Positions 1-64,000 are shown, counted from the stretch's first letter. The stretch: DNA of 64,000 bases from Azolla caroliniana (GCA_043228905.1 JBHGNT010000020.1:11346001-11410000), one strand, 5' to 3'. The notes: a model not told the origin generated them from the letters alone. Translations and numbers: made by a program.

Positions 1-129
1 TATATAGTGACTATCCTAGGGCAACTGCCCTTTATGCTATTTACAGAAATAGCCCAAACTTGGGCTATCCAAAGGGACAGTGTGAATACGACCATTATAC
101 ACTCATATTCGACACGAACTTCATTACTT

Positions 130-1628
130 CCTAGGAATCAAGGTCATTCGAACCGGCACCGGCATCATGCTCTCCTAATGCCACCACATATAGAATCTTC
201 TATTCAAGTTCGGCATGATGGACCACAAGCCAATCTTGACTCCCATCGACCCCAAATTGAACTCTAGCACACCATGTGAGCCGACTCAATATTGGCAAAT
301 CATCGGGAGTCTCATCTACCTAACTATCACCTGACCCAACCTGAGCTATCCGGTCGGCCTACTTAGCCTATTTATGTAAACACCATGAGACACATATTTG
401 CATTGTGCTAAGCAAATCTTACGATATGTTAGTAGGAGCATGGATTAGGGAACTTCGACAAGGAGTGAGCAATTATTCATCTAGAAGTATGCACAGATGC
501 ATATTGGGTTGGCAGTGTATCCAATCGACGGGCAACTTCTAGCTTCGTCTTCTCACTCAAAAGCGGAGAAATCTCATGGAGTAGCAAGAAGCAACATACA
601 GTTGTTCTATCGAGCCTTGAAGCCGAATACAGGGGCACAACCTTAGCCACCTACGAAGCCATTTGGTTGAAGTGACTACATGTAAAGGACTTTAATGAAT
701 CGGTCGTCGAACTTATATGTATCTTCTACGACAATCAAAGCAACATTCAGCTAGCCCGAAATCCGATATTTAATGCACGAACAAAACACGTAGAGGTACA
801 CTAACACTATGTTCGAGAGCACATCATTGATGCAGATATTGATATTCTCCACATCAGCATTGACCTACAGACGGCCGATATCTTCACCAAGGCCTTAGGA
901 GCAGACAAGCTTCAACAGTTTTCATTAGCACTCAGCCTTCGACCACTCAACACTACAAGCCTTCGTCACCGGCTTGAGGGGGAGGAACCAAAACTACCGA
1001 CTGGAAATGCTGAAAGCTTAAAGTGGGACAGGAGTCGACACGAGTCAGAAGCCAAAAGCGAGCCGGAACCGGAAGCCGAACAAGACGTCGGAGTCAACAC
1101 ACTTGAGCTTGAAGGGGCGTGTTGAGATATCAAGCTCAACTAGGTTTAGTTATTTTGTCAATTATATAACTTAATATTTACATAAGTAGAATCTAGTTAG
1201 TGTGTTGACTTTAAGCCCTTAAATAGGATTTTGCACTTGTACTTAAGTGGGATACATTCTAGATCCTCCACTCTCAAGTTCATTTAATATAGGACTTATA
1301 TCCTTGTACCTATATTCTCCTCACACGTGCACTCTTGCACATGAGATGTATATATACCTTCATTGTGGGCATTTTTGTAACTTGATGATGCTTATTAATA
1401 TAGAGAAAGGTCTTTAAGCTATACTCTTGTTAATCATCCCCCATAGTGTTCCTAAGTGTAACTTCCTCTTTCACACGTGCATCCACATACACACACATAT
1501 ATCACATAGTCTTCCATTGCTTAACCACATACGTGATTAACTACTCACATAATTTGATACTAGTTAACCCTTAGTCAAGTACCTAATTATTAACACATGC
1601 TCTAATATAGAAATAAAATTTTACAACA
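130..1628 (+). mobile_element. Degenerate Ty1/copia 3' portion (RT C-terminus, RNase H, PPT, 3' LTR ~1120-1628)
   Basis: Frameshifted translation gives TDA.W.G, SWSSKKQ..VVLSSLEAEYRG and TKHVEVH copia RNase H motifs. A PPT-like GAAGGGG precedes TGTTGAGATATCAAGCTCAAC at 1120, the same LTR start as at 46973 and 52967. The probable end is TTACAACA at 1628. Confidence 0.8.
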
Positions 1629-2659
1629 CATCTCAACGTAAATTAGGCACTTTTACTTCAAAAATGCTTGAAATTCGGGCATTGACTTCCAAGGGGCAAT
1701 GTAAACCAAATATTATTAAAGAAAACAAGAAAGTGAGACAAAAGTATGTCTTGTTGTTCTTTTGCTCTAAATGTAACTTTAAACAAAACTTTCCGAGACC
1801 TTGTATACATCTTCAACACTATATGTCCCCCATTATTGCATTAATCCTCTAGTAAACCCAATCTACCAATGGTATTTTCCATGTGAAGAAACAAATTATA
1901 CCTCCATCATAAAATATTCCGAAGGCTTTGAGGGTGTTCTTTTATGGTTCTCCACCTCTACAATATCCTTCAACTTTGTGTCAGCCAAATATCATTGTCA
2001 AGTAGAATGTCCTGGGTTGCTTGGTTATCAACTTCATGAAGTGCATTCCAACATTGTTCTCTTGTCTCTTCCTCACCTTTGGTCAAGATTTGTGTGTATG
2101 GTTGTTTAGGCACCATGTCTACTCCATGCTCTTCCATATTGGCTTCACTTGCCCTTGGTTTTTTTGAAGCTTTCTCAACAATCAATATATTATTCGACAA
2201 CAAAGAACTAGCCATTGTGATTATCGAAGCTTGTTTGGAAGTGGCTTCTATCTTTGGATTGTCCATAATGGTGTTTCCATACAAGAATTTTGATTAAAAT
2301 AGTGGACAAACATTGTCTTTGCCTTTTTTCTCACCAAAATTGAGCTCATCAAAACCACTTGTTATTGTCCACTTTGAATAAATAGATGTGTCCACCAACG
2401 AGCAGGTTATAGTTGAGTATTGATGACACATGATGTCCACATGGTGAGTGATTTTAACATGTGACCCCATCCATTGCATTCCTCTTATTTAGTGTTGTTT
2501 TATTCAAGAAACGGTTGTATATATGTATATTAGAGCCTTGATCCCCAATTTTCTAATTCATACGAGGTTATAGGCATGGTAATAAAGTTGCAACTTGGTT
2601 CACAAGTTTTAAAACTATATTTGCATGCGGTGTCACTCTAGTGCCCAAATGGATGCTTG

Positions 2660-2870
2660 TGCTCCTCAAGAGATAGTAGTTCTCAAAAAATATGGCACTC
2701 TAGGTTACTAAGGTTTGAAACAAGATGACTTTAATTTTCCCAACATTCACCGCGTCATTTCTATCTTCCCAAGATGGACATTCATGCTCCACAAGAGATA
2801 ATAATTCTTAAAAAACGTGGCACTCTAGCTTACTAAGGTCTAAAACAAGATGACTTTAATTTTCCCAACA
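2660..2870. repeat. Imperfect direct repeat, ~85 bp unit, period ~126 bp
   Basis: GCTCCTCAAGAGATAG...GATGACTTTAATTTTCCCAACA occurs at ~2660 and ~2786. Confidence 0.8.
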
Positions 2871-3898
2871 ATTACCATATTTCTATATTCTTACACTGTT
2901 GTGTCAGAAATGTGCACGACATGGTCCATCAATATATTTTTGAAAGCACAATCTATGTATTATGTATGAAAGCCTCATCTATGAAAAGGCCAAAATAAAT
3001 GGTTACATATGTTTGTTTCATTGAAATTTGTGCGAACATTTCTCTACAGTCGAGACTCACCACCCAAGGGAATGAATGGCAATGAACATAATATATACTT
3101 ACATCACACCATTAATTGGCTATCAAAATAGCCCACGCTCTTCACAAGACAAGGAGCAAGTCCGAATTTCGGCATACCTTTAGAAACCATCTTTATGCAA
3201 ACAAACAAGTTTTTAATATACACAGTAAAAGTGAAAATGAAAATGAAAAGGCCGCAAAGCACTATTGCGAAATAGTTTTAAGTCAGCTTTGCTGCGTTTG
3301 GAAAAAAAAGTGCATCGGCACCTAACTCGTACGAGCTTCGCATTAAATTCAAGGGGCATTTACGATAAGCTTCGCACAACTTCCCTCTTTATGGAATTAT
3401 ACATCGCACGTCAAGATGACAGAAGGAAAAGATTTTAAATCCATTGACCCTGCGTGACAAGAGTGTGGGCCTTTACTACACAACCATGTCATGTATGTCA
3501 ATGTCACATACAACTAGCTAATGCACACCTCACCTTAGGACTTACTTCCGAATCCCCATTACCACGAGGGTATAGAGACACTGACATGTTGACTCCTTTT
3601 ACTATTAACCACCACCAAAGAATCATTGAATGTGAACACGCACACATGCATGTAGGCATACCTATCTCTATGCATCATAATCTTTCACTTTGGACACAAC
3701 AAACACACTCAGTATAGTATTCAAGAGAGTAACAACAACTGTTCCTCTCTTTCTTTAACACTAATAAGTGTGATGCAACAAATAAAATCCATGGCTTTTT
3801 GAAAGAATAATATAGGAGTTTATATTGGATTCATACAGTAAAAGAAGACAACAAAAATCCAAGGAGAAAAAGAAAAAAATTTAACTCTTTGTTCTTTT

Positions 3899-6800
3899 TT
3901 ATGTTACAAGACTAATTCCAGCCTCAAGGAGACCAGTGGCCAAGATGGCATTTGCAGCTTGAGAAGGGTGAACACTATCAAAGAAGACATACTGGGTCGC
4001 GTTCGTGCAAGTCCCAATGCTAAGCCTGTTGCAAAGAATCGCGGTCTCAACTGCGCCAGTTCCGCAACATCCTCTCCTCGTCTCGGTGAATCCTACATAT
4101 GCAACAAAAAAAAGGTTATCGATAAATATATATTCAGTTCCGATGTATATAAAAAACAAGATTATCGATTGATACATGTTTGTTTCTGACATAAACAAAC
4201 AAGGTTATCAATCGATTGATATGCGTGTATGTTTCTGACATATACAACAAACAAAGTTATCGATCCATATATATAGATATATGTTTGTTTCTGACATATA
4301 CAACAAACAAAGTTATGGATCGATATATGTTCACTCATTCATAAAACATGCAATCTGTTATTGTGAGCATACTATAATATATACATACATACATACATAC
4401 ATACATACATACATACATACATACATACAAACCCTTAAAGAGTTCAATAGGTCAAAAAGATTGCCATATAGACTTACGGTCTACCAGGTGTCTTATATAG
4501 ACCTAGGATTATACATAAATGACAATAAATGGGCACATCCTGGCAGAATGGAGGATAAAAGAAAAGGCAATGAATAAGCCCCTATGGGTGGATAAATGTT
4601 AGGAGGGTAGTTACATCAATGCAGGCACAATATGCAATAAGAACCAATAGGTGGATACAATGTTACAATAAATGAGGCACCAACAGGTGCATAAATGTTT
4701 GCTATGCCCAATAATCAATCACATGGTAAGCACAATATATATAATGAGCATTAATGGCACATTAAAATGTGTGACAACCCTAAATGGATCACCAAACAGT
4801 GCCTAACATTTAATGCACTCTGTTTGGAAAATCAATGCCGAAAATGAAGAACACGAAAAGAAGGAATGATGATGGATGAGTTACCATTTGCAGCAGGGTT
4901 GTTTATGAGGTCAAGGAGACCTGTGTAGACATCAAAGTAGGCGATTTTGAGGCCCGGGAGTGAGGCCCCGAGGCGGCCAACTGTTTCGTTGAGGGCTACA
5001 TTGTAGTTGCTCGCAACCTTGTTTAGGCTCTCGACACAACCAGATGAGCTCCGGGAGACGGTGAGCTCCAATGGTACGCACCCGAACGGGGGGAGGGACA
5101 CCACACCTATCCTTCTTGCACCATGGTGGTAGAGATTCTACAAAAAAACAAAAAATCGGGCCCATTTCGATGTGTTATAGGTCTCATTAACAAGAAGGGA
5201 GGATGATTTCGTTCAAGAGAATGAAAGAAGAAAGCAACGATTGATTTCTCCTCGATCAATTGATCCAATTATCAATCCCCTGACACATTAATGGAAAGGT
5301 CCAACAATTATAATACATTTTTGGGCAAATCAAACCTGAATGAATTTGGTCTGGAGCTCCAACACAATTTGGCTGAATTGCGAGACGGTATACAGCTTCT
5401 TGAGGCGAGGATTGATGAAATAGTTCTGCAAGAAGTCGCTATTCCCCGCGCTAACAACATAGAGTGAGCCATTGATGATGCTTGATGCATTCTCTGGCCC
5501 AACAATTCCAAGCAGCTTCTCCTTGTACTCGCTGAATAGATCCAATTGCTGGTTCATCGTGATCACATTCTATACACAATCGTGCAATCATTAATGTGAA
5601 ATTTTACATTAAATTGCTTGTAATTGTAGCATTTTAAGAGCAACAGAGTATGAATTTCAAATGACTTGACTAATTCGAGTTTGTGCAGTCATCATATGTA
5701 CTAATCCAGCAAATAAATACATGCATCAACTAGCATATTACATACAGCACATCATCAATTAGAGGATCCATTAATCGAAGCTTTGATTAAAAAGATACAC
5801 AGTTAAGAGGACTGCGTAATCGGCGCACTGGATTTGTTAGAGAAGCCATTAGAGGGTTAATTGCATCCTTCAATCGGAAAATAAACCAATTAATCAGAGC
5901 ACTGATTCATTAGAAGGAACGATTAATTTCAGGACTAATTATGAGAGATAAACTTAGATAGATAACTAATTATGCAGATGGATTCTTTTCATGGGGGAAA
6001 AACATATCCATATACCACTATAGTGAATGAGAATCTACACACATGCATTGCATGCGTATGCTCAGAAAACCCACCCACAGATATACTTACAAAGTGTTGG
6101 GCAGTGCTGTCATAGAAGCCAGAGCCTCCTGAGCCGAAGTTAGCTCCCAGGGTGAGGTTAACTCCTGAGTTTCGGGACTGCAGATATGGCAGTGGGAAGC
6201 TCTCAAACCCAAGAAGCGCAGCTTCATCATGAGCATTACCAGAAAAAAAAAGAAAAAAAAAATTGCCATTTTCAGTCGAGCACCATAACAAAATCAGTGC
6301 TTTAGTAAAAGCAATCATACAATGGCGCTAATGCAAGTTTAGGAGGGAAATCGTATCAGTGAAGAAATCAAAACAGATAAGCAAAAACTAGAATGGAGAT
6401 CGAAAAACAGAAAAAAAAAAATTGGCATTTTCAGTCGAGCACCATAACAAAATCAGTGCTTTAGTAAAAGCAATCATACAATGGCGCTAATGTAAGTTTA
6501 GGAGGGAAATCGTATCAGGGAAGAAATCAAAACAGATAAGCAAAACTAGAATGGAGATCGAATGAAGAAAATGGAGTGAGAGAGAGAGAGAGGGATAGAG
6601 ATTTGTTGGGGGGGGGTTTTGTTTTTACCAGTGTAATCAAGAGCGATTCGGCCATCGCAGAACCTGCCAGTGGGCTGCCGGGTGTCGAAATCTCTACCGT
6701 AGGGATAGAAATCGGCCTTGAGGATAGTGTTGAGGTAGTTGTTGTTGCCGACGTCCACAGAGGAGTCTCCGAAGATGTAGAGCGCAGGGACGAGGGGCTG

Positions 6801-6905
6801 AGCGAGGGAAGGGGTGAGGAGGAAGGAGGAGGAGGAGATGGCGATGGCGATGGAGAATGAGACGAAGGCACGAAGAAGCAAAGTCAGAGAAGAAGAAGAA
6901 GCCAT
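3899..6905 (-). CDS. GDSL/SGNH esterase-lipase (APG-like), 5 exons, 362 aa, with signal peptide
   Basis: Exons are 6629-6905, 6091-6221, 5336-5569, 4885-5137 and 3899-4092 (1089 nt), all GT-AG with consistent phases. Motifs: [49 protein letters not shown] and FFDSVHPS. The N-terminus is hydrophobic. Confidence 0.95.
4100..4430. repeat. Intronic imperfect tandem repeat (~45-55 bp unit) and (TACA)n microsatellite
   Basis: Repeated TGTTTCTGACATATACAACAAACAAAGTTAT units; (ATAC)n at 4381-4428. Confidence 0.7.
6261..6562. repeat. Tandem duplication (~160 bp period) in GDSL intron 1
   Basis: CATTTTCAGTCGAGCACCATAAC...GAATGGAGATCGAA is present twice, nearly identical. Confidence 0.9.
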
Positions 6906-7692
6906 AGCTCTGTTTCTGCTCTGTTTCTGCTCTGTTTCTGTTTCTGTTGAGTTATGGAGAACAGAGGAATTGATTGAAGGTTATGTTTATGTTGAGTTAT
7001 GGAGTGAGTGCATGCCAATGAATGAGAGAGAGAGAGAGAGAGAGAGACAGTAAAAATACACATGAACACATACATGTAGAACTTATAAGTAATATATAGT
7101 ATATACAAATGTGTGTGTGTGTGTGTTTGGATGAAGAAGAAGAAAGAAGAAAGAAGAAATCAAAGGCATGAATCAATGCCCAGAAGGAGGAGTAATCAAT
7201 CAATGCATATACATACCATCATGATGATATTTGTTTGTTATTTTGTTTGTTGTTGTGTGTTGGTGGTTGACAGTTGTTGTGTGTTGTTTGGGTGGATGGA
7301 TGGATGGACTAGATTTGGGTGGGCCCCACAACACGTACGAGCTGATGACCAAATGGGCGGGCATGCATGCATGCGAACTCACAATACGAATGGGTATGGA
7401 TGAAATAGGTGGGCGCGGGTTGACGAATGAATTGGACGGGTGGGCGGCTGGATGGGTGGACAAACAGACAGACAAAATGGACGGTGGGTGCCTGGGCAAG
7501 TGAATGGGGTACACTGACAAATGGAGGGTGGATGGATTGACGGACGGACAAAATGGGTGTTGGGTGGGTACGTGGACAAATGGAAGGGTAGGTGGACACA
7601 TGAGTGTGGGTGGGCGCACGAATGGGTGGGTACGCGGACAAATGCATGGGTAGGTGGACAAATTAGTGGATTTACAAAATGGGTGGATAGAG

Positions 7693-7694
<2 letters not shown>

Positions 7695-7751
<57 letters not shown>

Positions 7752-7778
7752 CGTGTGTGTGAGAGAGAGAGAGAGAGA
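7695..7778. repeat. (GT)n(GA)n microsatellite upstream of the GDSL gene
   Basis: Read directly from the sequence. Confidence 0.95.
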
Positions 7779-10700
7779 ACTCACAATTATATCAATAAAT
7801 GTGTGTGAAAAACACTACATACTTACAGTGGGTGTCACAATAGAGTATGGTGACCCACTAACTACATGGGTAGTGCTCTCTCTCCCTTTCTTTATGTGTG
7901 TGTGTGTGTGTCCATCCACCCATTTGTCCACCCACATCCATAAAACGCTAACACACATATGTAGCAAACACATGAGGTTCTACAACATGTCCACACGTCC
8001 TACAATCTTCTCAGTTGTGTCTTCAATCATCGACCATTGATCCTCGCAATCATCGACTCTTTCCATGTGGTTGAGGGGGTATCGAAACACAATCGTGAAA
8101 CCTCCTTTCAATTTTGTGATATTTTGTCAATATCTCCTATCATTTCTTGCATGACAGCTTCGCCACTTTCTTGTGTTGAACTCTTTAAATGATGAGTCGT
8201 CCTTCGCACCTCCCATTTATGTGCTCTTCTATCTTTCTTTCTTTCTTTCGTTCGTTCATTTCATTCATTGCCTTCTTCGAAGTATGAGTGCTTTTTTACC
8301 CACTACAATTCTCACCTCCTACTCATATGCATCACCTTGTACATAGATAGTTGACATCTGTGGAGATTTGGATATGTTGCTCTTGAATCTACTTGAAACA
8401 TATCAATTCTTTATCATGTACCATTCCTTAAGCATGTGCATGCAAGTATATATGTGGATGTAGAACACTGAGATTTCAGCTTGACTAAATTATACTAGGC
8501 TCTTTGTTCTATTTGCATTGCAATACGATCTATATAGACGTCATCTTTATCGATAACCATGACTAAAATTGTAGCTAAACTTAGTTTTTCTATGCATGGT
8601 TCCTTGGTGGGTTCTCGATTCGTTCGAAACTGAAGGCGTTTGTTTAACTGTCTGTGCAGGGTCCATCGCCCGCTTTCTACAAGGCATGCGGAAAGTGATG
8701 TCCCCATTTTATATTTTTACAATCAATTATAATTAAAAGAAACTCCTTTCATTTCCTTGAGTGTATTTCTCCTTTGTCCAACATGTTATAATTGTGATGC
8801 ATGTGTATGGTTTGTCCTAGGAAACAATGGTTTTGGATCACAACAAGATCAAACTTACAGAAGGAATTACTCTACCATGAATTATGATATTTTAAGGATA
8901 TGAGCATTTATCACCTTCCCTAAATCATGATTGGACCAAATAACCCAAATCTCAAAGTTTGATGGAACCAACTTCCTTAAAAAATGTTCTGATGGCACAA
9001 TGAAGGTATGGATTTTGTAATATTGAGCATACACCTTCCCTCGTATTAAGAGTAATATCAAGACCACCCCTTGTAATCTTGAAAGTACAGAATTTGAGAG
9101 AGAAACAAGGAAACCTAGTGAGTGTATTTGATTGATCATAGTGTGATTATTGTTAAACCACTTTACTTACACTGCCTTTTAAATGTTGGAAGTTTGAACT
9201 TTGGATATTATTCCTTGATGTAAGGGATATGTTTCATATATTTACATTTGTGTTCTGAGAAAGGCTACATCAACAATTACAGAACTTTTCTAGCTTGTGC
9301 TCTGTAAAAAAAGAAGATTACCTACAATCTGGAGACTTGGTGATATTGGGCTAGTCATTGGTTAAGTTTCGATGTTTTGATTTGACAAGTTGCACAACAT
9401 TAAACATCTGTTTATTTATGTACTTGGTATCCCCCACTCTGTACACTATCTAGAAAATATTTCATATCTAGAAAATTTCCTTGATGTAAATAAATGAAAA
9501 TTTGTTGGGTCGTACATAATACATTTTCCATTAGGGATATAAGTTTATTCTCTTCATGGCTCGTCGAGAAGTTCAAGATAAATCACCGTGAAACCATTGA
9601 GGCATACATATTTAAATACATCAATTATACAATGTCGAAAAACACTTGGGTGGCTGATAATATCCAATTGCATTACTAACATTTTTCAAAGTGCTAGTGA
9701 GTCGGGCCACAATTGTGAAATCATCTTCCATTCCTTTTATTGTCTAAAATTTAGTGGACATCCTTGGTCTCCCACTAAAGAGCAATCTTGCTTTTCTCTT
9801 GCTGTATAGATGAACACCATATTTGGAGATGCAATGGATTAGTTACTAAACTTTTGTGTGATGGAAAGAGAACTTGTTAGCATAGAATATGATCATCCTT
9901 TAATTGCATTGGGATTACCCGAATTGTTTAACTTCATGTTCTTATTGGTTCCTTGAGAAACTCAATTTGTCATCGAGATAGATTGCCACAAAGGCACTCC
10001 TAGAATATATTGATGATTAGATATAGCAAAATTATTTTCATCGATTTAATGACGACCCCCAAAGCAATGAGGATTTTGAAGTGCTCACATCTAATACAAG
10101 AAGTCACACTTTCCATCTATCTCGTTCTCAAATATCAACTAGACTATGTGCTTTGAATAGATAAAACTATGATGAGGATTCTCTATTTTCTAAAAATTAA
10201 AGAACAAATTCTTTCCATGAGATTATTGATCTCCCCTCTTGGTAAGCTTCACGTATGCAAACAAAACTCTTTCCAGAAATATATGATTAATGTTATGGTT
10301 GGTGACTCCATATGGTAGATGAATGTCATCGACATGTTTTCATTAATGTACAAATAACTAAAACAAATAAAATGTATGTACTTTGATTGAAAGGGAAAAT
10401 CGGTCCAACTCAAATAATGAACAAGAAACGAGGATGCACACTGCCTGCCATCGCTACGTCAATTGGATGGCAAGTGGAGAAACAATGAGTTTTTCGATCT
10501 TTAGGACTTCATGAGTTAAATGATCAATCCATATTAGCTAGTTATAGGTGCTTCATAGATTATTGGATGGGACCCAAAATGCCCCATTACAAGCCTCCTA
10601 AAGTTCCACATTCAATGTTCCTTTTTGCATTGACATATGTTGTTGTTGCCAGTTGGGTTTCACTTTTATTTAATAATGTAATGATATTGGTGCAATGATG

Positions 10701-12429
10701 ATGAGAATCATGGTTCTCCATATATTGGGATACTTTGCTAAGTAATGTGCCCTTATTGTGCATGGAAAAAGTTGGAAATTGTGAGGAAATAACAAATGTT
10801 CTAGGTTCTTAGTTGATAAGTTTTATTATTGCATTTTATTGGGTTCCCTTTTACAGATATTTCCTCAAATGTTTCGGTGGAGGAGGATAAAGTTTTCCTC
10901 GACACTTCTCATAGCATCATAGAGGTGTTTGTATTAGCTAAGAGCTTTTACTTGTTTCTCAATGAAAGGGGACTACGTCACAATACTTGGTTTATGTGAT
11001 GCTGAAATGACTTACGAGGATCATCTAAAGTTTATGACTTCCAAAAGATGAGTGGCACCTTTGCTCCCATTTCCGTAGCTCCTGGAAACTATTTCATCCT
11101 CTCCTTTTAAATCGAGTATTTACTCCAAACAATTTATTTGCTAAAATATGAAAACATAACTAACAAAGTTTTTATTGCTACTTTCATTTATTATTCTTTT
11201 TTTCATTTGTACATGGTCCTAGGAGACATTAGTGTTTATTTCTATATTATGAGAATGTTGTTTTGGGATAATACCACAACTACCCCTACTCAAGTCATTG
11301 TGCTAATGTGTGGATTATAAGTATTCAATAATATAGTGAATAATTGTATGGACATATTAGCAGTAGTATCAAATTGATGTAGGAAACACATGCCAACTCA
11401 TTAGAATATCGTAATTCTAGGAAGTTAGGATTTGAAAGGGTAGAAGTTGTAGCTTGAATACGTGTTTGATGGATATTATTTTGAGACATCTCAAAATTGT
11501 ACCTATAAAACAAGAAAATTGCAATCTTGCCTTGATGATAAAAGAGTAAGGAGGATTCAACCATAATTGTTTAAGTGTATAGAGGAATTGCAAAAAATTA
11601 ATAATCTAATATGAAAGTGTGACTAAATTTTGGTTGTTTGAGATTCGTTTGTAACTTGACCCTATGTTATAAAGGGCACTTACACAATCCAATAGAAATA
11701 AATATTTAAATTTTAAGACTAGGACAAAGGGTCAATTTTTGCAATAAGATATTGGCCATCCCATTTTCATGAAAACACACAGGTGCATGTGAATGTCAAG
11801 CGGGATCATCGAGAACCACGGAAGATGGCATTGTTGTGACATGGTGAGTACAGAGGGAGAAAAGTTTTGGAATTCAAGTTTATGATATGTTAAGTGTTTG
11901 TTGAAGATGCAACATTGAGGAGATGAAACTCAATCAATGATTGACGTTTGCTAGAGTAACAAGATTTAACACTTAGAATGATAAAGGCCAAGGCTTTGAA
12001 CCTTGCTAGGACCTCTGAAGGGAATACATGAAGAAGCCCGAGGACAAGAGGCAATGTGGCCATCGATAGTAGATTCTACACCGAAACTCAATGATAGCTT
12101 TGTCAGAAATCTTGATGGAATTTTCATTTTCTCTAATTCATACACTCATGTAATGGGTGGAGGTTATTGACCTCATGTGTACCTTGTTCCAACTTTTGAG
12201 AACTTTTGAGAACTAATATAAAATTTCTTAACTTCAACTGTATACAATTAGAAGACCTAATGTAGTAGTGTGATTCTTTGTTGAACAAAAATTGCGGCAA
12301 AATTTTACATGTATATGTACTTGTGCATGTGTATAGTGATTATGTGTAAATGGATGTGTAAATAGAAATGGGGCAATGGTAAGGGAAATGTTGACACCTA
12401 GTCATGATAAGAGTTCCTTGGCTTCATTA

Positions 12430-12900
12430 ACTTCCAACTCCTCCTATCTGCCTCAATCTTCCCCACAAAACCACATCAACTGATGATATCTTCTACTAAG
12501 AATATGCAAACGGATATCATAGTCTTGTTTCTTAGAGCTCTTCCGTCCACTTGGTTTATAAGATCCTTTGTTGCCAACACCAAGTACCTCATTTGTTTTA
12601 ATCCCATGGGCATAACCAGTAAATCCATAATCCTTTTATAGTGCATTTGTCGTGGGAATGTTGGGTAAAAACCACCATCATGTCACACATTCGAGTATAA
12701 TTAGCAAGTCTCGCTCGTCTCCACGAATCGTGACACAACTTTGTACATTCTTAGCTACTAATATATTTCCTTAAGCTTTGTGAATGTTGTTGAAGTGATT
12801 CTATGTCTTTGCCCAATGCCTATTATGACATTCTATTGACAAAATAGTTTGTTCTTCTTGCTAACACAATGTCCTTAATCGTGCTTCCAATCTCTTCTTC
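12430..12900 (-). mobile_element. Highly degraded Ty3/gypsy integrase remnant
   Basis: Broken minus-strand translation: ECH..HWA...MYKVVSRFVET.ETC, MPMG..MRYLVLA.KDL.NQV.GRAL.NKT, FLVEDII...GKI.ADR. These resemble the zinc-binding and core integrase motifs. Confidence 0.55.
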
Positions 12901-13441
12901 TAGTGTCTCCATAGACATGCTCCATTCAAGGAGTACTTGTAAGTCTCCTTCTGGATCTTTTATGCCTCTGACTCTCTAGACCATGAGGCATCTGCATTCA
13001 TCAATATTTGGGCTTTACCTATGAGTAACCATTCCCCTATTTATTCATTGTTTGGATAGTTTGCATTTAAGGGCAAACAATGAAAAATACGCTAGTCTAT
13101 ATAAAGTAGATTAGATTCTCAATTGAGTGGTATGAGTCAAAACATGACAAAATGAGAGGGGTAGGAGAGGAGATCAAATAATGACACACCACGACATGAA
13201 ATCAAGAACCACTACGGTTATCACTCTGACAAGGAGTAGTGCCACTAGGATTTCGAGGTGTAAACATTGATATTGTCACCATTTTCCAAACCATCTATTC
13301 ATGTTTGACCACAATAGCTCAAGGACACCAAATACTACAACAAAATATGGCCTTCAAAACACACAATTTGTAAATAACCGAAGTAGAGCAACCCTTATGA
13401 TGTAGCGCTCTGTCTCCCTCTTAGTTTCTCATTCTAAGGCA

Positions 13442-14203
13442 TAGGGATCAACAACGGTTCGGTTTAGGCTTAGCCGGTTTGTCCTGATCCAAGCCAAACC
13501 GGCTAAGCCTAAACCGTTTACGGGATCTCAAACATGAGCCGAACCAATTCACAAACCGGTTTAGGCTAAACCGGTTTGTTCAACGGCTTGGAAACCTCTC
13601 TCTCTCCCTACCTCCCTCCCTCTCTCTCTCATATGATCAAGTATATACTATATACTGTATACTATATAGTATACATTGTACAAGCTCTCCCTCCCACTCT
13701 CTCTCTCCCCCCTTCGTGTAGTCTCTCTCTATCTCCCCTCTATGTAGTTTCTCTCTCTCTCTCCTTATCTGTTGTCTCCCTCCCTCACTCCCTCCCTCAC
13801 TCACTCACTCACTCACTCTCCCATCGTCTGTTTAGTCTCCCTCACTCACTCACTCACTGAATCTCCCATCGTCTGTTTAGTCTCCCTCACTCTCCCTCAC
13901 TCCCTCACTCTCTTTCTTTCCCCTTGTCTATTGTCTCCCTCCCTCTCTCTCTTTCTCTCTCTCCCCCTCTCTCTAAAGTTTATAAACGACTTAAACGGTT
14001 TAGCCGGCTTGAGCCGGTTTGGTGAGGCTCAAGCCAAGCCGAGCCGAGCTCAAACCGTTAAGGCAAGTTCAAGCCTAAACCGAGCCGAGCCGAGCCGAGC
14101 TCAAACCGTTAAGGCAAGTTCAAGCCTAAACCGAGCCGAGCCGAGCCGCTAAGCCGGCTAAGCTAAACGGTTTAGGCTTGAGCCAAGCTGTTGCTGATCC
14201 CTA
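13442..14203 (+). mobile_element. Non-autonomous hAT-type DNA transposon (MITE), copy 1
   Basis: TIRs TAGGGATCAACAAC / GTTGCTGATCCCTA; 8-bp TSD CTAAGGCA / CTAAGGTA. It has subterminal AAACCG and GAGCC motif arrays, a CT-rich core, and an internal ~48 bp tandem duplication near 14040-14150. Confidence 0.9.
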
Positions 14204-14477
14204 CTAAGGTAGGATTTTGTTTAGTGCTCTTTGAACCCAACCCTAATCCTCTCTTTCTTGTATGTGTGTTGGTGATAGCCACTAATAGAAGCATGGTTGG
14301 TTTTTGTGTGTGCATATATTTGATCGTTTAGATAACTAACACCACTGAGGACTGCACATGGTCGCTCACCTAGTATCCGGTGAGGACAACACATGTTTTC
14401 TCACGCCCGTCGGTACTCCACTTCCCGCTCACCCCTACACCATGCTTTTGAAAAGGCGGCCATAAAGGGGAGGATAA

Positions 14478-15017
14478 TGTCATGACACAGTCACATGAAA
14501 TATATAGTTGGTGAGGATTAAACCTACAACCTCACATCAACAAGATGTCATGCTCAACCATTTTGATACGAGCATACAATTTTTGTGTATAATAGTTTAG
14601 TATTCTATAGTCTAGAATATAGTACATTTCAGAATCAGAATATTCTAGTCGTTAGTATATTCGAGAAATATTGTATGGTATATTCTAGACGGGTATATTC
14701 TAGAGATATTTCTCAAGTATATTCTAAATATATTCAATATTGGAACTTGTATAAATACTTGTAAACTCCTTGGTCCCTTTCAAGGGATTCAACACCAGTC
14801 ATTGACACATCAATCTAGTATTCTCATTTCATTCCATATTGTCTCCTTCTTCATCTCCGACTTCATGCTCTCAATAGCTTCCTAAGTTCATAGTCTCATC
14901 ACTCACAACTTTTAGAGTTCCTAGACTCGTCACTTCTAGTTCCACGTTTGTAGTCTTATCAATTGTAGCCTCGTCATCGACGCTCCGTCCTAGTTCATAG
15001 TTGGTGTGTTCGTGATA
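14478..15017 (+). mobile_element. Probable gypsy-type LTR preceded by a PPT
   Basis: AAAGGGGAGGATAA lies immediately before TGTCATGAC. TATAAATA occurs near 14750 and a degenerate CGTGATA end at 15017. A tRNA-like segment lies at 14509-14563 on the minus strand. Confidence 0.5.
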
Positions 15018-15039
15018 GTGTTATTCTAGTGCTTCTTTA

Positions 15040-16130
15040 GTTAGTTCATGAGGTCTTCATCTCTTATTCTTGTTACAAAACATGTTGCTTGGCTACATAA
15101 CGTATCTTTAATCTTGGACTTGGACCAGACTTCCTGTGCCAGAAGCAATAATGGAAAAGAGATTGAGGTCATCAATGCTCCATTATTGTGTACCACTGAG
15201 ACATGTACCCTTATTTTGTCCACTGTCTTGTGCCATATACCTAGCCATTTCAAGGCGCCTTGCGGGTGTGGTTCAAGGTCCTGCGTAGAGGTATCTTGTG
15301 TCTGGGAAGGCTATGATGTAAAGGGCGACACGATTGGGATTCAGAGGCAATGGAGGATTGTGTGATTGTGGAGGTTTTGCGTAAGACATGGGTTTTCCCC
15401 ACCACTTGCCATTCCCTCACATCCTTATTGGGTCGTGGTGGGTGAAACTTTTGATGTCCTATGCTGCCATGGCCTTCAAGGGTCTCCTTGGCAGAATCTT
15501 TAATGATCAAAGTGGGTTTTTTTTTCTTCCAGACACCCCTTATTCCTCCTGAGGGGTCACTCTCATGGGGTAGTTCTTTTTTAGATGACCAAAATTTTTG
15601 CATGCAAAAACATTGCCCCGATGCGCCGATCCCTTTTATTCGTTGTTCAATACACATTCCGTTTTTGTCAGGAATGAGGATCTTGAAAGGAAGCTTGTCG
15701 ATGTCCTGCACCAAAAGGCGTATATAGGGAGGGCGTAGGTGCTTCTTTAACATGTATGCTAACGTTAATTCCTCTTCCAATATCATACTGAAAGAATTTC
15801 CAATAGTAGGAAGTAACATGTTATGTTTCAAGGATAAGTCAAGAAACAACATTGTTACCTTTTTCGTGGAATCATCCTGTTGCGCGGCCTTCTCTGGGTT
15901 AAAACCATGTGACATCCATTTACGCATGAACAACAATGTATTTTGGACCTGGCAGGGGGACATTGATATGAGGTTTGCTGCGGGAACCTTGTCCTCTAGG
16001 ACGATTTGATAGAAACTGTTACCGAGCGGTTGAACTTCCTTAATTCCACCTACTTGTGAATGGTATTTGCCTTGCAGCCTATCTCGAAGTAATCCTCTTT
16101 TTGGGCATTGATCCCACCACGCGGCATATG
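15040..16130 (-). mobile_element. L1-like LINE ORF1 remnant
   Basis: ORF 15250-15963 has a W...F.P / IG..F / RLLV...KLP..I.IP pattern, followed by a frameshifted QCF.C...GH zinc knuckle. This is typical of plant L1 ORF1. Confidence 0.6.
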
Positions 16131-16337
16131 ACCGCTACCTCATTTTGTTTTATTTTATGGGCCAATTGTCTCATGGGTCAATTTTGGTATTAGAAGACAT
16201 TAATATATCCATAGTATGTAATATACTCGAATGCATTGGCAAATATTCTTTTCATACGAATGTAAAAGAATGTGTAAGTTATCAAAACATTCTTATGTTT
16301 TTTTATATTATATACCTTAACTTTCTTACCTTAAAAT

Positions 16338-16890
16338 TAGGGATTGGCAACAGCTCGACTCAAGCCTAAACCGTTTGGCTTAGCCGGCTTAAAGCGACTT
16401 AGCAGCTCGGCTCGGTTTAGGCTTGAACTTGCCTTAACGGTTTGAGCTCGACTCGGCTTGGCTTGAGCCTCGCCAAACCGTTTAAGCCGTTGATAAACTT
16501 TAGAGAGGGGGGAGAGAGAGAATGAGAGAGAGGGAGGGAGAGTGGAGAGAATAGACAAGGGGAAACACAGACAAGGAGAGAGACTACACAGAGGGGGGAG
16601 AGGGAGAGAGAGGGAGAGAGTCGAGACCACAAACGTGAGAGAGAGAGTGGGAGGGAGAGCTTGTACAATGTATAGTATATAGTATATAGTATATAGTGGA
16701 TCATCTGAGAGAGAGAGGGAGGTAGGGAAGTTTCCAAACCGGTTTGGAAATCGGTTTCCAAGCCGTTTACCAAACCGGTTCGGTTCGGTTTGGCTTAGGT
16801 TTGGGATCCCGTAAACGGTTTAGGCTTACCTGGTTTGGCTTGGATCAGGCTAAACCGGCTAAGCCTAAACCGAACCGTTGCCGATCCCTA
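16338..16890 (-). mobile_element. hAT-type MITE, copy 2 (inverted relative to 13442-14203)
   Basis: TIRs TAGGGATTGGCAAC / GTTGCCGATCCCTA. The body is the reverse complement of copy 1. The TSD is not clean. Confidence 0.9.
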
Positions 16891-17064
16891 CAAGTTAAAA
16901 TGTTTTTTACCTTATAATAAATAATGAATACAAAAGTATGGTATTTACCATATTTCACGAGGGTGTTTACCATTCTCGAATGATAAAAACATTCCCGAAT
17001 GCGAATGCACGCATGGTTCATACTATGAATATATCTTTCTTTCTTTCTTTCTCACACAACAGCC

Positions 17065-20000
17065 ATGGCCTGCAAATCAGGGTTTCTATGTACTCTTCGA
17101 TTCTCTCCTCTCGACATGACCAATCACTTGCAAAACAAAAGAAAACTGTGTCTCGCTGCTCCTATTCTTACCACTCGTCTTCGTCGTCCTCCTCATCCTC
17201 GGGTGCGCATATCTGCAGGAATTCAAATCGATCGACACCAATATTTCGAGGATTTGCTCCGGAATCAATCGGTTAGTTAATTAATATGAACGTGCTGATT
17301 CCATTTCTTTTCACGACTGTTTTCTTAGAGGGGGAAATCTACCAAATAAAGGGAACCTCCGAAACTAGCCTGAGTTTTTATGGTTAAACTCCAATCTGTG
17401 AACTATTTTGAGCAATTATATGGTCGATTCATAAACCAATTCCCTCATTCTGGATTTCACCAAGGGTATTTAGGAGAAAAACTTAGGGGCGTTTCAAAGT
17501 TTTTGAGTTTGAGAAGAAGAAGAAAAAGTTTTGCTTCGACTTATAGTTATTGGAATTTACTGAAAAGCCATTTAAATTTTGAAGTTTACCAAATTACCAT
17601 CCATTTATTGCAAGATTTAATAGTCACTGTCAATATGTTATTATTTATGCAAAGAATAATTAATATCCAAATTAACTTAGCTAACCATTCATTAATGCAG
17701 CGTAACCTCTTGCAAAGTATTATTATTGGCAAACCAAAATAATTAAACTTTGATTCCCATATATCATTAGCCATTAAGCTTTAATCCATTAGTATTAAGT
17801 ATGCTTTTCATGAAATAATAGTTTGTTAGTTACTGATTAATTATGGTAAAGTTTGCACTAATTAATTGTGAATAAAATGAATGATCTTGGTACTTAGCAA
17901 AGTTTTAATAAGGTTTGGTAAGCTTTGATAGTTATAATGGTATATTGGTAAATTCTCCTTATTTGCATTCTCATGTATGAAAGGCCAAATTGACCGATGA
18001 CACCAAAACATTTTTACAGATGTATAAAATTGACAAGATTATAGCTCATCATAAATTAGTAAGCAGTCTATAAACAGATTAAAAGCTAAAGTTGATGTGT
18101 GTCCTCAGGATGTCCCTCATTGGATGTTCTAGATCAAAAGGGTTGTGATAGGATTGCTAACAAGTCCCATGATGGGCAACAATGGATTTAACTTTTTGAG
18201 ATATTGAGGTTGTGGATGATGTTCCCAAGTTTGTGGCCAAAGTCTCCAAGATTGTAGACATTTTGTGTGACACAGTGCTGTAGTGGGATAAACATCTGAG
18301 GCAGCATTTGAAATATAGACATTGCTGCCACTAAAAGTATGTAGAAACTGTCAGCATCTAAGAAAAGAAATTGAAAGGGAGGCTGGGCACAAGGACAACT
18401 ATGATATAATCAGACGAATGAAACATTGGATTGCGTCCAAGCCCAATTATTGGAATACGATGATGGTCACCAATCATGCGAAACTGATGACATGAACGAG
18501 AAAGAGGAAAATAAATGTTGAATGGATGTTGTATGTTTAGTGGCTCCAAAATCTACAATCCAGCCACTGGCTTGTGTGGAATGTAGAACGTGATGGATAG
18601 AAACTGAAGGGAAGCACGAGGATTAGGGTTTAGGTCAAGTAGAGAGGGAGAGATGCACACTATCTTGGGTACAAAGAGTGTACCACCTTTTTTTGGGGGT
18701 TTTTAGATATTATTTATATACAAGTCAAAAATGTGCTACGAGTGCGTTCAAACTCATGCACTAATAAAAGGCACGATGGCCCTTTATTCCCAACAACCTC
18801 CCACCTATAGGCAATGTGCCATGAGAAAAAAAGAAGAAGTCAGCTAAGTCCAAGTATGTACAAAACTGAACTACATACATCTATCCAACTCCCATCATCT
18901 GTTGGCAATGAGCAAATCGCTCAGCTGGAAGACCCTTCGTGAGAGGATCTGCAGGATTACTATTTGTATGTACTTTGACAAGCTCAATGTTCTTGCTGTC
19001 AAGTACATCTCTGATGAAGTGATACTTCACCTGTATGTGCTCCGTCTTTGCATGAAAGACAGTATTCCGAGCTAGCATGATAGCACTTTGGCTGTCACAA
19101 TGAAGAATAGGTAACTTTATAATGCCAAGATCTCTCACTAGATATGAAAACCATAAAGCCTCCTTGCATGCTTCAGTGGCAGCAACATACTCTGTCTCTG
19201 TAGTACTCAATGCAACACGCTTTTGTAGTCTGCAGATCCAAGAGACCGTTCCTCTTGTGAAAGTAAACACATACCCAGAGTAGACTTTCTGCAGTCCGTG
19301 TGACCAGCATTGTCCGCATCCGTAAAACCAACGACAGATGCCTTTTACTTTCCAAAGCAAATGCACAAGTCCTTTGTGTCATGAACATCATTGCCAGCAA
19401 TCAACATATCATCAACATACAAAACCAAGATAATCAGGCTGCCATCTCCTGCCTTCTTGGTGTACAAGCAGTGGTCCACTTGACTTCTACGAAAACCTTG
19501 AGATTGCATAAATGTATCACATTTATGATACCATTCTCTTGGTGCTTGTTTCAATCCATACAAACTCCTTTTGAGCTTACAAACCATCTTCTCTTTGCCT
19601 TTAGCCACAAAACCTTCAGGCTGCTGCATATATATGTCTTCATGCAGATCGCCATGTAAAAAGGCAGTCTTCACATCCATCTGTATGAGCTCCGTATCTT
19701 CAACTGTAACTAGGCCCAAAATGGTTCTTAATGTAGTCATCTTAACTACAGGAGAGAAGATCTCATCAAAATCAACTCCATATTCCTGCTTGTATCCTTT
19801 TGCAACCAATCTTGCTTTGTACTTTGGCGAGGAATCAGAAATGACCTTCATTTTATAAACCCATTTGCATGGAAGTGTTTTCTGCCCTTTAGGCAACTGC
19901 ATCAAATCCCAAGTGTCATTTTTCTCAAGAGATTCCATCTCTGACAACATGGCTTTATACCATTTCTTATTGTCCAGTCTGTCCATTGCTTCCTTTAAGC

Positions 20001-23000
20001 AAGCCAGTTCCCCATAATCAGTCACCATGACATAATCAGTCACACTGTTTGCATCAGGAACAAATCTGTCAGGCTGTCTAGTAACTGGAGACAATCTCCT
20101 AACCCAATGCTCATTGTTTGGTAGCTGTTGAGCCTGCAAATCATCATTTTCAACTTGCTGTCCAGGCATTTCAGCCTGCAAATCAGCATTAACAGCTTCC
20201 TGTTCTAGCCGTTCCTGCACATTTGGTGGCTCATCATTATTGACAAAGGCTGGCTGATCATTTCCAGCCTCATTTTCTGCATTTGCAGGTAAGTTTACAG
20301 CAAGTGTTTGCTGCTGTACAGCGGGCACATTTTTCTGTCTAAAAGGTTTATCTTCTTGGAATACAACCCTATGTACTTACTTGGTCTTTTCGGGTTGTTT
20401 ATGCATGCGATTTTCCCGGAAGATAACATCATTGCTGCGTACTATTTTTCTTTTCTCGGTATCCCACAATCTATACCCCATTTCACCCTCGTCGCCGTAT
20501 CCTAGGAAAATACATTTGCAGGACTTTGGCTCAAGTTTATTGCGTTCTTCTTTACAAATGTGCACAAAAGCCTCACAGCCAAACACTCTCAAGTGAGCAT
20601 ATGAAGGTGGCTTGCCCGACCACACTTCTTGGGATATTCCCCCTCCCAAAGACCTATTAGGTGACCGATTAATCAAGTGAACAGCTGTCATAACAGCCTC
20701 TGCCCAAAAACCATGGGGTAACACAACATGAGACAGCATAGTACGGACCTTATCTTGAATAGTCTGATTCATACGCTCTGCAACTCCATTTTGGGGTGGA
20801 TTATAAGGGGCAGTGAGTTCCCTCTTTATCCCTTTGCTGTCACAAAATGCTTGAAAAGCCTTGGACACATTCCCCACCATTGTTAGAGCGAAGACACTTA
20901 AGTGTCTTATCAATTTGATTCTCAACTAATGCCAAGAATGTTCGAAACTTGTCGAGCACTTCATCCTTGCTACGAATAGGGTAAACCCATACCTTCCGTG
21001 TAGCATCATTGACAAAAGTGACTAAGTATTTCTTTCCCCCTAATGATAGCCCTGGCATCTGACATACATCTGAATGTACTAACTCAAGGGGGAAGACTTC
21101 AGCGAAAGAGACCTTTTAAGAGATGTTTGTATATGTTTACCATAAATGCAATGATCACAATGCTCACAATCAGCATAACGAAGACAAGGCAAGTAACCCA
21201 AACGAGAAAGTACTTTATACCAGTTTCACTCATGCGTCCCAACCGGCCATGCCACAAAGAAACACTTGGCTGCTCGGTTATGGCAACAACATGGTCACTC
21301 ACACTAGATACATGGAGAGGATACAAAGTATCACTTTTACTATCCTTGGCAATAACCCTAGATCCCTTACAAATCTTCCATTTCCCATCACCAAAGGTGA
21401 TGTGAAATCCATCGTCATCTAGCTGTCCTATGCTAATCAAACTCTTCTTGAGCTAAGGTACATGCCGTACATGCTGAAGTGTGAAAGCAAAACCATGCTG
21501 AAACTGTAATTGCACAGTGCCAATACCTGCAATTTCACATGCATAGTTGTCCCCAAGATGGACAACACCATGTCGACCCCCCGCGTAATCTGAAAACCAC
21601 TCACGATGAGGGGTGACTTGAAAAGAAGCACCGGGATCGAGTATCCAAGTGTGCATGTCACCATCCATATCTGCAAGTAAAGCATGTTCTCTATGGCATG
21701 AAGAGACAAAGAGTACATAATTTCCACTATCACTGTTATGAGTGACTACATTCACCTCTTCAATTTTAGTATTGCCTTTCCTTGGTTGAATGTCTCTCTT
21801 TTCTTCTATGCAATCATCTATCTTCTTGCCCTTTCCTTTCTCTTTCTTCCATTTGAAACAATCACGTTTTCCTCTTTGTTGTGACCTACCGCTAGTATAA
21901 AACGCACTAGAGGACTTATTGGATGCATTGTTATGTCGACTCATCTCTTCCATGAGTAGAGAACTCTCTACATCGGCATAAAGAAACATCACATTTGAAT
22001 TGCTCACAGCAGTCCTGAAAGTATCCCAACTTTCTGGCAAGGTGCAAAGTAAAAACGTGGCCTTAAAACTCATCATCAATGATGAATTTCAAGGCAATCA
22101 GCTGGCTGAAAATGGAATTGAACTCACTCGGATCATCTTGGTCTATATCTATAGGCTTTACCCCTTTGACTTTAATAGGCTTTGCATGCTTCTTCTGCAA
22201 CACTACTTTTTCCATACTGTAAAGTAATGTGCACCCTCAAGCTTCTTGATGTGCATAAGGTGGCTACTGTCACTATTGCTAGTCATGATTTCTTAGCCCA
22301 AAAGGAGGACCAAAACTTAAGCAAAAAAAACCAAGCCTAGACTCTCACACAAGTGAACTAAGGTACAAACAAGTACCAACCAACAATACATAACCACACT
22401 GAAAATAGAAAATTTCAAATTTCAGATCTGCAAATAAATTTTCAGAGGCAATATCTGTTGTACATGCATTGTCAAAGCCTACTAGATGTTTCTGCTGTAC
22501 AAGGTCAGAATGTGATCTACTCTACAGAAAAGAGACTCTCTGCAGAAAAGAGACTTGCTCTATAGAAAACGTGACCTGCTCTGCAAAGAAAAAAAAAAGA
22601 CCTGCTTTGGAGAAAAACGTGACTTGCTCTAACCTGCTCTGCCCTGATACCAGTTTGAAGGGCAGCACAAGGATTAAGGTTTAGGTCAACCAGAGAGGGA
22701 GAAAGTCCGAGTGAGAGACAAAGGGAGAAAGAAAGAAAGAAAGATGTATTAACGTCTTTTAAGAGGCCAAAATGGCCTATAAGACCGAATAAGAGATTAC
22801 ATCTTAAATGTTTTCTCGTCTTTGAGAACAAATCAAAATAAAGTAAATATTACACAGTAAATATAAAAGTAAATAGGATGAAAAGAAAAGAGACGAGAGA
22901 ATCTGGTTTTTGGCACATGCGAGATTCTCAAGTTAGGTGTATTGTAGCTTTTGTCTTCGAAAGATCTCTATCATAGGTCGATCCAGAATGGAAATGTCTC

Positions 23001-26000
23001 CGAAGCGAGGGAAGTGTTAGGTGTAAAGGCCCGTAGTTCACAAATTAGGTAATTATTCGTATATGTGAACACATTGTTCACTTGGACAGGACACCTCCTT
23101 TTATAATGTGAACACACCACTTTCTATGTAAGGTTAACTAATATAATAACCTTCTTTTTTCTTGTGTACCAATCAAGGCGGTTGGGTACACCAAAGATCT
23201 GTGTGTCTCTACTCTCATCTCTACTACAGTCCTGTTTGCTGAACGTAATCTCCCAATAGCTGATCCGTCAAACATCCCTCTTTACCTTTAGGAAGCACCT
23301 ACGATGGTGGGAGATAATGGCTTTTATTTGTCGATGACAAGGGTGTCGAGGTCGTGGTCCATGGGGCCGGGGCCTACGTGCACGGCAAATTGCCATTGCC
23401 CGATCAATCGTAACCCCTTTGTTATATCCTGGTCTAGATCCCATTTCTGTATCCTGGGGTTGACTTCTAGCATTAGGAGTGATGGAGCTAAAGAAAGTTG
23501 TGATTGTTCTTTGTGGATGAGCTTGTGTGGCTGTAGTCTTCAACAACTTTTCCCGATGTCTCTTGAGCTCGAGCAAGAAAAGTCCTAGGCATCTTTGGTC
23601 CTCATATTCCATTACCTTGCGTAGTGGGCCAAAGCCTTGTTTAAAGAGGCAATGGTATCTCCCTCTGATTTCATAAAAGACACTACAATGACAAACATAG
23701 TGTTCTTCAGATTCCACTCCTTGATGACACAATTGGCAAATTCTCTCTTCTAGAAGTAGTCGTGTATATCTGCCCACCTCAATCTGTAGCTGATGTGATG
23801 AGGTTCGCAGCTGCCCTATCACACTACGCAGCGCATAGGATAGATGTATGTCCATATAAGGTGGCCTTATGACAAATCCATCCTCCGATGTATGTAAGAA
23901 GTGTGTCTTATAGTGGGCCATCTTTGTACCAAGTGCTATTTTGGGGCTGATCCATGTTATCTTGTTTTCCAAGTTAATAATATCAGTTCGGATCACTCTA
24001 TTCTTTTCCACTTTGGTCATATTGAGATGGGGACAGTCCAAGCTATATTGGAACGGGGGTAGTGCATTTATACTCATGCCATGTGACTCGAACCATTGTT
24101 GCATTTCAGCATACCAACAATGAGTGTCTCCATTTTCAGCCAATTGTGTTGATGACATAAGTGCCAACCTTGGGTACCTTCGTTTAGGGAGCTCCCAAAG
24201 ACGTTGGATAAATGTCACTGATCGGAACAATGCCTCGGTTATTATATGTGCTGCTCCCATCTCTGCCCGGATTATATCATGGGGCACCGATGCTTTGCTC
24301 CTTATCATGCGAGCAATCATTGACACTAAAGGTCTCTCTAAATCTTTCCAATGATTTGCCTTGTTAAGACTCGGTCCCCATGTCTCTACTCCATAGAGAA
24401 GAGTTGGTGTGACAAGTTTATCAAACAACCACAGCTTAGTCCGTGGCTCTTGGAATTGCAAATGTGCACATTGTCTTTCGAGAGCACCCAGGGCTGCATA
24501 TCCACGAGAAAGTTGGGCACAAGCGGCCTCCTGTAAGGAGAACCTAGGTCCTGTAAATGTTACTCCTAGGTATGTGTAGGAGCGTGTGTATTCCACCTTT
24601 TCCTCTCTCAAAAAGAATTCTGGAGAGAGAGAGAGAGATGCACACTGTCTTGGGTACAAAGAGTGTACCACTTTTTTTTTTGGTTTTTAGATATTATGTA
24701 TATACAAGTAAAAAATGTGCTACGAGTGCGTTCACGCTCGTGCACTAATAAAAGGCACGATGGCCCTTTATTCCCAACAAAAACTAGGAGTGTGCCATCC
24801 GATGTGGTGCTGATGAGTGATAGAATGGTAGATGGTTGAACAGAGTTTTTGGAACAAGATTCATTAGCCTTCTTTTTCTTTACAAACTCAGATTTATCGT
24901 GCCATAACTAATGACACTAGTAACATTCAATATACTTTTAGTTGGTTTTCCTTTTAGTGGCCCAAAGGAATCAAACGCTTGAATTTGTAGGAGTTTGATG
25001 CTTCATTGCAAAAAGAGGCACAAGTTTCGAGTTTCACTATGAGATAGCATATCTCCTTTTGCAGGAGGGTCAGGTTGACAATTAATGATTGATAGCTAGT
25101 ATCCATTATACAACGAAATTCTAACCAACATCATCCTGGCCATGTGAATCAAAGTTGATTTTCCTACCAGTCGCAATGTTGTCTCTTAATTCTCATATTT
25201 TCCAATCTAGAACACTGATGAAGTTGTATGTCTTTTAATTCTCCTTCCATCTTGAGAACCTCGGCATAGTATTTGCCTTCAGAAATTGTGAAGTTTTCTT
25301 TATCATCTAATTTTTCATCTTTGTTCAGATACTGAACATGGCATTTAAAACATTTCCTTCTGATTTGATGAAATTTGATGTTGTAGGTTGGATTAACTGA
25401 TAATGTAAAGCTTCCATGTGAAATGTATGTTCATTGTGAAGCAGTCAACATAATTTCTGGAACTTTTTCTTACTTTGTTTAAGCATTGAACTTAACTTTG
25501 TGAAATTTTTGTAATGATTTCATGAAAATATCTGCAGTTTGATCTTGCATTCCTATGATTGGTTTCATGTTTTCATGTGATAGTATGTGAAACTATTCTT
25601 GTTTAAACGCGTAACATGTTTTCCAATATATGCTAGATTAACTGAACAACATTTCAGTATGGTAGGAGTCTGAGGCACGAGAAGAAGAAGCAAATCGGGC
25701 ATGTCCTCTCGATTGTGTGCGTGAAGTTCACAATTATAATGAGTTCGAGAAAATCCTAGATGCAGCAGAAGAAGCAAATCAATTGGTATCTCTCCATTGA
25801 TCACTTTGTAAATCTTTTTTTTTCTTTTGATTGTGTTTGAACGAGGTGTTAGAATATATACAATGATCACCTCTGATAACTGACTTACTAAAATTACTTG
25901 TTGTCTTCCACTTTTGAATGGTCCCTATATGAGGAGAAGGTATTGGCGCATTTTGGCTTGATTGCCGAGGAGGTCATGTTGTTAATGTAGATGATTGTGA

Positions 26001-29000
26001 GCTAAGCTCTACCATGGTGGGGGTCTCTAGGGCATTGGAGCAATGCCCTGATACCCTCCCCATCCCAAAAACTATGGGAGAGATTATTTCACAACCATTT
26101 ATGATCATAAAATTACCTCATCCACATTCAAGCAAGAATGCATCAATAGAGTCTCCTTGTATGAAGGCCATTTAAAAGTGCAATTCAACATGTTATCTAA
26201 GTTAGTTATTAGAGGTGATCATTGAGTGTATTCTAACATATAAAACCTTGTCCATGCGAGGAAACCTAAGATTTCTATTACCAGTTGACAGGAAATCTTG
26301 TACATGTGAGGTAACCTAATAGCTCTAATACTAGTTGAAAGGAGCAGAGACCTAGACAAACTAGGTGTAGGTGAATGACAAAGAAAGCAATATTAAACTC
26401 TTTTAAAGATACCAAAAATGACCTATAAGACCGCACAAAAGATTATATCTTAAAATTGTTGTGTTGTCAATGAGAACAACAAACGAGAGTAAATATAACT
26501 AAACATAGGGTACGGGATGTTTTAGCAACTGCATTTCAATACTGGAGCCAACAAGGTATTACTCCAAAGTTTCTTGCTAAGTTTTGGGTTAACCTATGGG
26601 AAAGAAAACAACCATGAAAAATACTTCATTTGCAGTGGCTTCTTGTGCATCGAGCCTTGGTTGTAGGCACATGGCTGCACAAGATGGGCATATCCTCTAA
26701 TTGTGCTCGCTGTCATTTACAAGCTGAATCTCAAAAACATTGTCTATGGGACTACCTTGAGTCTCAATTGGTATGAAAACGTCTCCTAAGGATATTTGCT
26801 AATTCTTCCCCCATTGGTATTCACATGGGGCATGGTGGTTTGGACATCACTTATCTGCTCTATTTTTCACATGATGCTGAGTCTATGGACCATTGTTTTA
26901 GCACTTATTCCGGAATAGTTCATGTACTTCCTTTAGTGTCCATGCAGTTTTTAGGAAGAAAGAAGGAGATGCAACCATTATGGGAGTTATTGAGTAGTAC
27001 CACTATATACTACATCTGGAAGGCTTGTTTGCTCTCTTATTTTTCATCAAGTTAGAGCCTCACCAGTTGAAATAGTACATAATATTTGGCTGGATATGAT
27101 CCATACTTTAAAAGGACAATTGGATTGTGTTAATGGAGATTCAGAAGCTAAAGCTGCGCAGTGTGATTAGTTTCTTACTTTGTGGAACGCTACTCCACTT
27201 ATATCCTTGAAAGATGGTAACCGTTTTTGGCATTTTCAGCCATTAAGATGGCTGTTCCCTCCACTGATTAGTGTTCCTTCAACAGTTGATCAATAAAGAA
27301 CCATTATGACTTTCTTTAGGTCCATCACTCTTTTTCATGTTACATGTCAATCAAGGACTACACAATTGGGGTCTTGATCAAGACACTCAAAAGGGGTTAC
27401 AATAGGCTAGCAATGTGGCATGCGCATTTGCCATGACCATTTGGACCACAGCCACTCCACTCTTGTCATCAACAAATAAAGGCCATTATCACCTAGCACT
27501 GAAGGTGCTTCTGTCACTGTGGAGATCTCTGTCTATCTTGGAGTGGTACATGTTGGAGAATTTTCTAAGGCACAAGTTTCAATCGATTTAGTCTCAGAAT
27601 CTTAAGTGCTTAGATATCTAGATTCTTTGGTTCCCGAGGTTTAGATATCTCAGAATTTTCACTTCTGGATTGGTGTGGAAACTCTTGGTTTGAAGTTAGT
27701 TGTATGTAGAGATACGGCTGCAATTTCTTGTGTTTGTGTAAAGAATTTCTCATCCGACATCAAATATCATATGAAGGCTACATCTAGTTTTTATATTTTT
27801 AGCAAGAGGTTCCAACTTGATAAATTGCATCCACGTGCCATGATTGATAAGATCAATGTGCATAAATGCATATATATTTATATATTTTTATTCAAAATTT
27901 TGTTAAATTTTTTTCTATTGTGGTGTTATGATAAAGTTATTGTTTTGCTGCTAGGTCATGGTTGATTTTTATAGCCCCTCTTGTGGCGCATGTAAATACC
28001 TATTGCCCCAAGTTATCAGATTATGTAAAAAGGTTTGTAATCTTTGCATTTCATTATTAAATCTAAACATGGGAGACTCAAGATTTTGGGTTTGATTTTC
28101 AAAGTTTTTATTTTGTGCATGCTGCAATTAAAGTTTAACTTCTAAATGATGTCAATTCAGGGCTGTGAAGAAAATTGTTCTATTGATGAGATGAGCAAAA
28201 TTGTTTATGTGAAACACAATGTTCGAGATGAATATGATGAGTTGACGGTCAGTATGAAAATTTCTGTCCTGTGTCTTTGTTAGCAACCTGATGTTGAAAA
28301 TTTTCTGAAGTTGTCTAAGAAATTCTGCCTTGTTTTGACCTTTGAAAGTAATCTTCTTCATTTATTCATGTGATCTTTTTTATGCACTTTTATTTTTTAA
28401 AATCTGGAAGTATGCATAGCTAGTGAAGACTTTTTGGGATTTGGACATGGAGACTTAGATGAGGACTCTTTTTTAGACATCATCCCTTCCTAATTATAAT
28501 GCGAACTTAACTAATATCTTATTTCTTCCAGTCACACGGGGACATGGAATGATTAAAGTTGCAGGTGTGGGATTTTCAAGTAGTATTAGAACACGTAGCC
28601 AGAGTAGTGAAAGACAAACTAGTCTGTCTGAATTCAAAATATTGGAACATACAAAGCTATGATCTTGTAATGTTAGTGGACAGCAGCTGTATTAGGGTGT
28701 TGTGATCAAGTGGAGCAAGAAGCTCCCAGCTACTCTTTGAGCTGTCGAAAATAAGTGCTATTATATCTTACATTTGTAAACTCTACACATGCGAGGGTTT
28801 TTTGGTTTGAGCCTCGATTATATATCTTTTCCGTAAAATCAATTGCTTTGTACCCCAAGCTATGAGAATTTGACCTTGGAACTTGTAAATGCCCCAAACT
28901 ATGAGGGTAAATGCCTCATTGGGATATGTGTAGGTGTGATGCATTGATGGTTCTGTCATTCTTCATACCATAATTTCACAATTGTTTTTTGCAAACCCTT

Positions 29001-29426
29001 TCATTTACTTTCATGGCTTAGATAGAGATTTTAGGACAGCAGAATCAAAAATAAATTGTAAATGTGGCTGATAGATGGGCAGTTAATGGGTACTTAAATG
29101 AATAAATACTATAGACAGGGTAGAAAAATCTTTGTTTCTGGTTGCGGCATTTGAAGGCAACAATGGTTTAATTTTTGTTATCCACTTCACCACAGGAACT
29201 TGCAAGCTTTTACAGTGTGCGCTCTGTACCAATGTTTATGTTTCTTATGGTAAGAGATTTTTGTTACGAATCCTCGCCTTGTGTTTATTCCGCCTTCCAA
29301 AATGTCTAATATGTATTTTTATTTGCTTTCTAGAATGGCTCTCCTGTACAAAGGTTGTTTACCAGAGACAAGCAAAGACTACAGCAGATTGTATGCTACA
29401 TTACGGGACAAAATTTTGACCAATAG
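17065..29426 (+). CDS. TRL4: Chloroplast thioredoxin-like 4 (Lilium-type atypical Trx), 6 exons, 212 aa, CGAC active site
   Basis: Exons are 17065-17271, 25666-25785, 27955-28032, 28161-28247, 29196-29249 and 29334-29426, all GT-AG and phase 0. Motifs CPLDCVREV, VMVDFYSPSCGACKY, KHNVRDEYDE, VPMF and TRDKQRL match the Trx-like 4 family as I recall it. Exon 1 (transit-peptide-like) is the least certain. Confidence 0.85.
18605..24779 (-). mobile_element. Ty1/copia element in Trx intron 1; 3' LTR 18605-18795, 5' LTR 22656-24779 split by a LINE
   Basis: TG..CA LTRs, TSD GAAAC / AAAAC, PBS TGGTATCAG (reverse complement) at ~22640-22652, and PPT at 18796-18805. Broken ORFs cover gag, protease (WILDPGAS), integrase (PPQNGVAER), RT ([15 protein letters not shown]) and RNase H. 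The RT C-terminus is deleted near 19375. Confidence 0.92.
22725..24621 (-). mobile_element. 5'-truncated non-LTR retrotransposon (RTE-like), inserted in the copia LTR
   Basis: ORF 23268-24671 has YTYLGVTF, LLYGVETWG, LRTSSHQLQIEVGRY and RICQLC...ESEEHYVCHC. It is followed by a ~540 nt 3' UTR and a (TTTC)n tail at 22725-22743. Both flanks are the GA-rich part of the LTR. Confidence 0.88.
26380..26500 (-). mobile_element. Short 3'-end copy of the RTE-like LINE
   Basis: AAAGAAAG...CCAAAAATGACCTATAAGACCG...GAGAACAA matches 22735-22835. Confidence 0.65.
26560..27290 (+). mobile_element. Degenerate L1 LINE C-terminal (zf-RVT-like) remnant
   Basis: Broken translation WLLVHRALVVGTWL..CARC...ESQKHCLW and IYYIWKA. 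Confidence 0.6.
27370..27512 (+). mobile_element. Fragment of the RTE-like LINE ORF end
   Basis: Similar to the reverse complement of 23290-23420 (CAAATAAAGGCCATTATC...AGGTGCTTC). Confidence 0.55.
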
Positions 29427-29504
29427 AGTGCATGCTTAAACTTTGTCTTCATTCCTTGTATGAGCTGATTCTTGTAAATATAAAGGATGTTATAGTGAGA
29501 CGAA

Positions 29505-30000
29505 GATGAAGATTTATTATCTGAATGAATACAAACTGCACATAATACAGAATTGTGAAGAAGTTGATGTTTTATTATCTGAATGAATACAAAGTGCACA
29601 TAATACAGAAATATGAAGAAGTTGATGTTTTATTTTCTGAATGAATACAAAGTGCACATAATACAGAAATGTGAACAAAAATCCGAGTTGGAACTTTGAA
29701 TGGTTGTGTTTGTCAAACCCAGAAAAAGCTGAAGGAAAGGATGTTGTATGAGATGATATTTTAATTGGGCTATATGTTCACATGAGGATGGCAACCCATG
29801 ATATATGTATTTAGTTCTTTTGATATCTTTGTAGAACTCAAACTGAACTTTTGGTGGTGGTGTTTGTCAAAACCAAAAAAGCTGAAGGAAGGGATATTAT
29901 TGTGTGGGATGATATTTAATTGACCTACATGTTCACATGAAGCTGGCAATCCATGATATATTTAGTTCTTTTGATATCTTTGCAGAACTCGAGCTTTGCA
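29505..30000. repeat. Intergenic tandem repeats: three ~59 bp units, then two ~170 bp units
   Basis: CTGAATGAATACAAA.TGCACATAATACAGAA occurs three times; GTGTTTGTCAAA...GCTGAAGGAA...TTTAGTTCTTTTGATATCTTTG occurs twice. Confidence 0.8.
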
Positions 30001-30217
30001 TCCATATTCTTATAGACGAATCTGATTTTCTGAAGTGTCAACTGGATTGTTTTAATTACCATCAATTTGGTCTTTCCTATGGTGATGAGAAAAACTTGTA
30101 CAATATGCACTGAGATTGCTTTAGATAAATCTTTTAACTTGTGCAACAATATTTGGAGATATTCATGCCCATTTTTTCATGTATATATACATACATTGAT
30201 ATTACATTACTTATCAG

Positions 30218-30653
30218 AAATCTGAAGCTTCTTAAATGCAAGGCTTGATAATGAGGCATGTCTCTTTCCTTATCGAAGACAAGTAATTATTTTCACAATA
30301 CAAGTTCAGTGAATGTAAGCTGTAAGAGCAAGTTAATGAGCTTAAGGTTGATTGTTACAAAAACAGTGATCATCACATATCCTACAAAATGCTGCTCATG
30401 CCTTTGGCCTGAATATCAAATCCTTGACATAAATCTGAAGTTTCTTAAATGCAAGGCTTGATAAAAACTCAATGAGGCACGTCTCTTTTCTAATTAAAGA
30501 AAAGTAATTATTTTCACAATACAAGTTCAGTGAATGTAAGCTGTAAGAGCAAGTTAATGAGCTTAAGGTTGATTGTTACAAAAACAGTGATCATCACATA
30601 TCCTACAAAATGCTGCTCATGCCTTTGGCCTGAATATCAAATCCTTGACATAA
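30218..30653. repeat. ~220 bp tandem duplication including the NAGS stop codon region
   Basis: AAATCTGAAG...GCTCATGCCTTTGGCCTGAATATCAAATCCTTGACATAA is present twice. Confidence 0.9.
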
Positions 30654-33600
30654 TATTTTGAACCACGAGCTAAATTTATTTTCATCCTCCTTTCATTGGG
30701 AATACAGTCAATGGTGCACTGAGAAAATCCTCGCCTCACAAACCTGTCATTCATGGGAGAAACGAAAGTGTAAATAATAATGCACCTCACTCAATAATTT
30801 ATGAAAACCACTTATAGGGACAACATGTGAATATCTCAATCGGTAATTCATGAAAATGTATTAAGATAAGGGTATCAAGTACCAGTCAGCCGTTCGGGTG
30901 GTCAATAGAAACAGCTTCTCCAATCCCATTTTTAGTGCTTTATTTTCCATGTAATCTGGCATCAATTAAGATATCTCAATCGTAGTTCAAATGGTCATGT
31001 CTACAGTAAATCTATTATGACATTCTTTTTACCAAGCAATTTGTCTCCTTGACCATGGCGTCTACATTCTGCAGCAACAGCAAGTGCCGCAACCTCAGCA
31101 CACTTTTCCTCATTGAAAGGAATCAGGGCCCCACAAGCAATTATACATGCATCCCTTTCCACCACAATGAAATATCCAACTTCTTTGAATAACTGTAAAG
31201 AATATTTTTGAACAATAAGTACTCAAGCAGCAATGCTTATGTAGATCAGATATATAAGAAATAGTAATTTGCCAGATCACAGTACACAAAAATCTCCCGT
31301 ATCACTCACATGCCCATGTTTCTTCAGATATAATAATCAGTAATGTGGATGGAATCATCAGAAACATAAGTGCTCAGATGGTGTTAAAAAGTTCCTATAA
31401 TAATCAGCAAGTGAAAGTAAAAACATTGCTGCACATCTACAATGTAAGAAGCAATGGTCACAATATTGTTCTTATGATACAATTTATAGATCCTGCAGAA
31501 AAAGCAAAAAAGGTGTACGCACACAGAAATTTGCATGGTATCCCTTGAAATATGATAGTAAGCAGTGGTCCTCAAGTAATGAAGCGATAGATCATTTGTC
31601 ATCATGTCAAATTACAGCTAAAATAAGCATTACACAGTGAAATCCACAGGAAAAATCCTCAACATTGTAAAGAAACAAACAAATTCACCTGTTCATGAGA
31701 TCTCTTTATTAAGATTCCATTTTCCTCCAAGGGTTGTAGTAGCTCTTTGATCCTAGGCAAATCTCCTACTTCAGCTGCTCTTGTTCCTTCATATCGATCA
31801 CTGCTTAAACAAAAATAATCCAGATGCTATGAGCTACAGCCATGTCACCTCCATTGGGAACATGCAATAACATATATTTTTCCTAATCTACTCCATACAG
31901 CCTTGCAATCTTGCCTTGCTACCATGGTACCAATACCATCTCTTGTATATAGTTCCAGGAGTAATGCCCCCTCAATTGTTGCATCCAACAGGTGTACTCT
32001 TCGCACGCCGCCCTACAAGAAATATTCACCATTAGTTTGTGACGTTAAGAATTGATGCATATACAACAGAATAAAAAAGCAAAGTTCCTGCATTACTCGG
32101 CAAACAAACACTGCAGCTGTCAGTTCGGATAGATAACCATGTTCTTTGGATAGTCTTTCCTCCCCACCAATTGCCAGTCCCTGACCTCTTTCGGTACCAT
32201 CTCCATTTTGAATATTTCTTGAGCTTTCATTCTCCTTCATGAAATTGTATGTAGAACCATTAACAACACTATTTTCCTTACCATTGTTTGATGCCTCAAC
32301 ACCTAATCTCTTCATGTAGTCAATGCCTGCCACTGCCTTGACATAATTTGAAGCTGTTTCACTTTGTTGCGCCCGATTCCTGATGAGCTCATCAGCTCCT
32401 TGGAGTGTCATAAACCTAATAAGCTCTCCATGTGCATCTAGCAATGGACCGTCTATACAGCTGATCAATTTATCAGCCTGAAGTTCTATTGCACATGCAG
32501 TTGCAACTTCATAGGTGCTGCAAAATAAGCAATTGGCAAGATAGCATGTCAAAACCCCAGTTTTAGCTTGTAAGTATTTAGAACAAAATATGGATAGTCT
32601 ATACATATCAAATTCCTCCATACATCACTTTGCTTTGACAAAAATGTTCATAATTAAGATCTTATAAGAAGTTGATAACAAAAATGCATGATATTGGAGC
32701 CCTTCAAAAAAAAATATCAATTAACTATTTTGCACATGAATAAAGAATCAAGTTTGCCAAAGACCAGTGGATTGGGTGTAGTTGTAGACAATTGTACATA
32801 CTTGCAGTTGAGAACCTCTCCTGAACTAGAGTAACCAAGATTGGAGAGGATCACAATGCAGTTGTCTTCTAGCCTATTCTTTATGCGAGCCACATCTAAT
32901 CTTTTTACTTCACCAGTTGCTCCAAAATCTATACCATCTATGACCCCTCTCCGCTGTTAAACAGATCAACAATGGTTCAATACTAATTCATCAGGAAGGA
33001 AACACAATATTATACCATAGATGTTCACAAATGGGCTTCACCATCAGAAATTTAAATATGGCACACAATCTCTAATAAATATGGTGACTTGCTCAAACAT
33101 TATTAGCATAAGAAACTCATAATCAGCAGCAGAATTTTACAAAAGTGAAATAACCCAAATGTAGAATTTAAAAATGCAAAAATTTACCTTGAAATGTGGA
33201 AAAAGGATAACGTTCAGAATGTCTATTCATCAATATACACGATAATTAGTATTGCCCAGCAAATTTAGACGATAGGAAGATCCACATGGTGAGAAAAGCA
33301 ATTCATATATTATAGTTTGGAATAGCATATCATAGTGATGGATTTGCAAATCAACATTCTATGCATGTGACACATTGGTCATGCTTCTTGCGCACATCTT
33401 TAACAGAGATGTGTGAAGGTTACTATACTAACTGAATGGAACATACCATTGTACAAATCTTCAAGATGGAGATTCCATGATACCTAGGAATAACAAGAAA
33501 ATCATGATACGTCACTATTTGGCCAAACTATATCGCTGATTTCTAGCATCAGAATTGGGTTTATGCCACTCAGCCAGACATGCAGGCTTAAAAAAGGGCT

Positions 33601-36600
33601 TCATCACTTTCCATCATATACAAGCCCATTGAGCCCTTAATGAGAAGATCCCATGAGAGGAGAATCTATTGTTGCTTCATGGATTTCCAGGACTTTGACG
33701 CTGGTCAGTGTGCTGGCAGTGTGTGACACTACTGGAGGCATTAAGAAGACATCTACATGCTTTGAAGTCATTGTATACAGGTAAAGATTTATTCGTAAAC
33801 CTTGGAAAAAACTGAAGTCCTCGTACTTAACACATTTCGAGCTGGGTTTAGGGTTTAGGATGGAAAATATGGCCTCATTTGCACATGCCTCATTTGCAGG
33901 GCCTTGGTTTTCCATATGAGAGGCAGTATGTGCTAAATTTTCCCATCAATATGCAGACCTTGATGGCCTCAAACGATAATTTCCACATACATAGTTCCAA
34001 GAACCATATACTAAACTGTAGCTGATACACTTCGTAGCACTGATTCTTCTTTGCGGCACAAAACTTCTGAGGTCAAACTTTCCAAGGGCATAGAACTCAA
34101 GAGATTTGGAGTGGTCTTTAGTGTCAATAACTGTCCACACGATAATGAGAAAAGCATCAGTGCCCCATGATATAACTTGGGCTGAGATGGGAGCTCCAAG
34201 GGTGACTGAGGCACTATTCTAATCAGTGGCTTGTATCCACTGGGTTTGGGTGCTCCACAGATCACAAGTACTCAAAATGTGCACTGATATCATCAAAACA
34301 GTTGGCAGAACAAGGAGATATTCATTGTCCATATGCTGAAACACAGGAATGAAGCTCCAATCACATGGTATGAATAGATTACACTACTTCATAGAAAGCC
34401 CATTGCACCAACATTCTCAGTGATCAACCTTCCTCCATAACAAAAAATATTGGCCAACATATGAAGTTGACATACTAATTGTCTATGGGACATGGTTGTT
34501 GTCTTTTACTGAACTGCCAAGGTACTAACTTCATCAAAGTTTTCTAAAGATAGACCACCTTAGTGGATTATTGACCATATTATTGATCTCACGAGATTTT
34601 TGTATATACCTTATTAAACTCATATTGTATATCACAAACTCAAGTAGACTGTGTTTGGTCTTTGACAATAACGCAGTTATTGTTATGAGATAGGTTTAGG
34701 AAACTATGTAAAACTAGAAACGATAAAACTATGGTACATTATTTATCGATGAGGTCTTGGTATCTGCCTTACATTACAGCCATATCTGCACATGCATATG
34801 TATCTTACATCATGGTCGTACAAGTACCTTTCCACAGGGATATGAAAGTGAATAGCAAACTTCTGGAAATGTTGGTATATAAAAGAGGAATACATTACTT
34901 TTTTTATCAAGTAAAAGATTCCAGTATTATAAGAAAATCCCTATCTAAGTAAGAAGCAGACCTTTGCAGCAACAAAATTTCCACTTGCAACACCAACCCC
35001 AGTGTGCCATCTTTCATTCTCACCATGGCGTCGTAGCTCAGGAATAGAAAGCTGAGAGGATAGTTTAGCTTCTATTGCTAGCCTAAATTTTCCGGCCACC
35101 TCCATGGAGGCCTCCAATGCTGCATTATCTGTAATCCTATATGGTCCTACGTATCGGGGCTCATGACCTACAAAAAACATTAGCGCCATCAGGAAATATG
35201 CAATCAATATATCATTGAAAATATCTCACATACCATCAAACACTGAATGAACAGGATGTTTAGTAGTAAAAGCGACCTAGGTCCAATATTGAATATGGAG
35301 AGAAAATGTGCAATAGAATAGAATAGATGTCATCCATGACGAGGCCAATTTTGACCTATGGAACCAAATCAACATATCATCTTGCATGTGTCTCCATCCT
35401 AACAAGGGGGTTACTACGCTGGAATAAAATGTTCTATGTGAATAATGCAAGAACATATGTGCTCACCTTTCTTGGTGGACATTGGAGTATGACACTCACA
35501 TTATTATGCCCATCTAGCGAGTTGTTATATTTCTCGTGAATTACCTTGTACATTGAGCATGCAACAAGTGACTCATCCTCCACTAGGTTCTAATTGCATA
35601 TCTTGTATATGTTCACATTGGGGTAATGATGCCATGATGCTACCCCAACACCTAACTTGTGCGTGTGAGTTCAAAGAAGTAGTGTTAAGGCTCTCCGGCA
35701 ACCAAAGCTCATGGGGGTAGTGAGATGTGATTGGATACATTTTGGAAATTTTACCTTGTATTGGGGCCAACATTGGAGGTTAATATTTGTGATGTAATAT
35801 TCCAATTTTGACATTTTCGCATCTTGCCACTTCAACCTTACTAACTCTAGTAATCTATCCTCAATGATCACATACTTCATAGCATCACCCGAGAGCTCCA
35901 ATAGTTCTTTTACTCCACATCTTTTAAACCATTTCATGGCGTCAAGCACCCAGAAAGATGAGAGGATTTTGTTCTTATTAATTATTTGTATCTTACATCC
36001 TATTTTCAAGCATATTCTTGACTTTTGTGATATACTTTTATACTCTTTGCATGGCTAGTACCTCTATGGGTGAGCAACTATTTCTAATAGCATGATAGGA
36101 TAGGATGTTGAGGATTTTACCCCCAATTAACTGTCTAGGTAAGAACATTTTTTGGATTTTCTCTATTTTATTACATGCACTAAGAGAGATAGTGCCACCA
36201 CACTTCTACTCTATAAAACAACAACTGGATCACCATAGGATTGAATAGCATAAATCTCACTTCCCATCCCGGAGTATCACTTTGGTTGCAATATTTCTCA
36301 AACATAAAATAACACTATTCCAACCTTGCTTGAAGTCCAGACTCATAGCATACATTCTACCTATATGTCGATGTGACATCAATACCAAGATATTTGAAGC
36401 TTTGCACCACTTGTATTGGTTCTCCCTTGTACGTAAAAGTGTGGTAGTGTCTTGTTTGTATTGCCTTTATTGCCATCATTTTTGTTTTGTCCACGTTAAC
36501 AATTAGCCCACTGATTTGACAGAATGTGTGTAATACATCAAGTGTTGCATATCATCCAATGTATATGAGAAAAAAAATAACATCATCAACATATACAAGT

Positions 36601-39600
36601 ATAAAAATAAGCTCATACATGGGTTTTGGGCCATCCAGTCCTTCTTTTGCAGCCTTGTTACTATTTCTTCAAGTTTATCGATGCATAGGCCAAATAGTAT
36701 GGGCACCCTTGCTAGATCCCCATGTTGCTCAAAAAGTACTTCAAGAAACCACCATCCATTTTCAATTGGCACTTAACTTGCTCATAAATCGTGCTACAAT
36801 TTCTCTATAATCTAATGGCATTCTGATCCCTATCATTCGTTTCCAAAGCTCACTCCTTGGTACAACGTCAAAGGTTTCCTTGACGTCCACAAAACAACAA
36901 TATAGTATTTTCCCTTGAAGTTGACTTTCTTCCATGAATGTTTTGAACTAAAGCCTACTTGACCAAGTGCTCCTTTGTGTTTTACGTTTGCCCATGAGCT
37001 AATCTTTTGTTCCATGATAGTGCTATATAACTTGGCCATTACTGCACTAACCATGATAGTTCGATACCAAATTTTTATCTCCTCCTTTATGAATTGGTTT
37101 AATCCAATTCATGAGCCAATCTTCTGGAAAACCTTGGTTGTTACCTTGATACATGATAGTTGCTATCCACTGATGAGTTTGTGATTTTGTCCACTTAAAG
37201 AGCTCACTTGTCATTAAAGTTGCATCCACCGCTCAGCCATTAGACATTCTTTTTGCCCCTCTGTAACATCTTCAATAGACACACATGCCTTATATGGTGA
37301 TGCAATACTCAATGTCATAGGCATTATCCAATCATGCAAATAAAGCTTACATACATATGGTTCCATCTCTTAATCAGTGAATTTTCCAATTCTATCTGCC
37401 TTTTCACCTTTGAGTTGTCCCAATGCTAACTTGGTTGGAGTTTAAACATTTGTGTTTTCTTTTTTATTGCATTTGATAGTATTGCCTCTTAGTCTTCCTT
37501 GCCATTATTCAATATTGATACCATGCTAGGGATATCTCATTTTTATCTTTTGTGAGCTTTAACATTTTGAGATGAGCCTTGCATTTATGATCAAAACCAC
37601 GCATTGCATGGGAAACTAAGTATTCGATGTCCACCTACATGTGCACTAAAATATTGATACCCTACCTTGAGAATTACATCCTTCAATTGCTACAAATTTG
37701 TTTTCACATCGGTACTAAGGAAGAGGTTCATGACATAACTCTCAAACTCATTTGCATATAGATTAGTTTTTCCATGTCAAGGTCACATTAACAAGAATAT
37801 GAGGTATGGGGAAAAGAATGCATGCATATTATCCTTGCTGACCTTCCATTTCACTATATTCAGATGGGAACTGAAGGACAGTTCCCATGAAGTCTTATAA
37901 CAGCCAGAAATGAATGTCTCCTAATGGAAAAAGGGCATATGCGATACTAGTGCAGCTTCTCTATCTGTTACCACACACAATGCAAAGGATTTCCAAAATA
38001 TCTTCAAACTTCATTATATATCCTCACGCTCATGTGAGCAGCAACAGAAAGTATTGCATATATAGATCCTTGTTTTACCTTTATTTTTCCATTTCTTGTC
38101 ATATAATTTGGTGATTTGGGAATAACTACTGATCTGGTTTGAATCCTCAAGGAACAAGAAATAACTGAGCTGTAAAACCTAGGCCAGGATGATAAAGTTA
38201 GCATATGACTTACTAGACATAATTCCTGAACCACTGTCTCTTGGGTGCTGATAATTATGCAAATCAACAATGAAATTTATGTTTGCAATGTTTGTTAGAA
38301 TGTTAACACCAGAATTTCCACCTGATTCAGCTGACTTATCCTCTCAGAAAGATGGAAATCTTGCCCTTATAAAAGTCAAGACATGTTTATTAATAAAACA
38401 CACATTCATGTTAGATATCTTCATATCTCATGCCCCTTCGTATTTCCCAATTCAAATGATGTCAAGACCATTTCAAATATACATCCTTATGTTCAAATAT
38501 AAAATCAAAATCAAAATTTAAGCTTTTGAGCAAAAAACAAAACGACACATATTGAGAAAATGAATCATGGTCCACACTCTCTAAAAGGATTTATTATGAT
38601 GCACCAAATCTATAAATGAAATGCAGAAATATGGAGGCTTGTACTATATTTATTACAACCTTTTTCTTTTAGAAGTTTGTCGATTTGCAGATGGGTCCCT
38701 GGTATAATAACGAGCTTATTACCAAGCCCATGAAGAAGAGAAAGATCCTGCACGAAAAGGAATAATGTACTCTTATAAGACCAGAACTTAATGGACTTAC
38801 AAATTGAAAGAGGACGCCCCAGGGAGAGGGAAGAAACACATATATTACATAATTATCTCTAAAGAAGAGATTTTTTCAAATTTCAGTTGTCTTTTGGTAA
38901 CTTCACAATGCCAACATTGAAATGCTATGAACAGAATTCCAATTATTTACAATAAATTTATATAAGTCCAAGCAGAAAAATTTGAGAAGAAAAAAAAATG
39001 TATGTACCTAATGACCTAGGAGGATAATATAAAAAATGTCTATCCAGTTTTAGGAAAAAGCCCATAAGTAGATAAATCTTTTTCATGCATAGATTCAGAA
39101 TTATCTACACATTTTCACTATGTCTTTCAAGTTTTTATGTACATGTGGATCATGCATTTGGCCTACTCTTGTATAATTGTTGGTCCTTGAGACTTTGTTT
39201 TCCCATAAGTAGATAAATCTTTTTCATGCATAGATTCAGAATTATCAACACATTTTCACTATGTCTTTCAAGTTTTTATGTACATGTGGATCATGCATTT
39301 GGCCTACTCTTGTATAATTGTTGGTCCTTGAGACCTTGTTTTCTTGTATAACTTGCTAAATTGTGGGAACTAAACTAAGTATTCAATTAATTATACATCA
39401 TTTAAGAAATTAATTAAAAAGAAGGTAAGGAATTACACTTCCCAACGAACTATAAGCTTGGTTTTAGGCCCATAACCACACATAAACACTCTTATGTGCT
39501 GGCGTATGAAATTGCCATGTGCTCATACCTTGGAATTGAAGAGGTTTACTCCTATGAACTTTCTGGGGGGTGAAAACCAGCAGCCCATAAAAAGTGTAAT

Positions 39601-42600
39601 ACAATGTTATATTATATTGTGTTAATGTCTTCAAAATACCACAGTAACCTATGAGAACAAAAGTTACAATCACAAGAATCTTATAGAAGTCAAGTAAAAA
39701 TGAAGCAAAATGCTTATCACATAAGGTGATCTTCTTATGCCTCCCATGACATCATTACTGTACAAGGGTACATGGTGGAGTGTCAAACTGAAGCTTGGAG
39801 ACTAGAAAAATGGGATGATGAAATAAACTTTCATTGATGGCTTACGTTACATACTATGGACCCCCAGTTTAAAGTATGTGGGTAGCAAGTTCAAGTGGCA
39901 TAGGTCCTTCTTCTACTTAAATGCGGTTGATGGTTAGAAACCATAAAAGACCCTTTGTGGTCATGGTTCAAAGTTTTAAATGGTTTTCTTCCTTATTACA
40001 GTCCCATTGATAAAAAAAGGTCTATTGAGTGTATGTGATACCTTTCGATCACTCTAGCAAGCACAAGAACATATTAATGAGACACTTTGTTGCAATTAGA
40101 CATCCCGATGCTTTCATATTGATAGCTAATATCATAACACTTTTATATAGATGTCTAACATCACAAGGTCATGTAGTATGGACCTTTCAAACTATGTGCA
40201 TGTCTATACCATAGCACAAGGATAGATGTAGAGTATACATCCATATCTAGACTTTGTCCATGTCTAGACCCATTACATTATACAAAAGCCTAGAAACTAT
40301 GTAGTAGAATATGTCCATGTATCTCATCTGGTAAACATTAAGTGAATGAAAGAAAGCCTGTCTTTTAGGAGGCCAAAATGTTCTATGAGACTGAGAAAAA
40401 AGATTAAAACTTAGAATGTTCTCTTGAATTTGAGAACAAACTAGAATAAATATAATTAGATATAAGGTACCAATTAGTATTGTTAGCTAAGAAGTTAAGA
40501 TCCTGAACTTAGATAGGTAGAACATAGATTGAAACTTCTGTCTTCAAAAGTTCTCCATCATGAACCGCTCCAAGATAGAGTTTAAATTTAGCCAAATATG
40601 ATATTTTCTTCTCCTCAAAAGGTATTAGAACATTGAATTCGTGAGAAAGGGACCATAGCTAACAAGATTATGGGTAAACATAAAGCTACCCAGATATTGA
40701 TTCCCCTATTCAAGTTATTGGGGATGAAGGGCCATTGTGGCTTTTACTCGTGCAAGGGTGTGAGCGCATCCTTGCCACACTTAATTTTCATATACATACA
40801 TCTATCTAGAAAACCTAAAATGGAACAGAACCCTATTGTTCCCAAAAAACACAATGCCTCTCTTCTTCTGCTTCCTCTGTTCGTTTCTGCCGCTTTTGCT
40901 CTTTGCATGCTATTCCATCACTCCTTTCAAACTGGAATTAGAGTGAAGATTGAGATGTGTACACTTCTTGGTGTCCGTGTAGTCCACAGGTTACGTTTTC
41001 AGGTAAGTGATAGTCAGCTCAGCTCACTACAAGTCAATGCAGGCAGGAGATGAGCTGGCGACTGCAGTTCATCACGTTTTGCCAACGCGTAGATCATGGT
41101 TGAAGGCAATGGGCTCGTGGCAGTCAATGAGCAGATTAGTCAAGTTTTCGTTTTGGGCTATAGATTATGGCTGGAAGCATTGATAACAGCCATCTCATGC
41201 ACAACAAGAAGCTTGAGAGGGATGCGAGCAGGAATATGGAATTGATTTTGATGAGATCTTCACTCCTGTAGTCAAGGTGACTACATTGAGAACCATTTTG
41301 AGCTCAGTGCAGCTGAAGGCATGGAAATCATACATATGGATGTGAAAACTGCTTTTTTACATGGTGATCTGCATGAAAACATATATAGGCTGCAGCCTCA
41401 AGGGTTTGTGGCAAAAGGCGAAGAGAATATGGTCTGTAAGCTCAAAAGGAGCTTGTGTGGGTTGAAACAAGAAACAAGAGAATGGTATCATAAAATTGAT
41501 ATATTTATGCAGTCTCAAGGTTTTCACAGAAGTCAAGTGAATCACTGCTTGTACACCAAGAAGTCAGTAGATGGCAGCCTGATTATTTTGGTTTTGAATG
41601 TTCATGTTATGTTGATTGCAGGCAGGAATACTCACGCCTTGGGTTCACTGAAGCAAAGTCTTCGTGGCAGCTTTGATATGAAGGATCATCATGAAGCAAA
41701 TCACATTCTTGGCATGTGAATACTCAGAAAACGGTCAAAAGGATTACTCTTTCTGTCTCAACAGGAGTATGTCTCAAGGTTTTGCAGAGTTTCAATATGG
41801 ATGGGGCGGAGACAGTTGGGGGTTAGCAGTTTGATTTATGCTATGGTTGCTACTCGTCCTGGCGTTGCTTTTCCAATGGGAGTGGTTAGCAGGTACCAAT
41901 CCCGCTGGAAAAGGCATTATAGGAAAAGCATTGGGAAGCAGTGAAAGGTATTATGAGATACCTTGGAGGCGCAAAGGATTTGTGCATCTGCTATGGAAAG
42001 GAGAAGGCATCTGTCAATGGCTTTATGGATGTAGACTATGCTGGTCATGCGGACTGCAGAAAGTTCACTTCTGGGTATGTGTTTACCTTCACAGGAGGAA
42101 CAATCTCTTGGATCTCCAGGCTACAGAAGTGTGTTGCATTGTCTATTACAGAGACAGAGGATGTGGCTGCCACTGAGGCACACAAGGAGGCTTTATGGAT
42201 TTCACGACTGGTGGGAGATCTTGGCATTACAGACTGACCTGTTCTTTATCATCACATTCAGAGTGCTATCATGCTAGAACAGAATCCTGTCTTTCATGCA
42301 AAGACAAATCACATACAGGTGAAGTATCACTTGCTCAGAGATGTACTTTGACAGCAAGAGCATTGAGCTTGCCAAAGTGCATACAGATGATAATCCTGCA
42401 TGTGTTCTCACGAAGGTTCTGCCAGCAGAGCGGTTTGCTCATTGCCAATAAATGATGGGAGTTGGGCAGATATACATAGTTCAGCTTTGTACATGATTAA
42501 ACTTAGTTGATCCTTTCTCCTCTTTAAGGCACATGCCTTTAGGTGGGAGGTTGTTGGGAACATGTCAACACACCCATAGCAGACTTAATTTTCATATACA

Positions 42601-43937
42601 TATCTATGTATCTAAAATACCTAAAGTGGAACAAAAACCTATTGTTCCCAAAAAACACAGTGTCTTTCTTCTGCTGCTGCTTCCTCTGTTTGCTTCTGCA
42701 GCTTTTGCTCTCTGCCTGCTATTCCATTGCTCCCTTCACAAGGCTTGATTTGACTCCCAATCAAAAATTCACATGCAGTTACTACTATTCTCTTAAACAC
42801 AAATGGGATGCATTATGAGGATACATTTGAACTGACACATTGGCATAATAGAGAGGGCATAACATTCATGGAAATGACTGTAAAGCTAAAACTCCGTTGA
42901 TGAATTAACCCAATGTTTGGAGAGAAATTCAGCATTGAGCTTCAAATTGAATGCTTGATAAAATTGGCCACATTGACATAATTAAAAAACAATGCCAAAC
43001 TGCAAACACTGAGGAAAGAAATAAAAGATAAAAAATAAGGACTAAAGTAATGACTGTTCTAATATAGATTTAAATCAAGACATTAGCATTTAAAAAACCA
43101 CATATCTCTTCCATGAGAAAAGATTGTACAAATGAAAAAGCAAAATACTGAAGAAAGGACCAATCAATGAAAAAATGAGTGAAAGGCTTGATATACATTA
43201 CATTTGACACATTGGCATAATACAAAAGAGCATATATTATTCGTGAAATAAAACTCTAAAACATGCAGAAAAACTTTGGAACCACAAATTGAGTGGATGA
43301 ATGAAACTGGGAATGAACCATCAGAAACTCTGGAATTTTGGGTTATAAAGAAAAACTTGAGGATAGTTCAGAGCTTTCTTTTTCCCATGAATTACGCAAT
43401 CAATAAAAAGAAAAAGAAAGTATAAAAAAAACATACCTGAAAGATACTATCAGAATAGGAGCTTTCCATGATTTGTGCAGAGAGAACAAGAACAAAAGTA
43501 CTACCTTGATGACCTTTGATGTATGGCCATGCTTCTCTAAACCAGTTTACAAAGTTTCCATTGGATTCTCTTGCTTGTAATATATCTGCTAATTGACTGG
43601 TCTCAATACCATCCCCGAAAGAGCAACAAGGAGGAGGTAGGAGGAAAGAGAAGTTACTTTTTCTTCTTGGCTTTGATATTGGCAGTGGTGGTGTGATGGA
43701 TAAAATGAAGGTTTCATGGGAGCGTTTGCTGTTGCTGCTGCTGCTTGTTCTTGTTCTTGTTCTTCGTCTCGTTATGGAGGATGTTTCCAAGAAGAGAGAA
43801 GAGTTTTCAAGGGCAATTGGTAACTGTGAGCTTGCAGAGTTATAAATTGTTGATGCAGCAGGAGGAACAGAGGAAACCATGGAAGTAGAAGTAGAAGTAG
43901 AAGAAGAAGAGAAGAAGAAGAAAGCATCATGTGGCAT
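30617..43937 (-). CDS. NAGS: Amino-acid acetyltransferase / N-acetylglutamate synthase (plastid, ArgA-type), 10 exons, 645 aa
   Basis: Exons are 43437-43937, 38660-38747, 34962-35167, 32802-32953, 32097-32517, 31915-32012, 31689-31800, 31033-31192, 30883-30955 and 30617-30743 (1938 nt, phases consistent). Motifs: [78 protein letters not shown] and [17 protein letters not shown]. The N-terminus is a Ser-rich transit peptide. Confidence 0.95.
33400..34460 (-). pseudogene. Possible decayed NPH3/BTB-like gene fragment in NAGS intron 3
   Basis: Colinear fragments [33 protein letters not shown] and EATIDSPL loosely resemble NPH3-family motifs. There are many stops. Confidence 0.25.
35550..37620 (-). 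mobile_element. Degenerate RTE-like LINE (RT region) in NAGS intron 2
   Basis: Frameshifted fragments FPEDW...[39 protein letters not shown] and [10 protein letters not shown]. Confidence 0.75.
39061..39345. repeat. ~142 bp near-perfect tandem duplication in NAGS intron 1
   Basis: CCCATAAGTAGATAAATC...GGTCCTTGAGAC is present twice. Confidence 0.92.
40348..40600 (-). mobile_element. 3'-end copy of the RTE-like LINE
   Basis: GAAAGAAAG..GTCTTTTAGGAGGCCAAAATG...TTTGAGAACAAA...TGTCTTCAAAAG matches 22735-22990. Confidence 0.65.
40716..42738 (+). mobile_element. Internally deleted Ty1/copia (same family as 18605-24779) in NAGS intron 1
   Basis: LTRs ~40716-40929 and 42552-42738; degenerate PBS at 40933; PPT GGTGGGAGGT; TSD CAAGT / CAAGG. 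Only RT ([12 protein letters not shown]) and RNase H remnants remain. Confidence 0.85.
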
Positions 43938-43956
43938 TTCTCAAAGAAGAACAAAA

Positions 43957-44381
43957 GAGAGAGAGAGAGAGAGAGAGAGAGTGTGTGTGTGTGTGTGGGT
44001 GAGTGTGTGTGTGTGTGTGTGGGTGAGTGTGTGTGTGTGTGAGTGTGTGTGTGTGTGAGTGTGTGTGTATGTGTGTGTGTGTGAGTGTGTGTGTATGTGT
44101 GAGTGAGTGAGACTATGTATGAAGAGATGATGGGCCTCTTTGAGTTGTGAGCTGATATGGTTTGGTGGACCCCGTGGGATCGAGCTCCTTTGTTCCCATC
44201 AACCCCCACATGCAACGTGTTCTTCGCTGCTCTGGGTGGGAAGAATCGGGGTTTTTTTTATGTGGGGGGGTCGGGGGGGCACTAGTGTATTTCTTGTGGC
44301 CTCAATCTTTGACGTGTAGGGCCAAGCATAGCATATTGCGAAGTTTGTCCTAGCTTTGACATCATCTCTAAGTGAACTCTC

Positions 44382-44455
<74 letters not shown>
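43957..44455. repeat. Microsatellite cluster upstream of NAGS: (GA)n, (GT)n and palindromic (CT)n(AT)n(AG)n
   Basis: Read directly at 43957-44110 and 44386-44455. Confidence 0.9.
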
Positions 44456-44459
44456 ATGA

Positions 44460-47352
44460 AAGTCGAGCCATTGTTTAGCTTGGTTGTACATCCAGAATCG
44501 GATCGGAGAAAATGTGTCAACACATGAGTTGTATTTCGGGCGAAGGCCAAATCTGAAACACCTAAGAGTATTTGGTAGCATTGCATATGTGCATGTGCCG
44601 GATGAGAAGCGGAAGAAGTTGGATGCCAAATCAGAAAAGTGCATATTGGTCGGACACTCGCATGAACAGAAGGATGACAGTCTATGTGGTGCAGTAGCAG
44701 TGGCAAGGGGGTGGCATCTACACAAGATGGAGGTTAAGAACGTGTTTCTTGAAGGCGACCGTGAAGAAGTGATATTTATGGTCCAACCCCCTAGTTTTCA
44801 GTCGGAATTGAACAAGTCGGCGGTATGCTGACTAAAGAAGTTACTTTATGGACTTAAGCAAGCCCCTCGTGCTTGGAACTCAAAAATCACGCACCGGTTG
44901 CATAAGATGGGGTTTGTAGTCTTGAAGTCTGACTCTTCCTTGTTCATTCGGAAAGGTCCAAATGGTCTGGTGAGCATATTGCTATACGTGGATGACCTTG
45001 TTGTCACATGCCTCGACCTTGCTGAAATCAGCCAAGTCAATACCCAATTGTCTAATGCATTCAAAATGAAGGATTTAGGGAACCTTCACTACTTCCTCAG
45101 GATCGAAGTCATCCACACCACCGACAACATATTGCTCACTCAATGACATTATGTCTTGAATATGTTGTACAAGTTTGGGATGACGAATTGCCAATCCATC
45201 TCTACTCCAATTGTCTGATGCATTGAAAATGAAGGATTTAGGGAACCTTCACTACTTCCTCAGGATCGAAGTCATCCACACCACCGACAACATATTGCTC
45301 ACTCAACGACATTATGTCTTGAATATGTTGTACAAGTTCGGGATGACGGATTGCCAATCCGTCTCTACTCCAATTGTCTGATGCATTCAAAATGAAGGAT
45401 TTAGGGAACCTTCACTACTTCCTCAGGATCGAAGTCATCCACACCACCGATGACATATTGCTCACTCAACGACATTATGTCTTGAATCTGTTGTACAAGT
45501 TCGGGATGACGGATTGCCAATCCGTCTCTACTCCAATTGTCTGATGCATTGAAAATGAAGGATTTAGGGAACCTTCACTACTTCCTCAGGATCGAAGTCA
45601 TCCACACCACCGACGGCATATTGCTCACTCAACGACATTATGTCTTGAATATGTTGTACAAGTTCAGGATGACGGATTGCCAATCCGTCTCTACTCCACT
45701 TGACAGAAACCAGAAGCTTTGTCCTAACTCGGGAGCGGCCTGTGATGAGATATGGTTCTGGCAAATTGTCGGAAGCCTCGTTGATCTAACCATCACCCAA
45801 CCCGATCTTAGCTATCTGATCGGTGTGATAAGTTAGTTCATGCAAAGACCGACAATCGACCACCTTTAGTGCGCGCATCAAATATTGTGATATGTAAGCG
45901 GCACGAAGGATCAAGGATTGTTGTACCGGCACGACATAACCAAACAGCTAGTTGGCTATACTGATGCCGACTGCGGTGGAGACACCACAGATCAATGGTT
46001 GAAATTAGGGTTCATGTTCTCTCATGGGAGTGCGGTTGTAGCATGAACAACAAGAAGCAGCCGACATTGGCCCTATCAAGCACTGAGGCTGAGTACCAAG
46101 GAGTCGTTGTTGCTACGTGTGAGGCTATATGGCTCAAGCGGTTGTTGCAAGACTTACGGGTCAAAGTTCCCACTTCGATCCCGATCTATTGTGACAACAT
46201 CAGTAGCATGCAGCTGGCCAAGAACCTAGTATTCCATGCTTGTACGAAGCACATAGAAGTGCATTATCACTTTATGCGAGAGTGGGTCCTGAGTGGTGAA
46301 GTCAAACTTTGGTATGTTCAAACCTATTAGCATGTTTCCGACATTTTCTCCAAGGCCCTTGGGACAGACAAGTTACATCACTTCTTGGAGATGCTTGGTA
46401 TTCAGCGCCTCAACGTGCCGCACTTGAGGGGGAGAGCAGCTGGGAAGAACAACCATTGTGATGATGAGCAAGAGAAAGAACTAGCCGAAGACAAGAGGAG
46501 AGCCAAAGAAGAAGCTGAATCAACTGAGGAAGTCGAAACATCCGATAGAGTTGGAAGAAGTAGCAAAGGCGGCAGAGTCAAGAAGGACAGAGCTAATCAG
46601 AAGAAAAAGGCCAGGACCAAGACATGGTCGGATGTGATCAAGGTCCTGAAGAAGGATGACGAATTGGAGACAACCAATTCGGACAAGAGCGGGAACGAAT
46701 CAGAGATAGCCGATTTGATCAAGTGGGTTGATTCGGACGAGCCGAATTACATGAAGGCCAAGTGGACAAGGAGGCAACCGAAGTTAACACTGAAACAACG
46801 GTTTCGACAGGACGAGGGGCATCAATGCCGCGACAACGAGAGAGCTAACAAGGACCTTATGAGCATACAAGCCGACCAAAGAGGTTGAGAAGCACATGAC
46901 CGTATGGGTCGAGGAGTGCATGCCAAAAGACGGCAGAGCAGGAAGGAACCTCAAGTTGAGCTTGAGGGGGAGTGTTGAGAAGCAAGCTCAACATGGGCCG
47001 GATCGGAGAACCAGATCCGCGGGGAGCCGGTAGGCCGTTAGAGGCCTATGCTCCTAGATTAGTAGGTAGTTATATTTTTAGGAGTTAGTTTCAGTAGCTC
47101 AGTTATGAGTATTGAAGTACTTGTTAGTACTTTTGACCGTCATTGAAGGACTTGTATAAAAGTGCTCTTTGAGCACAATTATATGCACAAAGCATTATTA
47201 TTTTGAATAGAGTTCAGTCTTCTGCTCTCTCTATTTCTCCTGTGTTCTGTGTGTCCTTCCATTGTTTCTTTGTGTTTTATGTTGTTCTCCACCTGAGCCG
47301 GTTGAGTTTTGTTTAGCTTCTGCACATTAATCTTTTCAATTTTCTTTGAACA
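44460..47352 (+). mobile_element. Truncated Ty1/copia (integrase tail fused to RT, RNase H, 3' LTR from 46973)
   Basis: HLRVFGSIAYVHVP, LYVDDL, ALSSTEAEY and TKHIEVHYHF motifs; PPT GAGGGGGAG followed by TGTTGAGA. Similar to 48002-53402. Confidence 0.88.
45044..45698. repeat. Four tandem 163-bp units inside the copia RT
   Basis: CCAATTGTCT.ATGCATT.AAAATGAAGG starts at 45044, 45207, 45370 and 45533. Confidence 0.95.
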
Positions 47353-47355
47353 ACA

Positions 47356-48001
47356 GTATCGACTAAAGGTCGAAAAAGGAGGGAGGATTCTCCCTTGCAA
47401 GGATGGCCGACCTAATTGTGCCGAATCGTGGTGCTAAGCCATTGACACGTATCTGGGCCATTTCGTCGTCGTCTATGCTAATGTTGATTGATCCAAGGGC
47501 ATCACACAACTCCTTGACCTTCAAGGTGTAGCTGTTAACCAACATATCCCTTTGTTGAATATTGTTCGACTCCTGTCATAGTTGAAGCTTGTGTGCAACC
47601 GTGTTGGCTGCAAAGATCTTCTTAAGGTAGCCCAAGGCTTCTTTCGACGTTTTTGCTTCTCGAATGTAGCCAAGCATGTGATCATGAACGCATGATGGCA
47701 AGCAACACAACGCGCGACTCGTCATGTGCACCCAAGTTGGGTAGTCCGCATGTGCCAGGTTGGGTTGATTTTCTTGAGCTCCTTCAACGTAGCTCCAATA
47801 GCCTTGACTGACAAGGTATTGGTGCATCTTGTATTCCCAATATGCAAAGTTTGATCTGTCGAGTTTCTCGGTGGGAAGAGCGCTTCCCATCTGAGTGTTC
47901 ATTGTGTGGTTTTTTTTCTCTGTCGTTGGGCCGGTTGTGTTTGATCATTGGCGAGCAACACAACACAATTGAGAGAATCAAATTACCATACGCTTTGATG
48001 T
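47356..48001 (-). mobile_element. Ty1/copia gag and leader fragment (its PBS and 5' LTR continue at 53403-53686)
   Basis: ORFs MGSALPTEKLDRSNFAYWEYKMHQYL and KVKELCDALGSI are paralogous to gag at 48495. Confidence 0.85.
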
Positions 48002-51000
48002 TGTTGAGATACAAGCTCAACATTGGCCGGATCAGCTGTGCAAACCGAGAACCGGATCGGTTGGGACCGATCGATTAGGCCGGACCGGTGCGTAACGAGA
48101 GGCCGTATCGGTGCGTAAACCGAAAGGTCGTTAGAGAGATATTCCTCGTAAGGAATAGTTTTGGGAGTAAGTGTCGAGGCTCATTTATGAGCAGTCAAGT
48201 ATTGTCAGTACTTGTGTTAGCCCATTGTCAGGGCTTGTATAAAAGGTGCTCACTGAGCACGATGTATGTATAGAGAGTTAGTATTTTTTAATAGAGTTTC
48301 TGTGTGTTCTCTCTCTGTCTCTCCCGCGTATTGTGTGTTCAATCTCTCCATTAAACCTGTGTATCTTCTGCATTTTGTCTTCTATTTTGCTTCTGCACGC
48401 TACTTTTTACATGGTATTAGAGCGCGAGGGTTGAGATCCTCTACAGCCAACATAGCTTGAAAGAAAAACCAACCAAGAAGAATAGGTAAAACCGATGGAT
48501 AGAGGCATGGCTAGCTCGCTTCCAACAGAGAAGCTCGACATAAACAACTACGTGTCTTGGTCTTACAAGATGCACCAATACTTGCTCGGGCACGGTTACT
48601 GGAGCTATGTTGATGGAGCAAACGACACAACACCCGAATCGTCACACAGAGATTTCCCGGCGTGGGAACAGTCGACGAGTAGAGTATTGTACTGCTTCGC
48701 GTCTTGTGTGGGCGAACAACTCCTAAGCTACATTCGGGATGCGAAAATGCCAAAGGATGCTTGGGGAAATCTGAAGAAGATTTTCGCCGCGAGCACCACA
48801 ACCAGGAAGCTTCAACTCCGACAGGAGCTGAGCAACCTACGACAATGCGACTTGTCGGTGGCTGATTACACCTCGAAGATCAAAGATATATGCGACTCCT
48901 TAGCCTCCATCGATGTGAACATCGAGGAAGGCGAGATGGTGCAGATCTGTCTAGAGGGACTGGCGTCGAAGTTCGGAGCGTTCCGAACTGCTATGTGTAC
49001 ACGGGAGAATACATCGTCGTTTTTCAACCTATAGTCAATGCTCCTTATAGAGGAGAACCACGTGGGTGCATCGACAAGCACGCATGTTGATAGCAAGATG
49101 CTGTAAACAGAGGGAGATAAGCCCCGTGGTCGTGGTGGACGAGGCGAGTCGGTACGCAATGAAGGCGGCCGACGGGATCAAGGAAAAAGGCATCGAAGTG
49201 ATGCCGACAGCAATTCCGGACCCTCCGGAAACAGGGGGAGTTGAGGCGACGAGAACCGGAAAGGGAAATCCGTCGCGGAATGCTGGTACTATGGCAAGAA
49301 AGGCCATAGGGAGAGCGAGTGTTGGAAAAAGCGTGCCGATTCGGAGAGAGCCAGGTCCGGATCAGGCTCCGGATAGACCGACAAAGGAAATCGACAGCGA
49401 TCGCACTACGCCGAAGGATCCGGAAAAGGGTCAGTCTTCGTGACGAGACACAAAACAAACTCGATGAAAAAGATCACCCCGAAGTCGGACGAGGTGTGGT
49501 ACGCCAACTCCGGCGTGTCAAACCATATGACGTGCCACGAGGAGTGTTCTCATACCTTGAGAAACCGACGCAACCGGGAGTAGTCGCAACCGGAGACGAC
49601 ACCCTACATCTGATCGCGAATGTCAGTGAAGTTCCCTTGAGCCATGTCGGGCAGAAAGGGAAACTCATGAATGTGTTACACGTCCTGACAATCACAAAGA
49701 ACCTAGTGTCGGTCGGGCAGATCGTCGACCACGGGATGCAATTTCAGTTTACGCACCTTAGGTGCTTCATCGAGGAAGAAGGCCAGATTATTGCACAAGG
49801 GCATAGAGATGGGAGGATGTTTATCCTCGACTCTAGTGACGGTGGCACCGCAATGTTCGCGAAAGGACAAAAAGTCGAGTCGGATATCGACTTATGGCAC
49901 AAGCGGATAGGCCACGTCAACTATCAACAGCTTCATGACCTGCAATCGAAACAGGTGGTGTTCGGATTGCCCAAATTTAGTGGCCGGAAGGCACAAATTT
50001 GTGAAGCCTGCCAGCGAGGGAAGCAACACCGACTTCCTTTCCCTAACGAGCGTAATCGGAGCCGGAACAAGCTCGACTTGATACATTCCGATGTATGGGA
50101 GCCGACACAGAACGTTCTATTGGGCCGAGGTGGTACGAACCACGATATACATCTAGAATCGGATCGGAGACAAAGTGTCGGTGCATGAGCAGTATTTCGG
50201 AAGGAAGCCGAACCTGCGACACTTGAGAGTCTTCGGTAGCATTGCGTATGTGCATGTGCCAAGGGAGAAACGGAGGAAGTTGGACGCGAAAGTCGAGAAG
50301 TGTATCTTGGTCGGCTATTCGGACGAGCTGAAGGGTTATAAGTGTTATGACCCTCGCACCAAACAAGCGCGCGTGAGTTCCGACGTTGTGTTTGACGAGT
50401 CCACGTCCTGGTACTTGCCTCTGACTCTAGACCTCACCTCGAATCCGAGTTTTGATGATGAGGTCAGTGAGGCCGAGATGCTTACGAATGCGCCTGAAAT
50501 CGGGACCCGCGAAGAGAGTCCGATTTCGTTTTGGTTAAGCGAACCGAATGGACGACTGAGTCGGTTCGACTAGTCCGATGAAGAGCCGGCGAGTAGTGGA
50601 GACTCGGTCGTGCATTCCCCGCGCAGGAAGCCGAGGAGACGGCTTACGCGCAAAGAAAAATAGAAGAAGAAGGTGTCGGATTACGGCACGGATAGGAATG
50701 AGTCGGATCGTCGCATGTCTGACTCTGAGGGAAGTGACGACGGGTCTTTAAGAGCGAAGTCAGCGTCGGCCATGAAAGCCTCAACATCGGCTAATGAGCA
50801 ATTACGCCGATCAACCCACCAGAAGAACCCTGTTGTGCGGTTCGGTTACAATGAGTACATGGCGCATCACTATGCGTACATGACGCGTGTAGCGGAAGTG
50901 CGTGAGTCGGAGAGCTACGTAGAAGCGGCGAAGGACACGAATTGGCGTGCCGCAATGGAGGAAGAGATGCGCGCACTAGCCGAAAATGAAACTTGGGACC

Positions 51001-53402
51001 TAGTTGATGCACCGAAGGGTGTGAAGCCAATCGGATGCAAGTGGGTGTACAAGGTCAAGTACAACACCGACGACTCGGTCAACCGATACAAGGCCCGGTT
51101 AGTAGCGAAAGGCTATGCGCAAAAACACTACATCGACTACGATGAGACGTTTGCGCTGGTCGCGAAGATGACGACCGTCTGTGTTTTGCTCACGGTAGCT
51201 GCGGCAACGGGGTGGCACTTACATCAGATGGATGTAAAGAATGCGTTCCTGCAAGGTGAGCTTGAGGAACAGGTGTACATGGTACAACCCCCCGGATTTC
51301 ACTCCGGAACGAACACTTCGGCGGTGTGCTGATTGAAGAAGTCCCTTTACGGACTAAAGCAAGCCCCGCGTGCCTGGAACGCGAAGATCACGCAGCAGCT
51401 GCATCGGATGGGCTTTGCGGTGTCGAAATCGGATTCCTCACTGTTCATCCGGAAAGGTCGACTCGGGCCGGTTAGTATTTTACTTTATGTTGATGACTTG
51501 GTCATCACCGACGTTGACCTGGGTGAAATTGACCGCGTCAAGATCCAGCTTGCGGCATCATTCGACATGAAGGATCTGGGGGACCTTCATTACTTCCTCG
51601 GGATCGAAGTGATCCGCACCCCCGAAGGCATACGATCAGCCAACGACATTATGTGCTGAGTATGCTCTTCAAATTTGGGATGGCCGACTGTAAGTCCGTC
51701 TCGACTCCTCTGGATAGAACCGTCAAGCTTCGCCCCGACTCCAGAAAGGTATGTGATCCGATGAGGTTCCGACAAATAGTCGGAAGCCTTATATACTTGA
51801 CCATCACCCGACCAGATCTTAGCTACCCGGTCGGGGTGATTAGTCAGTTCATGGCGCGACCGACCAAGGAGCACCTTTAGTGCGCACAACGCGTACTCCA
51901 ATACGTCAGTGGCACTAAGGACCGGGGGCTACTATATCGGGCCGATACTGTCGCGCAGTTGGTCGGTTACACCGATGCTGATTGGGCCGGAAACGCCAAC
52001 GATCGCCGATCCACGTTCGGTTTCACGTTCTCTCTCGGGAGTGCCGCGATCGCGTGGAGTAACAAGAAGCAGCCAATAGTTGTGCTGTCGAGCACCGAGG
52101 CCGAGTATAGAGGAGCGGCTGTCGCGACATGCGAAGCCATATGGTTGAAGCGGCTACTTAAGGATCTGCAGGTGGAGGTGTCTGATCCAACGACCATCTA
52201 CTGCGACAACCTCAGCAGCATCCAGCTCGCAAAGAACCCCGCTTTCAACGCCCAGACTAAGCACATTGAGGTGCACTACCATTTTGTCTACGAGCGTGTA
52301 CTCTCTTGTGAAGTCGAACTTCAGTATGATCCGATGGATCGGCAGACCGCCGACATCTTCACCAAGCCTCTTGGTCTCGACAAGTTGCGGCAATTCTCGG
52401 GTGCGCTTGGGTTGCGTCACCTCGACGTACTGAACTTAAGGGGGAGAGATGTCCTGAATGACCACGGAAGGGGGAGAGAAATTCCAGAAGACCGTGACGC
52501 CGAGTCGGATGACGAATTCGATTTCGGATCGGTTGAAGAAGCCGAGGGCGGATCTGCGGAAGAGTCCGAAAGCGGACATAAGGGGAGCAGTCAAAAGGAA
52601 GAGCCGAAGCCAACCAAGCATGGGGGAGACGAAGCCATCAAGGGAAAGAAGATTGAAGACAAGTTGGAGACAACCAACTCGGATGAGAGCGAAAATCGAT
52701 CGGAGGAAGCCGAGTCAGTTCGGATGTTTGATTCGGATACGCTGAATCAACCGAGGGCCAAGCGGAAGAGAAGGCAGCAGAAGAGGCGCCAACACCGCAA
52801 CAGCAAGGAAGCTGAGAAGGGCCGTGTGAGCAGACAAGCCGACCGAAAGGGTCGAGGCGCGCGGAATCGAACGGGTCGAGGAGCGCGAGCAAGGTGTGAA
52901 GCCAGAAGGAACCGGAACGTAGATCCGGAAGAGCGGATGGAACCTCAAGTTGAGCTTGAGGGGGAGTGTTGAGATACAAGCTCAACATTGGCCGGATCGG
53001 CTGTGCAAACCGAGAACCGGATTGGTTGGGACCAATCGGTTAGGCCGGACCGGTGCGTAAAACGGATACGCAAACCGGTGCGTAACGAGAGGCCATATCA
53101 GTGCGTAAACCGAAAGGCAGTTAGAGAGATATTCCTCATAAGGAATAGTTTTGGGAGTAAGTGTCGAGGCTCATTTATGAGCAGTCAAGTATTGCCAGTA
53201 CTTGTGTCAGCCCATTGTCAAGGCTTGTATAAAAGGTGCTCACTGAGCACGATGTATGTACAGAGAGTTAGTATTTTTTAATAGAGTTTCTGTGTGTTCT
53301 CTCTCTGTCTCTCCCGCGTACTTTGTGTTCAATCTCTCCATTAAACCTGTGTATCTTCTGCGTTTTGTCTTTCTATTTTGCTTCCGCATGCTACTTTTTA
53401 CA
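48002..53402 (+). mobile_element. Ty1/copia element with both LTRs (48002-48411, 52967-53402); defective
   Basis: TG..CA LTRs differ by roughly 15-20 substitutions plus a ~24 bp indel, judged by eye. PBS TGGTATTAGAGC at 48412; PPT at 52958-52966; TSD GATGT / GATGC. Gag, CCHC knuckle, gag-pre-integrase, RT and RNase H are present with stops. The integrase core is deleted near 50115. Confidence 0.95.
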
Positions 53403-53409
53403 GATGCCA

Positions 53410-53463
53410 TGTAAAGAAATGGAGAGTGTAGGTGATCTTGTGCAGTGGAAGGAAATTGTGTGC

Positions 53464-53509
<46 letters not shown>

Positions 53510-53686
53510 ATATTAGCAATATGAAAATACATCCAATAGTAACTTAGTCACAAAAGGGTTGGTTTAAATACCAACTAACTTAGGGCAATTGCCCTTTCTA
53601 CTATTTACAAAACTAGCATGAACCTAGAGTGTTCGTTACTAGTGTGAAAGTCATTGCATTGGGGTAGTTGGGTTTGACTCTCAACA
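53410..53686 (-). mobile_element. 5' LTR of the minus-strand copia whose gag is at 47356-47902
   Basis: TGTAAAG...TCTCAACA bounds adjacent to the split PBS. A related sequence (TAGGGCAA.TGCCCTTT..CTATTTACA) occurs at window positions 10-90. Confidence 0.7.
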
Positions 53687-53689
53687 AGG

Positions 53690-54790
53690 ATCAATTTGCT
53701 TTGGCTTCAGGGTTGTATATAAATTGGAGGTAGTCTCACCTTATTTCTTGTACGGAGAGTGATTTGGAATGTTTGGGATGGCGAGGGTTAATGATTACAC
53801 GAGGATTGATTTATCAACATTCGGGTTACCCATTGGGTGTTGATGTTGCAAATGTTCAATTGATTGATTGGATTGAAAGTAAATTGAAGGACAAATTTAT
53901 GTATTGGAAGTATCAATTATGGCCCTTTCATGTACGACTCAAAGTTGTGCAATGTATCTTGATACCCATGTTATTATATTTTTTACCATTACTACCTTGG
54001 ACTAAGAAGGCATTACAAAATATGTTACAACCTATTCTGTGCATGTTGTGGTGGAAGGGAGAAATGATGGGAGTTACATGGATTTCATGGGACCATTTGG
54101 CTAATCCCAAAAGGTTACATGGTGTAGGAATATTGGATTTGGAAATGCATTTGATAGCACATAGATTTGCATTATTATGAGATATATGTCAACAAGTTCC
54201 ACCATGAATATCTATTATGCAATATTTTATTGAGCGTGAAGGATTGGTGCACGGAAAAACAAAGATTCAAGCATCCTGGTGGTCATTACTCAATGGAAGT
54301 ATTCCTCTAAAAAATCGACATTCTATATGTGGACAACATTTTATAAGATCATGGCAAGATGCATTATCTCTTTTTGAGTGGGAACCATCAAGTGATCGAG
54401 AATATTGTAATTCATTACAAACTGAATTACGTGTTTCTTCTCGAGTGTTGTTTTGGCATGGGAAAGAGAAGTTGAGATCTCAATCCAATCATTTATTTCG
54501 ATTGGGGATTGTACATTTGGAAGATGTAGTTGATAATGAATAGCAAATTATGGATTTATTTGGGCGAAACTATAAGATATACCATTATTGCAAGGATGTT
54601 TGCCATTGAAAACAAATGTTGCACCTTTGGTGGATTGGCGATTACAAGATGGTACACGCTTGTTATAAGTCACTACAAATATATTGTATCATCATGCAAT
54701 GGCATCATTATCTTGGCTATCTCCTAAAACAGAGAAGTTGTGGAATGTATGTAAGTCAGCTGCAAGGTGGTGGAAAACATGACAACGTGG
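53690..54790 (+). mobile_element. L1-like LINE ORF2 remnant (post-RT region)
   Basis: GYPLGV..KLKDKFMYWK..RLKVVQCILIPM..YF..ISWDHLANPKRLHGVGILDL. Confidence 0.75.
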
Positions 54791-54794
54791 TTAG

Positions 54795-56181
54795 TGTTAG
54801 GAAACAGGTCCCTCCGGATGGGAAGTCAGAAGAATAGTATTGATGAGCAAACTCGGCCGAGGCCGAAACCGGATGAGGAATACCTAGCTACGGAAGACCC
54901 GGTGAGAACTGGATGACGAGTACCCGGCTACGGAGAGACGGATGTTGCAGACCCGGTGAGAACCGGATGACGAGTACCCGGCTACGGAGAGCCAGATGGT
55001 GCAGACCCGTTGAGAACCGGATGACGAGTACCCGGCAAGTGCCGGATGATGCAGGCCCGGTGAGGAGTGCTCACCGGATGAAGAGACATATTCGTAAATA
55101 TGTTTCTGAGAGTCCATCGTGGCTATATTTGTAAATAGCCGAAAAATCATATTAGTATAAATATGACTTAGGGCAAACTTTTTGTAAGAGAGTGTGATAG
55201 TGTTGTTGTCATTCTTGTTGGTGCAAGACTTGAGAGCGCAATTGTGTATAGAGAGAGAGAGAGAGAGAGAGAAAGAGACGAAGAGTTCGTATCTCTGTTG
55301 TAACCACCGCCTATGGCAAAGATAGCAAGCTCGAGGTTGTTGCCTCGGTGCTTCACTATTGTACATTCTGATATAGTGATAGTTTGCAGTCTGTGGGCTG
55401 CCGTGGTTTTTCCCTAGTTTGGGTTTTCCACGCTAACATCCTGTGTACTCCTCTCTCCATTGTGTCGTGCTTTCATTTCCCGTTTTTTGTGTATGATTCT
55501 AAGCTCGGTTGTGGCCGAGCCTTGCGCATAGGGAGCGTGCAGTTCCTATCAAAGTGGTATCAGAGCGAAACGACATAGAAAATGGACGATTCGTTGGGAG
55601 GCATGTTCAAGCTCACCGGCTCCAACTATTCGGTGTGGAAGTCGAAGATGAGGAACATGCTCGTGGTTAAAGATCTTTGGTTGCCGGTTCAGTTCGGGGA
55701 CAAGAGACCGGACAAAATTGACGCCACGATATGGGAGGTGATGCACATGAAGACAACGGCGTACATACGGTGCATCATCGACATGAGCCTATACAACAAC
55801 TTCAATGAAGAGAGCAAGGCTCATGAGCTCTGGGAGAAGATCGGCATTATGTTTCAAAACAAAAATGTTGTTAATCAGGTTTCGGTATTCCAGAAGCTAG
55901 TTAGACTCCGGTACCAAGATGGCTCTAGCATGGCGGAGCACATGAATGCCTTCCAGGGGCTGATCCACCAGGCAACATCATTGGAAGTACCTCTCGCCGA
56001 TGAGGTACTAGCGCAACTCCTGCTCGGTTCCCTCTCGGATAGCTGGGAGACGTTGGTTGTCACTTTGGGCAACGCTGGGCCGGAAGGGAAACGGTTATCC
56101 CTAGCAAGAGTGAAGTCGAGCTTGCTAGATGAGGAGGCACGTCGGAAAGATAAGGATACGAGCTCCGACTCCAAAGCGCTT
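54795..56181 (+). mobile_element. Ty1/copia 5' LTR (54795-55551), PBS and gag, interrupted by a gypsy insertion
   Basis: TGTTAGGAA...TTCCTATCA LTR; PBS TGGTATCAGAGC at 55555; gag ORF from 55582 (KLTGSNYSVWKSKM, LLGSLSDSWETLVVTL). About three 54-bp tandem units lie in U3 (54885-55080). Confidence 0.9.
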
Positions 56182-56672
56182 TGTTGCCTCTTAGGAAACA
56201 CAGGCCGTGGTCAGTCCTTCGACCTAGACCCCAAGGTGGGTGTGGAACAACGAACATAGCTTAATCGTACTACGTAAGGAGAGAACCTCTGTGACTCCGC
56301 TGTGTGTAAGGGGAGATGGCTACAACCGACTCCTTCTCACAGGTTGCGCTTACGTACTACTACGATTACGTATCCGAGAAACAGACACTGAATTAGCCGT
56401 AACTATACACAGAAACTCAGAGAAGATAGTATTCTATTATCAGGCGTTCTTTTTTACAATTCCCAGAATTTACAGACACCTCCTTACGAGGTTTTCTGCC
56501 ATTTATATATGCAGGGTCTAATTAGCCGTTCACGCGTACCCGCGTGAACCGTTACATACGTTACGCTTTATATAGTTTCTTATTCCTACGCTTTTGGCCG
56601 TCGGTTACTATTCCGGCGGACAACACCTGGCACGCTTGTGGGACAATGCCTTTGCACGTCGGACCCATCTCG

Positions 56673-59630
56673 TTAATCTTCTTCCAAAATGCCCCGGATG
56701 TTTGGCTCAGTTGTGGTGTCCTTGGCCGGAGTTGATGTAGGGCCCGTAGGAGCATCGTGGTGCGGCTCCTCTACTTGGTCGGCCTGGTTTCTCCTGGAGT
56801 CGCCTTCGCCGTGTGTGGGTGGTTCGGGTACGGTGGGCTCTTCTGTAGTTCGTGGACTAGGCTCCACCGGTAGCGTGCTTGCTGTCGGCTGCTGCTCCGC
56901 CTCTGTTGTTACGTCCTCCGCAGTGTTGGCCGTTTTTGTGTGTCCTTGGGCGTGGGGCGGGGATTCCGCCTGGTCCGCACTATTTTCCGCGTTTTCTGAA
57001 GATGGCGTGGGCGGCGTGGGCTGGACCTTTTGTTGGTTAATCGTTTCGCTGTTTGGTCTTGTGGGGAACTCCGCTCGTTCGTCCCCGTTATTCTCCTCCG
57101 TTGTCCTCGCTGGTGATCGGTCCTGAGGTTCCTCTTCTTCGGCTGGGCCCAGAATTGGTGTGTCGCTGGGTTCCTCGTTTGTATGCGTGTTGCCAGTTTG
57201 TGTGATCTGGTGAAATAGCTCCTCCTGACTTTCACCAAAATCATCTAGGAGTTGTGCGAGTTCTTCAAAGTGTTGGTCTGCTAACGCGCGATAGTCTTGC
57301 GCTAGGTCCTCCCGTACGATCGCAATGCTCTCCTCGTTTAGCTTATAAAACCCTCGGTCGTCTTTCCGCCGGTTCTCCCAGTCCGCACGATACGCGTGCA
57401 ATTCCACTGCTTGGGTTGCCCACGCCATCCATCCTTTGTCCAGCACCGTTTTTAATTGCGTTGTGAACCTTTCCCGGTTGGTTTGGAGAAGGATGCGCAC
57501 GTTATCCGTGATGGCCTGGCAGCGGTTGCGTGCGTCTTCCATCGACTTCTGGAGATTTGCGATTTCCTGTTGTTTAACGGTTGCCGCTTCCTCATACGTG
57601 GCCTTCAAGCCCGCCCACAGCTGGGATTCCTTTTCATGCTATTTTTCTAATTTGCCCATTTCATTGTTTAGGCGGATTTCGAGTTGATGCCGTCTGTCTT
57701 GTTCGACTACCAACTGTTCATCGAACCATACCTTCTTTTTCTCTAATAAGGCCCGAAGCCCCGCTATTGCCGCCTCTGATTTCCTCGCGTCCTCTCGTAA
57801 TTGGGCGTTGTCGTATTTTGTCTGGATGTGCTGTGCCACCTCCATAGCTAGTTTCTCTTCAAGCGTTTTTACAGCTTTTCATCCGTTAGCCCGTATCTCC
57901 TTTTCTCTGTCCGAGGATTGGTGTAGCTCTACTCGAAGGCAGTCAATTTCGGATTCCGCTAGCTGCACAACCCTTTTTGCTTTTGAGGCGATGGCGGTCT
58001 GAGCCTCGATTTCTTCTTTGAGAGCGTCGATAACGTGGTTCGGTGGCGGGGTTTCGTGTTGCGCCGTAGTCGTATGAGCTTCTAACTCAGCGATGCGTGC
58101 GTTGGCCTTTTGTAGTTCGGCTTCGGTCATTTTAACCTTCTTCCAGACATTCTTATTTTTTATGGCCATCTCCTTGGCGCCCGTGTTGACCTTTGCTAGT
58201 TCCCGATGGACTTCAACTAGGGCCGTGTTTAAGGGTGGTATTTCCATCCCTACTCGTCATACCCCAGCGTTCCTCTGTCTACCGACCCTAGCCAACCGGT
58301 CCTCATCGTCGCTCTCCGTTGTTTGTGTTAGGGCGCGCTCTATCATCTGTCGTTCTGCATGCTCCTCGGCCATGCGTTGAGCGGTTTTGACCTGTTGTGC
58401 TGCCAGGAACTCCATGAGCTCGAAAGAGGTCCCGAACTACAAGAGGGCGCTGAATTCGTGGGCCGTATCCGGAATATCCGGATATGCCAAAACCTCGCTT
58501 TCCGCCGTCAATACGGCTTTCCCTCGCTGGGACTGAGTCGTAATAATCGGCCGCGGCTCCCGGATGATTTCGAAGGTGGTACTCGGCTCTGCTGTTGCGG
58601 GGCCTTCACCTGCAGTTGGTGCCTCCGGATCTGTGGGGGTGTTTTTTACCAACCCCCGTCCATCCTTTCTGTCCAATCTACGCCGTTTGGGTCTAGGGCT
58701 TTCCCCACGTGCTTCGGTGGCTGGTTCTGGGGCTGCCTCCAAGGGGTGTCTCGGTTGTTCCTCCTGTGTCGCCCGTATATCCGGTTGGTCGGTAGGAGGT
58801 GTTGTCCTTGGGTCTGGTTGGGCCAGTTGGGGTTCCTCCTCCCATGTTGGGGCCGCTAACTCCGCTAACCTGCGTTTCGCGGAGCGGGGCGGGGCCGTGG
58901 GTTGGCTGCTGGGCTGTGGTGCTGGTAGACCTCGGGGTGGAAACAGTATCGTAAGGTATTGTTGGATGATTGGTCGGAGCTTTTTGCCTGCTTGGTACGC
59001 ATGCGAGCCTTCCCGTAACGCCGGCCCTGTGATGACCCCCCAGTCGACTGTACGCCCCTCAAAGGTGTCGATAATGATGCCCGCCTTCTGTTTAGGCATC
59101 CCGTAAGCATTGACATGGACGCAGCCTACTTCCAGTACGAACTTGGCCACTTCACGGAAGAAGGGATCCGGAATCTGTTTTGTTCTATAGGCTTTGGCGG
59201 AGGATGAGTATGGGCCAAAATATCGTTGCAGCGCCTCTGTAGGAGGTATTTCGAAATGTCTTTCGCCTAGTGAAGATAGGTCTAACTTCTTCCGAATGGA
59301 AGAGTTTGTGACCGTGTCGATGTTAAGCCGCCTGGCGATGTCCATGGCGTCCGGGTGCGGAGGTGCTTCTGCGACCCGAATATAACCATCCAGGCGCTTC
59401 TCCACGAGCCATCGGCGTAGGGCAGTAGAGATGAAGATCGGCATCACCAGGGTAGGTTCGTGGGGAGGCGATGGGTAGTAGTGGTGAGTTAGCGCTCTGA
59501 GATGTGATGGGGAAGAAGGTGAGGAGGAGCGATAGGAGCGCTGATAGCTAGACTCTGTGTTTCTGCTTTGTGCAGAAAACCTTCTATTTCCTTCTTTTTG
59601 TGGCTTAGGGTTCCTTGGGCGGTGAGCCAT
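56673..59630 (-). pseudogene. Disrupted extra ORF (~980 codons) of the gypsy element, same sense as pol
   Basis: Consecutive ORFs of 397, 122, 68 and 311 aa. They contain a globular N-terminal block (..VDWGVITGPALREG), a Pro-rich linker, a long heptad coiled coil, and an acidic Pro/Thr-rich tail. Confidence 0.7.
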
Positions 59631-61522
59631 CGTGGTGCCGCGTGTTCTTGAACTAGGAGTTTGTGCATGCCTTTAGTCGTTTTAATAGTCGCTATCTTCT
59701 CTCTCTCTTTTTTTTTCTTTTTTTCTAACGGTTAGTTACCCCCTATTTTTACATTATAGTACAATTGGGCCTGTCCCTTTTACGTTGCGGGTTCTCCGGC
59801 TTTGTACCGTTCGACGGTGGATGGGTTAGGTGGTGTAGGGCCCAGGTAAGGTTTGAGCCGAAACCCATTCACTTTTTGCCGTACTATTTCTCCAGCCAGT
59901 GTTCCTAGTTGGAACGTGCCCTGTTCCGCTCCAATTATCCAGTATGGGCCGGTCCAGCAGAAACGTAGCTTACACGGCATCTGGCCCATGCGTGTTTGAA
60001 AAACTAGCACCGCTCGGCCCACGACGAACTCCTTTTCCTTTGCGTTCCGATGCCGATCGACAAATGCTTTATGCCGTCGTTGTTCTTCTTCCAACACAAC
60101 CATGTTGTGGACGCGTTTCTCCCCTAGTTCGAGGAGTTGGTAGAGCCGTTCCTCCTCTGACTTGGCTTCTGATAATCGGTTCCGTACCTGAATGCACAAA
60201 CTAGGTACCCGGAATTCGACCGGCATTACCGTTCTAGTCCAAACGCTAGCCGGAACGGTGTTGACCGTATGCTTGTTTTGTAACTAGTTCTGTACGCCCA
60301 TAACGCGCTCTGGAGTTTGGTATCCCAGTCCGTTCTATTTTCATTGATGGTTTTCTTTAAAATGGTCTGTAAAGTTTTGTTCGTGGATTCCGCTAATCCA
60401 TTCGCTTGTGGGTAGTATGGCATGCTTTTCTTGTGGACGACTGTGTAATACTGTGTTAGTTCCCGAACCACTGTATTGAGGAAGTGGCTCCCCTGGTCAC
60501 TTATGAGCTCAATCGGGCAGCCGAACCGGCACCAGATGTGCTCGTACAGAAATTTGGTTGTGACGGTCGTCGTATTTTCCCGTAGTGCCTTTGCTTCTAC
60601 CCATTTGGTACAGTAATCTGTGGCTACCAATATGTATTTGTTACCCGTACGGGCTGCTGTTGGTGTGAAGGGCCCCACAAAATCCAATCCCCACTTTTGG
60701 AAGGGGTCCAGTGGTAGCACGGGCTGGTGTGGCATCCTTGCATCCTTGCATCCTCCGGGGGCTGACCCATCCGCTGGCACAAATCACACTTTCTACAATA
60801 CTCGGATGCGTCCTTCTGTGTTGTTGGCCACCATAAGCCCGCTTGCCATACTTTGTGGGCTGTCACGTTGCCTGCGTAATGGCCGCCGGCCGTGCCGTAG
60901 TGTGCCTCCCGTAACACTGCTTCTTTTTCATCCTGATGGACTCCCCGTCGCCAAATGCCGTCACTTCCTTTGTGATATAAATACCCTTTGACCAGGCAGA
61001 AGTGACGGCTTCGGACGGCTAGTCGTTTCTTCTCGTCTGTGCGTAATTGTGGTGGAGGTAGTCCTATAGAAAAAAGTACATCATTTCCATAAGCCATCGA
61101 TCCGGAAAGGTGGATTCCGTTTTTTCTGCAATCGTCGCTACTCGCCAGATGTCGGCGTCCGGAAAATCGTCGTTGTCTTTCTATACTGTTTCTCCACTCT
61201 CAAGTCTGCTCAAAAAATCCGCCACTGCGTGTTGCGTCCTTGGATGGTGCTGAATTACGAACTCGAATTCCTGGAGCAGCAGCATCCACCGCGCCAATTT
61301 CCCTGTCAGGGCTTGTTTCTCTACCAAATACAATAATGCCGAATGATCCACGTGGGACGTGAATTTCCGTCCTAGTAAATAATGTCGGAATTTATTGATG
61401 CTATAGATCATCCCTAGCGCCTCCCGCTCTGTTGTGGAATAGTTACGCTCTGCTGCTGATAATTTACGACTTGCATAGTATACTGGCCTGTACCAGTTTG
61501 GTTCGGTGAGTTGCATTAGCGC

Positions 61523-62166
61523 TGTCGCGAAGATTCGCGCGTGCGTGTGCTACTCGAGCGACCACCGGGGTCTTGGACTGGGGAGGACGTTCGCGGAATT
61601 ATCGACGCTAGATGACGATCAATGTAAGATTAGATGAAATTGGTTTACTTGAGAAGGAGAAAAATTGTACACTTGAGAAGTAGAAAAACATGAAGAAGAT
61701 AAAGACAAATATAATTATATTGATGATAGTGGTGTTGGTGATATCACATATTGAGCCCCCCTTACACAAGCCCAACTAGAGGCTTTTATAGGTCTTTCCA
61801 TGCTCGTGACATGCACAAAACCATGGGCTAAAACCATGGTTTTGTGCACACGGTTTTGCTTATGTCATGCACAAACCATGGGTTTAAAACCATGGTTTTG
61901 TGCACATGGTTTTCTATGGTTGTTTCGTCTATAATTTGTATATGAAAAGGAAATACATAAAATCTACACTATATGATAGTTGTCCTAGTGGTAAGGCAAT
62001 TATCTTGTATCTTAGAGGTGCAAGGTTCAAACCTTGCTTGCACCCCTCTGTATGAACTCAAGTGCCACTAGGCTAGGTTTATTTGCTAAGTGCATGTGCA
62101 ATGTTGCACATCCTTGGTTTATTCGTCTCACTCGGTTTCACACCGTAGCCAAAAATCGTCACGACA
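61523..62166 (-). mobile_element. Solo-LTR-like insertion (644 bp) in the gypsy RT/RNase H region
   Basis: Ends TGTCG...CGACA with a GCGC duplication on both sides. Removing it restores the in-frame AIGSALMQLTEPNW. Confidence 0.88.
61975..62045 (+). other. tRNA-like / Pol III A-box and B-box segment inside the solo LTR
   Basis: A-box-like TAGTGGTAAGG at 61986; T-arm GCAAGG-TTCAAA-CCTTGC at 62020-62037. There is no proper acceptor or anticodon stem. Confidence 0.55.
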
Positions 62167-64000
62167 GCGCGCTTCCTATTGCTGTGTTCAAGGCGTCGAC
62201 GAACACGTGAAATGGTTTCGCCCAAACTGGAGGTTGTACTACGGGGGCCTGTGTAAGCATTATCTTAAGTGCCTCATATGCCTTATCCTCTGTTGCAGTC
62301 CATTGAAAAGGAGTCCGATGTACGGCAGCATGTAGTGGCGTGGCGAAGTCCGCCAAATACCGTATCATCCGACTATGCCACCGTATTTGGCCCAAAAACC
62401 GGCTAAGTGCTTTGGCATTTGTTGGAGTTTTAGCTTGCGTAATAGCGGTGATCTTGTTTGGGTCGACCGCTATTCCTTCCTTGCTGACTATGTGGCCCAA
62501 GAGAGCCCCGCTGGTCACGCCGAATGCACATTTCGCGGGATTCAGGCTTAAGCGTGCAGTGCGACAACGTTCCAGGCAGAGACGTAGGTGCGAGAAATGG
62601 TCTTTTGTTCGCCCATATACCGCAAAATCGTCTAAAAAGACTTGCATGAACGCCGGAATATATTCCCCAAAGATCTCTGTAATCGTTCGTTGGAATGTTG
62701 TCGGTGTTGTCTTTAGGCTGAACATCATGACGACCACCACATATACTCCCCAGTCCATGACAAATGTCGTCTTCTCCTGGTCGTCAGGGTGCATGTGCAC
62801 TTGGTTATAGCCACTGAAGCCATCTAAGAAATTGTACATCTCATGGCTTGTGACGGCGTCCAACACGCTATCAGTGAAGGGTAAGGGAAATGCGTCCATA
62901 ATGGTTACGGCGTTTAATTTTCGGTAATCCACGCATACCCGTATTTTGCCGTTTCTCTTTGGGACAACCACTATCGGGCTAAGCCATGTCGCTTGTTTTA
63001 CTGGTCATATGAACCCAGCCCTCAGCAGCTTGTCAATTTCTTCTTTCACGCGGGTTGCGTAATTGGGGTTCATGCGGTAGCGACGCTGCTGGACAGGTTT
63101 CGCGTCTGTTGCTAAATTGATCTTATGCTAATAGAACTTGGGATCTAACCCCTTCATGTCCTCATGAGCCCACGCGAACACATCTTTATATTTTGTGAGT
63201 AGTGCGATCATTGTGGTTCTCTGGTCCGGCCTCAATTCCTTTGCTATGGAGAGGAACCGGGGTTCTGATCCCGTACCCACATTCACTTCGTCGAGAGCGG
63301 AAGTGGTGATCCGTCGTGAAATCTCCATTTCCCTTTCGAAGGACGCCCGTGCTCTGCTGAGTTCCAATATGGACTCTGGCTTTGGTTCGTACGGCTCTTC
63401 GCTTGGAACAATGGCCGTAGTATATTCTGTCGTAGTTGTGATGACACCTATCTCGAACAGTGGAATAATCCGAGGATGTTCGTCAAGGTACGCTTCCAAT
63501 TCGGCATCCTCCACCCCAGCCAGCATAATGATGTCTTCCGCATATAACGGTGTTATCCCCTTAGGTTGGGGCGTGTTGCCTTCCGTAGGCACACGAACCT
63601 TGATGCGTCCCTGCCGAAAACTGATACACTCGTGTTGCCAGCTTTGCTTGATATTTGCTGTCCAAAGCCATGGTCTGCCTAGAAGCACTGGGTACGCTCC
63701 AGGCGCGTCCAAAGCGAGGACGATCGCCAATATGTCGAAGCGGTGTTTGCCCACGATGATGCCTAATTTGCGAATTAGCCCCAACGGCCGCACTGATCGG
63801 GTATCTGCCATGCGAAGCCAGAATGGACACGCCTCCCATTCGGAAATGCCTAGCTGTTCGCAAGTTTTCGTGCTAATCACATTGACGCCTGAGCTGCCGT
63901 CGATTACACATCCATGGACTTCCTGTCCGTGCAATATTACTGTAATGGCCGGGTTGTGCTGATCTACCACTGGTGGTCCCTCGCTGACGTCAGTCAGGTT

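Follow-up and report, generated by a model that had tools for sequence, protein, structure and literature searches.

The locus described here raises the question of how an LTR retrotransposon starts its second DNA strand when the place of the polypurine tract (PPT), next to the 3′ LTR, is taken by what looks like a tRNA primer-binding site (PBS) facing the wrong way. In Ty3 and in the retroviruses the plus strand is primed at the PPT, as set out in the available portions of the relevant sources (PMC5371799; PMC3185662; PMC12789967). The window, that is the whole stretch of 64,000 nt analysed, is JBHGNT010000020.1:11346001-11410000 of Azolla caroliniana (GCA_043228905.1). A preliminary description of this DNA had proposed either that a tRNA annealed to the minus-strand cDNA primes the second strand or that the coding region is inverted relative to LTR and PBS. 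Three findings support the first proposal: the site is conserved, a PPT is missing, and tRNA is joined to U3 sequence at five junctions. The second proposal is refuted.

Table 1. Features of the element in the window (positions from the first nucleotide of the window)
Feature	Position	Strand	Remarks
3′ LTR, TGTTG..CAACA	56182..56625	-	444 bp, TG..CA; U3 starts at 56625
TATATAAA in the LTR, sense orientation, candidate promoter motif	56502..56509; second 56567-56574	-	motif search
Spacer CC between tRNA site and U3	56626..56627	-	2 nt, from the sequence; presumably the dinucleotide trimmed by integrase
Predicted second-strand primer-binding site, core block, TGGCACGCTTGTGGGAC	56628..56644	+	complementary to tRNA-Arg(UCU) nt 59-76 except for a one-base gap
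Insert with 4-bp hairpin	56645..56658		14 nt, between tRNA positions 58 and 59
Second block of tRNA site	56659..56668	+	complementary to tRNA nt 49-58 (5′ strand of the T-arm plus loop)
Extra 3′ ORF 2, coiled-coil	56673..58375	-	broken in the window copy; open pieces of 321 and 125 aa
Extra 3′ ORF 1	58437..59630	-	about 397 aa counted from the first ATG
pol: protease-like region, RT, RNase H, integrase	59780..64000	-	frameshifts and stops

LTR, spacer, motif and ORF stop lie where the preliminary description had put them (Table 1). Profile comparison across the window confirmed that pol and the extra ORFs, of which there are two, are all on the minus strand. The LTR reads in the same direction: none of the TATA forms searched occurs on its plus strand, and its minus strand carries TATATAAA at 56509 and 56574. 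The core block can be read on the minus-strand cDNA, which corresponds to the plus strand of the window. The stop codon of extra ORF 2 is only 4 nt away from the tRNA site, and no Pfam family scored above the cut-off for this ORF. Extra ORF 1 likewise has no Pfam family and no Atlas match at 0.9; it is 85-95% conserved among five sister copies.

Gag and the 5′ end of the element lie beyond the window edge. We found the other LTR 1.8 kb past it, at G000:C20:11411808-11412245, as a direct repeat with 97.9% identity over 438 nt. Beyond it, in the sense of gag and pol, follow a 4-nt spacer, an ordinary PBS of 14 nt matching tRNA-Arg(UCU), and then gag; this PBS pattern is present in 29 of 30 loci. 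Nothing in the element is therefore inverted; its two tRNA sites face inward, and a PPT is absent. The target site duplication (TSD) CGCTT that had been expected is missing because the far junction of this copy is rearranged: the 5′ LTR has lost its outer 6 nt, and the target is duplicated over about 253 bp at 97.6%. The element is inserted in a copia gag (window 55579-56181 and L031:3245-3497), with no 5-bp TSD. A complete copia-type element with LTRs 96% identical lies just to the left, at window 48002-53371. The RNase H region of pol is interrupted at about 61522-62161 by a foreign insert of 640 bp with TG..CA ends and an apparent 5-bp TSD, which is probably a solo LTR from another family.

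Is the missing PPT a property of the family or of this copy? In all of the 30 copies fetched, homology starts at 56182 next to unrelated flanks, so that the LTR boundary is fixed. The 17-nt site lies 2 nt from the LTR in 30 of 30, with 0-2 mismatches to its commonest form. Within 30 nt of U3 the purines form runs no longer than 3-7 nt, depending on the copy; these 30 copies were chosen by similarity to a query containing the site and are not an independent sample. Altogether, the longest run was 3-7 nt at 60 of 60 junctions, each with a tRNA site where a PPT would be expected. The ends of three distant comparators are rich in G/A, and their runs measure 6, 9 and 13, so run length alone does not set the weakest of them apart. 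Five full-length sister copies of the same family (family A) carry both tRNA sites, and their 5-bp TSD is exact in four and has one mismatch in the fifth; two elements of other families (L232 and L241) are flanked by 5-bp TSDs too.

For an independent sample, 20 copies were picked by integrase alone from the 150 matches listed. Their 3′ junctions were intact in 10 cases, deleted in one and not located in nine. Among the 10 intact junctions, 8 have the full site, 2 a shortened one ending CGTGCCA-GG, and none a PPT. The two shortened copies (L204-L207; G000:C12:5.47 Mb and C8:15.97 Mb) have a short deletion in common, after which only 7 tRNA-matching nucleotides remain before the spacer, possibly a minimal site. 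Since a subfamily with only 7 matching nucleotides persists (2 of 10 junctions), the long split pairing appears to be dispensable. The caveats attached to the preliminary description do not apply: the LTR does not run past 56625 into a PPT, the other copies examined carry none there, the motif has its match among host tRNAs and the arrangement is no one-off.

The anatomy extends well beyond family A. The pattern of gapped site, 2 nt and LTR start has 1,617 exact matches in the genome, next to many different U3 starts, against none for a reversed control, which excludes chance. Ten loci were inspected for pol: 6 have it upstream in the sense orientation, and none was seen at the other 4. The 5′ PBS matches tRNA-Arg(UCU) in families A and C and tRNA-Arg(UCG) in families B and E, and yet the 3′ site of B and E is of the Arg(UCU) type. 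An element of 2.5 kb that gave no pol matches (L381-L382, G000:C2:12.74 Mb) combines an Arg(UCG) 5′ PBS with an Arg(UCU) 3′ site at a 4-nt spacer, which indicates that non-autonomous partners retain the 3′ site. Family C and its relatives (L141-L142, L380, L378) have an unusually long spacer of 8-12 nt between U5 and 5′ PBS. In family D (L363, L364, L120) the Arg(UCU) site is complete at 18 nt, and its spacer measures 2 nt.

The reverse transcriptases of the dual-site families fall into one clade (11 rows, support 100/99), separate from the Tat proteins bearing PF13456; nearer neighbours include fern and liverwort proteins. The clade also lies apart from the comparison rows that we labelled Athila by their PBS motif. 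The elements have gag followed by RT, RNase H and integrase, direct TG..CA LTRs, a short TSD and a host-tRNA PBS, as is typical of Ty3/gypsy (Metaviridae) elements, and the window LTR is the 3′ LTR of a non-chromovirus member. The archaeal-type RNase H (PF13456) is absent from the pieces in the window and from the six closest proteins, and hence the element does not belong to Tat. An Arg instead of an Asp PBS, together with the separate RT clade, excludes Athila. The 5-bp TSD and Arg PBS are unlike Phygy and Selgy, which have a 4-bp TSD and a tRNA-Trp or tRNA-Ala PBS. The dual-site anatomy is lineage-wide within one genome, that of Azolla caroliniana. The site motif had no match in viral and prokaryotic contig collections. 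A first metagenome scan for relatives returned nothing; a second gave 79 loci, among which the two close relatives are without their 3′ ends. In three distant metagenome elements, for which both LTRs could be located, the 3′ junction is purine-rich and lacks a tRNA tail. The viral collection gave one distant match.

The match of the 3′ site to the tRNA is extensive. Host genes for tRNA-Arg(UCU) are present in several isodecoders and bear out the assignment made in the preliminary description, except for a one-base gap in the site. The site corresponds to tRNA nt 59-76 minus one base, then an insert of 13-14 nt, then nt 49-58. The insert forms a hairpin in which two of the four pairs show changes on both sides, and 94.7% of 76 cells are paired (19 rows). 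Its covariation score was reached by none of 500 shuffles; the 19 rows are related to one another. With RNA parameters, the predicted duplex of tRNA and site has -45.3 kcal/mol as compared to -18.4 +/- 3.6 when the site is shuffled. Among 54 distinct tRNA calls, which come from the fetched loci and not from the full host repertoire, the best true non-Arg tRNA reaches -37.4 kcal/mol. A call of 'Tyr' at -43.5 was rejected as an artefact over an Arg fossil. Folded alone the site is no better than shuffles (z 0.9 to -1.4). Elsewhere in the genome (L123-L129, G000:C11:0.69-0.70 Mb) there is a tandem array of tRNA-Arg(UCU) genes with two isodecoders.

If a tRNA starts the second strand, copies of it may occasionally be left at the U3 end. 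We searched for such fossils in two ways. A mature tRNA tail including CCA gave 35 matches, and 30 were fetched. Eight are tRNA genes; the other 22, which represent 20 events, join a tRNA piece of 26-76 nt to an LTR end. This end is U5 in 16 events (13 assigned by LTR identity, 3 likely) and U3 in 2, and 2 events were counted at neither. The ungapped 18-mer followed by 2 nt and an LTR start gave 9 matches compared with the 1,617 of the gapped form: one family-B junction three times, one family-C junction twice, one match each in families B′ and A, and two in family D. Because their LTR end is ambiguous the family-D matches (L120, L363, L364) were kept out of the U3 count, and L122 was also left unplaced. 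With both searches pooled, five independent U3 junctions carry ungapped tRNA-Arg(UCU) with CCA. One fossil matches a host isodecoder over 57 nt without mismatch and another over 56 nt with two mismatches, including A58>T. Of the 18-nt fossils, two have no mismatch (to two isodecoders) and one has two transitions. Compared without gaps, the fossil 18-mers differ from the templates of their own elements at 4-7 of 18 positions. From these five genomic junctions we read, indirectly, that a tRNA was probably joined covalently to the start of the plus strand.

Three clear fossils lie directly outside a 5′ LTR (C2:12.74 Mb, C20:0.88 Mb and C16:17.53 Mb), and in each of these elements the own 3′ site is gapped. 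The one at C16:17.53 Mb is an LTR-LTR joint with the order U5, spacer, 18 nt of tRNA, AG and U3. The other two cases are ambiguous: at C2:12.0 Mb the fossil is preceded by an internal piece of a non-autonomous element, and the locus at C3:21.70 Mb is rearranged and has 3 flanking bases in common with the template. Reverse transcriptase is described to halt at the methylated A58 of the tRNA primer in the accessible text of PMC3185662, and the 18-nt length of the fossils fits such a stop. A base other than A is found at position 58 in 3 of 20 read-through events. The U3 fossils are rare, and the five events could record an occasional rather than a routine route.

The copies of the first-strand primer bear on the polarity of the genome. 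If it is a sense RNA, plus-strand strong-stop DNA gives rise to the 5′ LTR, and copies of the first primer should come to lie inside this LTR and those of the second primer outside it. In 13 of the 16 U5-type events the element interior follows directly behind; 3 could not be placed, and none was shown to lie outside a 3′ LTR. These first-strand copies inside the 5′ LTR point to a sense RNA genome. Of the 34 matches of a 5′-PBS pattern, 29 are complete tRNA copies of 18 nt, with six variants among them; this fraction reflects a pattern which picks mostly 18-nt forms and has no denominator of normal PBSs. One copy was checked in place. On an LTR tree of 41 rows the isodecoder label is clustered and mostly inherited with at least two forced switches, and overwriting of the 5′ PBS is therefore occasional. 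The 3′ site, unlike the overwritten 5′ PBS, remains gapped. Whole 76-nt tRNA-Arg(UCU) copies with CCA are found at the 5′ PBS of five loci (L109, L116, L117, L131, L133), where ARAGORN calls them tRNA genes; they are retrocopied tRNA pseudogenes from primer read-through. Read-through copies of tRNA-Arg(UCG) with CCA fused to LTR ends occur at L389, L393 and L395, and L393 matches the U5 end of family B.

We suggest that replication could proceed in the following steps. The sense RNA would serve as genome, and its minus strand would be started by a tRNA at the observed 5′ PBS, as the primer copies written into this PBS suggest. After the first jump the minus strand would copy the 3′ site and RNase H would clear the RNA, as in the standard scheme. 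Then tRNA-Arg(UCU) could anneal to the freed DNA by a predicted pairing that comprises about 27 bp split over two blocks; one base of the tRNA would bulge, and the template hairpin, for which covariation is observed, would loop out at A58/G59. Reverse transcriptase would extend the CCA end across the 2-nt spacer into U3-R-U5, which is the joint seen in the fossils. The second jump would turn this strong-stop DNA into the 5′ LTR, and the primer would normally be removed, presumably by RNase H. A primer that escapes removal would be copied by the minus strand, usually up to the stop at A58, and leave tRNA sequence outside the 5′ LTR; this is where three clear and two ambiguous cases are found. 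One objection to a tRNA-primed plus strand is that a tRNA annealed to DNA should itself be a substrate of RNase H. Speculatively, the gap and the hairpin may protect the hybrid before extension.

This lineage has no PPT, and on these grounds we consider it likely that the inverted tRNA-Arg(UCU) site beside its 3′ LTR lets a host tRNA prime the plus strand. Hardly less probable is the wider reading: that the whole clade of Ty3/gypsy elements gave up PPT priming, host tRNAs starting both strands, two different ones in some families, with the second docking on the single-stranded cDNA through a split site with a hairpin at A58.

Other explanations have to be weighed against tRNA priming of the plus strand. 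The routine primer might be the own RNA of the element, a tRNA mimic ending in CCA that survives RNase H in the manner of a PPT, with a real tRNA used only sometimes. The sense RNA does resemble the 3′ arm of a tRNA, a T-stem is possible in 85% of cells, the mimic sits exactly at the position of a PPT and the U3 fossils are rare. However, all five fossils are tRNA sequence and not the gapped template. Moreover, the intramolecular T-stem has no covariation, and 4 of 19 rows have lost its innermost pair through changes with which a tRNA on the DNA strand could still form wobble pairs. A self primer of this kind would leave no distinguishable fossil, and for this reason DNA alone does not discriminate; we hold it to be unlikely.

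Much less probable is an RNA genome that is antisense, or of either strand. The first strand would then begin in the normal way at the inverted site, and the sense PBS would be used for the second strand. In favour, the element is symmetric in its anatomy, and such a genome would likewise give a joint of tRNA and U3. It predicts, however, tRNA copies beside the 3′ LTR, and they are seen beside the 5′ LTR, 13 inside and 3 clearly outside. It also predicts repair of the gap at the 3′ site, yet it is the 5′ PBS that is overwritten; furthermore the TATA motifs are on the sense strand. Even so, replication of an antisense genome would still be dual tRNA priming. Slightly less credible again is a scheme modelled on Ty1 CYC- or Tf1-like systems, in which the 3′ motif pairs with the 5′ PBS of the same RNA, circularises it or primes it, and the plus strand starts unspecifically. 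The motif of family A can indeed pair with its own PBS at -26.5 kcal/mol, but the Arg(UCG) PBS of family B pairs at -18.8, the level of shuffles. Families B and E nevertheless keep the Arg(UCU) motif, which rules out own-PBS pairing as its purpose, and the tRNA fused to U3 would be left unexplained. A one-off rearrangement or an inverted coding region, for which only the rearranged far junction of the window copy speaks, is refuted by the normal sense PBS at the other LTR, the TSD-flanked sister copies and the 1,617 sites in several families, and its probability is close to nil.

How does tRNA priming of the plus strand compare with known systems? As in canonical Ty3/gypsy elements and retroviruses we find gag-PR-RT-RH-INT, TG..CA LTRs and a tRNA-primed minus strand (described in the accessible parts of PMC5371799, PMC3185662 and PMC12789967), a primer site that abuts U3, and a tRNA copied up to A58 (PMC3185662, in part). 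Unlike these systems, the Azolla element has no PPT and in its place the complement of a tRNA on the minus strand. The bipartite or double PBS of Ty3 (PMC5371799) and Drosophila gypsy (PMC1635307) is similar in that a second tRNA-binding sequence lies near the 3′ end and pairs with the T-arm. As far as the available text of both sources goes, that second PBS belongs to the sense RNA, pairs with internal stretches of the first-strand primer and leaves the PPT in place. The Azolla 3′ site differs, being antisense, binding the CCA end, which can be that of another tRNA than at the 5′ PBS, and replacing the PPT.

Among the plant lineages of REXdb (PMC6317226, available portion), TatIII, Ogre and Retand share the tRNA-Arg PBS and the 5-bp TSD, and the non-chromovirus lineages share a non-chromoviral RT and extra ORFs. 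Nevertheless, Athila, Tat (TatI-III, Ogre, Retand), Phygy and Selgy each differ in archaeal RNase H, PBS or TSD. The second-strand primer types are not given in supplementary table 5 of REXdb, so far as that table is available (PMC6317226). Helenus TRIMs also have a tRNA-like sequence within an LTR element; according to the accessible text, however, it acts as a Pol III promoter located in the LTR, and Helenus has a PPT (PMC10886601). We found no description of tRNA-primed plus strands in the open-access literature, and the available part of PMC7472051 holds nothing bearing on them. Supported indirectly by its genomic sequence, the Azolla lineage probably primes its second strand in a way new to Ty3/gypsy.

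Retroviruses and LTR retrotransposons are generally regarded as priming their plus strand at a PPT. Priming by a tRNA would, if true, be a route to the second strand that is undescribed for either group. It raises the questions how RNase H first spares and then removes a DNA-bound tRNA, how the two tRNAs are packaged and in which order they act, and whether reverse transcriptase has a mode of initiating from a tRNA on a DNA template. Annotation based on the PPT misses or misorients dual-tRNA elements, and whole tRNA copies get called tRNA genes. If the mechanism holds, this high-copy and successful lineage would show that the plus-strand priming step can be rewired.
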